Assembly (NCBI GenBank): GCA_029717555.1
Contig: JAMDHS010000013.1
Location: forward strand, 124,001-188,000
Source: Peribolospora baueri
Lineage: Eukaryota
Direction: 5' to 3'
Length of the DNA: 64,000 bases
Part shown: in pieces, positions 1 through 64,000 of the stretch
How positions within the stretch are numbered: position 1 is the first letter of the stretch
How the letters are laid out: each line of letters starts with the position of its first letter
Notes under the pieces: generated by a model
What the model was told of the DNA's origin: nothing
Databases searched by the model: none
The model's input: only the letters and a program-made list of their open reading frames with translations
Translations under genes and position numbers: made by a program

Positions 1-1604
1 ACCCTCGTCCTCAGTCTCCTCGACTATGCCGAGGCCCCCGTGTCGTCCGCGCTCAAGGCACGCGTTTTGCAAGCATGTCGCTCTAATCTGGTGACCATGG
101 ACGAAATCTGTGACCTTAACTTTGCCCTCGGCGAAGAGTTTGCGCGTGCCGTGACGAGTTTCATGGGCGGGAGAGGCTTGGTCGGAGGCAAGGACGTGGA
201 CTTGGTCGCCAGTCACGGACAGACGCTCTGGCATATCCCGCTACCAGAAGACGGAGGCAGGAAGTCAACATTGCAGATGGCTGTCAGTAGCCTTGGCTGG
301 TAGCTGTTTCTTTTCTAAAATCATACTCATCCAATCCCTCTTTCGTTCTTGACCGTACCCCCCCTCGTGCTCGTCTCGCCTCAGGAATCGGCCATTATCG
401 CGCACAGGACGGGTATCACCACTACTTCCGACTTTCGTGTGGGCGACGTCGCTGCCGGCCGGCAAGGCGCTCCACTCATTGCTTTCCTTGACGCCGCTGT
501 CCTTGTACACCCTACTCGACTCGTAGCCTCTCAGAACCTCGGAGGAATCGGAAATGTAAGCAATACTGCGTTTCAAAGGTGGAGACAGTATGCTAGCAGT
601 CTTTCCTTGATGTGTACACTCCGTACTGACTGACGCTCGACTCATTCCCCCCTGTTCCTTGTCCAGGTCGCCGTCATCTTCCCAGAATCGGAAGGCGGCG
701 TCGATCGATGTTTTGAATTTGACACGGGTCCAGGTAATATCCTAATAGACGCGGCCGTACGTATCGTCACGGACGGGAAGATGGAATATGACAAGGATGG
801 CGAGCTCGGATCCAAGGGCACGGTGGATCAGGAGACAGTCGACGAGGTGTTGAGCCACCCGTATTTCACCAAGCCCTTGCCGAAGACGACAGGTGAGTTA
901 GCCATCCGTCCGACCCGATTCGTTCTCTCTTTTTCTTCTGCGCTCGTGGTCTCCATGCTGACGGGTCTATTGCGCTCATTTCAATCACCTGCGTCTCGCG
1001 ACTCGCGATATGCAGGCCGTGAAGTGTTCGGAGACGAACTTGCCGCTTCTCTGGTCGCCCGTCTCCGCAAGAAGGGCCTCACAGACGAGTCCATCATTGC
1101 CACCTTGTCGCGCATCACCGCCGAATCCCTCGTTCTCGCCTACAAGCGCTACCTTCCACCCGGACGCACTATCGACGACCTCTACATGTGCGGCGGAGGC
1201 GCGTTCAATCCCAACATTGTGAAGTATTTGAGGGAGCAGATGCCGGGGACGAAAATCAGCATGCTGGATGACGTCGGCGTGCCGGTGAGTGCATCCGTCG
1301 CCCTCTTATCGTCGCTTCAAGCCTCGATTTTGACCACGCTCTTCTCCCATCCTCGCTTCAGGCCGCCGCGAAAGAAGCCATTTCGTTCGCTCTCCTCGGA
1401 CGCGAATGCGTCGCTGGCAGGGGCGTCATTGTCCCCGACCACGTCGAAACGCGCGACATGGGCGTTCTCGGCAAGATCACTCCCGGAAAGAACTTTGTCG
1501 ATGTGATGACCAAGGTCCTGTCTCGGCGGGACACGGGAGGCGTGAAGGAAGGGCCAGAGCTGGCATATGCGAAGAGGATTGTCGTGAAGCCCTTTTCGAA
1601 CTGA
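1..1604 (+). CDS. Levoglucosan kinase / anhydro-N-acetylmuramic acid kinase (AnmK family), 5' end outside window, spliced
   Basis: Spliced exons give [73 protein letters not shown] and GKITPG, the motif series of the AnmK/LGK family. GT-AG introns keep the frame; stop TGA at 1602-1604. Confidence 0.9.
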
Positions 1605-1819
1605 TCGGCAGCCACATGGAATCTCAGGGAGAGGATGGTAGAATCGCTCTAATGCCCTCGCTAGAAAAGCGCTTGCAATGGCATGTCTCGCACCGTGACA
1701 TGACCTCCGTGACAACGTCAATTCGAAACGAGCAGGAAAAGCCTCTTATCACGCCTCGCAACTGGGAGCGTGCGAGTCTACAGTGCCTCTACGGTAGAGA
1801 CCGACAAATAGACACGACG

Positions 1820-2551
1820 TTATCCACGTCTATCTGACGTCCAAACGTCCACTACATGTCGAGCGCGGGCCGTGAGAGGCGAATGGAGTTTGAGAAATAA
1901 AAATTCCGTCGGGTCACGTTGAGACTGGTAAGATGTGGTTCGGTTAGCCACTTCAAAAGTGGTCAAGGTTATGGACCGACGGCTCCCACGTTTGTGCCAC
2001 AGGTTCCTCTCCCTCTTCTGTCGCACGGGGAACGTTTGGCGAGGAGTTGATTCAAGCCAGCGTTCGCAGAGCTGGATCGTGTCCTTTTCGACGTCATAGT
2101 CGAGCACCCAGGCCGGGTGGAGGAGTATCGAGATAGCCCGGGGATCGATGGGCTTGCTCCACTCGAGCTTGTGCCACGCCTCGCGGTTCTTCACGCCCAG
2201 CGCTTGCGTCTCCGTTGCGCGCCCTGGAACAAGGCGTAGCCCCGTGGACGACGGGACAGGGTAATGGGTGCGGGAGGGAAGGAGACGAGAAGGATGGACA
2301 AAGACGGGGGAGTTAGTCCTCGAGAGGACGTGGGATCCGATCGTCGACTCTTCCTCCAAACTTCGGGGCACTTCCGCCTCGCTTGGGGACTCTGATGCCA
2401 CTAACCATACCTGATCTTCTCAGACGCCCGGACGGCAGCTCAAATGTTGTCTTTGCCAGCCAGAGCGAGTGTTGTGGCGATGCAGACGGCGTCCTCGATC
2501 GCCTGGGAGGCGCCTTGGATAGACGTCGGCAGAAAGGGATGTGCTGCGTCC
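1820..2551 (-). pseudogene. C-terminal relic of an FAD-dependent (salicylate hydroxylase-like) monooxygenase
   Basis: Exon 2551-2406 reads (G)DAAHPFLPTSIQGASQAIEDAVCIATTLALAGKDNI*AAVRASEKIRY, with the GDAAH FAD motif and an in-frame TGA at 2442-2440. Intron gttagt(2405)...cag(2224) contains a CTAAC branch site. The next exon reads RATETQALGVKNREAWHK...PAWVLDYD. No N-terminal GxGxxG exon was found upstream. Confidence 0.8.
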
Positions 2552-2850
2552 CTGCAGACGGCATAGCCAAAGCGAATAAGGGAGGGAGGGCGGTTGAAAG
2601 AGGCATCTCTCTTCGGGCCCTCCGTTGATTGCCATGCCCACCGGAAAGACAGACAGACACATTATCAGATTATTTCCGTTATGACGGCCGACAACCCTCC
2701 AGTTTATTATTGCTCGTCCCTTCCCCGGCTCCTTATTCGCTCTGTGGGGCCCCGCAGTCCGCCGGTCCGGACGAACACGAACCTCACGACCTCCTACTGC
2801 GCTGCGCTTCTTCGCTCACTTTCTTCTTTTTTCCACCACGACCGCCCTAG

Positions 2851-3037
2851 ACCAGGTTACGAACCGCGCTACTCGCTCCTCGACCTTGCCCCTTGCCCCA
2901 CTTCCGCCTGCATCCCATCTTTCTATTCCTCTGTTCACGCCTCGCTCTCCCTTTCTCCTTCCATACCCCAGATGGAACGCTCCCCGTATCTGGCAGGCAG
3001 GTCCGACTGGCGAACGCAGCGCAGTGGCCGGACCGAG
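2851..3037 (+). pseudogene. Isolated exon relics (DQVTNR / WNAPRIWQAGPTGERSAVAGPR), possibly the N-terminal region of a class II aldolase/adducin-type gene
   Basis: Branch site, pyrimidine tract and TAG acceptor at 2850; CAG acceptor at 2971; gtgcgg donor at 3038. No start codon and no downstream continuation. The family assignment is from memory only. Confidence 0.35.
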
Positions 3038-3375
3038 GTGCGGTTCTACGCCCAGAACGCCCCCGCGACCTGCGCCTCCAGGTCTTCCTTCTCTTCCTTC
3101 TCTTGACGTCGTTCCGAAAACCCATTTTGGGCGTCTTCAAACCTCGTTAGTCTCGCAGTTCACTCACCCAAAGGACAGGCGCACGCATATAACCGAGCTC
3201 GGGCTCTGTCCAGGTCGCACCCGGCTTCTTCATACTCAACTTGCTTGTCCCTCGACCCGACTCTGTGTCGACCTTACCTCTTCACCTCGCACGTCCACCG
3301 CCGTCCATCCCCAGCATCCCCCCAGGTTTAAGCGGTCAGGTGGCCAAGCCAAGGCGCACAAAGGGTCTGTCCAAG

Positions 3376-6035
3376 ATGACTTTAGGCATTCTCGAAGACC
3401 ACCACCTCGAGCACGTCCCAGGTGCGTTCTCCCGCTCGTCCCTTCCCTGCTTTCTGCTCGCCTGGTCCTCCCACTCCGCCCCATCTTCGTCCTTTTCGCC
3501 TATGCTCATTCGTGCCTTTTACCCTCGCTTCCTTCCCCGCTCCAAGGTACCTCCTTGCTCGCTAACCGGCGTTCCACTCTTTCTGAGCGCCTCGAGGATG
3601 CACCCAGCTCTTCCAACCTCAAACACGGTACCGGGCCTTCCTCACACATCGTCCTCCAGCCCCAGCCACAGACGATCCGCAAGATTCGCTCGAATGGCCC
3701 GTCTGGAAGAAAGAGTTGCTCTTCTGGACCCTCATGTTTGCAGCCGGGCTTGTGGGCGCCATCGGGCCGCTCATGGCGCCCGGATATGCATTCGTTGCAA
3801 AGCAGTGGAACGTTAGCGTCGATGCCGTCGCGAGCAGCAACGGCGCCCTCCTCTTGGGCCTCGGTTGCTTCGTGTTCGTCCAAAGCGCATTTGCCGTCAA
3901 GTACGGCAAACGGCCCATCTTCATCTTCTCCATGGCCGTCCTCTTCTTCTGCTCCACCTGGTCCGCCGTCTCCAAGGGCCTTACCTCCTTTATAGCATCG
4001 CGAACGTTCCAGGGCTTTGGCATGGCTGCCTACGAGGCCCTCGTCACGGCCACTATCGGGGACATTTACTTTGTCCACGAGCGTGGAGTGCGCGTCGCCA
4101 TTTGGGGTTTCGCTCTCATCGGAGGAATCAGTGAGTTTGCATCTTTTTTCCCCTTCCTCCAGAAGGAGCCTGTCTCAATGACCGTTTCGACCGGGCTCGT
4201 AGACATCACACCTATCGTGAACGGCTACGTCATCAGCCCTCTAGGCGTGAGTGATGTGGAGAAAGACAAGGGCACGCTTCCCAACATCACGAGCATGCGG
4301 GGCGTAACGACAACGCCGTCGTATCGACCCTTTCTCACGGGGGCGGGAACGATAAGCCGACGAGCGGTAACGGGCAGCAAAGAAAACCAAAGACTTTTGT
4401 CGAGGAGCTCAAGCCGTGGAGTGGATACAAGGCCCCGGTGAGCCTGTGGAGGACGGCGCTTCGGCCTGAATAAAGACCAGGGAACGGAGGCTCGACCAAG
4501 CGCCCAGTAGGACGGAACCGCCACCGTCTGATACGCTGACGACCTTTCGTGACGCCCGCAGCCTTCCCGTTTTTGCTCAGCCCGGCCGTCCTATGGGCGG
4601 TCCTAGCTTGTCAGTGCGCCCCCCCCCCGTGCGACTTTATTTTAAGGATTAATTTTTTCCTCCTCTCCCTCTCGTTTCCAAATGAGCTGACTGCCTCACC
4701 ACCCACAATATTCCACCCGGTTAACTGACTTTGCGGACAATAGACGGTTTGACTACCGCCTGGCTCGTCATCGCCAGCGTACTCACCTCGGTCGTCTTCG
4801 GCGGGCCGCCGTACTTCTTTACCACTTCCCAAGTGGGCCTAGTTTCCATCGGTGCGAATTTCCTTGCCATCACAGCTCGACTTTTATGCTGGCCTTTGCC
4901 CACGAGCAAGTTTCGTGGGAGAAAAACCAGGCTAACTCGGCGTGTATATTCTTTGATCGTTCGTCATCTGTCATTTGTCTATCGACCGGGCCGACAGGCC
5001 CACTCATCGCTTCCATCATCGGCGCCTTCGTATCTGGCCCTCTATGCGATTGTAAGTTCCTCACTCACCTTCGCTTCCCCTCGCAGATGTCTCGATGTCG
5101 GCTTGTCTCCGTTCTTTTGTCCTCCTGTGAACCTCGCGCCGATTCTTTGTGTCGGCGGTTGACAGACGTTGGCGTGTGGTTCGCCAAGCGAAATAACGGC
5201 GTCTTCGAGCCCGAATCGCGCCTCCTGCTCTTGATCTTCATGCTCCTCTTCGAAGTGTTTGGCTACATGAGTCTCCCCCTGAGATCTGCACTCTTCCCCT
5301 TTCTCGTGCTTCATCCTCGCCACCTTCTCTTCTCTTCACCCGCCTTCCACTTGCTGGCTCCTTTTGCCGCCTCAAATGACAACGCTGACACCAAGGTTCC
5401 GATCTCGACGCGCTGCCGGGATTTGTAGATGGGCTGAGCGTTGATGCAGGGATCGGGCCAACGTTGGATCGGCCCGGTGGTCATGTATAACTTTATCAAC
5501 TTCGGACAAGGCGTCGGCAGCACGGCCATCGTCACATACCTCATCGACGTACACCGTAAGAACGCTCCAGAGCGGTCTGTCGTCCCTGCCTTCCTCCTCT
5601 TTCCCTCCTCCTTCTTTTCCTTCTTTCCGCCTGTCCTGCCTGTCGGTGTTGACCCTCTTTTTCGCTTTCCACACGACGGTGACGACGGCGGAATAGCTTT
5701 GCCATCTTCAATTTCGTCAAAAACATTATCACCTACGGCTTCACGCGTTTTGTCAACTCGTGGGTCGAGACACACGGCGTGCGCAACAGCTTTGCCACCT
5801 TGTCTGGCATTGTCGCCGTCTTTATCCTTCCTTCCCTTCCCATGGTACGTTCTCTTCCCGTTTCGCCCTTTTCGAACCGAGGGGAAGAAGCCGGCCTCTC
5901 GTTCCATCGGTTGATGGCCAAAGTAGACCGATTGACTTTGTCTCTGTCGTTTTTGCTGCCATTGGACAGTACATCTTCGGGAAGCGGAGCAGGTCTTTCG
6001 TGGCCCGGCATCCGCGTTTGTTCATGAACGATTAA
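3376..6035 (+). pseudogene. MFS transporter (fungal DHA-like) pseudogene
   Basis: Recognisable MTLGILED..VPGT, DDPQDSLEWPVWKK, KYGKRPI, IGDIYFVHERG, KTFVEELKPWSG, RNNGVFEPESRL and YIFGKRSR segments. Lesions: frameshift near 3667, missing segment plus frameshift near 4245-4280, CT in place of a GT donor at 4466, AT in place of a GT donor at 5267, and TGA at 5435-5437 (MG*ALM). Confidence 0.85.
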
Positions 6036-6704
6036 AGGCGCCGTCGAATTTGCGAATGCCCCCAAGTCGGCCGGCCCCGTGCGGCATCTTCGAGGCTTGT
6101 CCAAGCGACGTCGCCTTTCCGAGGCGCATCTACCCAATTCAATTGCACTAAACGCCAACGCCTCCCTTGCTTTCGCTTCGGAACCGACGGTCGTCCCCCC
6201 CGTGTGCTTCTCTCTTTCTTCGGTCAGGATGGGGCTGTCAACAGCCCTGGCTTCTCTTTCTCTTCTCATATCTCTCGTCGCTCCTGAGACAAAACCCGTA
6301 ACTTTACAGTTAGGTTTTGGTCGCCGCTCACTATTTCCCACTCCCACAGCAGCTTCGGCGTTCCATCACGAGCATGCATGTGATCATGTCCTTGAAGCAA
6401 CGGATCCTCTTCGAGTCTCTCTTTGTACACGGTCGATGGTCGGCCGTTTGGCGACGCTTTGTGCCGATCTCTCGGCCGCGCCCTTTGTCGACATGGCGTG
6501 CTTTGCTATCGCCCAGCCCCGAAAGGTGAACTTTTTCTCGATCCACGCTTCTTCAGTCACATAGGCCCTCGTTTCTCTCCGCGACGGCGAACGTGTTCGT
6601 GGAATCGATCCCCTACTACCTCAGCTCAGGCGTCCATACGTTAACCCCCACAAAAAATCAGTTGGGCGAGGGCGCCCGCGACGCGACCGAGAGAAACGAA
6701 GACT

Positions 6705-9598
6705 TCATTGGAAAAAGCCCTTGAGCCTGCTGCTAACCCTCCTGTCTCCCAACGACACCCTCTTCACACCCTCCGTCTTTCCCTTCCTGATCCGCTGGAG
6801 CAGCAAGTTGGACTCGTACGGCCGGACGCTCGCATTGGCCGTGCCGACGGTGATGTGTGTCACCGCGTTCGGGTCCAGGTCGAGCGTTTCGGCGGGCTCA
6901 AAATCCCCCACAGCGATCGCCATCACCTGGTCGTCCCACACCAGTTCCTTGAGCGCAAAGCGCACCTCCTCCCCTGGCCCTGGACGCGCCCATAACGCAG
7001 CGTACTTGTCCCACCGCTCCTTGATGCCCTTCTCGCTCTCCTTCTCATGCACCAGGGTGACGTGCGGCCGCTTCGTCACGCGATCCTGGTCGACGAGACT
7101 CTCGAAGAAAGACCCATCGAGGGACGGGTCTTGAGCGAACACGACGGTAAGGAGCTTTTGCACATCCAACTCGACGGCTAGGGCGTAGTAGCGCGGAGGC
7201 TTGACGGCCGACTCCTGTGCCTTCTTGAATACGCTCGGCTTGTACTCCATGGCTTTCGAGATTGCTGCAGAGATTTCCTCGTCTGTGACCTCGCGCAGAT
7301 CGAGAATCGGTGCAAGCCTTTCGATGGCCACGCGAAGGTTCCCTTCGGGAGTACCGTCGACGGCCATGATGATTTCGTCATCATACAGGTCGTCACCTTC
7401 CCCTCCATTGCGGTCGAACGGGTTCACATCCGAGAGGAAACGCCACAGAATAGTCTCGTGCTGCTTTGATTCATCGACACGCAAAGACTGGTGATTGCCT
7501 CCTCGTCTGGTGATCCGATCAGCACAGATGCGGTGGACCGTGTTGAGCGGGCATGAGTCGAGAGACCAGTTGAGCGCAACCAGTCGCACCCGTTCGGGAA
7601 GCTTGGCGACCGCTTCTGCAATCTCTGCGCGGTGTTTAGAGAGGTGGTTGTTTCTGGGCGACAAGAAGTAATAGTCTCCAAGTCAGACAGAAGACCCTTG
7701 TGATCGCTTGGCGAACGTACTTACCTGTCAGCAATGAGCACGTCGTGTGTTTTGAGACCGTCTTGAATATTCTTGAGGAAGTGCGGGGCCGTCTTTTTAG
7801 CCTGGATATTGTCGCTTTGAGTATGTCCAAACCCGAAGAGGTGAACAAGGGCGACGCTCAGTATGGTTTTGCCTGAAGAGAACAACGACGGCGATTAAAT
7901 GATCATCATCAATGGAAACAGCGCCCGGTAGACGTTAAACACTCACCACAGCCTGGCACTGCCACAGGCACGATGCATGTCTTTGTAAACGGCCTCGTGT
8001 CCTTCTGCTCTTCTCTCGTCTTCTCTTCCTTGCCCAGCCTCTTCTTTCCCTTCTCGCTCTCGAGATATCTCAAAAACGCGTCCCGAACCCGAATGATGCC
8101 GTGACCTTTCTCGAAACCTTCGAACAGCTCCGGATGGTCCCGCATCGCATCGTGGGCCCAGCGCACGAAAAGGAACGACTCTGGTCGCCGAGAATGGGGG
8201 CGTGGCAAAGAGGCCTGCCCGGTCGTCTCCAGGACGGCCGTGCCTTTTTTCTTTCCCTTGGTCTCCTTCTCTTGAGCGCTCACTCCTGGGAGCACGACAT
8301 CGTCGTCGTCCAGCGCCCGCCACTTGTCATCGGGTTCACCGGACTTACGCCACGTCGTATACATCTTGCGCGCCAACTCGCGCCACTCGCGATACATCAG
8401 GTACGGCTCGTCGAACTTGACCTTGTAGAACCAGGGCTGGCCAGGAGCGTAGGGGGGCATGCGTACGGTCGACGGCGCGGTGGCGTTGCCTCTTCCGGTA
8501 ATGCCATCCGCTGTGCTTGCGGCGTTCTTGTCTACGGGCATACGCGTGCGTACGACGAAGCCTTCGATGGGTTCGCCCTTATACGTCCCCGTTGTGCCGA
8601 CCATCGACGTGAACTGATCCACTTCAGCTAGCGTGTCCTTCACGACGTAACGTGTGGGAATGAAGCCCCACTCCTTGGCAAAGGCTTCCACTTCGGACAT
8701 CGGTCGCGTCTTAAACGATGCAGTATTGTAATTGAGACCGTGAAGGTATAGACCGGAGCGTTCTGGAGGGTAAGGGAGCACGTGCTCCTCGAACAAGTCG
8801 TCGCAGAGCTGTCGAAGCCAGGTCGCCCCGTTGGTCAACGGCCATAAAAAACAACAATGTGCATACAAAATAGCTGTCTTACCTCTGCCACCGCTGTCAT
8901 GTTGTTTTGGAAGAGCCAAGCTGCAAGCTGGGCCTTTGTCTTGCCAGCGCTAGCGAGATGTTTGTCGAGCCACTCTTCGCCCTTCTGGGCATGACTGTAC
9001 TCGTGGCCCTCCAGGTGACCAAGAGAGTGCTTCGAAGTGACGACAAGGTACGATGGAGTGAGAGCGCCGATGAAGATAATGCACCCGTTTTCCTTAAACG
9101 TGATCTCATAGGGGCCGACTGAGGCTGCTTTGATCGATTCGGGCTGGTAATCGCTCCGTCAGAGTCGCCGAATGCCGTCAGACCACGTCAGACCATCCGC
9201 CTGCCGCTCACCTTGGTCCATGGCATCTCGCCCACATTAAAAAATTTGTCATAGCCTCTAACCAATATCCTCTCCCGCTTTCCACCTTCGAGCTCCTTGA
9301 CCGTAAAGAGACCGCGGGCCAAGCTCGGCAGCTTGTCCTCCTTGCGGTATGCGAACTCGTTCATCTTCCAGCTGACGATAGAGTGCGCTGCACCACTGAC
9401 CGGGTCGGTGACCGTATGCACCGTCGACTTGACCAGAGGCTTGCTCTGGGACCTGTAAGTGTAAAGAGAAGTCAAGAGCTCGGAGGTGGAAGCTGCGTTG
9501 AGAGAGAAAGGGTCCTTGTCGGCCGCCACGGCGGGCGCCGGGCCCGAAGCGGAGTTCGCTATGTGCAGCGCAGCAAATGCAGCTTCCGGCGCGGCCAT
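6705..9598 (-). CDS. TRL1: Fungal tRNA ligase (ligase + kinase + cyclic phosphodiesterase)
   Basis: SWKMNEF..ARGLFT, RGYDKFFN, motif I FKENGCIIFI, EGFVVR, P-loop VPGCGKT, DRNNH, and CPDase HVTL and HITVGT; intact after splicing. Confidence 0.95.
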
Positions 9599-9747
9599 GG
9601 TTTGAGTGCCTTCAAGGCTCTCTATGAGGGAAAACGGGCTAGGAAGATGTCTTGGGAGTCTCTCTGGGCGATGCTGATCGTCGCACGCACATCATTTAAC
9701 ATGGCCGAGCCGTCGACAGGTGATCGGCGCAATCGGCTGCGGTATAT

Positions 9748-9810
9748 TCACGTGACAACATCAACACTTTGGACTAGACGAGCTGTATAGCGCCTGCGGT
9801 AACCCTAACC
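9748..9810. promoter_or_regulatory. TRL1/RPS14 bidirectional promoter: TCACGTGAC E-box and TAACCCTAACC telomere-like box
   Basis: TCACGTGAC at 9748-9756; TAACCCTAACC at 9800-9810, about 100 bp upstream of the RPS14 ATG. Confidence 0.6.
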
Positions 9811-9907
9811 CGGCTCTCCAGCGTCCGAAGGCCTCGACCGTCTTGCTTCTCGACCCAACTGGTCATCGCCGTCTTTCATCGTCTCAACCTCAAGACCGTC
9901 ATCCAAC

Positions 9908-10917
9908 ATGGTGAGCAAGCTGTGCAGCCATGCGACGTGATGGGGATGGTGTGCTTGCGCGTGGCATGCTTCTCCTGGGAGAGGCCATGAGTGCTCAGTA
10001 TCCACCTTCCATCCCAATACAGGCTCCCAAAGCGAAGAAGACCCCAGCGCAGGCCGACATCTCCCTCGGCCCCCAGGTCGGCGAGGGCGAGCTCGTCTTC
10101 GGTGTCGCCCACATCTTCGCTTCGTTCAACGACACGTTCGTCCACGTCACTGACCTTACTGGCAAGGAGACCATCTCCCGTGTTACCGGTGAGTTGGCAG
10201 CTGATCTTATGATGCCGGGACGCGCCAGCTTGGACGAAGAGTTGCTTGACCGCTGACGACTCATCGGTTTCCGCATGCATTCGCAGGTGGTATGAAGGTC
10301 AAGGCTGACCGCGACGAGAGCTCCCCGTACGCTGGTGAGCTTCCATGCGTTTCCTGAGCTTCCATGCGTTTCCTCTGTTCAAGTCGATTCAGTCGGCCAT
10401 TGTCATTTATTCGTTGTATCCTTTTCCCTCACATTCAGCCATGCTTGCTGCCCAGGACGTTGCCGCTCGCTGCAAGGAGATTGGCATCACTGCCCTTCAC
10501 ATCAGGCTGCGCGCTACCGGCGGTACTTCTACCAAGACTCCCGGCCCTGGCGCTCAGTCCGCTCTCCGCGCGCTCGCTCGTGCTGGCATGCGCATCGGTC
10601 GTATCGAGGACGTCACTCCCGTCCCTACCGACTCTACGAGGCGAAAGGTGGGTAGAATCTTGGCCGGCTTTTTTTATGGATGGCGGGCTGGAAGGGACAT
10701 GGGCGCGAGCAGAGAGAGCTTGATTTGGATAGGCGCGGAGAAGAGGGCAGGAGAAGGCGAGGAGAGGGTCAGCTGGCGCTTCTGGAGCAGAATGGATCAA
10801 GATGCGGAGTGGAAGCATGTGCAGACCGCTCATCCTGAGACTATGTTGGAGAATGCCCTACTGACACTCGCCTCCCTTTGCGTTCAACAGGGTGGTCGCC
10901 GTGGTCGCCGTCTGTAG
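9908..10917 (+). CDS. RPS14: 40S ribosomal protein S14 (uS11)
   Basis: ATG followed directly by an intron; [59 protein letters not shown] and C-terminal GGRRGRRL. Confidence 0.98.
10336..10373 (+). repeat. 19-nt perfect tandem duplication at the 5' end of an RPS14 intron
   Basis: TGAGCTTCCATGCGTTTCC x2. Confidence 0.9.
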
Positions 10918-11933
10918 ACGACTCATGTCGCTCCGTCGTTCTCTCCCTCCCCTCGATCATCTCTCTTATCCCTCTCCACGTTTGGGAATCGGGGCTTCAT
11001 CCGCTCGCCGCATGTCAACATTAGCTCCCCATGTGCCTCACTATGCACACCTCTCTCTTGCCGGAAGGGGCAAGACGAGGTCATCTGTAACCAAAATCTT
11101 CTCGCCCGAGTCTTAGCTCCTTTAGGCTGCAACGAACTCTACGCGCGGTTGATATATGTGCCAGCTCGCTTCAACGAGATTGCGCTTCCCAACCACAGTC
11201 TTATGAGACCAAACGCTGATGGGGAGCAACTGCCGGTCCTGGTAGATTGGATGACCGGCAAGAGGCTTCCGCCGAAAAGTTGGGTGCTTTGAACGATGCC
11301 ATCTCGCCCGCTAGTATATTGTTCCTGCACTGTGGCCCGACATCACCGTCAACGTGCATGAGCCCTTTTGGACGGTACTTCTCGTATTGAGATCGGATCG
11401 GGCCGCTTTGATAAATCGGGCTTGGGTGTATGGACGTGTTGTCAGGCGGCTGGAAGAGTTGGTAGATAAGTTGATAGGTAGCAAGGACCATGCTGCAATC
11501 ATCCTTCAAAGCCATTTCCATTTACAGAGGCCGTCCGTCACCTTTTGTATCTCTGCGGAGACAAACTTGGTCTGATGTCTTTCCCCTTGACGCGCATTCT
11601 GTCCGTTGGCGGTCCTCTTTTGATTTAGCTGATCCGACTGTCTGTTTCATCGCACAGATGGATAGCGATTTCGACCAGAGGGTCCCGCTTTTCAAGGAAG
11701 CAAAGAACAGTACGGGGAGACGGACATCGCCTTCAGGAGCAAGGCCGTGCGCCTCAGGAGCCTGAGGCGAAGACCTGGGAGCACATTAGCCCTATGCAAT
11801 CAAAGTGGCTATCTAACATTCCTTCAGTCGTCAAGTACAGAGTAAAGGATGACACGGTTGCAACGGTATGTAGCTAGTTCCGGATGACATGACAAGCAAT
11901 CATTTCGTCCCCACCCTCAATATCGTCGGACCC

Positions 11934-14900
11934 TCAAGATGCAGCCTTGACGTCTCCGCTCTCTTCGCCACGATGGCTCGTTCGCTCCTCCTCGTCTACT
12001 CCTTCGTGCCCTTCCTCAGCCACCTCCTCGTCTTCAGCGCTGCTCGGACGCGGAAGCCCGCTCTGGCTTTCCCTCGGCAGCATTCGCATCGCCTCTTCCT
12101 CCTCCCCATACTCATCCTCCGCCCCTTCGCCTCCGCCCGCTTTGCGGTACACGCCTCGTCCAGAAGAGCCGGACGTTGAGGAGAGTTTGGCCACCAAACG
12201 CGCAAGACCTAAAGTCGGCAACGTGAAAGAAGCGAAGCGGACATGAGAACTTTTTGCGCCTGACGGGTTTTCCTCATCCAGATACCGAACGGCGGTTGGG
12301 TCGAGTCGAGTCGGCGGACAGCTCACCTGGGATCTTGGAAAGTTTCTTACGTCCCTCGCGCTGAGTGATGAAGTAAAAAGGCAGTCCAGCAAGAATGAAT
12401 CCTGGTGGGAGAGAGAGAGCAGGAAGACGTTCGGGCAAACCATTTTTGTACGTCAGGAGAAAGTGGCGTGGAGCACGGAAGCGACTATACACGGGAGAAT
12501 AATGCTCACCGATAGCGGCCACGCCTTCCAAGGGAGCAGAGAAGAACGGCATGATGAGGAGGAAAAGAGCGACGGCGGAAAATGTTATCGGCGTCGTAAT
12601 CCACGTCTTGTACGGGCGAGGCAGGTTCGGCTCCTTGACTCGGAGCACGAGGAGACCGACGACCTGATGATCGAGCATGACGGCAGTCGCAATGACGAGG
12701 TCAGCGGGTTCGCCCGCGGCGCCGATCAAGCGGAACAGACATGACCATACTCACGGTCAAGAAATAGAACAACCAGGATGATACGCCATAAAAGGACACT
12801 AAAGATGCAAAGCCCGAGCCGAAGAGGACAAAAAGGCTGGAGAGACATTCGTATCAAATTGAAAGCAAGGGTCAGGTATGTGAGGCGAACGTGTTGGAGC
12901 GAATGGTCAGCGACCTACATCGTCAAGAAAGTCTGCAACAGCAATGCGTTCACTGGCGTCCTCGTTATCCCGTTCATCTGGCCGAATACGCTGGGCACGT
13001 AGCCTTCCCTTCCCGCGGCGTAGACGAGGCGGGCTGAGGTGAACGTGGAGCCTAGACTCGCGATCGATGGCCAAAAAACGGAGATCAGTCAATGCATTAG
13101 AGGCGAGGCGTGATGGAAGGAACTCACCATTCAGGGCGCCAAAACATGAGAATGCGACGAGCAAGGAAAAGACGATGGCGCCCGTCTTCCCGAACAGGGC
13201 GCTGCCAAAGTCCTTTTGAGGTTGGAATCAGGTGTGGTCCGTTAGATGGAAGCAAGATGGATGGGGTCGGATGGATTTGGAAGCAGACTTACGAGAGCGA
13301 CCGTGTTTGTCGTCTTGACCAACGACGCGGGTAAGACGACAAAGTAGGATACGTTGGCGACGAGATAGAGGAAAACGACGGTGCTCAGAGAGATGTGGAT
13401 CACTCGGGGCAGGTCGCGGTTGACGTTCTGAGTGACAGAAAGCGTGAACGTTTTCATAGGTTATCCGTAAGTCGAAGCGATTCGAGTGGAGGCAACGAAC
13501 ACCCATTTCGTGAAGAACACGTCGACGACCGCTTTTCGACCCACCTTCATCTCGCCGGCGACATAACAGCTCTGGTCCCAGCCGTCGTAACCCCAAACGA
13601 CGCTTTGCGAGGAAGATTGCGAATCACAAAATGAGCACCCTGAAAGGGACAAGCTGAAGAGAAAAGACGCAGGTAACTACCTGTACAAAGCCAAGGCATA
13701 GTTCCCTAGATTGTGCGTGCTGCCTTCGAAGAGCTTGCGCGGGTCGGCGAAAGCGGGCGTAGCCTTTTGACTTGCTGCTTGGATGATACCGAGAATGGCT
13801 ACGGTGAGCAGTACGAGGAGCTGTGTTGCACATGAGAGCAGAGCAGAGATAAGGGGAGAAACGATTTCGTCACGCCTCAAACGTCGGATAGAGGCCACGG
13901 ACGAGGCCATGGCGAGCAAGGAATGGCGGGACATACCTTAACGAAGGTCGTAGCGACCTGTGTTGCTTGGCCCAATCGATTGCTACAGGCGTTGAGCGCG
14001 GTGATGGCTAGGACGCACAAGCACGCCGTGAGCTTGATGCTCCAGTCCGGTATTCCACTCAATCCCGTCTCGTGAGGATCACCGGCCGACTTGACGGTGT
14101 GGTAGAGAACACGGTTGACGTATTCGCTGTGAAACAGAGAGATATGGTGCATCCACAGTGGAAGCCGAGCTCGGTGAAATTGCCGATGGAGAGAACAACA
14201 GAATGACGGACGAGTTCTCGAGAGCTTACCCAAAAATGATGGCGATGATGGCCGCGCTGCCGGGCTAAAAGATGAAGAGCCTTCAGGACAAGAACAGAGG
14301 CAAAAGAGAAAGCGCGAATAAACAGACCTTGAGGACGACTATGGCTGTCCATGCGAAGAGGTAAGAGGCGAGGGGTCCTAAGGAGTAGTTGAGGTACCTG
14401 AACACGGCATCATGTGTGTGCGGACAGCGAAGAAGGGCTTTCATACCGCTGTTCACGGAAGATCTCGACGATCATAAGGCCGCTACTCACGCCTGCGCGC
14501 CTCCATTCAGCGGCACAGCCGCTCCAAGTTCGGCAAAAGAGCTGGTGAAGGCGGCGTGCGAGAAGACGAGCACCCGATGAGCATGAGCTACTTGGTGGTA
14601 CGGCACGACGGCAGACGCTCACCTGGCTCCGGTCCAAGCGAGACAGCCACCTATGGCCCATGCTATCAACGACGAACCTATGGATCCTGTAGCCGATGTT
14701 ACGACGCCGGGTGAAGAAAAGATGCCACTTCCCTGCGAGATGAAGGTTGGAGAGGAGCGATGCTCCGGTGTGAACGCTCCTTCCTGGCTTTGGGCAGAGC
14801 AACGGGAAAGTAAAGAGACCCACGATCTGGAGTCCTACTGTCAAGGCAACGCCTACAGAGCAAGATGGAGGAAGGCGGTTAGGGACGGTACTCCTGGGGG

Positions 14901-15347
14901 ACGCGGCGGAACACGACCAGCAGATCAAGCGATCTCACCATCCACAAGAGTAAGGCTCTTCTTTTCTCCGCCTCTGGTCTCTCTCGCCCGTCCACCCACC
15001 CGTCTCCGGCTGCCGGTGGCCCACTCCTCGTCTCCCAAGTCGCCGCCATCTGCAGTGCTCAAGCTGAGGGGGAGCAAGTTATTTCTGTACTCGAACTCGA
15101 GCAGGCTGCTCGATCGTTTCCGGTTGGGCCGTGAGGAGGATATGAGGTCGTCCAAGTCGTCCCCGGGTTCGGGGTAGGAGGGTGAGTTGGGAGCAGAGCC
15201 AGAGGGGCCAGCCGGGAAAGATGGCAAAGAGTCCCTTGCGTCGTAGACGACCAGGTCGTCGTCGTCGGCTCCTGCGCTCGCTGAGCCGGCTTCGGATACG
15301 CGAGGGCCGGACGGCGGCGAGCCCGTGGAGGGCTGGACGGAGGACAT
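11934..15347 (-). CDS. APC/LAT-family amino acid permease (MUP1-like methionine permease)
   Basis: Spliced LTVGLQIGSGIFSSPG, SFAELGAAVPLNGGAQAYL, KPGSAAII, WGYDGWDQ, RDLPRVIH, FSCFGALNG and LRVKEPNLPRPYKTW. Confidence 0.88.
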
Positions 15348-15829
15348 GAAGGGTGGTGACGAGGGGGGAGTGTCGGGGCGGCTAGAGTGGTATCGGTCTA
15401 ATCTTGGCCGATGAGAGGAGTGGTGGGCATTAGGGACGAGATAGAGAGTCGAGCCGAGTCGAGTCGAAGCTGGATTGGCGGCGACGAGGAACGGAAGAAG
15501 GCTGGCCGTGGTTTGGTTTGTGGTTGGAGCCGGCGTCTTGTTGGTTGGCGCGACGATCATCCTCTTCCCGACTTCCATCTCGGCCTCCTCCCTCTAAGGG
15601 CGGCCGTTTCAAGACATGTGAGTCTCTTTGCCAAGGCTCACCACCCTCTCAGACCACTTGATCCTCCTGGTCTCTGTCGCATCACCTGATGATGGCCAGC
15701 GCCGAAGACGCATGCACCGGCCGAAGCAGTCGGTCCTCTTTCTCCTTCTCCACCACGCTCACAACGACCCCTTTTCCTCCCACTTTCCTCTCGTTTCGCT
15801 TGCCTGCCCGCACACATATCTCCTCCCCC

Positions 15830-17125
15830 ATGGACTCAAGGCCCATCAAGAAGCCTAGAAAGTCCGGCCCTGGCACGGCACCTGGCACTGCGGACGCGTC
15901 CGTGGCCAGCACGCCTGCGCCTCCGGTGAGTTTGTTGACCGGCCGGTCGCCATTGCCCGTCGCTGTTGCTTGCTGGCGCCCTCGGCAGGCTGTGTGTCTT
16001 TAGCGATCGTCTTCTAGCATGTTCATCTCGTCTCGTCTTCTTTGCCGGCCCCTTCTGACAGTCTCAAGCCGAGCTCATGTCGCACGCGTACACGCCCCGT
16101 CCGTTCAAGAACCCCGCCTACGCGGCCAAAGCGAGCGCGCGACGGAATAAGACGCTGAAACAGATCCTCACCGCAGAACGAGACGCGGCGATGGGCATTC
16201 TTGCCGGAAGCCGCGCACGGGGACGAAAGTCCGGCATCGGCGGGGCCAAGCTGAAGGAGAAGAATTTGCGGGGCGCGGCCAAGGCGAGCGCGAGGAAGAG
16301 GATGGAGAGGGAGGGGATCTTGCCGGAGATCGAAGGGGAGGACGGGCCGCGAGAGGGTTCTGGCGGGGCGGAGGGGAACGAGGGCGGATCGGGGGACGGG
16401 GATGGGCCACCGGAGGAGCAAGGTGTGGCCGATGAGGGCAGGGAGGCGGACGGCCCTGAAGGGGCGGAAGAGGCGCGGGGTGCTGAGGCCAAGGCAGAGC
16501 CCATGGATGCGACCGAAGAGTCGAAGGCAGAGGTGAACGAAGCGGCGGAGGCGGACGAGGCAAGGCAGGAAGGATCGACGGCGGAGAAGGAGGAAAAGAA
16601 GCGGGAAGTTCCATCTTGTGAGGCCATTACCATAAAGTTGGCATGATGCTCTTTGCTCTCGACGACAGACTGACGTTTTTTTTTTTTTTCGCGCCGTCCT
16701 CGCCTCCGTCGGCGGCCATATATCAGACATGACTGTGGAAGCACCTCCATCGCTTCTCCCACAGAAGAAGTACTGCGACATCACTGGCCTGATCGTGAGT
16801 GGCCTTGGCCTTGGCCTTGGCTTGGGAAGGGTACTTTCGTTTGCTCGCCAACCAAGTTCATGACTGGAATGACCATCTCCGCTGTGTCCCACCGCCCGAC
16901 TTTCAGGCTCCGTACACAGATCCAAAGACGGGGATTCGGTACCACTCTTCGGAAGTGTACGAGATCCTCAAGGGTTTCGTGAGTTCTCTCCCTCCGCCGT
17001 TCCTCGCCATTGTTCGCTCGTTACTTACGCGCTCTTGGCTCGCCACCTCGTTGACTCGTTGGCAGGGCCCCGGCGTCGAGCAGGCGTACCTAGCCTTGCG
17101 CGGCCAACAGTCCGTGCTGCGCTGA
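15830..17125 (+). CDS. IES6: INO80 complex subunit Ies6 (YL1-C domain)
   Basis: RPFKNPAY, RNKTLKQIL, YMTVEAPPSLLPQKKYCDITGL, APYTDPKTGIRYH and YLALRG. Confidence 0.92.
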
Positions 17126-17460
17126 TGGGAACCGCCTGCCCTGCCCTTTCCTTCACCTCTACCCGTCTGATCGTCCATATCCTTCTCCAGCTCGTCAGCT
17201 TTTTCGTCTGTCTGCCTGTATTTGTAATTCACACACGCACACACACACTGTGCGCCGGTCGTCGCGCATATGTAGCGAGAGAGGGCGGGCGCGCAAAGAC
17301 GAGGGGAAAAGCGTTCGCGTCCATCTGATTCTTACTGAGCAGGCGGGGGAGGCTAACTGAACGCGCGAGGAAAGGCGATAATGGGTAATAAGACGAAGAA
17401 GCTCGATCCGACCCTGCCTGGCTGCCCGCCTGTCTGCCTGTCTTTGTCGCTCGGCTCGCT

Positions 17461-18066
17461 TCAAGCAGCAGCCTTGATCTGCTCAGCGCTGATGATCTCC
17501 TTTCCCGTCTTTGCGATCTTCTCCTTGACCGTCTCGAAGGGGACGGAGCCCTTGACGATTACCTCTTGTTTCTCGAGGGATACGTCGTAGTAGGAGATGC
17601 CTGGGTCGCGTAAAGGGTAAACGGAGGGGGTTCAGGCGATGGGCGGAGGAGAGCAAGGCGATGATGATGATGATGATGAGTGGAGGGACGTGCGGTAGAG
17701 AAAGAGGGACGAGGGAACGCTATTCTCTCTCTCACCCTCCGTCTTCTTCAACACGCGGTCGATCGCACCGGAGCAGCCGGAGCAGTCTGAAAAGGGACCG
17801 AGAGGGAGAGAAGGAGAAGGATCGGTTTGAGCTCTCTCCCATCCCATCCGGATGGCTCCCCTTGCTTTCCCCTCCTGACGGTCCGAGCGCTCGGTCAGGC
17901 GACACTCACTCATCTTGACATTGAACTTGTACTCTCCCTGCGATCCAAGGCCAAGGCCAAGGCCATCGAACGGGGGCAAAGGAGGGAGAGAAAGAGATGA
18001 GCGGTCGAGTCGTCCAGTCCGATTATGGCTTACGGGTTATGGCTTATGGCGGCTCACCTCGGACAT
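17461..18066 (-). CDS. ATX1: Copper chaperone Atx1 (HMA domain)
   Basis: Four exons give MSEGEYKFNVKMNCSGCSGAIDRVLKKTEGISYYDVSLEKQEVIV...EKIAKTGKEI; MxCxxC and KTGK motifs are present. Confidence 0.93.
17660..17678 (+). repeat. (GAT)n microsatellite in an ATX1 intron
   Basis: gatgatgatgatgatgatg. Confidence 0.85.
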
Positions 18067-18732
18067 GATGGGCAGATGGGTGAGTGGTGGATTTGGGTCG
18101 AAAGGAGGGGGAGGATGGGAGTGGAAGCTGTGTGTGGAGGTGGTGGCGGGCACACTTGTTGTTCAAGTGATACTTAAAAGGGTCGACGACCACGACGACG
18201 ACCACCATGCCTTTATTTATTTACGCGCCTCCGGTTCGGCCGACGACGGCGCGAGCATGACGACGGCCGAAATGGCTGCATCCGGCCCACATCATCATCG
18301 ACATGGCATGACATGGACCCGTTGGACGACGTGAGCACAGACAGGACCGTCCAGACCGTCCAGACACCTATCCACATCTTCCACCCTGCCCGCGCCTCCG
18401 TCCGCGATATCAAGGCACTGGTATATGTACGTCGACGCCCAGCAGGCAACCACGGTGGTGGCCACCAGCCAGCCCCAACTGCGCCTGGCCGCGCCTGTTT
18501 CAACAGACCTCCTCTGCTCCACACTCATGTTCTTGGACTCGACCTACATACAGCTCACTCGCTCTGACCCCCCCTCTCTCTCCTCTAGCCGTCCTTCCTA
18601 CTCGACCAAGGCGAGCGAACGAGCGAGAGAGAGAGAGAGCGAGCCACAGACCACTCTGACATCGTGCTCTGCTGCGGCGACCGCAGTCGTCCGTTGCACC
18701 CACCACCTCAACATCGGCCCGGCCGGCGGCTG

Positions 18733-18781
18733 CGACAACGACGACGACGACGACGACAACGACAGCGACAACGACGACAAC
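18733..18781 (+). repeat. Imperfect (GAC/AAC)n trinucleotide tract upstream of SIN1
   Basis: cgacaacgacgacgacgacgacgacaacgacagcgacaacgacgacaac. Confidence 0.8.
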
Positions 18782-18906
18782 CGATTCGACCGGCGTCGAG
18801 GCCGACAAGGGTCGCACTCCGGCTGTCTGCTGAGAACACTCGCAGCCCCCGTGCACGACCGACGACCACCGTCGACCTACGGACGGACGGACACGACCTC
18901 GACGCC

Positions 18907-21900
18907 ATGTCGCTCATTACGGACACAGAGTGAGCGAGCCACGGACGAGCCCGAGTTCAGTCCCAGCTGGCTTACCAAAACTTTCGTTCCTTCGTATGCC
19001 AGCTACCTCATCCAGTCCCTTCGCCTTTCTTACCTCCGCCGCATCCCAGACCCCTACGGCCCCCGCGTCATCTCCCTCGACCCGCAAGCCTCCTCCAACG
19101 ACCACGTCCGCGCTGCTGGCCTCACCGATCCCCAACGATGGCCCGAGCTCGCCGCCGCAGCGTCCTCCCCGCCGCCGGTCAGCGCCACCTTCCCTCTCTC
19201 CGGCGGCAAGGCATCCCCTGCCAATCGCCTCTCCGGCTGGGGCTACAAGCCTGGCGGCGGAGGCTCCACCAGTCTTCGATACACTCAGACCGTCGTCGGC
19301 CCTGGGAGAACGGGCGCGTTGGGCATGCGCGTCCACGGCAAACGCGCCGCTGGCGTCGAAGACGTGCGCTCCCCCGGAGCCAACACCGCTCCCGTACCCG
19401 TTGCCTCCGCCTCCAACGTGGCCACCGTGCAAGAGGTGCTAGGAGGCCAGCCCCAATACCTCGACCCGGAGGCGAGCAGCGATGACGAGGACGACGCTGG
19501 TGCGGGTGATGATGAGGCTGAGTACAGTGACGAGAAAGACGAGTGGGTTCCCCCCGTCCTTTCGCGTTGTTCGAAGGGGTCCACCTTTGCTGACCGTCTT
19601 CTTTCCGTCTCCTCTCTATATTTCCCTCCCACCCAGGTCCGCCATCGGTGCCCTCTCGCGAGCGCGAGAAGGCTCTGCGAATGCCTCTCAAGGCACCATC
19701 TCCTCCCTCGCATCCCCCCTCTCTCCGACTCCTGGCCCAAGAGCACTTCCCGCAGATCCGACCCTTCAACCAATCAGCTTCACCCCTCCTAGCAGCAGCC
19801 TCAGCGCGCCCACCTTCAAGGCCGCTGCCTTCCTCGACGACGCCGACCTCCTCGACGACGCTGACGCCGATGCCGAACCGCCCGCCGACAGTCGAGAGGA
19901 GCTCGCCAGCCCAGATGAAGACCATGTCGATTCAGGTCCTGGGCCACCATCAGGGGGAATGGTGGCTTCCACGACGGCGGGCCAGCCGGACGCTGCCATG
20001 GCTTCCGCTTCCAAACCCCCGTCTTCGCCCACACCGTCTCAGAATGAATGGTTCTCCTCTCTTTCCTCTGACCCTTCCACCGTCGCCTCACGACACGCCT
20101 CTCGTCCACAAGTATCCGCGCTGACCGCGCTCATGTCCAAAGCGTCCACCTCGCCTTCCAACCCTTTCGCAGAGTTCTACGCCGGCCTCGCCGTGCCCTC
20201 TTCCGACCCCCCCTCCGCTGGCTTCAAGGTCTTGCTCTACTTCCCTTGGTCGACGACGGCGCGACAGCGCGGCGAACCGATGGAGGTGCGCGTGCGCAAG
20301 GACGCGACGGCAGAGGAGGTCATCGGCCACGGCCTGTGGTCCTACTCCGAGGAAGGCTGGGAACCCCGGGTGGAAGACTTGGGCGACGAGGCGCGGTTGA
20401 AGACCGTTGGCTGGACGCTTCGCGTCGTCGAGGACGGAGAGGTGGACGACGACTATCCCGGTGCGTTCTTTCCGCCCGCCCCTCCCTCCGCCGATCGGCA
20501 CTGATACCGTGGTCGCGCCTCGCTTCCTTTCGTCGTTCCGTTTCACTCCAGCCGTCGATCGCATGCTAACGCTCTCCAAGTTTGGCGATAACGAGTTTGC
20601 TATATGCCAAGCCACACCTATCCAAAGTGAGCGCTTTCTCAACCTCTCCGCTGAACTCCGAACCGTCTCGCCGAGCAAGCGGTCTCTCCCCTCTTCGTTC
20701 CCGCACAGTCAAACAGAACGAGATGACGCAAGCCAACATCCGACGTCGCGCCTCTCGAGTCATGGCCACAGGTCGCAAGCTCCTCGCGCCCAATGCCTTT
20801 GCCCAAGCCAACGCTGGAGCCACTTCCATAGCCGAAGGCGGCGGTGGTGGAGCGGCGGCTGCGCCACGCACCATGTTGGGCACACCCATCATCGCCACCG
20901 GCCTCTCCCGGTCAGCGACGGCATCTGGCCCGCCCATCTTCCTCAGGGTGCTCGTGACGCCGAACCCAGAGGTGCGATACAAGACGACGATCAACGTACC
21001 ATCTGACATGTACCTCGCCGACGTGTTGGAGCTCATCTGCCGAAAGCGGCAGCTCGGCAACGTCGACGAGTGGGCGCTCGTCGTGCACGTGCCGGACGAG
21101 AACAAGGACGTTGTTGTACTGCTGGACCGCACCATCGAAAGCTTGGAGGGAAAGCACGACCTCGCGCTCGTCAAGAGGAAGGCCATCCTCGGCGCTAGCG
21201 CGGGCGCGGGCGCGTTGACGGGCCAGAGCACGAACCCGAACGGTGAGCCCAGACGGTCTGCAGACGACGGACGGACGGGTGGGACGAGGTTTTCGCTGAC
21301 CCCGTCGCCATCTGCTTCGTCCTTCCCGCGCTGGCTCGCAGCATCCATATTCAAAAACACGTCGGAACCCAGCCAGCCCAAATACGTCACCGGCACAGAC
21401 TTTACAGCCGCGTACAGGGTGAATATGAGTCGGCACGTCTCGACGACGCTTGGACACGCATTCTGATCGATTCGATCCCGTGACTCGCCTGCCCCGCCGC
21501 AGAAATACGCCGTAAATCGGAAAATGCCCATGTTCGTAGGTCGGCACGAGCGAGTGCTCACCCTCGATGGAGACTGGGTACACATCAGGTGAGTTGCCGT
21601 CGCCCGTCCACCCAAAACCTCGCTCGCTGATCTGACCCCTTTCTTACCTCGATCACTTCACTTCCGACCCCTTACCTCAATCACTTCACTTCCGCACCGC
21701 TTGCTTCAGGTCGCCCGAGGCACGCGCATTCCACACCAAGACCTCCAACTTTCACATTAACAACGTGATCAGCTGTAAGCAGAGTCGAAAGACGCCCAAC
21801 TCGTTCAAGCTCGTCGTCTGGCGAGATGGAGATACGAAGCGGTATGATTTTGAAGCTGAGAATGAGAAGCAGGCCGGTGAGTTTCGCCTCGCCCTTCGTC

Positions 21901-22103
21901 CGCCGGCCAAGCCGAAGCCAAAGCCACTGGCGAGAAGACTTAGCGTTCGCATGCCGACGGAAAGCCTGACCGAGCCGAACTGATCCGAACCGGCCCGTTT
22001 TACCGTTTGCCATCTCTCAGCCGAGATCATTGCCTACGTTCAGGCGGTCAAGCGACGACATTCCCGTGAGGCGGCGGCTGGGGCGAGACGTAATGCCGGA
22101 TAG
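18907..22103 (+). CDS. SIN1: TORC2 subunit Sin1/Avo1
   Basis: N-terminus MSLITDTDYLIQSLRLSYLRRIPDPYGPR; CRIM-like GHGLWSYSEEGWEPR..WTLRVVEDGEVDDDYP; RBD-like VPSDMYLADVLELICRKR; PH domain RKMPMFVGRHERVLTLDGDWVHI and KRYDFEAEN. Confidence 0.92.
21643..21694 (+). repeat. 24-nt direct repeat inside a SIN1 intron
   Basis: CTTACCTC(G/A)ATCACTTCACTTCCG at 21643-21666 and 21671-21694. Confidence 0.85.
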
Positions 22104-22165
22104 AAGTGGTTTCTCTTTGCCTGCCTCGCTCTTCTCCCGGTGTCAGGCGGCGCGAATGAATCATG

Positions 22166-25100
22166 TCAGATGTCCATCATATCTACATAATTCCCTTCGG
22201 ACGGTGGTGGCGATGACGAGGAAGAGGGAGAGGGAGAACTAGCGGGCAGCGTCGGTTGCGCTCGCTTTCGTGGCGGTGGCACCTCGTCCGAGTCGCTGTC
22301 GCTGAGCAGCCAGGACATGTCCTGCGCCGCTGGCGGCCGGGCCGGACGGTCGGTGGAGGAGGGCGACGACAACGTCAAGCTCGAACCGCTCGGGCCTCCT
22401 CGTGCCTCGCCGGCAGACGGCTGTCCCTCCTCGTCTTCTCTCCCGGCGTCTTGGTCAGAACGACGCAACTTGCGCAAGCCCAGACTCCTCTGCTTCTTCC
22501 CGCCGCCGTTGCGAGTCGTGTCAGGCGGGCGGTGACTAGGTGTGGCGGTCAGCAGAGAATCGAGACCCGCTTCGATCGCTTCGTCGTCTTCATCCTCGTC
22601 CAAGCGCAGCAACAGCTCTTCCTCCGCCGCTTTTTCCTTTCCCTTTCGTTTGGCGCCCCCGCGGCCCGATGTCAACAAGGTGGCAGCGGTCATAAAAGTC
22701 GTTATCGCTCCCTCGGGCATGTTCCTCGCCGGATCGCTGTTCCGCTTCCTCTTCGTCCCTGTGGTGCTGTTGCTGACCTTGCGATTGGAGCTGCGTCTGC
22801 GCACGTACTTCTCCACCGCCACCACCTTCTCTACCGATCGCGTGTTGTATTCGCGGGGTACGAGTCGCTCGCAGTCCTCGTAGAGCTCATAGACCGTGCC
22901 CGCCGTGATGCCTTTTTGAACGTGCTTGTACGCGTCTTGCGCATGACGCCAGCTTTGCTCTTCTCGACCCTCCGACATCAAGACGACGATGCGGCCCTCA
23001 CGTTTGCGCCCAGTGCGGCCGACGCGTTGGAGCTTCCGAATAGAGGTCGAGCAGGGTGGATTAGTGTCAGTGAGCGAGAGCAAAAATCGGCGTCCCAAAG
23101 AAGAAAAAAAAGTCCGAACCGGCGCTCACCATTCGAACCGAGTCCTTGACCGCCTCATAACAGACGATCAGATCGACTTCGCCGATGTCCAGACCCTCTT
23201 CGCCGATGGAAGTGGCGACCAGAACGTTGAATTCGCCTTCCTTGAAACGACGGATTGTCTGATCACACGGCACGGCGGCACGAAGGCGCACATCAAGGTC
23301 AATCTCTCCCTCGCTCTCAAACCGCACCGCCAGTCGGATGCAGCCAGAGAGGATTGCATGTCGGCCAACTCACCTCTCCTTGGTCCTTCTGCCTCATGCC
23401 CCTTCCGCCAGCAGAGTCCTGGGCCTGCCCTACGAACTGCGTCGCCCTCAATCCACCTTCGTTGAGCGCTTGCACGATCTCCTGCACTCCAGCGCGGAAC
23501 TGACAGAACACCATGATCCTCGTCTCAGCAGCTTGCTCCCGAGGCGGCGGGTCGCCGTTCTCGTCCAGGTCGGCCAACAGATCTCGCTGCATGGCCTCCC
23601 TTTCTTTACTCTCAAAGTGGTCCTTGACGACGACGAGAAGTCTCTCCATCTTCGGATGCTCGTATCGGCCCGTGGGTGTTCGAAGGCTCTCGATCGCGCG
23701 TTTCATGTCCTTGAAAACCGGGTTGCTTTCAGTGAAGAGCTTGTTGGACGTCGACGCGCCCTTCTTCTTGCCGCTGCCTCCGTTCCCGCCGGATTCCAGC
23801 TCGGTGACGGCAGATTGAAACATGCCCACGGACTCCTCGACCAAATACTGCATCGCGCGTGCCATGGACTGAAGCGTTTTCAGGCTTGTCCACGCCCAGG
23901 GCTGACGGTTGAGCAAGCCCCTTTTCTGGGGATTGCCACGCGTTTTTTGGATGACGTATGCATGGAGTAAGACGGGGTCTTGAGGATGAAGGATGCCTTG
24001 TGCTACCAAAGGCTTCATGATGGTCTGAAAGGGGAATAGACCAAAGAGATGAGACGACGGTGATATTCGCAGGTGCCCATTCCAGCACTCACGTTCATGA
24101 GTTCCGCCCATTGGTCCCGTATCAAGCGAACTGTAGGTCCGAGTTCGACTTTCTCCTGTTGCTCCGTCTACAACCAAGGTGGAAACATCTCGCCATCAGG
24201 GCAATGTAGCTCTGCTCCAAAACGAAAGGGAACGAACCTTTTTGTGGACATAGTCCCGAATGTCCAAAGCAGCCTCGCTTCTGATCTCGATATGCCCGAT
24301 GTGCAAGTTGTCAATGACCTCCTGCACCTTGTCCGCATGGTTGCCCGGTGTCGCCGTCAGCGCGAGCACGCGAAAGTAAGGGTTTACCGGCATCATAAAA
24401 CGAATAATTTCCGCATAGGCGTAGTTGCCTGTTGCCCTGTGGGCTTCGTCTGGACAAATGAAAAGCCACAAAGATCGTCTGAGTGGAAAGCCAGACGACT
24501 CGGGCAGAATCTGAATGCTCACCTATAACTAGGCATATGATGTCTCGTGCGTCCAAAGTCCCCTTCTGAAGGTCGTTGTGAAGAGTCTGCCATGACAAAG
24601 TCGTCCAGCCTCAGCAGGGCCATGGTGGGTGCGCAGAGAGCAGAACATGTGTCGTCAAGTAAAGCCTACCTGTGGAGTCATGTAGAATACTCGGCGAGTA
24701 GCGTACTAAATAGAAAAGAAAGAAAGCGGGCGCCACGTGAGAGATCGTCCAAATCGACGGTCTGAACGATTCGCCGAGTGGGCTATGATTGACTCGCCTC
24801 TTCTTCCCGAATCGCTCTACTCTTCTCGCCTGTGAGTTCAGCAGCATCATTGCCCGGTATGCCGCATGTCTCATGACAAGCTTCGACCTGCTGCGCAACG
24901 AGGGGTTTCGTAGGCGCGACGAAAATGACTAAAATGACAGACGTACGAGCGCGTATGGTGAGCTGGCCGGGCTCTTGTTCGTGCCACAGTGATGATGCGT
25001 GCCTACCCTTGCCCTGAGGAAACCATCGATAAAAGTTGAGCATAACCACGCCAGCGATGAATGTCTTGCCGAGACCGGTTGGAAGAGAGACCAATACGTT

Positions 25101-26343
25101 GCTAAGGAGAAGGATCAAGGATCAAGGTCACACGGTATGAGAAAGGGACTGACTTTGTCAGCACACACGAACCGGGTCCAAAGCCGACAATCGTGGTTGC
25201 AGACCGATGCTCACTTGAAAAGCGTCTTTTGGACAATGTTAAACTGATAATCACGCTTTGGCTTGTTCAGAGGGTATACCCATGTCTGGGCGGCTTCAGG
25301 ATCTATCTTCAGCTTCATAGGAGGCGGCTGTCGGAAGAATGGAAAGGAAATGCATCGTCGAAACATGGAAAAAAACGGTAGCGTGATGAAAGAGAACTCA
25401 CAGGCCTGAAGACAGTGGCACGACCAAAGGTTGGAGAGCGCAAGAAGAGGATACAATGAGATTTCCCTGGCGTCTTTGAACGGAACTGAGACGACCGGAC
25501 GCTTACCCCGCTGCGTACGGACGATCAAAGAGAGACCCCGGTCAGGGTCTAATCAGTCAAAGGAAAATGCAGTTAAGGGATTGGAAAAAAAGTGAAATGG
25601 GACCCACGAGGAATGTTGGCAAGGCCAGCAACAGGACCCACAACTTCGGTCTCATCGTCGTCAATGTCGACATCGCCGTCGTCATCCTCGAAGTAAGTTT
25701 CGCTGTCCCTCCCCTTTCTCCGCCTCCGCCCCGTCTGCGCGAAAGCCGTCTTGTCCCACTTCTTCCGCAATCCTAGCGCCTGTTTCGCCGGGCTCTGACT
25801 CGACAACCCAGCCCAGAGTCCTTCCCCAGCACCACGAAATGATGCCATAACGCCTGACGCAGGCGCGCTTTGTGACAGCATCCCTGGGCCGGCCGAAGTC
25901 GACGGACCGGGCGGGGTGCGTCGAAAGCTAGGAGAAGAGCTGGATTCTTGGCCAGAAGTAGATGGGACTGCTGCTACCCCTCCAAACAGCGTGCGCTGTC
26001 TGAGCGTCTGTGAAGAAGGCGTTGATCGAGCGAGAACGGTGGACCGCGTTGGTGACTTTGGCGAGGCGGTTGGCGCTGATCGAGCGAGGACGGTTGAGCG
26101 CGATGGTGACCTTTGGGACGAGGATGACCCAACGGCAAAGCCACTGTCCTTGCCACTGCTTCTGCCCTCCACACCTCCGCTGCTCGCTCGAGCGTTGGCA
26201 TCGGCGGCTCCATGGGTGGACGTCGTTCGTGAGGGTGCCTGCGGTGGAGGGGCGTATAGGCGCTCGAACCGGTCGATCTCCTGGAGCTCTTCTGCCTCCA
26301 GATCGCCAAACTCTTCGAAGAAGTCATCCTCGCCGTCCGCCAT
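22166..26343 (-). CDS. MPH1: ATP-dependent DNA helicase Mph1/FANCM
   Basis: [72 protein letters not shown] and [12 protein letters not shown]. Confidence 0.96.
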
Positions 26344-26423
26344 GGCAATGGTGCTGAACGCAGCGAAGGTCGGAGAAAGCCGTCGTCACTATCCTATCCT
26401 TGTCGCCTCGCCTTCGCCGCCGT

Positions 26424-26466
26424 CGCGTCTCGACTTGAGATGCGGCAATCAACGCGCGACGCGTCT
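26424..26466. promoter_or_regulatory. MCB-like CGCG/ACGCGT cluster upstream of MPH1
   Basis: ACGCG at 26452-26456, ACGCGT at 26459-26464 and CGCGT near 26424, 80-120 bp upstream of the ATG. Confidence 0.55.
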
Positions 26467-26658
26467 CAGCACTGCGGCACTCCGACTACATCGACTGCGG
26501 CACCCGCCTCGCTGGATTGACCGCTTGCACACATGAACCGGCCAACGAAGTCATCGGGGACAGAACGTTTCGAGCGTGGAAGGGTATAAAATGCTAGTAT
26601 ACAGGAGAGGAAGACCTCATGCTTACACATCATGTGCTGACCTACTTTGCCACGCCTC

Positions 26659-29600
26659 TTAGAGATTCGCCAAATGCCACTCCAGCACCTCCGCCAGAAC
26701 ACCCAAATCGTGGTACTTTGCGATGTTGCCCAAACTTCGGAGCTTGCGGACCATCTCAGCACGAGTAGTCTTGCAGCCCCACACGCCGGAACATTCGCAG
26801 TGGCTGCTCAAGTAGTCCGCCTTGATCTGCCTGCATTTGGTGCATTGCAAGTCCTGCAGCTGGTACGCGGTGACGTGCCGGCGGACGACGTCGACGAGCT
26901 TGCTCTCGATCCCTCGCCTGTCGTATGGCGTCTTACAGCTCGCACATTGCCAGACGCGCGCCGTAGACGTACCGCCCGGGAGAGGTTTCCCGAGGGCATC
27001 GACGGCGGGCAGCGGCAAGAGATCGGCGTCACGACAAAGGTCAAAGTCGCGCATGTCGTTGCAGTAGGTGCAGATGACCAGTGGCAGCTTGAACGGGTTT
27101 TCGCATGGGTCCCTCCACATGGCCTCATCGGCGAAGTCGCGCACACCGATGTAGTGGAGAAGGTTACGCCTAATGACCTGCACCTCGACGCTGAGCTCCT
27201 GTGCTAAGCCGAGAACGGCTACGGTCGTCTTGATGAATTCCAGCACCGGGTTCGTCGGGTTCAGATGCGTGCCGGGCAAGATGGGGAAAGCGTATTGCAT
27301 CTGCAGATCCGGGTCGACGGCCGCATGAGACATCTCGTGAACCGCGTTGTCGACGACCTTGAGGAGGTGACGGAATAGCTGTTCGTTCACGTATTTCTTG
27401 ACGCGCTGCACCTCCTTCGTCTTCACCGGGTTCGCTTGCGTCTGCGTCATGTTCTGCAGCACCTTGAGCGGAGTGCGGAGCTGAGCCGCGGATTGACGCT
27501 TACAGTGGCACACCTTATAGATGAACTGGCCGATGACGTGCTCAAAGTGGGGTTGGAGCGCCAGGGGTAGGAACGACTGGACATTCCACGCCATCTCCAC
27601 CTGGAACGCCATTGTCGGCTCGACGGCCGCCGGGTTGTGGTCGATGACGCCGCCAAAGTTCGCATTGTCCATCCAGAGCAGGGTGTCCCAGAAATGGACC
27701 ATATCGAGGCTGACGTGCTTGAACAATTGGCGAGAACAAACGGCGCTGAGGATGTAGTTGCCATAGGCGTAGGCGCTCCCCGCCGTCGGTTTGGTCGTGA
27801 GCAAGAAGATACGACCGAAGCTGGCATACACGACGCTGGAGCCGAGCCTCTTAAATTCGGCCAGAAGCTGTAGGAAGGTCTTTTTCATCAGGCCGTGGAT
27901 GAAGCGGTGAAGAGCCGGATCGAAAAGGGCCGACAAATTCGAGCTAACCCATCGCCAGAAGTGCGCGACAAGAAGATCGCTCAGCTCGCTGCCACCTCGG
28001 GCCTTCTCCAGATACCACGACTTGACCATACTCTTGAGCGCCAGGAACGTTTGCTGCGAAAGTACTGCGTCGCCCAGCGCCAACGCTGAATGTGCAGTAC
28101 CCTTCGAATACTCGTCGAGGGTGTGCGAGGACGCGTCGAAAGCCATAGCGCCGGCGCCGCTGCCCTCCATCTCGTTTACAAGTGCCGACTGCAGCACGGC
28201 GTTGACCGCGAGGTCGCGCAGCTCGATTTCCAGACAGACGTTGGAGTAGCAGCCTGGCTTGGAAAACTCTGGGCTGGCAAGGTCGTCCGCCTGCTGGGCA
28301 TGCGCATCTTCTTCCCGGCCACCCAGATCCGGTGCCAAGCCGGGCGCCCACCATAGCACCATATCCTGCCTGATGAGGCGTCGCGCGAATTCGATGTCGG
28401 CGAGGAATATGGGTATATCCTTGCCAACGTTGCAGAGCGGGACGTCGAAGTGCGCAGACAAGGCGATGCGCTGGGTGACCCAGGACGAGATATGAAGGTA
28501 ATGCCCAAGCATCCTCTTCGAACTAAACAACTGCCATCCGAGCGGAGGGAAGTTGTCTTCGCGCGACATGCCGTCGACCATGAGTACGGGGAACTCGGAA
28601 ACCGAGGGGACGTGCCGCTCGTAGTAAGACAGCTCCCTCGCCGAGCAGACGACGAGCATGGTGGACCGACCCGACCGCTGGGCGACGAGCTCCTTGGATA
28701 GAGCTCTGAACGCCAACGACTCTTGTCGATAGAAGTTGGTGTCAAACTTGATCCTGTTGGAATAATCGAAGACGCCGGCCCCATCCTTCAGTCCGCCTTT
28801 GTCCCTAGCAGCTGCGACCCGATCGGCGTAGGCTTTCTCGAGGTTCGGCAGTTGACGTAGACCCGCCGATTCCACGACATATACTTTGGCTACTGCCGCG
28901 TCCGGCGTGAAAAGCCCGAAAATATGTCGCCCGTCCTTCGCTGCATGATACAAGTAGAGGTACCTGAGCTCTCGGCCGCGACCGTCGCCAAGGTATTTGT
29001 GGCGCGCAAGCGAGGGGGCGGCTTTGACGAGGTCCTCGAGGTCGAAGCCAGTGTCGAGACCTTTACTCAGTCGCCCCATGCCCGCCTTGTCCATGGCGCA
29101 GAAGGCCCCCAGTTTGAGAAGAGCGCGCATCTCGAGCGGCACTTGTGTTTCGTAGACGCCGTCCACGTTGGGATGATTGAGTAAGCTGGAGAAGTGCGAC
29201 TCCTCCTGCAAGAAGACGTTCTCAGGAACGCTGATCTTAAAGAGGTTGAGAGCAGGGTGGCCGCGGGGGAGAGTGCGCACGAGCTGCTCGGCACGATACG
29301 ACGGGAGAAACGTGCGTTCCCGAGGCAAGCTCTTCAGATTTAGGTAGAACTCGCGGGGTATGCGAAGCTTGACGGCCTGTAGTTGATGGTTGATGGATAG
29401 CCACAGCTTGAATTCGCCCGGACGCGCGGTCGGAACGATTTGAACGACGTCCCATACGCTAGAGGCGAGCGTCATCGACCTTTGCTGAAACAGAGAACCC
29501 AACGCTCCTCTGGCAGGTCCAGGAAGCATGGCATGCCCATTCGCACGCTGTCGCTCCCTTCGTTCCTCGCGCTGCCTTCGCCAACGCTTCCGCATCACCC

Positions 29601-32600
29601 GCAGCCACCCAGAGTAATCCTCGCGCATGTCAGGAGCCGATTCCTCAAGGTCGATGGCGCCCGCCACAGCCGCTTTGCTCCGCCGTGCGGAGGAGAGTGA
29701 GGCAGCCTTTCCGTTGAGTGCGTCAAGTCTGGGCTGACTGGGCTCGCCAAAGCTCTCGATGTCCGGAACCTCGGCTTTTGCGAGGGCCGGCTTAGCCATG
29801 ACCGCTTGTTTGGCGAACATGTCGGTCAGCTTGTGCTGCTTGAACTTGTCCGTCCTAGCGGTAACGCGTTTGAAGAGCCAATCGGGATGCCGAATCCGAG
29901 GAACCGGATTAGTTACTTTTTGCATCGCCGCGGGGATGGTGATCAATTTCTGGATGACTGAACCCAAGCGCTCAACGTAGTAGCCCCAATCCAGGACAGA
30001 GCGGAGGTCGAAGTCGGACAAGCTATTGTCCTTGAGCCACTTGCGTAGGAAGTGTCGCTTGACGGACGGCTCAGCAGAGAAGATCGTGACCGGCACTGCT
30101 CGCTCCGTCACAGGCGCACCTTGTGGTTTGGAGGAGATGATGAACCGACAGGACAAACCCTTATCCTTGACCATTTGCTCGCCGAGGAATTCTGCCAGAC
30201 GTCTAGCCGTGCTGATCGATGTTGACTTTTGGCCCCCGTACTCGGCCAATGTCTTCGACATGCTTCTGTTCTCAGCAATGAGATCCACAAGTTCTCCATC
30301 GTCGAGGCTAGCGCCTTTGCTGAAAAGTACGTCGAGCCACTGATCTGCCACCTTGGCCACCGCCGCATAGCACTCGTCGAGCGTCTCGCCAAGCAAGAAT
30401 TTCTCGAAGATCTGACCTTGAAAAATCTTGATGAGTTGCAACTCGCCGCGGCGCTTGACCTCGAATCCTTTCAGCTCCGCCAGTGACCCGTCGTGGTTGA
30501 AGACGGCGTAGCGCTTCTTGAGCAGCTTGTCCTCTTCCTTGGACGACGGCAGGATCATGGCGCGATACGGACCGTCGAGCTCGAAGAAGATGGAGTTCTC
30601 ACTGTGTACCCCATAGACGCCGGCGTCCTTGTCGACCAGATCGTGATACTGATGGTTTGTGAAGCGGGCATGGACGAGGTGGTTGAGCATGGTACAAGGA
30701 TACGAGATCTTCAGGGATTTTCCGTTGAGGAACTTAAACGTGAAGTCCTCGGGAAAAACACCGGGTAGCATGCACCAAATGCCGTCGGTGTCGAGTTCGA
30801 GCGGTCTGCCGATCTGCTCGACGAGCTGGCGCGCCATCTGAATGATCGTTGCACCGGTCAGGCATGTGATACCGGCCATCTCCATTGAGTACCACCGAGC
30901 GCCCTTGCGCATGACGTAGCCGTAGAAGGAGTTGAGAATACACTTGTGCGCAAGTTGAAGCGAGTCGTAGAGGACGATCATCTTCTTCGCCTCCACGATC
31001 TCCGTGAGCGAGTCGCCTTCGACAGCCTTGTCGAGGTTCTTTTTCCAGGTCCTATGCGCGAAGGGAAAGGGCGAAGCGAATTGAGTTCAAGTTGCAATGC
31101 AGGTAACGGATGGCAAGCGTCACGTCGAACTCACTTGTGCAGGCCCTTGTACTCATAGCGACGGTCTCGGAACGCGCGCACTGTGTCAATGTAGAATGGG
31201 TTTTCGCGCTGACATATGGTCGCCTCCTTGTACACGATCTTCGTCTCGTGCGTCTTCTTATAGACTTTGCGCGAATAGTCACCAAGACGTTTGTGAAGGA
31301 GGCTGGTCTGCTCGGAAGGAGTCAGATCGGTGAATTGGCGTTTCGGCCCATCGAGTTGCTTCGGCGGGAAGGATTCTTGGTTGAGCGCATGTTGGATCAT
31401 GTTGAACTCGTCGCGCTTTGCCGGAAAGTATTCGCCGCGCCAGGCCCATGTCATCCGACGATCGCACGTCTTGCCCGGGCGGTTGTAGTCACACGTTGCG
31501 CACGTCGCATCGTCCACGACACTGTCGGGTTGCAAACGGTTCGAAAGCATGATGTTCGGATACATTGCGGCGACGTCGAGGTGGTAGATGAGCGGCTTGT
31601 CCTGGCGCAAAGGTTGATCCCGCATCGTTTCCAGGGCGGATCGGATCTGGGCCTTGACTTCGTCATAGTTAGCGACGTCTCCAAGAGCCATCTTTCCCTC
31701 CTCAACGATGGCGAATTGAAGTGCTGCATCAAGTTCATCGATAAGCTGGTCCAATGCGAAGGTTGAGGTGAGTCAATGTCAACAGCAATGAAGCAGGCAG
31801 ACGCCAACAGGCCGACATCTGAACTCACCTGCTGACAAGCTTGTGGCTCAACCTTGAAATCTGTCGGTATGTCGCTGCGAAAGACACCGGCCTCGAGAGC
31901 TTCGACGTGCCCGCCCACGTACGTCTCAGACTCCAGCAGATGACCTTCGAACATGGCCCCGGTCGGATCGACATGACGATTCGGCATGATGATCTCCGCC
32001 ACGTAGGCTTGGACCTACAAGGGCGTAAATAAGACAGGAGTGTCAAATGTAAGTCAATGAAAAGCTGTGCTTCCACAAGTCAATAATCGGGCCCTCACCA
32101 TTAGCAAAGTCTCGCACAGTGTACCCGAACCCTTCCTCAAGACTTCGTCCGGATTGAGGGGAATGATGTTACAGAGGGAGAAGATAAACGGGTGCACGTA
32201 TTTCATATAGAGGTAGTACGTCGCGACTGCGTCGGACACCGAGTACTGGGCGAGCGTTTGCGGCTGCTCCACAGCGTACCTGTAGAAACGAAAGCAGACC
32301 CGTGAGCTTAAGACAAACAGGCGCCGGCCTAGTTACGTGCGGCCAAAAACGACGCACGGAGTCATCAGTTCTGGGTCAAGTTCGAGAGGATCGTATCCAA
32401 GCTTGGCCACCGTGACGGCCTTGAGACCTTGACTCCCTTGGGGAAGGTAAGAGTCGCGCTTCACCCATCTGTGAATCGACCATGGCCGCAAATGTATTCA
32501 GCTCTCTATGCGCCTTGCGCGACGCATATGACCACACCTCACCTGAAACAGTCCATGTGCGCACAAGACCTGCTCTTGAACTCGTCCTCCGAGTCCCGAG

Positions 32601-34281
32601 CAAACCCGATCTCGTGCATCATGTCGATGCCGTGGAAAGTAGATCTAGCCTCGAGGAAAGGAAAGTCGAAAGAGTCACCGTTGTACGTTGCCATCACCGT
32701 CGGTCGAGCTTCCCGGATGTGTTCAAAGAAGCGGCGAATGACCGATACCTTTGAAGCGGCGCGAGTTCAAGGGATCAGTGATAGTTTGAGATTAGCCGCA
32801 GGGGGCCGAACGAAAGACTCACCTCGTCTGGTTCGTTAAAAACGACGAACGGGCCCTCATACTCCTCCTTCGGGGTATACTCAAAGTCTTGGATATCCTC
32901 GCTGACGATCTCTCTGTTGGTGATGAGGAAACCTTGACCGTCGACCATGTACGAAATCATCATGACTTGATCGCTAGCGGAGTCGGGAAATTTGAGCGGC
33001 TGTTTGGTCGTCTCGATGTCGAACGCCATCACCACTGGTTCGGCACGCTTCACGCGTTCGGGGACTGGTCTGAGAGAGATGGAGCCGGCGTCCGCGCGAA
33101 CGGTGTACCACATACCGACGCGAATGTCTGGGTTGCGAAACCAGAAGGCGAAGTGCAGAAGTCAAGACTAGCAAAGGGGCTCGATGAACGACGATGGCGC
33201 TCACCATTATCGATGGCCACTCGCAGATAGTATGGCACGTCGTACTCCCTCACATCAATGATAAGGTCCGCGGGGTCCGTTCCTCTCCCTTTGCCCTTCC
33301 AAGATCCCGTGGCACTTGAGCTCCACGCCTGTTCCTCGCCGCCTTGCTCCTCCAACTCCACCTCGACTGCCCCAAACCCAGACCCCGTTCCAGAAGTGGC
33401 CGAGATCATATCGGCATAGGCGTCTACGGCGTCAAGCTTCGTCCGGTTGGCTAGTTCGATTGGCAAGACGTCCTTGCGAACGCTGAGCAGATCATTTATG
33501 TTGCGGAAGAGGAGCTTGAGATACGTGCGACGGTATCCGAGCAAGTGATTCGGCTTGGGTGGGCAAAGGGAGAAAAAAGATCAGCTGTGAGCAAGGAAGT
33601 GTTGCCGAGCGAATTCTGCAGTCACGAGGCGTACCATCTTCAGGTCCTCCTTCCTGTCTCGGGCTATCTGTATGATCAAGCCGTCGAACTTGCGCATCAG
33701 CCATTCCTCTACCACGGACTCGCTCCCGGACTACGGAGTGCAAAGCGAGGACGCGTCATGTCAGCAGCGACTTTGCAAACAGTGCATGCGTGCCAAGCTC
33801 AGTCACCTTGCAGCCAACATAGAAGTACGGCTCGTAGAGGACGGTCGACTTGAACGTCGCTCCGTCGTCTTGAATGAAGTAGAAGTCCACGGCGGAGCGC
33901 CCTGAGGGCCATTCTTCATCTTTTACAAGCGTCTGCAAATAAATCAAAAGTATAGGCGTTGATATCCCGGCTGGAAAGGCGTTTGCACGGTTTGAGGCAG
34001 GTTCTTGAACTCACAGGATGCATATTGACGAGCCACGCTTCCTTTTCCTCGCCCTCCTGAAACCTCCAGAAGCCGAGACGTTCATCGATCTCGTCACGCG
34101 TCCGAACCTGATGAAACCGCTCCTCTACGTTCGTGCCATCCTCTCCAGGCACACGTTGCGCGCTGGGCGCCCCGGTTCCCGGTCCCTTTCCACCGGCGGA
34201 GGCAGCCCCTCGCCATCGCCCTCGTCCTCTCCCTCTACCTCGGCCGTTGGATGTAAGACCGAACGTGCGGCCACGAGCCAT
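26659..34281 (-). CDS. POL2: DNA polymerase epsilon catalytic subunit
   Basis: Exonuclease MAFDIETTK; polymerase [21 protein letters not shown] and [18 protein letters not shown]-terminal Cys motifs CTYC..WQCASC and QCTKC..CEC. No intein-sized insertion. Confidence 0.99.
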
Positions 34282-34405
34282 GATCGATATTGACGAGGGA
34301 AAAAATTAGAAGAAGGGAGACAGAAGAGAGCCAGATGAAAGGAACAAGGAGGGTACGGTGTGGTGATAGACGAGAGGGGGTGGACAACCTCACAGCGAGA
34401 GTTCG

Positions 34406-34487
34406 CCGCGTCGGGGCGCGCACGCGTCAGGCGCGTTAATTGGGCTATGCGTACGTTAGGGTTATTACGCCTTCCCACGCCCACGTG
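34406..34487. promoter_or_regulatory. POL2/SNC bidirectional promoter: MCB cluster, telomere-like box and E-box
   Basis: Four CGCG cores at 34407-34435 including ACGCGT at 34422-34427; GTTAGGGTTA at 34455-34464; CACGTG at 34482-34487. Confidence 0.6.
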
Positions 34488-34828
34488 CTGGGCGCTCGTT
34501 GTCGACGAGGCTATGAAACCACCGCAAGCGGCGCCGATGAGGCGACGGAGACGACGAGACGAGATCCCAGAACGGAACACATCACGAGAAGAACGAACGG
34601 TCAGACATCAGACGATCCTCGCAACGCTCAAATACGTACGGACACGCCGCACCGCCTCCTCACATTTAACGCCACTTGCGCTCAATCCTCCGGCCCCGCT
34701 TCCCTCTTCCCTACCCTTTGCTTGTCGTGTCCGTCGTTGATCGATCGACCTATCCGACCCTGACCTCCGGTCTACGATCCACAAGCCTTTCACCTTTCTT
34801 CTAACCGCCACCCGCCTGTTCACACGCC

Positions 34829-35682
34829 ATGGCCGAGCCCTACGATCCGTACATCCCCTCCGGCAATGCCTCCGCCAATCCGTCTGGCGCCAATCGGCCC
34901 GGCAACGCCAAGACCGCACAGATCCAAGCCCAGATCGACGAGACGGTTGGGGTGATGCGGGACAACATCAACAAGGTCAATGAGCGTGGCGAGAGGATCA
35001 ACTCTCTTCAGGACAAGACCGGTGAGTCCTCGTCATTCTTTTTGCGGCGGATGGCTGGCGACTGTAGGCGGTAGTAGCGTGGATTGTCCGACCTCGATGT
35101 CAAGCGCTTGCTTTTCTGCCCGCCGTTGTTCCGTAACTACAATAATGAATGCCTCTTTCTATCCGCCATTGTTTGAACACTGCTGACCTCACTTTGACTC
35201 ATTCCTCACCCTTGACAGATAACCTCGCCGTGTCCGCGCAAGGTTTCCGCCGAGGAGCCAACCGTGTCAGGAAGCAGATGTGGTGGAAGGTAAGTGTCTA
35301 TACACTGCATCTGACCGTGTTGAGCGTGCTTTGCTGTCGGAAGACAGACTTGCGAAATTGGTTGACTGAGGCCGCCTAATTGGCTGGTGTCGTTTGGTGA
35401 TCTCTCAGGACATGAAGATGCGCATTATCATCATCGTCGGCATCCTCATCCTTCTTACCGTCATCATCGGTGCGTCGGCTGCTAGCTCATGCTACGTGTT
35501 ATGTCGTAAGCTTGTGCTGAGAGTTTTCGTGATTCCATTATGTGGCCCTCAGTCCCTATCGTCGTCAAGGAGAAGTGAGTTTGGCGCATACATCTCGTCG
35601 TTTGCGAAGGTGGGGTTACGTCGATGTCGCAACCTTCGCTCACTCGCTCGCGTCTTGCCATATCATCGTCTTCAGGAAATGA
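34829..35682 (+). CDS. Synaptobrevin/VAMP R-SNARE (Snc1/Snc2-like)
   Basis: [54 protein letters not shown] plus a TM helix. Ends at 35578 if the last intron is retained or at 35682 if spliced. Confidence 0.95.
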
Positions 35683-36924
35683 GATGGGCACAGATCCAAT
35701 GTCCGCTCAGCCGCGCCATTACCCGTCTGTCCGCTGTCCTTTACATGGTCGTCTCTCTGCTCGGCTCAAGCCCACCTTTAGTCACCTCGGGCTCTTCTCT
35801 GTGGTAGTTCTTCAGCTCGATGGAAGCGCACCACTTGACTCGGTTTCCTCTTCTTCCCTTTCCGGCCCTCTTCTGTGCTTCCCTTGGGTACCTTTTTGTT
35901 CACATATCGATGCCTCCAGAATGTATTTGAGCTGAAATTGGAGCTGGGCCAGAATCACATACCTGTCCCATGTCCGAAAAAGGATGGGAGAATAGCGGTG
36001 ACAGACCTCCCGAAATCGTCTATGACGAGAGAGAAAGATGAGGTCGGGCGATCCCTCATCTTTCCTCATCTACCGTCCATCCTTGTCCGTCGTTCCTCCT
36101 CCCTTCGTACCACAGATATTTGAGCCGAGCTGAGGCCGACCGGATAAGAGGGATGCATGGACGGACGAGGGTCGAGAGGTATAGGTTTCTTCTTCTCCTC
36201 AGCACGAAATCATACAACCATCCCGACTGGCATGCCGTCGATGCCATCAATCCCATAGATCATTGTTCCTGTCCGACCACCAACACTCCTCTACCCGTCT
36301 GCCAGTCCTCCTCAGTCAGTAGGGCTTATAAACGGGTAGCCTCGTCGGCGCAGTCACGCCACGTAGGTAGAGAGTCCCCCCAAGTCCCACTTTGTGCGAT
36401 ATCGCTCAGGCTTCTTCGATACGTTGTCCCTGGTAGCCACTTGCGTGCTGGCCAAGTCGCGTCGAGGCTGATCCGAATCGAGCGGCTGAGCGGTGGAACT
36501 AGCGGGGACGGTATGCACACACGAGCGGCGGTGTTTGCATTCGACTGTGTCCTGTCTTTTGGAATAACGAGCTACCTGGCTGAAGATGACCGTCGTCGTC
36601 GTCGTTCGGACGAAAGGTGTCGCCTGACTTGCACCCTTTCACGCTCTACTTGCCCTGATCGGCCTCCACTGTCCGCACGGGCCGGCCCGAGAGAAGACCG
36701 ACGACCCGGCCTGACCTTCCAGGACATCCTTCCCTCCATCTTCCATCTCATTCCCTCACTCTCGTGCTTCCTCGTCTTCCGTCTGCTAGAGTCGTCGTCA
36801 TAGACTTCAACATATAGAGCTCGTATAGACACATAGATATTCCTCCCGGGACGAGGACAGCTGCGCCACATAGATCCAGCTTGCTAGTTCGCACCTACAC
36901 ACACACGCGTCTATCCATAGAACC

Positions 36925-38934
36925 ATGGCGCCGCCGCCGGTCGACTACGAAGGTGAGTAGGGCACAGGCGTGACGCTTCCTCTAGGACAAGTGGCCCGCT
37001 GTCTCTCGCCACAGTCTCCGTCGTCGTGCCCTTTTTCGATGTACAGCTCACACCCTTGATTTCCCTCTCTTTTCGATCGATTCCGCCCGATAGCCGTCAA
37101 GAGGGACATTATCGGTATCCTCAAGCAAGATGGCTACGACGATGGCAGCATCGGGCCCGTACTCGTTAGGCTGGCATGGCACGCAAGCGGAACGTACGAC
37201 GCCGCTGTGAGTGTCGGCAAGCGACCCCGTCGAATCGGTCGGCAGGTCCCCCCTCCTTGGACTCTCCTTAACCCTTCGGTGCCGGCTGGGTTCGGTCAGT
37301 CGAGTCGACGCATGCGTAGCAAGGACGAGCGTACTGATACTTTTTCACGCGTGCATGCATACATGTCTTTCTTCTCTCTCGTCATTTGTCCCTTCCGTAG
37401 ACCGATACCGGCGGATCGAACGGCGCCGGAATGAGGTTCGAGAAAGAGGCTGGTGACGGCGCCAGTGAGTCGTCTCCGTCTTTTTTTCTGTTCGTCAACG
37501 GCATGCACATCTCGTCTATTGACTTGCCATGGAGAGTTCAGGATGGCTGAACGTGGATGTCCTCCCTTCCGTCCACTCGACTACCGAACCGTCCGTTTCT
37601 TCCCCCTTATCTACCTCGCCCTTTTGCCCTCGCCTCTTCATTGTACCAAAGACAATGGTCTCCACCACGCCCGCGCCTTCCTCGAGCCCATCAAGCGTAA
37701 GCACCCCAACATCTCTTACGCCGACCTGTGGACCCTGGCGGGTGTGGTGGCGATCAAGGCTATGGGCGGTCCTGACATCCCGTGGAAGGGTGGTAGGACG
37801 GATTTCGTGGACGTGAGTGGCGAGGCCAAGCCAAGCGAGGAAACTTCGAACATGTTGGGCATTCACCCTCTGATGGAGATGGAGATGGCAGGCGACGAAC
37901 TCGTGTGCTGATCCGTTCTTCCTCGCTACCTTTCCCCTCTCACAGGACTCTCTCGTCCCTCCCCGTGGCCGCTTGCCGGACGGAGCTCAGGGCGCCGACC
38001 ACCTCCGCGCAGTTTTCTATCGCATGGGCTTCAACGACCAGGAGATTGTTGCTCTGTGAGTCTCCTCCTTCTCTGTGTACACGTTCACAAACGTGGTCAC
38101 GTACGATCGATCCGCTCCTTCTCTTTTCTTTTGTTGCTGATCGCCACCGGTTTTACCACCTCGCACCGTTTTTTCGCAACAGCTCGGGCGGTCACAGCCT
38201 TGGCCGCATGCATGCTGACCGCTCCGGGTTCGATGGTCCTTGGGTGAACAACCCAACGCGGTTCAGCAACCAGTTGTGAGTATCGGAGTCGGTCAGCTCA
38301 GCCGAGATGTCGGGCGCTTTCCTGCCTCTCCTTGATGGCTGATTTGCCTCATCGCATGCATTCCATTTTCGCTCCGTCTCTCAGTTTCAAGCTGCTCCTG
38401 AAGCTCAAATGGGAGCCTAAGAAGTGGCAGGGCAACAAGCAGTTCGTCGCTCAGGGTGTCGACGAAGAGCTGGCCATGCTGCCAACGGACGTGAGTAGCG
38501 ACCGCGCATCCGTCTTTGCGGTCACGGTGTCGCCGGATAGCTCGCTAACCATGTCATCAATCGTCCTTATCCTCACTCTCGGCGATCGTGGGTAACTGGC
38601 TTAGATGGCCCTCATCTCCGACCCTAAGTTCCGTCCTTGGGTGGAGAAGTACGCCGAGGACAAGGATGCCTTCTTTGCCGACTTTGCCAAGGTGTTCGCC
38701 AAGTTGATCGAGGTGAGCATGAGCACACGCTGGTCTGCCTCCATCTGGGGGTTGAGCGTTCGTGTATGCTCGTCAGTGCTCACGCCGGTACGCCCTCGTC
38801 GCTGCCTCTTCCACTGTGCCCTCTTCCCTTCAATTCCCCCCTTGTCACAGCTCGGCGTCCACCGCGATGCGAACGGCATCGCGACGCACGACCATTTGAG
38901 GAAGAAGGCGGGCGGCTACCAATCTAAGCTTTAG
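36925..38934 (+). CDS. Class I heme peroxidase (cytochrome c/ascorbate peroxidase-like, CCP2 type) with PTS1
   Basis: [70 protein letters not shown] and [14 protein letters not shown]; ends GGYQSKL*; no mitochondrial presequence. Confidence 0.93.
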
Positions 38935-39438
38935 AGCCATGCGTCCATGCGGTCCTCCCTTTTCTTTCGTTCTTTTTTTATCCCTTGTCGTCCTGCTTTA
39001 GAGTATGGGACAGGCGTGGGGCGTTGCGGGATTTAATGAATGGTTCACCACTCTCCGTTCATTGGACTGGGACTGTTTGAAAATCGCTGCATGTTCCATT
39101 ATGCGAGTATGCGACGTTCGCATTTGAAAAGGATTGTCGCAAGGTCTTCGGCAGACCTAGACCTTCATCCAGGTCCACCTCCATAAGGTCCCGCCTGGCA
39201 CTCCACGTCGCTACAAAGGGCGATATCGCGAAAAGGGCGGGGCATCGATCTACGTCGCGATCGTCTCATCCGTGACACCTTCTATATGTTGTACAAGGTG
39301 CGAACAGCTTTGCACACTGACACCCGCCCCCGCAACTCGGCCTAGATGTTGGAACGTGGCAGTGCCGTGACTGTGGGACAGTCTGTCCGTCGCTGTCGCG
39401 AAAGCAGACTCCCGTCGTGCGCCTCTGAGCAAAAGGAT

Positions 39439-40698
39439 TTAGGATGTCGAAGGAGCTTGACGCTCCATCGCCTTGCTCGGCCAGAGTTTGGTCTTGCGTC
39501 CGCGTGGAGTGTACTCCAATTTGAGCGGAGGGTCCAGAATTCCGAGCTCTCTCTTCATCTCCTCCATGTCCCTTTCCCAACACTCTTCCCAACACACTCC
39601 GATGAGCGGTTTGGCGCTCCCTCCCACGCGCACCGCCCAAGGCGCTAGTTGGCCAAAAAGAATCCCGCGCTCCTCGCTGGAAAGGCGCAGAGGCCCAAAG
39701 ACGGCGGAGATACCTGCGACGGGAAGGCCGAAGTTGGCCAGCTCGAACCATTTAACGGCGAGCTCGCCGAGCGTAGAGACTGGCATGGAGAGGAGGCAGT
39801 GGTAGAAGTCGTGCGATTCGCGATAGCGTTGCATCACGTAAGCCAGTTCGGCGTCGTCGACGAAGCGAACCTGCAAGGAGTGAAGAAGAAAAAGGCAGTA
39901 GGCAGGGATCGATTAGCATTCGCGGCAGAATGCAGACCATGCAAGGCAGTAAAGTCCGGATCGAAAGACCGCACCGCTGACGCACCTGTTCTCTGGTGTC
40001 CGGACTGACATTACACCACTCTAACCAGTGTACGTATGCCTTTCCAAACGTGCCCTCAGGAAGGCTACGAAGGTAGTCCATGTCCACCGTCTCGGTATTG
40101 ATCGCGGGACGATCTCGGAGGACACGCCTGCCGGAGTGAGTGGAGAGCATCTGGTCGCGCAGGCGCGGGAGGAAGGGGCCACCTGTTGTCTCTCCTAGGG
40201 CTGCAATCATGTCTGAGTCGGAAGGATGCAATTGGAAATGTCAGAAAAGAACCAGGGAGACTCCCGGGGCCGACACAGGTCAATGGCCCTTCCTATCGTC
40301 CTTCCTGAGCAACTCACCCCCTCGAGCCGGGTTATTGAGGGACGCGACGGCCGAACCGAGAGTCATGATCGCTTTCTGAAGTGTGTTTAGCGGGACTGCG
40401 AGCCAGACGGGCGTGTACGACGAGAGATGCTCAGACGTTTTTGACTTGATACGTCCATTCATAATGTCCAGGCGAGCAGATGGAGACGGAAGGAAGATAA
40501 AGATGACCGCTTACTATGTCCTTCATACAACGGTCGGTCACCGCTGTACGACGGTCCCTCTGACCGCCATCGCTGCTGCTGTCGGATGGCGTGCGCGCCG
40601 CCGAGTTGAGCAGAGATGTGAGAAACGTCCACAACGGCAAAGTCGAGGGAGCGGAACAGCTTGGACCTCGTCCGTGAGATCGTTCGAGGGACGGCCAT
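39439..40698 (-). CDS. COQ4: Ubiquinone biosynthesis protein Coq4
   Basis: YEGHIPL, PARGDMIAALGETT, LPEGTFG, VSPDTR and YVMQRYRESHDFYH...GELAVKWFE (HDxxH..E motif); Arg-rich presequence. Confidence 0.95.
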
Positions 40699-40977
40699 CT
40701 CGGGATGAGTAGAGAATTTGACGACGATGCCATCGTCCCCGGGCAGCCAGTTAGACCGGCCCGATCGGAGCGAGCGCGCACGTGACTTTCCAGATCTTCC
40801 GGTATCGGCGAGGTAAAGACGATTCCTGATCGACGAGCATTTCAACGTGCTGGCCAAGACGGGTGGCTGGCATCTCTCATCTTCGTCCTTCCCTTTCCTC
40901 TTCTGGCTCGCTTGACTTGCATGTTCTTGCTGCAGCCCTGCTGACTCCAGGTATACCGGTCTTCTCGCTCGTTCGCC

Positions 40978-43114
40978 ATGGCGATTTTCGACTATATCCC
41001 TCGCTCCCGGCTCGCCAACTTGCACAAGTACAAGTACTCTGGCGTAGATCACAGTCTGCTCTCCAAGCATGTGCTGACGCCGTACTGGAACAAGCTCGTC
41101 ACCCTTTTTCCGTTATGGGTGGCGCCTAACAGTGTGAGTGCTCAAGACGGGTCTCAACCTTCATGACCGAGCCCGAAGCCGTGGCTTTCGAAACTAATAA
41201 GATATGCTTCATCGTGGGCAGATCACCCTCACGGGCCTAGGAATGGTCATGATCAACTTCCTCACTTTACTCTATTATGACCCTGCTCTTTCTTGCGCCT
41301 CTCACCACAAGCTCGACCCTTCCCAGTACGCCTACGAGCACCTCGACGAGTTTGACTCCCCCCATCGCCTTGCGCCCCGTCCGCTTTTCGGACGCTTTGC
41401 GATGGGCGGTGCAGTGGAAGTTAGGAAAGGGGACGAAGCGCGCTGCGTTCCGAACTGGATATATTTCACGTACGTGCAGAGGGGTGCTCGTTGAGCATCT
41501 CATTAATGTTGACAGATGGAAACCCTCTGATCGAACTGAGTTTGCATTCTCTTCGACAGCTTCGCCATTGGTCTCTTCATATACCAGTCTTTCGACGCTA
41601 TTGATGGCAAGCAGGCACGAAGGACCGGCATGGCGGGCCCGCTCGGCGAGCTTTTTGACCACGGTAAGCTTGTTCGTCCCATCCTCGGAGGTCCGCCTGT
41701 GTTGCCTTTACTTATCATGAGACGTGTCCCGATGTTTGATCCGTCTCCTTCACCCTTTGTGTAATTGTAAGGTTGTGACGCCCTCAACACCACGCTCGAA
41801 GTCGTACTCTGCGCGTCCGCACTGAACCTCGGTCGATCCTGGTGGATGGTCGCCAGCGAGGTGGCCACCATTGCCAACTTTTACCTTACGACGTCAGTCT
41901 CCTCACCTCTCATTCTTGTCATGTCTTCTCTCTGCCGCAGAGGCTCATATATTCCTTTTTGCGACCACTTGCAGCTGGGAAGAACGCCATACGGGTACCC
42001 TTTACCTCTCTGCCTTTTCTGGGCCCATCGAAGGCATAATGATGATTTGCGGCATCTACGTAATCACCGGCTTCGCCGGTCCCACCTTCTGGGACCAAGG
42101 CGTGCTGTCTGTGCTCCGGCTCGATCACATCTCATGGGTCAGAGAACACTTCGCCGGCGCGAATATCCCCTTGAACGACGCGTTCCTGTCCTTCAGTGCG
42201 GTGGGACTGGCCGCCAACGTCATTGCTAGGTGGGCATTTCTTTGGTGGGAAAGGGATGGTGTATATTTTCGCTCATTTTGCGACCACGTCGACTGTTCAA
42301 CTTTCTTCACTCAGCTCTTCCAACGTCATCAAGGCTCGCCGAGCTTCCAATAAAGCCATCCTTCCTCCGCTTTGGGGCCTACTGCCCTTCGTCTTTTCCA
42401 CGATCCTCAACCTCCTCTGGCTTTCCGGAGGTCCTTCCTCCGCCAAGCTTCCCGGCTGGGCGAGTGCCCCGATTCTCAGCGATCCGGACACGTTCCTCCC
42501 TTTCATCTGCTACTGGGGACTTTCTTTCGCGTACAACGTCGGACTGATCATCGTCTCTCACGTCACCAATGCTCCCTTCCCCTACTGGGCAGCTCCCACC
42601 GTGTGGAGTGGCCTTGGAGCGCTGGACGCCAATCTGCCGAGGTTGCTTGGAAGGTGAGCACAAAGGACGCTGTCCTCTTCGCCATCGATATAAGGATCCC
42701 ATTTCCTTCGAAGCACAACACTCATTCGTACTTTTCCCTATTCCCCGTCGACTGTCCTTACCCGCTTTACACCACCAAAGGCAACCTCTCCTTCAATCGA
42801 CGCCTGCCAATGCCCGTCTTTTCATCCTCTTTTCCCTCCTTCTTTCCTTCCTCCTCTACACCCACTTCGTCGTCTCTGTCATCCACCGCATCACTTCTTA
42901 CATCGGCATCCCGTGCTTCCTCGTTCGCCCCAAACGCCCTTCACCGGCCTCTATCCTCGATGTCAAGTCGCTCAAGAAGCTGGCGGAAGACGAAAAGGCT
43001 GCGGAAGTGGCGCTCGGCGGCTATAGTCCGGCAGACGGAGATAATGGTACGGCTGTCGTGGGGACGACCGGGGTCAGGACGAGGGGGAAGAAGGCGAATG
43101 GAAAGAGGGCATAG
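40978..43114 (+). CDS. EPT1: Choline/ethanolamine phosphotransferase (CDP-alcohol phosphotransferase)
   Basis: [57 protein letters not shown] and [15 protein letters not shown]1 cannot be distinguished from CPT1 here. Confidence 0.93.
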
Positions 43115-44192
43115 CGAAGTGTGGAAGGGGTAGACGAGAGTTGGGGTGCGCTTTGGAGGCAGCTTAGGAATCGGCACGGCGGACTATGCCATCAGGTTGG
43201 TTGACATTCCTTGAGTGGAGGTAGGGTCCGGCACGGAGGGCTTGGGATGACGTTGCCTTGTTCCAACATCATGAGGTACGACTTGCGACGATGACAAAAT
43301 AACGCTAGTGTTCACCGAGGTCGGTCTGAGGACTTCTGGGAAGGAACCTATGCTGTGTGCGCTTCAGGATTTGCAGTCTTGTTTGCATCCATATTCTTAT
43401 GACTGGTTAGAAATACATCATGTTTACTTGATCCATGAACCATGAAGGACGACGAGGACACAGGAAGACATGCCGATAGGCCCCACCGTGTGCATATCCG
43501 AGACTTCTTCCCGTTGTCCCATTCCTTGTTTCGTTTGGCCTCAATTTCGGGCCTGCGCATGGACCGGGCGCCTGCGCACCAGCTTCAGCAATCCGCTTGA
43601 TTTTAGTTGATTTATATGGAACTTGACATGGCCTTGAAAAAGACACGAAAAAGCGCGCCCACCCCTCACCTCACCATCCGCTGGCCTCGAAGCGGGCGCT
43701 ACGATATAGAGTGGGTGAAGCACTCCACATCCATGGCACGGAAGGGATTCCCGATCGCCCTCGCAGGTGCTTGCTGTCGTTGATGTCCATGGCGTAAGTG
43801 CTCCTATCGAAGCAGTGGTATCCTCGCCGATTGCCCTCCCCACCCTCCCCCCCCGGTAGAAGGATTGCCATCTTAATGAAGTTGGAGAGGCTACTCCAAA
43901 GAAAGCCGAGAGATCCGCATAGATGGGAAGGAGAAGTGTCGGGTGAAACGGCAGAGACGCAGACGAGTACACGTCTGTTGATCAGGCACTTTATAGGTCG
44001 CACAGACTTGAGGTGCAACACACATCCACCAGCTCCCTGAACGAGGGTTCTTGGGAACAGCGCTGTAGGCGACCGTCAGGCTAGCATTCCTTCTGGTTCC
44101 TGTCCAAGCAATTACGGCTCACACTAAGGCTCCAAACATGGCCGAGGGCGGTTCAAGCGCCAGAAAGGAAAATGTGCAAGTAGTTCATTCCA

Positions 44193-46039
44193 TTACTGCG
44201 TCCCACGGTTCTGACCCTCATCCCCCGCTGTGGCTATGGCCTTAATCATAGCCGCGCCCACCTTGTTGCCTTCCTCAAACTGACCCTGGAAGAATTCTGC
44301 GGTCTGCTGGAACTTGCGGCGGTAACTGTCAAAGTGTCCAAACTCGACCGCCTGAGCCCATCCACGGGCAGCGACGACGAATTCGGTGTCGTCGGAACGG
44401 AATGACTCGTCATGGACGGCCGCCTTCAAGGATGCCTCTAGCCGGGCTGGCGAGCGGAACAAATACTCGGATACGCCGATCCAGAGGCGGAAGAGGGGCG
44501 TACCGGCGATGGAGAGATGTGCATATGGATCGATGCCCAACTGCGCCCAACTGTCGACAATGGAAAGAAGGGAGAGATGCGAGTTCGGAGGTTCGGCTTG
44601 GTTGGAAATGGCTGGATTTGATTTGGCGTTGCCCCCCCACTCATCGCTGCCCGAGCCGGGTAAGGCCCGGTGCGGATTGCCAGACGGAGAAGAAAATAGG
44701 GAGCCTAGCGAAAACCTGTCGAGGACTTTATCGCTGAGCAAGATGGGCTTCCGGCCTTGACTCTCCCCTCGCTCGCCTTCCTTCCATCCGAACACCTTCT
44801 CTCGCGCTTTCCACATCCTCTCCTTCAACTCCGCTTCCTTCTTGTTCACCATGAGCTTATACAGCTCCGTCACGCTCTTGGCATACTGGTCGATCTGTTC
44901 TCTCGCTGAAGGATTCAGGAGAGCAAGGCCGGCGTATACGTGCCACTTGTTGGAGTAAATGCGCAGAGTCAGGTTCACCTTGACCGTCTCAATACCTCGG
45001 GGATAGCGTCCGCTGGCCCAGGGATAGGCAGACTCGGATCGCCAGGCTGTACCCATGCTAAAGGAAGCGTAGAACTGGATTTGCAAAAAACTCCGAGAGG
45101 CATGGCTGGACGCGCTCTAGGACCGACTGCGATGCTCACCTCAAGAAGGCGGCGTGGGTGACAGCTTGCGTGTTTGCTGTCACCCCATCGTGCTCCTCGT
45201 ACGACAAATAGACATAGCGAGACCGGAGGCAAGCAAGAATGCGCTCGACCAATCGAAGCTTGTGTTCGGGAGCTCGATGCCGGATGAGAATCTGAGGGGA
45301 TATGGACAATCTCGGGGAGTTAATCGAAACTGTCGGGAAAATGACCCAAGGTGATAGATACCCCGCTCACCAGTGGCTGTCCTTCTGGGCTGACGGTGGG
45401 GCCGTGCAAAGAGTGACAAGAGATGATGTGGACGTCGTCTGGAAGATACTTCTCAAACGCCGCGCGTTCTGGTGCCTTCACAGAAGTCTGGCCCGAGACG
45501 ATCGCGTCGACCTTTGTGGCTGCAGATCGTCGCATTGAGATGTCTTATTAGCAGCCTGGTGGAAGGTGAGGAAAAAGGAGAGCTATGCCGCTTACACGAC
45601 CCATATTCCGCCACCACTCGGTCGACGTACTCCGTTTCGACCGAATATACGATAAAGTCGCTGGTTCGTGACACAAGGTGACCATCTCGCAGGACGTTCA
45701 ACCCGGTGCCTGATGGGAACGGAGCGAGGTTAAGGGACACGCACATGAACGAGCAAGGAGGCGTTTGGACGGCGCCCACCTTCTAGCTCTACTCGGAGGC
45801 GTTCATAGTTCTCTGGCCGATCGCATACGTTGATCCTAAGTAGGAAGGAGGATGGAAGATTGCGACCTCCCCGTGAGCGTCGAACTTGAGCGTAACTCCT
45901 TTCTCCTAGACCGGTCACCAGGGTGGCCCACGCACCTCTTCCATCCTCCCTGGGTCAGATGTCGCGCATACATCCGGCCCATATCTCCCATGCCTATCAG
46001 CCCAATCTGCACATTTTCCTTCTCGTCCACGTCGGCCAT
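44193..46039 (-). CDS. TYR1: Prephenate dehydrogenase (NADP+)
   Basis: IGLIGMGDMGRMYA, SDFIVYSVE, GQTSVKAPE, CHSLHGP, TANTQAVTHAAFLSMG, RIYSNKWHVYAGLA and SHLSLL. Confidence 0.95.
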
Positions 46040-46312
46040 GGTGGATAGTCACACGACAGAGGGTTGCGATAACGGACGAAGCCATCCACTCGTCCGCCCT
46101 GCCCCGTCTTCACTCGCCTCCGCGTCGTCCGTGCGTCCTCCAGCCGCAGCATATAACCCTACTATGATCGCAGCGCACGTGGCAACCGGCTACATTTCAT
46201 CTGGACCCGCGACCCGATCGCTTCTGATCCTGCTCGGATCGTCTCTGTGCGACTGGCGTCGCCGGCGAAGCGCTCTCTGCATCCAAGGACACCGGTGAAG
46301 AAATCTCTGTCC

Positions 46313-48821
46313 ATGAGTCCACCGGCTTCGCACGACAAGCGTCAGGTGCAGCTGCCGAGGGTGTTAAGCATTGCTGGGTCGGACAGCGGGGGTGGGGCCG
46401 GAATTCAGGTGAGAGTGCCAGAGTCAGACAGACAGAGAGACAGACACAAAAAGCGCTGCAATCGCTTTGCAAGGCCCCGCCTGGCGTGAGCGTACCGCGG
46501 ACCCTACGTCCTCACCGCCCTTTCCTCCAATCTCACACTTCGCGGCTCCCACAGGCAGACATCAAAACCCTCACCTCCCTGTCTTGCTATGCTCTCACCG
46601 CGCTCACCGCGCTCACCTCCCAGACCACCGTGGGCGTCCACGGCATACACTCTCTGCCCCCTTCCTTCGTCTTCGACCAGATCGTCCGCGTGGTCGAGGA
46701 CATCGGCATCGATGCCGTGAAAGTGGGCATGCTCGAGTCACCCGGCGTGGCCAAGGTGGTCGGGCGGGCCTGGAGACAAGTATGGGAGTGCGAGACGCGT
46801 CTCAAGATGGCAGCGACGGCGGACGATCAGCGAGCGAACGGTATAGCGCAGAAGCGCCCTGCTTTGCCGCCCATCGTTCTCGACCCAGTTATGGTCAGCA
46901 CAAGCGGTCACGTCCTGCTTGCTTCGGACGCAATCGACGCAATCATGGACGACCTGCTCCCTCTCTGTGCCGTCTTGACCCCCAATCTTCACGAAGCCGG
47001 CCTCTTACTGTCCCGGACGCGGTGCCGACAAGAGCACAGGAGTGAGGATGGGGACGAGGCAAAGGATCAGACGGAGCAGTTGGACAGCATTCCCAAGCTG
47101 ATCGAGGCGGCCAGGAAGCTCGCCAACCTGGGCCCTCAAGCTGTCCTGCTCAAAGGAGGGCATGGAAGTTTCACTAAGGAAGAGTGGGAGACGTGGGCGA
47201 TGAAGCACGGCAGGGATGCCACAACGTCTGGACCCTCTGTCTCTTCGGTCGACGGACTAGACCTCGTTATCCACGACAGCCCCTCCTCTGCTTCTCTTGC
47301 CTCCATACTTTCACCTGCACCATCACCTATCCTCTCTACTCTCTTCAATGCGCCAGCGCGGACGGACGATGCGAACGTCGTTGTGGATGTCTTGTACGAG
47401 CGGTCGCTTCCTGGCAAACAGTTACCACGGTGCATGATCATGGCCCGTCCAAAGATCGAGAGCGAGAGCACTCACGGAACTGGTTGCACGCTCAGCGCTG
47501 CTTTGGCCGGTGGTCTGGCCAAAGGGATGAGCAGTGAGTCGATTCGAATTATCTTTTCGTAAGCCTTCCTATTCGTCTTGATTTCCGCATCTGACCACCG
47601 CCGACTTCGTCCAACACCAAAGTCCAAGAGGCGACCGTTCTGGCTATCGAGTTCACCCAGCGCGGCATCGCCGCTGGTCTGCCAATCGGACAAGGACACG
47701 GGCCTTTAAACCACATGCATTCTATTATAGAAAGGCCGATACCTCAGTGCGTTTCTCGAGGAGCGTTGTCATCACTTGCTTCACTCATTCCATCACTCAC
47801 CTCCATTCCATGTTTCGCTTCGTGCTCCAGACCGACTCGCGCCAACCCCTACCCCTTTGTAACACACCTCATCCGCTCCTGTCAGCCACTTTGGCGGCGG
47901 TACGTGCAGCACTCTTTCGTCCTCCGGCTCGGACAGGGGACGCTGCCGGAGCATGCGTTCGTGCAATTCCTAAGGCAGGACTATAGGTTCCTGTTGCATT
48001 ACGCTCGGATCCATGGGTATGTCTCCGTATGAGTCTCGGTGCCGCAGAGGCCGTTTCGTCTTCTGTTTCTGAATCCACCCTTTCTTGCAACGGATGGAAA
48101 GCCTGGCCGCGTACAAGTCTTCCAACTGGGCAGATGTTCAGGCGTTTGGCAAAATCGCTCAAAACATCGCTGAGGAGAGCGAGATGCACGAGCGAGTGAG
48201 TCGAACGCACATCTCATCACTCTACTCTAAAGCGCTAATATACAGTACATGAAGCCAGTTGAGGGAGCAAGCTCCTGACACCAGGTGCGCCTGCTTTCTC
48301 TCGTCGGACAGTTCTGCGCCAGATGGGGTATCTCAAAGGAGGAGCTCGTCTCGACAGAGGAGACGGCGCGCACTATTGCCTACACGCGCTTCGTCTCTGA
48401 CGTGGGGCACCAAGGGTCGCTCCTCGATCTGATCGTTGCGACGAGCCCATGTCTACTCGGCTATGGGGAGGCGAGCCTATGGATTCAGCGGTGCGCTGAG
48501 AAGGGCGAAGAAGGCGTGAGGAGAAAGGAGAATAGGTATTGGGAGTGGGTCGAGGATTATACGTCTGACTGGTTCCAGGGCGCAGTGAAGGAAGGGATCG
48601 GTGAGTGGTTGGAGAATCGTTGGGGGATAAGTTGGACCCGTCACGCTCATTCAACCCTCTCAACCTTTTCCATGGTGCGACCCCTCACAGAGTCTATAGA
48701 ACGCCGCGTAGCCCTCGACCCACCCTCACCCTTGCGAGTTCGGGAGCTGGAAAATATTTTCCAGCAAGCCGTAAAGCTCGAAATTGGGTTTTGGGATGAG
48801 CCCCTCGAGACGATCGCATAG
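46313..48821 (+). CDS. THI20: HMP/HMP-P kinase fused to TenA thiaminase II (THI20 family)
   Basis: VLSIAGSDSGGGAGIQADIKT, VKVGML, VLDPVMVSTSG, LTPN, LKGGH, THGTGCTLSAA and GHGPLNH; TenA FLRQDYRFL, SPCLLGYGE (catalytic Cys) and LEIGFWD. Confidence 0.94.
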
Positions 48822-49583
48822 CGTGGCGGAGAGGGATCTGGTAATCGGAACAAGACGGGAAGACTGATTATTCGCAATCAAACATAGAGTATCACGCTTC
48901 GTCATCTCCATCCTCGCTATCTTCTGTCGTCACGAGAAAGACCGTCGTGGTCCAACGCTAAGGAAGTCTTGTGCTCATCGAGAGGGGTCGCCCCCCCGCG
49001 GCATCGGACAGGGGCTCAGAGATCGCTCGACTGGTCTGGTTCACAGAAATAGCGTAAAACTCACTCTCATCGGGAAAGTTCGGAAGGACTCGTGTGTCAG
49101 GCGCGGAGGGGAATAAATGATGGGAGAGTGGAAGAGTGTAGGAGCGCAGAGGTGGGAGGGGCCGAGAGTGTGATGCAAAACGGAACGGCTCGGTGAAGCT
49201 AAAGACGGCGTCATCGCTGTAGTCGGCAAATCTGGCTCAGAGTCGGCCCAGCGAGAACAGAGGCAAAGGGGCGGCGAAATAGCATCGCCAGGCATCAAGC
49301 AAGTGTCGTCGAGCCGTCGAGGAAATCAATTCCATCCCGGCAGAAGGTAAGGCAAGAAAATACACAAGAGCTCCCTATAGCTGTTTCACGCGTCTGAACG
49401 AACGCTGAACCAACAGTTCGGTCGCTGGAAATGTTCCAGGTCATCGGCGCCACTAGGCTTCCGACTTCATTCGTCCAATGCTGCTGTGGAACTGAACAAG
49501 GGCGTGGATATGAAGCCTATTGATGTGCGTTATGGACGCCGCCTCTAGTGCCCTCTTGTACCCGGCTCATTCCAGGGCCCTAC

Positions 49584-52415
49584 CTAAGACGCATACGCCT
49601 GCTCAATGAAGCGCGAGATGATCAGGCGCTGTTGTGAATCCGGACGGAGCGTTGCAAGGAAACGCCGAGGAGACAAGGCAATTTTTAGAAGCTATTAAAG
49701 AACAAACCTCCGGTCGCGAGTCACTTTCGTTCTCACCTGAATCTGGCTCGTACCCTCGTAAAGCTCGAAAATTTTGCTGAAGAGCCATAATGGATGACGA
49801 CTGAGTCAGAAATGGCCGCACGGGCACCATATCCCAGACGATCACATATGCGAGGCTCGCTTACCTGTCACGGAACAGCTTCTCGACCGGAGCTTCGGTG
49901 TTGAATCCCATGCTGAGAGCGTGGGCCAAAGGAAATGGAGCAGTTAGGTGCCGGAGAGAGAGAATATACGTCCAGGGAGCCGCGGAAAGTTACAGCTCTC
50001 GAAACCCCTCAGCTCAGCTCACCCGCCGAAGACCTGAACAGCGGTGTCCGCGTTACTGACAGCCGCCTTGGACGCCATGCACTTCGCAATGGAGGCGTAG
50101 TAAGCTGTTCCATGCCCAAAGGATGAGGTCGGGGAAAAAGAAACGGTAGTATTTTGAAGAAAACGTTGTGATCAGCTCTCGTCGCTTATTCTTGGGTGCA
50201 TTCCACACTTTCGGGGAGCGATTAGAAGAAGCCTCACTGTTGCGCTCTCCCGCGTCCTTCAGCCACGAGGCTTTCTGAACCATGTTACGTGAAGACTCGA
50301 CCGCCCTGAAACGAATGGCGCCGCGCGCCCGAGAGGACAGACGAATTGGTTAGCCAATCAGCACCTTAATCGGCCCCAAGAGAAGAACGAGCTCGAGAAC
50401 CTACATGGCCATATCAGCCAGCATGAAAGCCACGGCCTGGTGCTGGATGATAGGCTTGCCCATCGTCTGACCAGACAATCGCCAAGTGGAGGACATGGTC
50501 AGCATTTACAGACCTTCGCATCGGCCGATTTAGGCCGCTTTACTTCGTCGAGCTTCATTTCCTCACCTTCCGCTCCAGTGCGTACTTGGCCGCCTCGTCC
50601 AAAGCCCTCTGCGCCAGACCCACAGCGCCAGACGCGACCAAAGGCCGGGTGATATCGAACGCCTCTGTTGGAGACAGAGGGGTTCAGATGTGCTAGGTCA
50701 GGTTTGCCATCGCGAGACGAAGAAGGCCAGATGCGCCTAATGAACAGGGAATCCTCACTCATGGCGATCTTGAATCCGTCTCCTGCAGAGCCCAGTACGT
50801 TCGACTCAGGAACCTCGACGTTCTCGAACGTGATCATGCGCGTGTCGGAGCACCGCTGGCCCATGTTAATCTCCTTCTTCCCTACGATGATACCAGGCGT
50901 GTTGGCGTCAACCACGAAACCAGTCATGCTCTTGTGGGGCTTGGCTGACGGGTCGGACTTGGCCAAGACGAAGTACCAGTTAGCCTTGCCGCCGTTCGTG
51001 ATCCTGTGAGTGGAAGAATTGGTATGGGTCCGTTTAAGCCATCCGCATGAACGACCCATAACATTTCGCATTGGACCAAAAGGACGGTTGCTACGTACCA
51101 CATCTTCGTGCCGTTGATGACCCACTTGTCGCCCTTCTTCTCCGCTTTCGTAGAGATGTTGGCGACGTCGGAGCCAGCACCAGGCTCGGTCTGGTGATAT
51201 ACGACGAGACGCATTGACGTTAAGGCGGTCGAAGGTGAGCGTGCTGGTCTGGACGCCGAATAACGAGCGTGTTGCAGGCTAAACAGGTAGCTCACCACAC
51301 AGTATGCGGCCATCAGAGGTTCTTCAGTCATCCTCCCAAGATACTTCTGTTTCAGCTCGTGCGACGCGGCCACGATGAGCGGAGCCTCAGCGAGACCGTT
51401 CGCTTCAATGGCAGTCTGAATGCCTGGTTGAAATGAGCGGATACAATGTCAGTCAGACCTCGATAGTTCGACGCGCAGTCCAAGCTGGGCTCAAGTTCTT
51501 ACCCGTGCAACCATAAGCGAGCTCTACAAAGAAGAGCGCAGAAAAGAAACGAAGACATGAACGGGATGATTAATGCAACCGTCTCAAGCCAAGAAGGACG
51601 CTTTCCATTCCCATAAATCGCTTACCTTCGGAAATCATCGACGCTTCCAGAAGACCCAGTCCGGGGCCTCCATACTATGTAAGCAGATCACCATGCATGG
51701 TAAGTAATACTGATTTCGTTGAGTCGGACGCCTTTCCGACCGCCTGTACAGCAGACAAGGACGGGTTGCTCACCTCCTCGGGAATGTGCGAGTTGACGAG
51801 ACCAGCTTCGTGTGCCTTCTTGATCACTTCCCAAGGGTACTCCATTGTCCTGTGAACGCGAGAGCAGACCCAATCGGCAAGAGAGCGCAAGAAACCCGGT
51901 TTAGCTTTCTAAACGTAACAAACGAAACCACGACAAAAGGCTTCGGAGGAGCGACAACATTAGCAACACGGAAGGGGTTGCTTACCTATCATGCTCAGCA
52001 GCGACAGGGATGATGTGATCTCTGGTGAACCTGCATGCCAAGTCTTCATTTGTTTGCAACGTCGACAGCATACAGAGGCAAGAAGCGGAAGAAGACGAGG
52101 AAAGGAGGGCCGCACCCGGGTCAGTCGTCCCCATGCACGAACAAGCAGCGCACAGACGTACAAAAGGCAGCCTCATCAACCTCATAGCCGCAAACAACAG
52201 AGGTTCAACTCTTCTTTCCCTCTTATGGTACCACGGCACTTACCTCGATAAGCCTCCTGGTCCTCGCTAGCCTTGAAAGAAATGCCGCTCTCAGCGCTCG
52301 CCTCGGTCGCGAAGCCGCGTCGAAGAGGGCCCACCGCAGCCGAAGAGGAGCATGCGGCGGAGGCGGCAGACCTGGGGACGGCCGAGCGGATGCCAAATCG
52401 GAGAGGTGCAAGCAT
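49584..52415 (-). CDS. Medium-chain acyl-CoA dehydrogenase (ACADM-like), mitochondrial
   Basis: [68 protein letters not shown] and [16 protein letters not shown]; Arg/Ala presequence. Confidence 0.93.
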
Positions 52416-52721
52416 TCTCGGAGTGTGCACAGCGCTGTGAGGGAACGAGGGCGCGAAAGGTGACAGGAAGATGCGATGGAGGGCTGGAAGAGCTCGGGCA
52501 GGACGCTGTTGACCGGGAACATCCAAAGCGGACCGACCCCCGCACCGGTCCAATAGCCGGTTACCGCAGCCGCAAGTTAACATGTGATCCGTTAGCCGGG
52601 TGCGGCCAACTCCGGGAACCGACGCGGAGAAGTTAAGTTCACCGGCCGACGACCAACACCATCTCATTTCGCCCTTCGGTACCCCTTTCTCAGTCCACGT
52701 CTTCTCTGCCTCGTCTCAGTC

Positions 52722-54719
52722 ATGGCAAACTTTACCACTGTTTTCCGGCGCCTTCCCACGTCTCTGCGCTCCGCCGCACCCTCCCTGGTCGCCCCGTCGA
52801 GCACGCTACCTCGGATTCGCCGCGACTTCTCCTCCTCGTCGGCCGCGCGATATGCCGAAGCACAGACGGGCGAGTTCGTCTCTCCCTCCGGTGTGAACTC
52901 CCTCTCGGCGTTCACCGACGAGGAGCAGATGTTCCGCGAATCGGTCCGCCGCTTCGCCCAGGACGTGGTCGGTCCCAAGGTGGAGGCCATGGACGAGGCC
53001 GAAAAGATGGACGCGGATATCATCAAGGGTTGCTTCGAGCAGGGTCTCATGGCCATCGAGACCAGCGCAGACCTGGGCGGCGCGGAATCGAGCTTTACTT
53101 CTGCTATCATTGCCATCGAGGGTGAGCGAGCGTTTTTACATAAAGTTTTAGCAGTGTGCAACGCGTACGAGCACGTTCGGAACAGATGGAGGCTCACCTC
53201 GCCCCTTCCTCGCTTTGGTTGCGCAGAGCTGGCAAAGGTTGACCCGTCTGTCTCCGTAATGGTTGACGTCCACAAGTGAGCTGTGACGAACGATGCTCTA
53301 CCGGTGAAGGAAATGGAAGGAGCAGAGTCTGATCTCTTGACGCCCTTTCGAACAGCACTCTCGTCAACACTGTTCTTCGCAAGTACGCAAAGCAGTCTCT
53401 CCGGGAGAAGTATCTTCCGCAGCTGGCAGAAAACAGGGTAGATAAAACCCATAATATTGTATGGAGACCAAGTACCAGAACTGAATCTCGCAACGCTCCC
53501 CTCCCCTCTTCCAGCTTGGCTCTTTCTGCTTGTCAGAGCCAGCCTCTGGCTCGGACGCGTTCGCCTTGAAGACGACTGCCAAGTTGAGCGACGACAAGAG
53601 CTACTGGACCCTCTCGGGAAGCAAAATGTGGATTACGAACAGGTACGGGCAAGCTTATTTTTTATTTCTAGTCAGCAGTGTCGTGACTTTGTGCTTTTGC
53701 CTACTGGCCTCGGTCATCGCTCTTTCCACAGCGCGGAAGCCGATTTCTTCATTGTCTTTGCGAATGTCGACCCGAGCAAGGGATACAAGGGTATCACCGC
53801 CTTCGCCGTTGACAAGGACATGGGCGTGGAGGTTGCGAAGAAGGAGAAGAAGCTCGGCATCCGTGCTTCTTCCACCTGCACCCTTAACTTCGACGACGTC
53901 AAGGTACCCGCGGAGAACGTCATCGGAGAGGTCGGCAAGGGATACAAGATTGCTATCGAGATCCTGAACGAGGGTGAGTTGGAAGACCTGTGAGCGCATA
54001 GATAAACAGAAGAGCAGCGGCGGAATTCCTCTTGACCATTTCACGCCGTCATTTTCCCCGGGGTCTGCGTCCGCTTCATCATGCAACTCCTCCAGGCCGC
54101 GTTGGTATCGGCGCGCAGATGATCGGCCTTGCTCAAGGTGCTTTCGATAAATCGGTACCGTACACTTTCCAGCGCAAGCAATTCGGCCAGCCGGTGGGCA
54201 AATTCCAAGGCATGCAGCTTCAATTCGCAGAGGTGGCCACCGAGATCGAAGCGGCGCGTTTGCTGGTGTACAATGCCGCTCGTCTCAAGGAGGAGGGTAG
54301 GTCTTTCACCATGCAGGCTGCGATGGCCAAATGGTACGCTTCTCAGGTCGCGCAGAAGGCCGCCGGATCGGCGATCGAGTGGGCTGGCGGTTTGGGCTTG
54401 TGAGTCGCTCGCCATTTCTTGTCGTCGTTTGTATGCCTCCCAAAGCAGCAGGCGCTGAAAAGTCCCGTTCATCCCGCGTTCTCAGCACTCGGGAAACGGG
54501 TATCGAAAAGTTCTGGCGCGACAGCAAGATTGGAGCCATCTATGAAGGCACGAGCAATATTCAGGTGAGTCGAAATTGCATGGAGGCTCCGGTTACTCTC
54601 CCTACCTCAGGGCTACTCGATTCCTCTCGCGCTCATGAGACTCCCATCGTTTTCCCGAATTGCTCCGCCAGCTCCAAACCATTGCCAAGTTCATCGAAAA
54701 GAGCCACGGACAGGCGTAA
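52722..54719 (+). CDS. Short/branched-chain acyl-CoA dehydrogenase (ACADSB-like), mitochondrial
   Basis: [65 protein letters not shown] and [20 protein letters not shown]. Confidence 0.94.
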
Positions 54720-55409
54720 GCCTTTCCGCCGCTTTTTCGCTCCGCTTGCCCGCTCGAAGCCTAGAAGCCTGGCCACATGTATTAACGCTTGGTCGGTCGA
54801 TCGGAATTGATGGAAGAAAGCTCCCAGCAGCAAAGATGAACTCTACTGGTCTATGGGTTAGAGAAGCGAAAGGTCAACCAGATGGTCCTTACCGGAGGTT
54901 GTACGTGCGCGGAACCAACGGGGGCGAGCCGCAGCGGTCCTGCTCTAGCGCGGTGTTCAACTGTGCACAAAGATAGAAGACCGCGCGAGCGCTTCGTCGA
55001 CACCTTCCCTCCTATAGAATCGTCGCGAGACGAACGATGAACGTCTGTGCTCCATGCACGTTCAAACTTGGGGAGGGGGATGCGATGTCCCTTATGGTCA
55101 TGTTGAGCGTATGTCTTCATAAAACCCCCTCTCTGGAACACCCTGCACTCCGCGATCCCTGAACTAGAGAGGCTCTCGCAGCATTGTTTTTCACGCTTTC
55201 GGTCACCTCGTGTCCCACGCATTGCCCGGACGTCAATCTCGCCATCCGCCAATGTCTGCAATTGCAAGAAAAAGGTATGAAGCGTAGGCGCCGCGTGTGT
55301 GACCGTCCACTCGTCCTATCCGCTTTTCTCTTTGATCCCGGCAGCACACTCCCGGTCCGCCAGTCCCGCTTCCTTCGTCCCCTCTCATCCTCTCTGACGA
55401 CTCCCTCGC

Positions 55410-56585
55410 TTACTTGGACTTCACTCCACCACCGTTCACCGCCTTCCACTGGGTAAGCCCGCCCATGACGGACGTGATGAATCCGGCGATACCGAGCGCT
55501 CCTTCGTCCAAGTTGAGGTAGCCCAAGGTGGTGGCGGGGATGAGGGTGTCGAGAAGGTCTTGAGTCAGTTGGTAGCGGACGGCTGCGCGTTCGCTATGTT
55601 GCAGAAGGAGGGGGGAGGGAAGAAGAGGGATGAGATCCAGGAAGGTTAACAACGCGTGAAATGTACAGCCCAGAAGATGGCCAGCACAACAAGGCTATAG
55701 TCGAAACGCACCTCTGAATAGCCCTGATCTCGACCTTCCTCTCCGCCTCCTTCTCGGCCGTAGGCCTGGCCTTCTTGGCCTTCTTCTCGCGCACCTGCAA
55801 GGCGCGGATCTTGTAGCCTCCAGAGGCGATGCTGAAGAGCAGCCCGAAAAGCCAGAAGCGGGCGGCGTTGTTGGCAATGAAAGTGTAACGAGCCTGGCTG
55901 AAGGTGTAGGCTTTCGAGCCTTGCACCTGAAAAGAAAGAGGGGGTCAAAGACGTGCGACGTGAACACGGGCAAACGTCAGCGAGGTGATCGGGCTAGATG
56001 CTACAGGTAACTATCTCAACGGCCGAGCCAAAGTGGAGAGGTTGCGCGACAACTCACCCACTGCAGGGTATCAAAGACGAGGTAGACGGCGTAGCCGAAC
56101 TGACGACCCAAGGCGGTGTAGGCTAGCACGGGGTCCTGGACGGAAGCGGCCTTAAGAGCAGCTTGGAGGTGCTCCATGAATTTGCCCACGCGCATCACTG
56201 ATGGCCGCACAAGGAGACAGGGACAAAATTTGGCAATGGAGAGAACCAGGACGTGGACCGGTGAGACCTTCCGAGCTCCCCTTTAGGCGCACGATGATCG
56301 TCGTCATCGTTGCCGTCGGTCTCTGACCGCTGAACAGCTGTCCACTGCCGACCGCGTCGACCTCAAAAACCACTCACACTTCCTGCTGAGAGCAAGCTGG
56401 GACTTGAGCGCAGTCCACCTCTCCACGGTTTCCTTCGTAGCGCCCTTGCGGTAAGTGTACCAAGCGAGGAAACGGGCGAGGTACTGGATCGTGCGGTAAG
56501 TCTTGTCGCGGCCCACCGTCGTGCTCCAGAAGCGGAGGGTGGCCGAGATATGCGGGTGGAGGACGACCTGCTGGATGGCGGACAT
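55410..56585 (-). CDS. PEX11: Peroxisomal membrane protein Pex11
   Basis: LHPHISATLRFWSTTVGRDKTYRTIQYLARFL, SRK..MRVGKFMEHL, RFWLFGL and QDLLDTLIP..LG...GFITS. Confidence 0.93.
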
Positions 56586-56886
56586 GATGGCGAGCGTCGG
56601 TCTCGATTCGATTTCCGATGACACAGGGAGAGGGGCGAGAGGTGTGGAGAATGGAAGGGTACGGGGAAAATGAGGTGGTCGTCGTCGTCGTCAGTCTGGG
56701 GCAGGCTGCGCGTGATCCGGGGCAGGTTCGAGAGCCGGGCCCGGCAATCGGTTGCCGTATCCGCCCCTCAGCGGCAATACGCGCTTGGAAGCGGCGGTCG
56801 CCAAGGCGGTAGTCGTCACGTGCGGTGCACTGAAACGACGTGCACGGCCGACGTTCACTTCGAGCTTTCTGTGCTGGACGTTCGCC

Positions 56887-58165
56887 ATGGTCCGGTGGTC
56901 CACGACGGACCACTTGTATCTCTCAACTCGGCCGCCCCCCGTTAGCGTTCCAACTTGCCAACGTGCGCTCCCGCTGGCGATCATTGTCTTGAATCAGCCG
57001 ATTTATGACCGAAGCGTTTTTGAGCGGTTGTGGAGCAGAGGTAAGTCGGGACTGTCTGCCGTCCCTCAAAAGATAGACTGTTAAGTTCCTCTTTCTTCCT
57101 GCGATCGCATTGCAGCATCGGTACGATACTGTGCCGACGGAGGCGCGAACCGGGTGTACGACGAGTTTTTTGGACCGCAGGGACGACTTCCTGGCGGGGA
57201 GGTGGCCGGTGGAAAAGACTTGTGAGCGGCGTCAAATATTCAATGCGTACCTAGGTCGTTGCTCGAAGGGATGGGTGGCTCTGACGGACCCCTTCGTTTC
57301 TGCTTGTCAAGTAGCCCTTTCCCTCATCTGATAGAAGGCGATCTAGACTCTCTGCGCGACGATGTTCGCCAGTTTTTTGAAGCTAGAGTAAGCTCTTCAG
57401 CTTTTCCATCCCTACGTTTCGCTTCCCTTTCTGACCCCTTTGTTTGCATGCAGGGCGTCCGTGTCATACGAACGCCGTCTCAATACGCGACCGACCTCAT
57501 GAAATGCATAGCCCGTCTGGATGAGCACGAGGCTTTGCTCTCCGAGACTTCAGCAACTTCTACCTCCGACCCAGATGCCGGCTCGGTCCAGCAGCACACA
57601 CTCGCCATACATGGAGGCCTGTCCGGTCGACTGGACCAGACGATGCACACTTTGCATGTCCTGCTTGGAGAGAAGCTGCGCAAGGGAAGGACGAGGACGT
57701 TTGTTGTGGGCGACGGCTGCGTCGCGTGGGTTCTAGACGAGGTGAGTCGGGCCCCAGTCTATCGCGTCACGCTCCGAGCTGACTAACGTCGCCTGGAGCG
57801 CTGTCTTCTAATGTCTATTCATTCGCCTCGGCAGGGTGAACATACCTTGGAGATAGACAGAACTCTTCTCGGGCCCACTTGTGGGCTGTTGCCGGTCGGC
57901 TTCGGAGAGGCCGTCATGTCGACCACTGGCCTGGAATGGAACTTGGGTGAGACTGTGTCTTGCTTCATCGACATGTTAATCTGCTCTATTTATTCTAAAA
58001 AGTCGCCGTTCGTTCCATTCCGTGTGCCTGCGCCATGGAGCAGACAACCAACCTTCCGCCCTAGCGGGCGACCTCTTCTCCACCTCCAACCACGTCGTCG
58101 ACGACATTGTCACCATCAAAACTGACAAGCCGATAGTGTGGACCGTCGAGCTAAGGAGCGCATGA
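56887..58165 (+). CDS. THI80: Thiamine pyrophosphokinase
   Basis: IVLNQP, CADGGANRVYD, GDLDSLR, QYATDLMKC, GGLSGRLDQT, CGLLPVG, TTGLEWNL, STSNHV and VWTVEL. Confidence 0.94.
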
Positions 58166-58405
58166 TGTGACGGGGACTAGCGACGATAGATAGCCACTGG
58201 TTTGCGCTCCTGAGGATATTCTCGTAAACGAACAATCCAAACTCATCCGCTTCTTTAGAAATGGGCAGTCCGGAAAGGGCGTATTGCACTCGTATATCCG
58301 TAGACCCTAGCTATGTGAACATTATTATGATCATTCGCCCTCACCCCATCGTTCTCCCTCTCCCGACGCTTAGTCCGAAGACCCAAACGAACTCCAAGTC
58401 CTCCA

Positions 58406-59095
58406 TCACTCGCCACCCGGATTTTTATTCTTCGAATAAGGGTCGTACCTCGGGTTCCTCTTCTGCTCTTCAAAGTTCCACTCCGGCGGCATCGTCCCTC
58501 CCTGCGACCACTTCTCCCCTTCGGGAGGCTGTTCGCCCGCTTTCGGGTGCGCAGGGCTGGTAGACGTAGACGAGCCGGGCGCTTGACTCGTCGGGACGGT
58601 GTTGGAGGGCACGCCGGGAATGTGGCGCGGATGGGCCGATGTGAGGGGCGTGTCTACCGAGGTGAAGCTGAGAGGCGCGTCGGCGCCCGTTGGGTCTTAG
58701 TCCGCGGCGCATAACCCGATGTATGGAATCGAGGACGATCTCATGGCCGTGCTCACTCACCCAGGATGTTTCTTGTCCCCTTGCGTAGCACTCGTCCTAC
58801 TCTCGTGAGTTGGCTGCTTCGTCCTATCGTCCACCCGAACCCCGACGCTGCTACTGAAACTCCTGGCGCCGTCGCCGTTAGTGTTCAAGCCGAGCTTCTT
58901 CTTGGCAACCTCCGTCCAGCTGCGGGCGAGAGCGTCGAGCGTAGAGCGCTGTTTGTCGTGCACCGCGTGCCTCGCTCGGTTCACGTCCCCCGTTTCCGAC
59001 GTCCGCAGCGTCGAGCTGAGGGTACGAGAGGTAACGTAGATAGAGCGCGTTGTGGGCAGGCGAACTGCGTGGAGAACAGGGCGGAGGAAGTGCAT
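58406..59095 (-). CDS. Hypothetical two-exon protein (~200 aa) with mitochondrial presequence-like N-terminus
   Basis: ORF 59095-58760 joins through GG|gtgagt...ctctcag|C in frame to the ORF ending at 58406; fills the head-to-head slot opposite OPI3. Confidence 0.6.
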
Positions 59096-59450
59096 GGTGG
59101 TCTGTGGAGAGAAAAGCGTGATAGCTTACGTCGGACTGAAGGTGATGTACGAGCAAGAGGAGATGGGTCAGCGTCAGCATCGCCGACGTTTCCCTCCTCG
59201 TCCGCGCCACCAGCGCTCCTTCCCTCGTCCACGCCATTCATCCATCTCATCTCTGGCCACAAGATCTCATCTGAGGTCAGCGTTCCAGTGCGAACGTCAT
59301 CGTCGTCGATCGCGATGATCGACGGCTGCGGCAAGTCGTAGCGTCGGAGCAAAGCGGTTTGCACGTTCAAGCACGACCGTCCAATCTCGGTCACACCAGC
59401 CCTCGTCAGTTCAGCTCCACCAGTCCCAAGTGGAGATAGCACCAGTGTCG

Positions 59451-60576
59451 ATGGTAGCCCAGAACGTAAACCCCTACTTCCTCCCCGGGGTCATTGACCT
59501 CACCCAGCCCTCGCTGTGGCTAGCCGTCGGGAGCATCTTGTTCAATCCTATATTCTGGAACGTCGCTGCTAGGCGTGAGTCCGGAGCTCCCTTTTCGAAA
59601 TTGGGAGCGGCCGGGGAGACGCCACTACTGGGTTGACCGGTATTCCACGGCCCGGCCAAATGCCAATCCAGCCCTACTCCATCCGCCTCTGACCATTGCG
59701 CGCAATCTCATCCCGCTCTCTCTGTTCGGTTTCGATTGTTGCAGAGGAATACCACAATAAGGTCCTTACCAAGCTCGCCGGTGGGAACCCTCGCCTGGGA
59801 TGCTACGGCCTGGCGGCTACGATTTTCGCGCTGGGGATATTCAGGGACCATTTGTGAGTGTTATGCGCGAATTTCCGGAGGGATGGGTGATGACCTGCAA
59901 TAAAGGGGGAAAAAGGGACATGAATGCGCACCGATCCTTTCCACTTCTCCCCAGGTACAATGATGCTCTCACCTACCAGCCCGCACACCCTCTCCTCACC
60001 GCACCTCTGGTAAAAGGTCTTTCCCTCGCTTTCCTGGCGATCGGAAACACCTTTGTTATAAGCTCGATGTGGGCCTTGGGCGTTACAGGCACCTATCTAG
60101 GTGACTACTTCGGCATTCTCATGGACCACCGTGTCACAGGGTTTCCGTTTAACGTCCTTGATGATCCGATGTATGTCGGGAGCACCCTCAACTTCGCTGG
60201 TGTCGCTTTGTGGTGAGTGCATGGAAAGGGATAGGTCGGCAGGCTTACACGCCATCATGCTGATCACCGAACCCTCGCCCTCTCTCCCTTCCCTGCATCG
60301 ACACAGGTTCGGAAAGCCGGCCGGCCTAATCCTCACTGTGCTCGTCTACACGGTCTATCGAATCGCGCTCTTGTATGAGGGGTGAGTAGGGCTCTCATCC
60401 TTGTTGTTCTTAGGCCTCGCCGGGTAACATGGTACGGAAAGCACTGACGTTTTGGGGGGCTCGATCTCGCTATTCGGTCCCATGTTGACAGCCCCTTCAC
60501 GGACACGATCTACTCCAACAAGAACAAGGCGGACGCTGCCGCATCTACTGGTAAGGCCGCCAAGAAGGACCTCTAG
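59451..60576 (+). CDS. OPI3: Phospholipid methyltransferase (PEMT/Opi3)
   Basis: FNPIFWNVAARQ/EY, GCYGLAATIF, SSMWALGVTGTYLGDYFGILMD, FPFNVLDDPMYVGS and YEGPFT; ends KKDL (KKxx motif). Confidence 0.95.
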
Positions 60577-60712
60577 ACTTTGACGTCGTCGTCGTGAAGA
60601 TCACAACCAATGTGACGCACTAGAATATCTCGATAGCGAACACACATTCGGAACGGCGGGACGAGAAGCCGATGATGGCGAGTGCGTCTAGTGAACATTT
60701 CTTCATGCGTCA

Positions 60713-63700
60713 TTATACCGGATGATCGTCTCGTGAAGTATGTGCAACAACCCCATTGAGCCGAGTGCGACTCGCCCTCCTCGGCGCTCGTTGGTGGTGG
60801 TGATGATGGCGACGATGTCTGGCCTCGGGGGATAGACGCGCCACGTCGTCTGGCTCTTCCCCTTCGAGCGTACGATCCTCCACCACGTTCTGTAAGTCGG
60901 TCAAGCGTTTGTCGTGGACGATCCAGGAAAAGCAGAAGCAGGGAAGGAGCATGAGTGTCGCCACTAAGCAGAGTGTGCGCATGCTGAGAGCGTGCGTGCG
61001 TGCAGGAGGGAAGAGGGACGCGGGACAGGAAACAAAGGAACAAATGGCAAGGTTCAGCATCGGCTCCGACGGCGGATGGGGCCGGCGACAAGCGACTCAC
61101 ACGTCCACCCATGCTTGAGAGATGTCGTCCCGAATGGCCGAGCCTATGGGGTACTTGCTCACACCTTGAAGACCGCCATAGATCGACTGGCGCTCTTCTG
61201 GGGTCAGATAAGGCTGCGAGCGTAGATGGAAGATGAGAACGGAAGCGGAAATGGGATGAGTTTCCGCTCCTTCAAAGACCGATACCCTGCAACTGAGCAG
61301 GCAAAAAAAATAAAAACCCAACCACTCCCTACGTGGAAACGCACTAAATAGTGTTCCAATTTCCTCGGCAGCAACTGGGTATACAGCGCCCCGGCAACGG
61401 CGCTACCGATCGCGCCGCCGATCTCGGTGAGGAGAAGGATGAGCGCGGTGACGACGGCCACATCGCCGTGTCGGACGCACACCTGCGCAGCGACTTGGAT
61501 GGTGATGCCGACCATGCCGCCTCCGACGCCTTGCAAAACTTGGCAGAGCACCAGGCTGAACGTCGAGTCCGAAGGCGCGCGGAATCGGATCACTGCAGCC
61601 GGCGGGGTGGGCGGAAGCGACCGTCCAAAGTCAGCACCGAGCCTGCGACACGGGTCTCGAAATCCGCCATCCCTCGTCGCAGTTGGGGGAATCACACTCA
61701 CTCAGAGCCACGCCGAGCATCCTCACAACCGTGCCGAAAACAATAAAATATTTGTAGTGTCGCGTCCAAGCCATCAGACCGCCGACGAGAATACCTGCGA
61801 CGGTCATCGTGATGTTCTGCGTCGAGCTGGGAAGAGTAACGAAAGCGGAGGAAGATCCGATCAGCCTCGGTGTGGAGCGACGGGGAGCGAGAAGGAGATA
61901 GCGCTCTGAACAAGGAGTACAAATCGGGCACTCACGCAAAATAGCCAGAGACGGTGGTATTCCACCCTCTAGAGATCTGCACAAAGCTGGATAGGTAGTT
62001 CCACGAGAGATAGAAAGATGCAAAGTCGAAGCAGCCGATCATGCAAGCGCTCATGACGCTCCGGTTTTTGAAGTAATGGTACGGCAGTAGGGGTCGTGTG
62101 GCGTGGACCTCCCAGAACCCGAATGAAAGCAGGGAAAGCGCGCCGCCTGCTATCATCAGGACGATGTGCGCTGCCGTGGTAGAGAAGACCAGGAAGGGGG
62201 GGAGGAAGGCATGTGAGCATCTATTCGATGGTGGCGATGGCCGAAGACGTCTCGGATGACCAGAACGAATGCAAGGAGAGTTACTCACGCGACCGCCACT
62301 TGTCCGGCGCTCCGCCCGCCAAAGTGAGCGCGAGCAGCAAAAGCAGCCATCCAATGGAGAGCAAAAAGAGGCCGACGAGATCGAGCTCGACGCCGAGTCG
62401 GTGAACGACCTCTTTCGCACCCCTGCTCTCCAGGGGCGAGTGGGTTGGGACAAGGTTGGCTCGTCGTGCCCTTCGCTCGCCTATCGCTAAGGTCGCGATA
62501 AGTGGGGCTGAGGCGATTGGGACAAGGATGCAGAACCTGCACAGTCCGAGGCGGGTCGTCACAACACGAGTCACCGCGGAATCAGCTTCAAGGATGGGGT
62601 GGGTCAGGAGCTCGCTCGGTCACTCACATCCCGTACCCCCATCGCCAACCTTTTCCCTCCGTGACACTTCCGGCGACCTTGCTCGCGATGCCAAAGTTGA
62701 TGATGTACGGCAAGTCCACGAGGCCGATGACGAGCCCTCTCCACTTGGCCGTGGTCGTGTCGGCGATGATGACCTGCTGCAAGACTTGCACACCCGTAGA
62801 ACCGATGGCATACAGCACGATGCCTCCACTGAGCTGTTGCAGATTGGAGGAGACGGCGACGAGAAAATAGCCCAAGACGTAGAAGAAGACGGAGAGAAGG
62901 TATGCTTCCGCACGGCCGAACACGTCTGACAGCTTTGCGATGGGAGGTTTGGCGACTGCGATGATCATCTGTACGAGCGGATGTTAGAGGGGCAAGAAGC
63001 AGAAAGAAGAGGACGGGTCAGATTCGGTGCGATCAGTTTCACGGAGCGTCAATCGGCGCACAGAAGCGACCTGACTCTCACGGTGCCGCTCTCCTCCCGA
63101 CAAGACGACTTGCTCACCTGTTGAACGATCTGAACAGCACTGAAGAGTGGAAGCTTGCCAAACTCGCTCGTCGCTTCGTTAAGGTAAAGGTACGCTGTCT
63201 GGCCGTCCAGAGAGGTCACGTAGGCTACAAGACCGACGCTGGAGAGAGGGAAGAGGACGAAGGAAGGATAGAGAAATGGAGACGGAGTTGAGAGCTGCTG
63301 GTCGACGACGCCCCAGCCGCATTTATGCGCCAAACTAATGAAATGTCCTCTTCTCCTTTCCTCTCCATTCCACCTCCGCCCCGGCGTACGCCGCCGTTCG
63401 ACCTCGAAACGAGACTCACCCGAGATAGAGCGCCCCCCACATCTTGGTCCTACTCCCCCACACGCTCTGTGCCGCCTCGACGGCCAGCACTCCCTCCTGC
63501 TCTTCCTCCGATCCAGCTTCAGGAGGCAGAGCCACGTCTCTGGCCCAGCCCCTAGGCGTCGTTAGCGGGGGAGGAGACACGCTCGGTCGACGGCGACGAT
63601 TGCGACGGCGGCCAACGCGAAGGGAGGGGCCCGGTGCAAACTTGTCCAAGTCTTCTTCATGCGCATCCACCTCATCGCCTTCCACACCGGCGGCGTCCGC

Positions 63701-64000
63701 TATCCCATCCTCCATGTTCACGCCCACGTCCGTATCTACGTCCCCGTCGCAGTCTACCACCTGATCGTAGGCGTACGCTCTCCAACGTCCCGAACCCCTC
63801 CATCGCTTCTCCTTCCTCCTCCTCCTCTCCGTCGCGTTCGACGGGGCGCGAGACGGGGACCTCGCGGGCGACGGCCATCCATCGTCGTCTCCCTCTTCCT
63901 CTCCTAAGAGATGCGTGGTAGAGGAGGAAGGCCCCATCTCCGGCTCCGTGCCAGACCGCGAGGGCGGAGGCGAGCTACCCGTGGCCCCGTAGTCGGGAAC
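60713..64000 (-). CDS. Siderophore-iron transporter (MFS, SIT/ARN family), 5' end outside window
   Basis: GVLAVEAAQSVWG, AYVTSLDG, AVAKPPIAKLSDVFGRAEAY, QQVIIADTT..KWRG, WRWGYGM, LTEIGGAIGSAVAG and LTDLQNVVE; the frame stays open to the window edge. Confidence 0.9.

Follow-up and report, generated by a model that had tools for sequence, protein, structure and literature searches.

Two consecutive 4-nt exons just before the helicase domain of basidiomycete MPH1/FANCM, probably constitutive and apparently undescribed

The window analysed here, a stretch of 64,000 nucleotides, carries on its minus strand a gene that we have modelled as 13 exons with 3117 nt and 1038 aa, ending in a single terminal stop (Table 1). 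The model comes from protein-guided spliced alignment, with one intron hand-corrected to GC-AG at a position common to orthologues; this intron, whose position is GT-AG in agaricomycete orthologues, is needed for the reading Y-A-T-R-R-V-F-Y-M. When exons were searched singly, Pfam returned the DEAD/ResIII and Helicase_C domains, with zero matches for three other exon pieces of the gene, and the DEAH motif II is assembled across an intron. The window protein groups in the gene tree with proteins named MPH1, and one of its orthologues (P0031, not the window protein itself) finds its nearest solved structure in FANCM 9el5, with an E value of 1.7e-124, as against 7e-26 for RIG-I. These comparisons support an assignment to MPH1/FANCM, nearer to FANCM/Mph1 than to the RIG-I or Dicer helicases. 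The gene has in common with the FANCM/Mph1/Hef SF2 translocases the DEAD/ResIII and Helicase_C domains, the DEAH motif II and a PIP-like N-terminal motif, but, unlike these homologues, the modelled protein ends without the C-terminal SF[VC]V..D tail (22166-23032, minus strand), which is present in 10 of the 11 homologues compared. A tblastn search with nine homologue tails gave no match near MPH1, where the gap to the convergent neighbour is only about 180 nt.

Two further genes flank MPH1. The gene for the catalytic subunit of DNA polymerase epsilon (POL2) comes to its end about 315 nt before MPH1 starts, so that two replication/repair genes stand in tandem, and a SIN1/AVO1-like TORC2 subunit is convergent with MPH1. 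The 3-kb flanks of the 80 MPH1 loci described below gave no match to either of them, be it the C-terminus of POL2 or the SIN1/AVO1-like gene.

Table 1. Coordinates of the MPH1 gene parts, the microexon pair and the neighbouring genes, numbered within the window
Feature	Positions	Strand	Description
POL2	26659..31086	-	DNA polymerase epsilon catalytic subunit; 1475 codons without stop
MPH1 exon 1	25608..26343	-	736 nt, 245 codons + 1 nt; ATG at 26343; ends in phase 1
Tandem duplication in exon 1	25986..26100	-	short; STVLARS twice, 18 codons apart
QRTLF	25984..25998	-	aa 116-120; resembles N-terminal PCNA-binding PIP box of FANCM
12-residue motif	25729..25764	-	aa 194-205; KxWD type; conserved in basidiomycete Mph1
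Alternative donor candidate GTGGGTCC	25634..25641	-	phase 0; could bypass both microexons in frame
Intron 1	25511..25607	-	97 nt, phase 1, GTGGGT..CAG
Microexon 1, CGGG	25507..25510	-	finishes Pro codon and gives first two Gly bases
Intron 2 (middle)	25406..25506	-	101 nt, phase 2, GTAAGC..CAG
Microexon 2, GCCT	25402..25405	-	Gly wobble base and whole Pro codon
Intron 3	25328..25401	-	74 nt, phase 0, GTGAGT..CAG; acceptor position same in 53 loci
Exon 4 (PPPMKL...)	25215..25327	-	start of conserved region leading into helicase domain 1
Remaining MPH1	22166..25214	-	nine exons (SF2 helicase and short tail) and nine introns of 68-115 nt
PF00270 and PF04851	24786..25121		DEAD/ResIII
GC-AG intron	24706..24797	-	92 nt
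PF00271	23130..23258		Helicase_C
SIN1/AVO1-like gene	about 19443..21983	+	PF16978 CRIM; weak UBL_AVO1

Exon 1 encodes an acidic, low-complexity N-terminal region with motifs common to homologues. The KxWD-type motif is found in 29 of 76 homologues. As for QRTLF, the loose pattern Qx[TS]L[FYDT] occurs in 41 of the 76 homologues having at least 100 aa upstream, a raw count made without a chance control, and the comparison with FANCM uses the letters of the human PIP box. By its resemblance we regard QRTLF as a PIP-like motif and a candidate PCNA-binding box. The human FANCM box lies at residues 5-12 (PMC4838364).

Between exon 1 and the conserved region lie two exons of 4 nt each. A sequence-only reading had described them together with three normal-sized canonical introns and the in-frame reading I-P-P-G-P-P-P-P-M-K-L continuing into the helicase; on re-reading the minus strand, the coordinates of both microexons and of all junctions, the intron lengths and this reading proved exact. 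Both microexons are internal, no longer than 15 nt, and placed between GT-AG introns of normal size. Skipping was said to frameshift the gene before the helicase, and it does: with one microexon skipped the frame stops after aa 250 and with both after aa 255, while retention of intron 1, 2 or 3 leads to a stop after aa 256, 247 or 276, respectively. The further statement that the pair is required to keep the frame is true with donor 25607 and acceptor 25328 fixed, but the DNA also holds other in-frame, stop-free paths, among them a single 314-nt intron from donor 25641 to acceptor 25328 and a junction from 25607 to 25549 with read-through. Donor 25641 is identical to donor 25607 both in its octamer, GTGGGTCC, and in score.

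How far the window itself singles out the microexon model was examined with splice-site matrices built from 165 downstream introns of MPH1, the greater part of them orthologue introns. A parser that allowed microexons of 1-15 nt, with no demand on their length, sequence or frame, chose CGGG/GCCT as the best of 22 chains; the score of this chain was attained in 13 of 2000 dinucleotide shuffles of the block, none of which (0/2000) held the pattern AG-NNGG-GT...AG-NCCN-GT. When in-frame, stop-free paths were enumerated, there were 10,652, the majority having very poor sites. In mean site score six of these surpass the microexon model, each by way of donor 25641 and an intron of 156-314 nt, and the microexon model comes first among the paths in which every intron is at most 130 nt and all site scores are above 0. 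Its weakest site of six is the intron-1 acceptor, at 3.5 bits, where the 10th percentile of the training set is 3.2. Taken alone, the window sequence is inconclusive for the microexon pair, and the relatives decide.

A metagenome scan matched 206 stretches, 150 of which encode a relative, and the best 80 of these 150 were retained; a search with the large exon gave one match among 1844 candidates. Eligible for the comparison were the 53 of 80 loci with an AG at the place where intron 3 ends and with 100 nt or more of upstream sequence (L007 was too short). The 26 loci without that AG mostly look ascomycete-like and read through the site, with L049, L011, L020 and L039 basidiomycete-like and L079 at a contig edge. 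Conservation in orthologues, named in the sequence-only reading as a check on the pair, is pronounced: a strict pair pattern, composed after the data were seen, is present in 50 of the 53 eligible loci, in addition to the window, and at 0 of 408 ordinary acceptors. Among the three eligible loci without the strict pattern, L023 has the 4+4 arrangement with Gly changed to Gln, L078 has 13+4, and the ascomycete-like L071 has no such structure.

For counting, L071, L034 and L036 were left out, as they lack either exon 1 or the structure. The other 48 sequences, the window among them, form 25 clusters when the intron blocks are compared at 70% identity, and just 7 when the threshold is 60%, a level near the alignment background of 42-51%, and the window block itself is only 42-51% like that of any orthologue. 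Across these clusters the second microexon is always 4 nt long (25/25), with C at the first two codon positions in 24 and 23 of 25 clusters, and with wobble positions that vary (A9 G6 T5 C5 and T10 G10 A5). The first is 4 nt in 23 clusters, 7 nt in one and 13 nt in one, the differences being whole codons. Although the parser demanded no frame, its result was in frame for 43 of the 46 loci where a frame could be assigned (four rows were frame-unassigned); in L005, L023 and L027, where its best path was out of frame, the in-frame site is visible by eye. The pair pattern was found in 0 of 4600 shuffled orthologue blocks. Position, phase and frame are conserved in orthologues, then, and substitutions are wobble-biased; some lineages have Glu or Gln in place of Gly, so that the constraint is stronger on length and phase than on the letters. 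From this evidence we conclude that CGGG and GCCT are, very probably, genuine coding exons. In one clade (L001-L006, L012 and L016) the first microexon has expanded to 7 nt, and all eight loci have a middle intron of 76 nt; this constancy suggested a conserved regulatory element in intron 2, a candidate that was rejected, as the identity of the intron is about that of other introns.

Some relatives have done without the introns altogether. Locus L049, which is genomic, as seven downstream introns are kept, has lost all three introns precisely and reads F-L-P-L-G-P-P-P-K-M, and it nests among microexon-bearing loci near Suillus. Its junction may serve as a natural, if indirect, stand-in for cDNA, on the reasoning that precise intron loss copies the mature mRNA (as in PMC8831610); an intron-less gene has been used in the same manner in PMC12940212. 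Starting at Met1, two gene calls, P0043 and P0062, likewise continue across x-G-P without a break, before they enter what looks like the following intron. Other arrangements were also seen. L011 and L020, MPH1-like copies that share a contig at a distance of about 7 kb, both lack the three introns and group with Mrakia, L011 standing on a long branch in the Mph1 tree. In L039, whose gene groups with Ustilaginomycotina, one phase-2 intron alone (about 520-620) stands immediately ahead of L-Q-P-M-K-L, and this intron may be the middle one, surviving after loss of the other two.

That gene predictors would stumble at this place had been anticipated, and public models bear it out: five Pleurotus models give five junctions, six Suillus MPH1 models give four versions, and an old Coprinopsis model is garbled. 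The x-G-P reading is already given by some of the public models, among them ones of Suillus, Lentinula, Pleurotus cornucopiae and Dacryopinax.

The explanation that we favour, and consider likely, is that the two 4-nt exons are ordinary coding exons of basidiomycete MPH1/FANCM, their constitutive inclusion being deduced from features of the DNA. They would be the remains between three closely spaced ancient introns of phases 1, 2 and 0, situated in a proline-rich linker just before the helicase domain, where the pair together would supply a conserved x-Gly-Pro. If each short intron is recognised singly, by intron definition, and the introns are removed successively, exon size would be of little importance, and skipped or retained products, with their early stops, would be waste. 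The splice sites of the orthologues have donor/acceptor medians of 7.3/6.0, 7.1/6.2 and 7.3/5.6 for introns 1 to 3, compared with 6.4/5.3 for ordinary introns. Of 26 agaricomycete-like lineages, 25 retain the trio, and for eight ordinary intron positions retention is 21/24 to 24/24. Old introns are the norm in MPH1, given that six of the nine downstream intron positions of the window are common to Agaricomycetes.

The middle intron differs measurably from its neighbours. In the 22 clusters with downstream introns its median length is 66 nt, compared with 52 for intron 1, 52.5 for intron 3 and 52 for the others; it exceeds intron 3 in 22/22, intron 1 in 20/22 and the longest other intron in 17/22, a contrast that counts as one case and not as 22, because the clusters descend from one ancestral intron. 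The best branch-like motif lies at a median of 26.5 nt from its 3' end as against 14 nt in 142 other introns (nominal p 6e-5, by a crude branch scoring and leaving out L019 and L023), whereas in introns 1 and 3 this distance is no different from that of others (p 0.29 and 0.58). The contrast is weaker in the window, where the middle intron, of 101 nt and with its sole branch-like motif 51 nt from the 3' end, compares with 68-115 nt and 9-56 nt in the others. Through its greater length and distant branch point, the middle intron may relieve crowding or deter skipping: lengthening this intron alone makes both single-skip spans longer, and would thus be an economical guard.

The data do not support the on/off splicing switch proposed in the sequence-only reading, as sites are at or near ordinary medians, the flanking introns show no special conservation and at least one lineage has lost all three. 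We consider it unlikely that controlled skipping of the microexons or detention of their introns, in DNA damage or meiosis, tunes the level of MPH1 through nonsense-mediated decay of the mRNA or a truncated N-terminal peptide. It would agree with such a rheostat that every single failure stops at aa 247-276, ahead of the helicase; skipping, however, frameshifts any exon whose length is no multiple of three. The deep conservation of the trio speaks in its favour, but retention is about that of ordinary positions, and L049 has lost the three introns, which are absent also from L011, L020 and L039. By analogy with animal systems, a regulated microexon would be expected to have unusually conserved flanking introns or weak splice sites. 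Here, neither unusual flanking conservation nor weak sites were found, with the exception of the window's intron-1 acceptor, whose weakness would suit regulation; the sites of the orthologues are not weak, and the identity of intron 2 in four clades (0.75, 0.72, 0.85 and 0.86) falls within or at the top edge of the ranges of other introns in the same clades (0.68-0.73, 0.61-0.77, 0.80-0.89 and 0.77-0.89). The longer middle intron, with its predicted branch point farther off, is also on the side of a switch, a longer branch-to-acceptor distance having been reported before regulated vertebrate neural microexons (PMC12871342), and so are a condition-dependent fungal microexon, that of Trichoderma Xlr2 (PMC11121469), and the more frequently detained introns that flank plant microexons (PMC8831610). 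In its boldest form, the three-intron cluster might be an ancient splicing checkpoint of basidiomycete FANCM, with the middle intron kept long and branch-distant since before the mushroom/smut split as a slow or steerable step, whose detention or skipping would set the MPH1 level in DNA damage or meiosis, and with a lengthened intron between two microexons as a general design rule in intron-definition fungi; we hold this to be improbable. The evidence points to ordinary constitutive exons rather than to a switch.

The remaining alternatives concern whether the exons are used at all. That the ancestral pair persists in the DNA while the main mRNA takes another in-frame route, either the 314-nt intron or a cryptic acceptor at 25549 or 25486 with read-through of introns 2 and 3, seems very unlikely: the equivalence of the two donors, a 113-codon open frame across 25552-25211 and the weak intron-1 acceptor would permit it, but the other nine MPH1 introns are all short, the microexon model ranks top among paths with short introns and positive sites, and unused sites would have decayed, whereas the microexons still fit the coding consensus in spite of the low identity of the surrounding block. 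We give still less credence, as extremely unlikely, to a helicase translated from a downstream start at the Met of MKL, with exon 1 and the microexons untranslated or belonging to a separate unit. The helicase domain is wholly 3' of this Met, where several metagenome gene calls start, but these short calls have the look of what a gene caller produces from DNA with introns, and the internal ATG has C at -3. Moreover, exon 1 stays open over 245 codons and has motifs in common with homologues, the frame across the microexons is conserved, and intron-less genes read through from Met1. Finally, it is scarcely conceivable that the 4-nt pieces are not exons but belong to a complex intron (stwintron) or arise from GT and AG sites placed by chance; complex nested introns are known in fungi, and AG-x-GT pairs are common in intron DNA, as the 22 chains in the window illustrate, but the 8 nt survive in the intron-less L049 and the controls gave 0/2000, 0/4600 and 0/408. 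A stwintron, in which taking out an internal intron restores the donor, branch or acceptor of an external one, was also rejected by inspection, as removal of any one intron rebuilds no donor or acceptor at the joint.

With regard to age, the window is sister to the sampled Ustilaginomycotina in both the POL2 tree (SH-aLRT 100) and the Mph1 tree (SH-aLRT 98). The AU test rejects a grouping of the window with Agaricomycetes (p 0.0086), and a grouping with Bartheletia, the best named match of POL2 (54%), was likewise rejected (p 0.001). The pair-bearing loci, for their part, are spread over the agaricomycete part of the tree, near Hysterangium, Rickenella, Dentipellis, Suillus, Mycena and Coprinopsis. 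The position of the window beside Ustilaginomycotina and the presence of the pair across agaricomycete loci imply that it probably predates their split, and, on two quick single-gene trees with midpoint roots and no outgroup, it probably goes back to the common ancestor of Agaricomycotina and Ustilaginomycotina. None of the loci comes from a close relative of the organism that carries the window, and in the Mph1 tree the rust and ascomycete-like rows take odd positions. The organism has no close named relative, yet it is intron-rich, with introns of 68-115 nt.

A number of reports describe microexons with which the pair can be compared. In the long-read annotation of Coprinopsis cinerea, 1,165 gene models (about 9%) have an internal microexon of at most 15 nt, and in 835 genes omission of a microexon leads to a premature stop (PMC12230235). 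The MPH1 pair is like these in being basidiomycete, internal, frame-breaking if omitted and missed by earlier annotation, but that study gives genome-wide counts, whereas here one tandem pair is traced across relatives; the terms 'Mph1', 'FANCM' and 'Fanconi' are absent from five of its supplements (PMC12230235). The 1-nt exon of Fusarium CYP621A is likewise conserved, builds a Gly codon and was demonstrated via orthologues and an intron-less length marker (PMC12940212). It is, however, a single exon in a structural motif, in one ascomycete genus and with RNA reads, while the MPH1 pair consists of two consecutive 4-nt exons in a linker, in several basidiomycete lineages, and is known from DNA. 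The plant microexon clusters are similarly ancient, misannotated and, in some lineages, merged by precise intron loss, with flanking introns that are removed successively; unlike the MPH1 pair, they have RNA support, and the phrase 'two microexons' is absent from the main text of that report (PMC8831610). The 20-nt microexon of Trichoderma virens Xlr2 is also fungal, not a multiple of three, conserved with third-position substitutions, and unannotated, but it encodes part of a DNA-binding domain and has condition-dependent expression shown, beyond the DNA evidence that we have for MPH1 (PMC11121469). The literature searched contained nothing on MPH1/FANCM microexons in fungi, although the Coprinopsis long-read models may already contain the pair. 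Conserved constitutive microexons as a kind are already known, then, and the pair in MPH1 has apparently been undescribed so far.

From a practical point of view, this work corrects a recurring annotation error, as public Agaricomycete MPH1 models disagree at exactly the microexon junction, and the organism of the window is useful in dating basidiomycete introns. The pair also offers a test case for splicing, with two frame-breaking 4-nt exons in distant basidiomycetes, relatives of model mushrooms included, with natural intron-less alleles as controls and with a measurably different middle intron. The MPH1/FANCM helicase has an anti-crossover role, and, if regulation were true, the cluster would place a conserved splicing control on this DNA-repair helicase.
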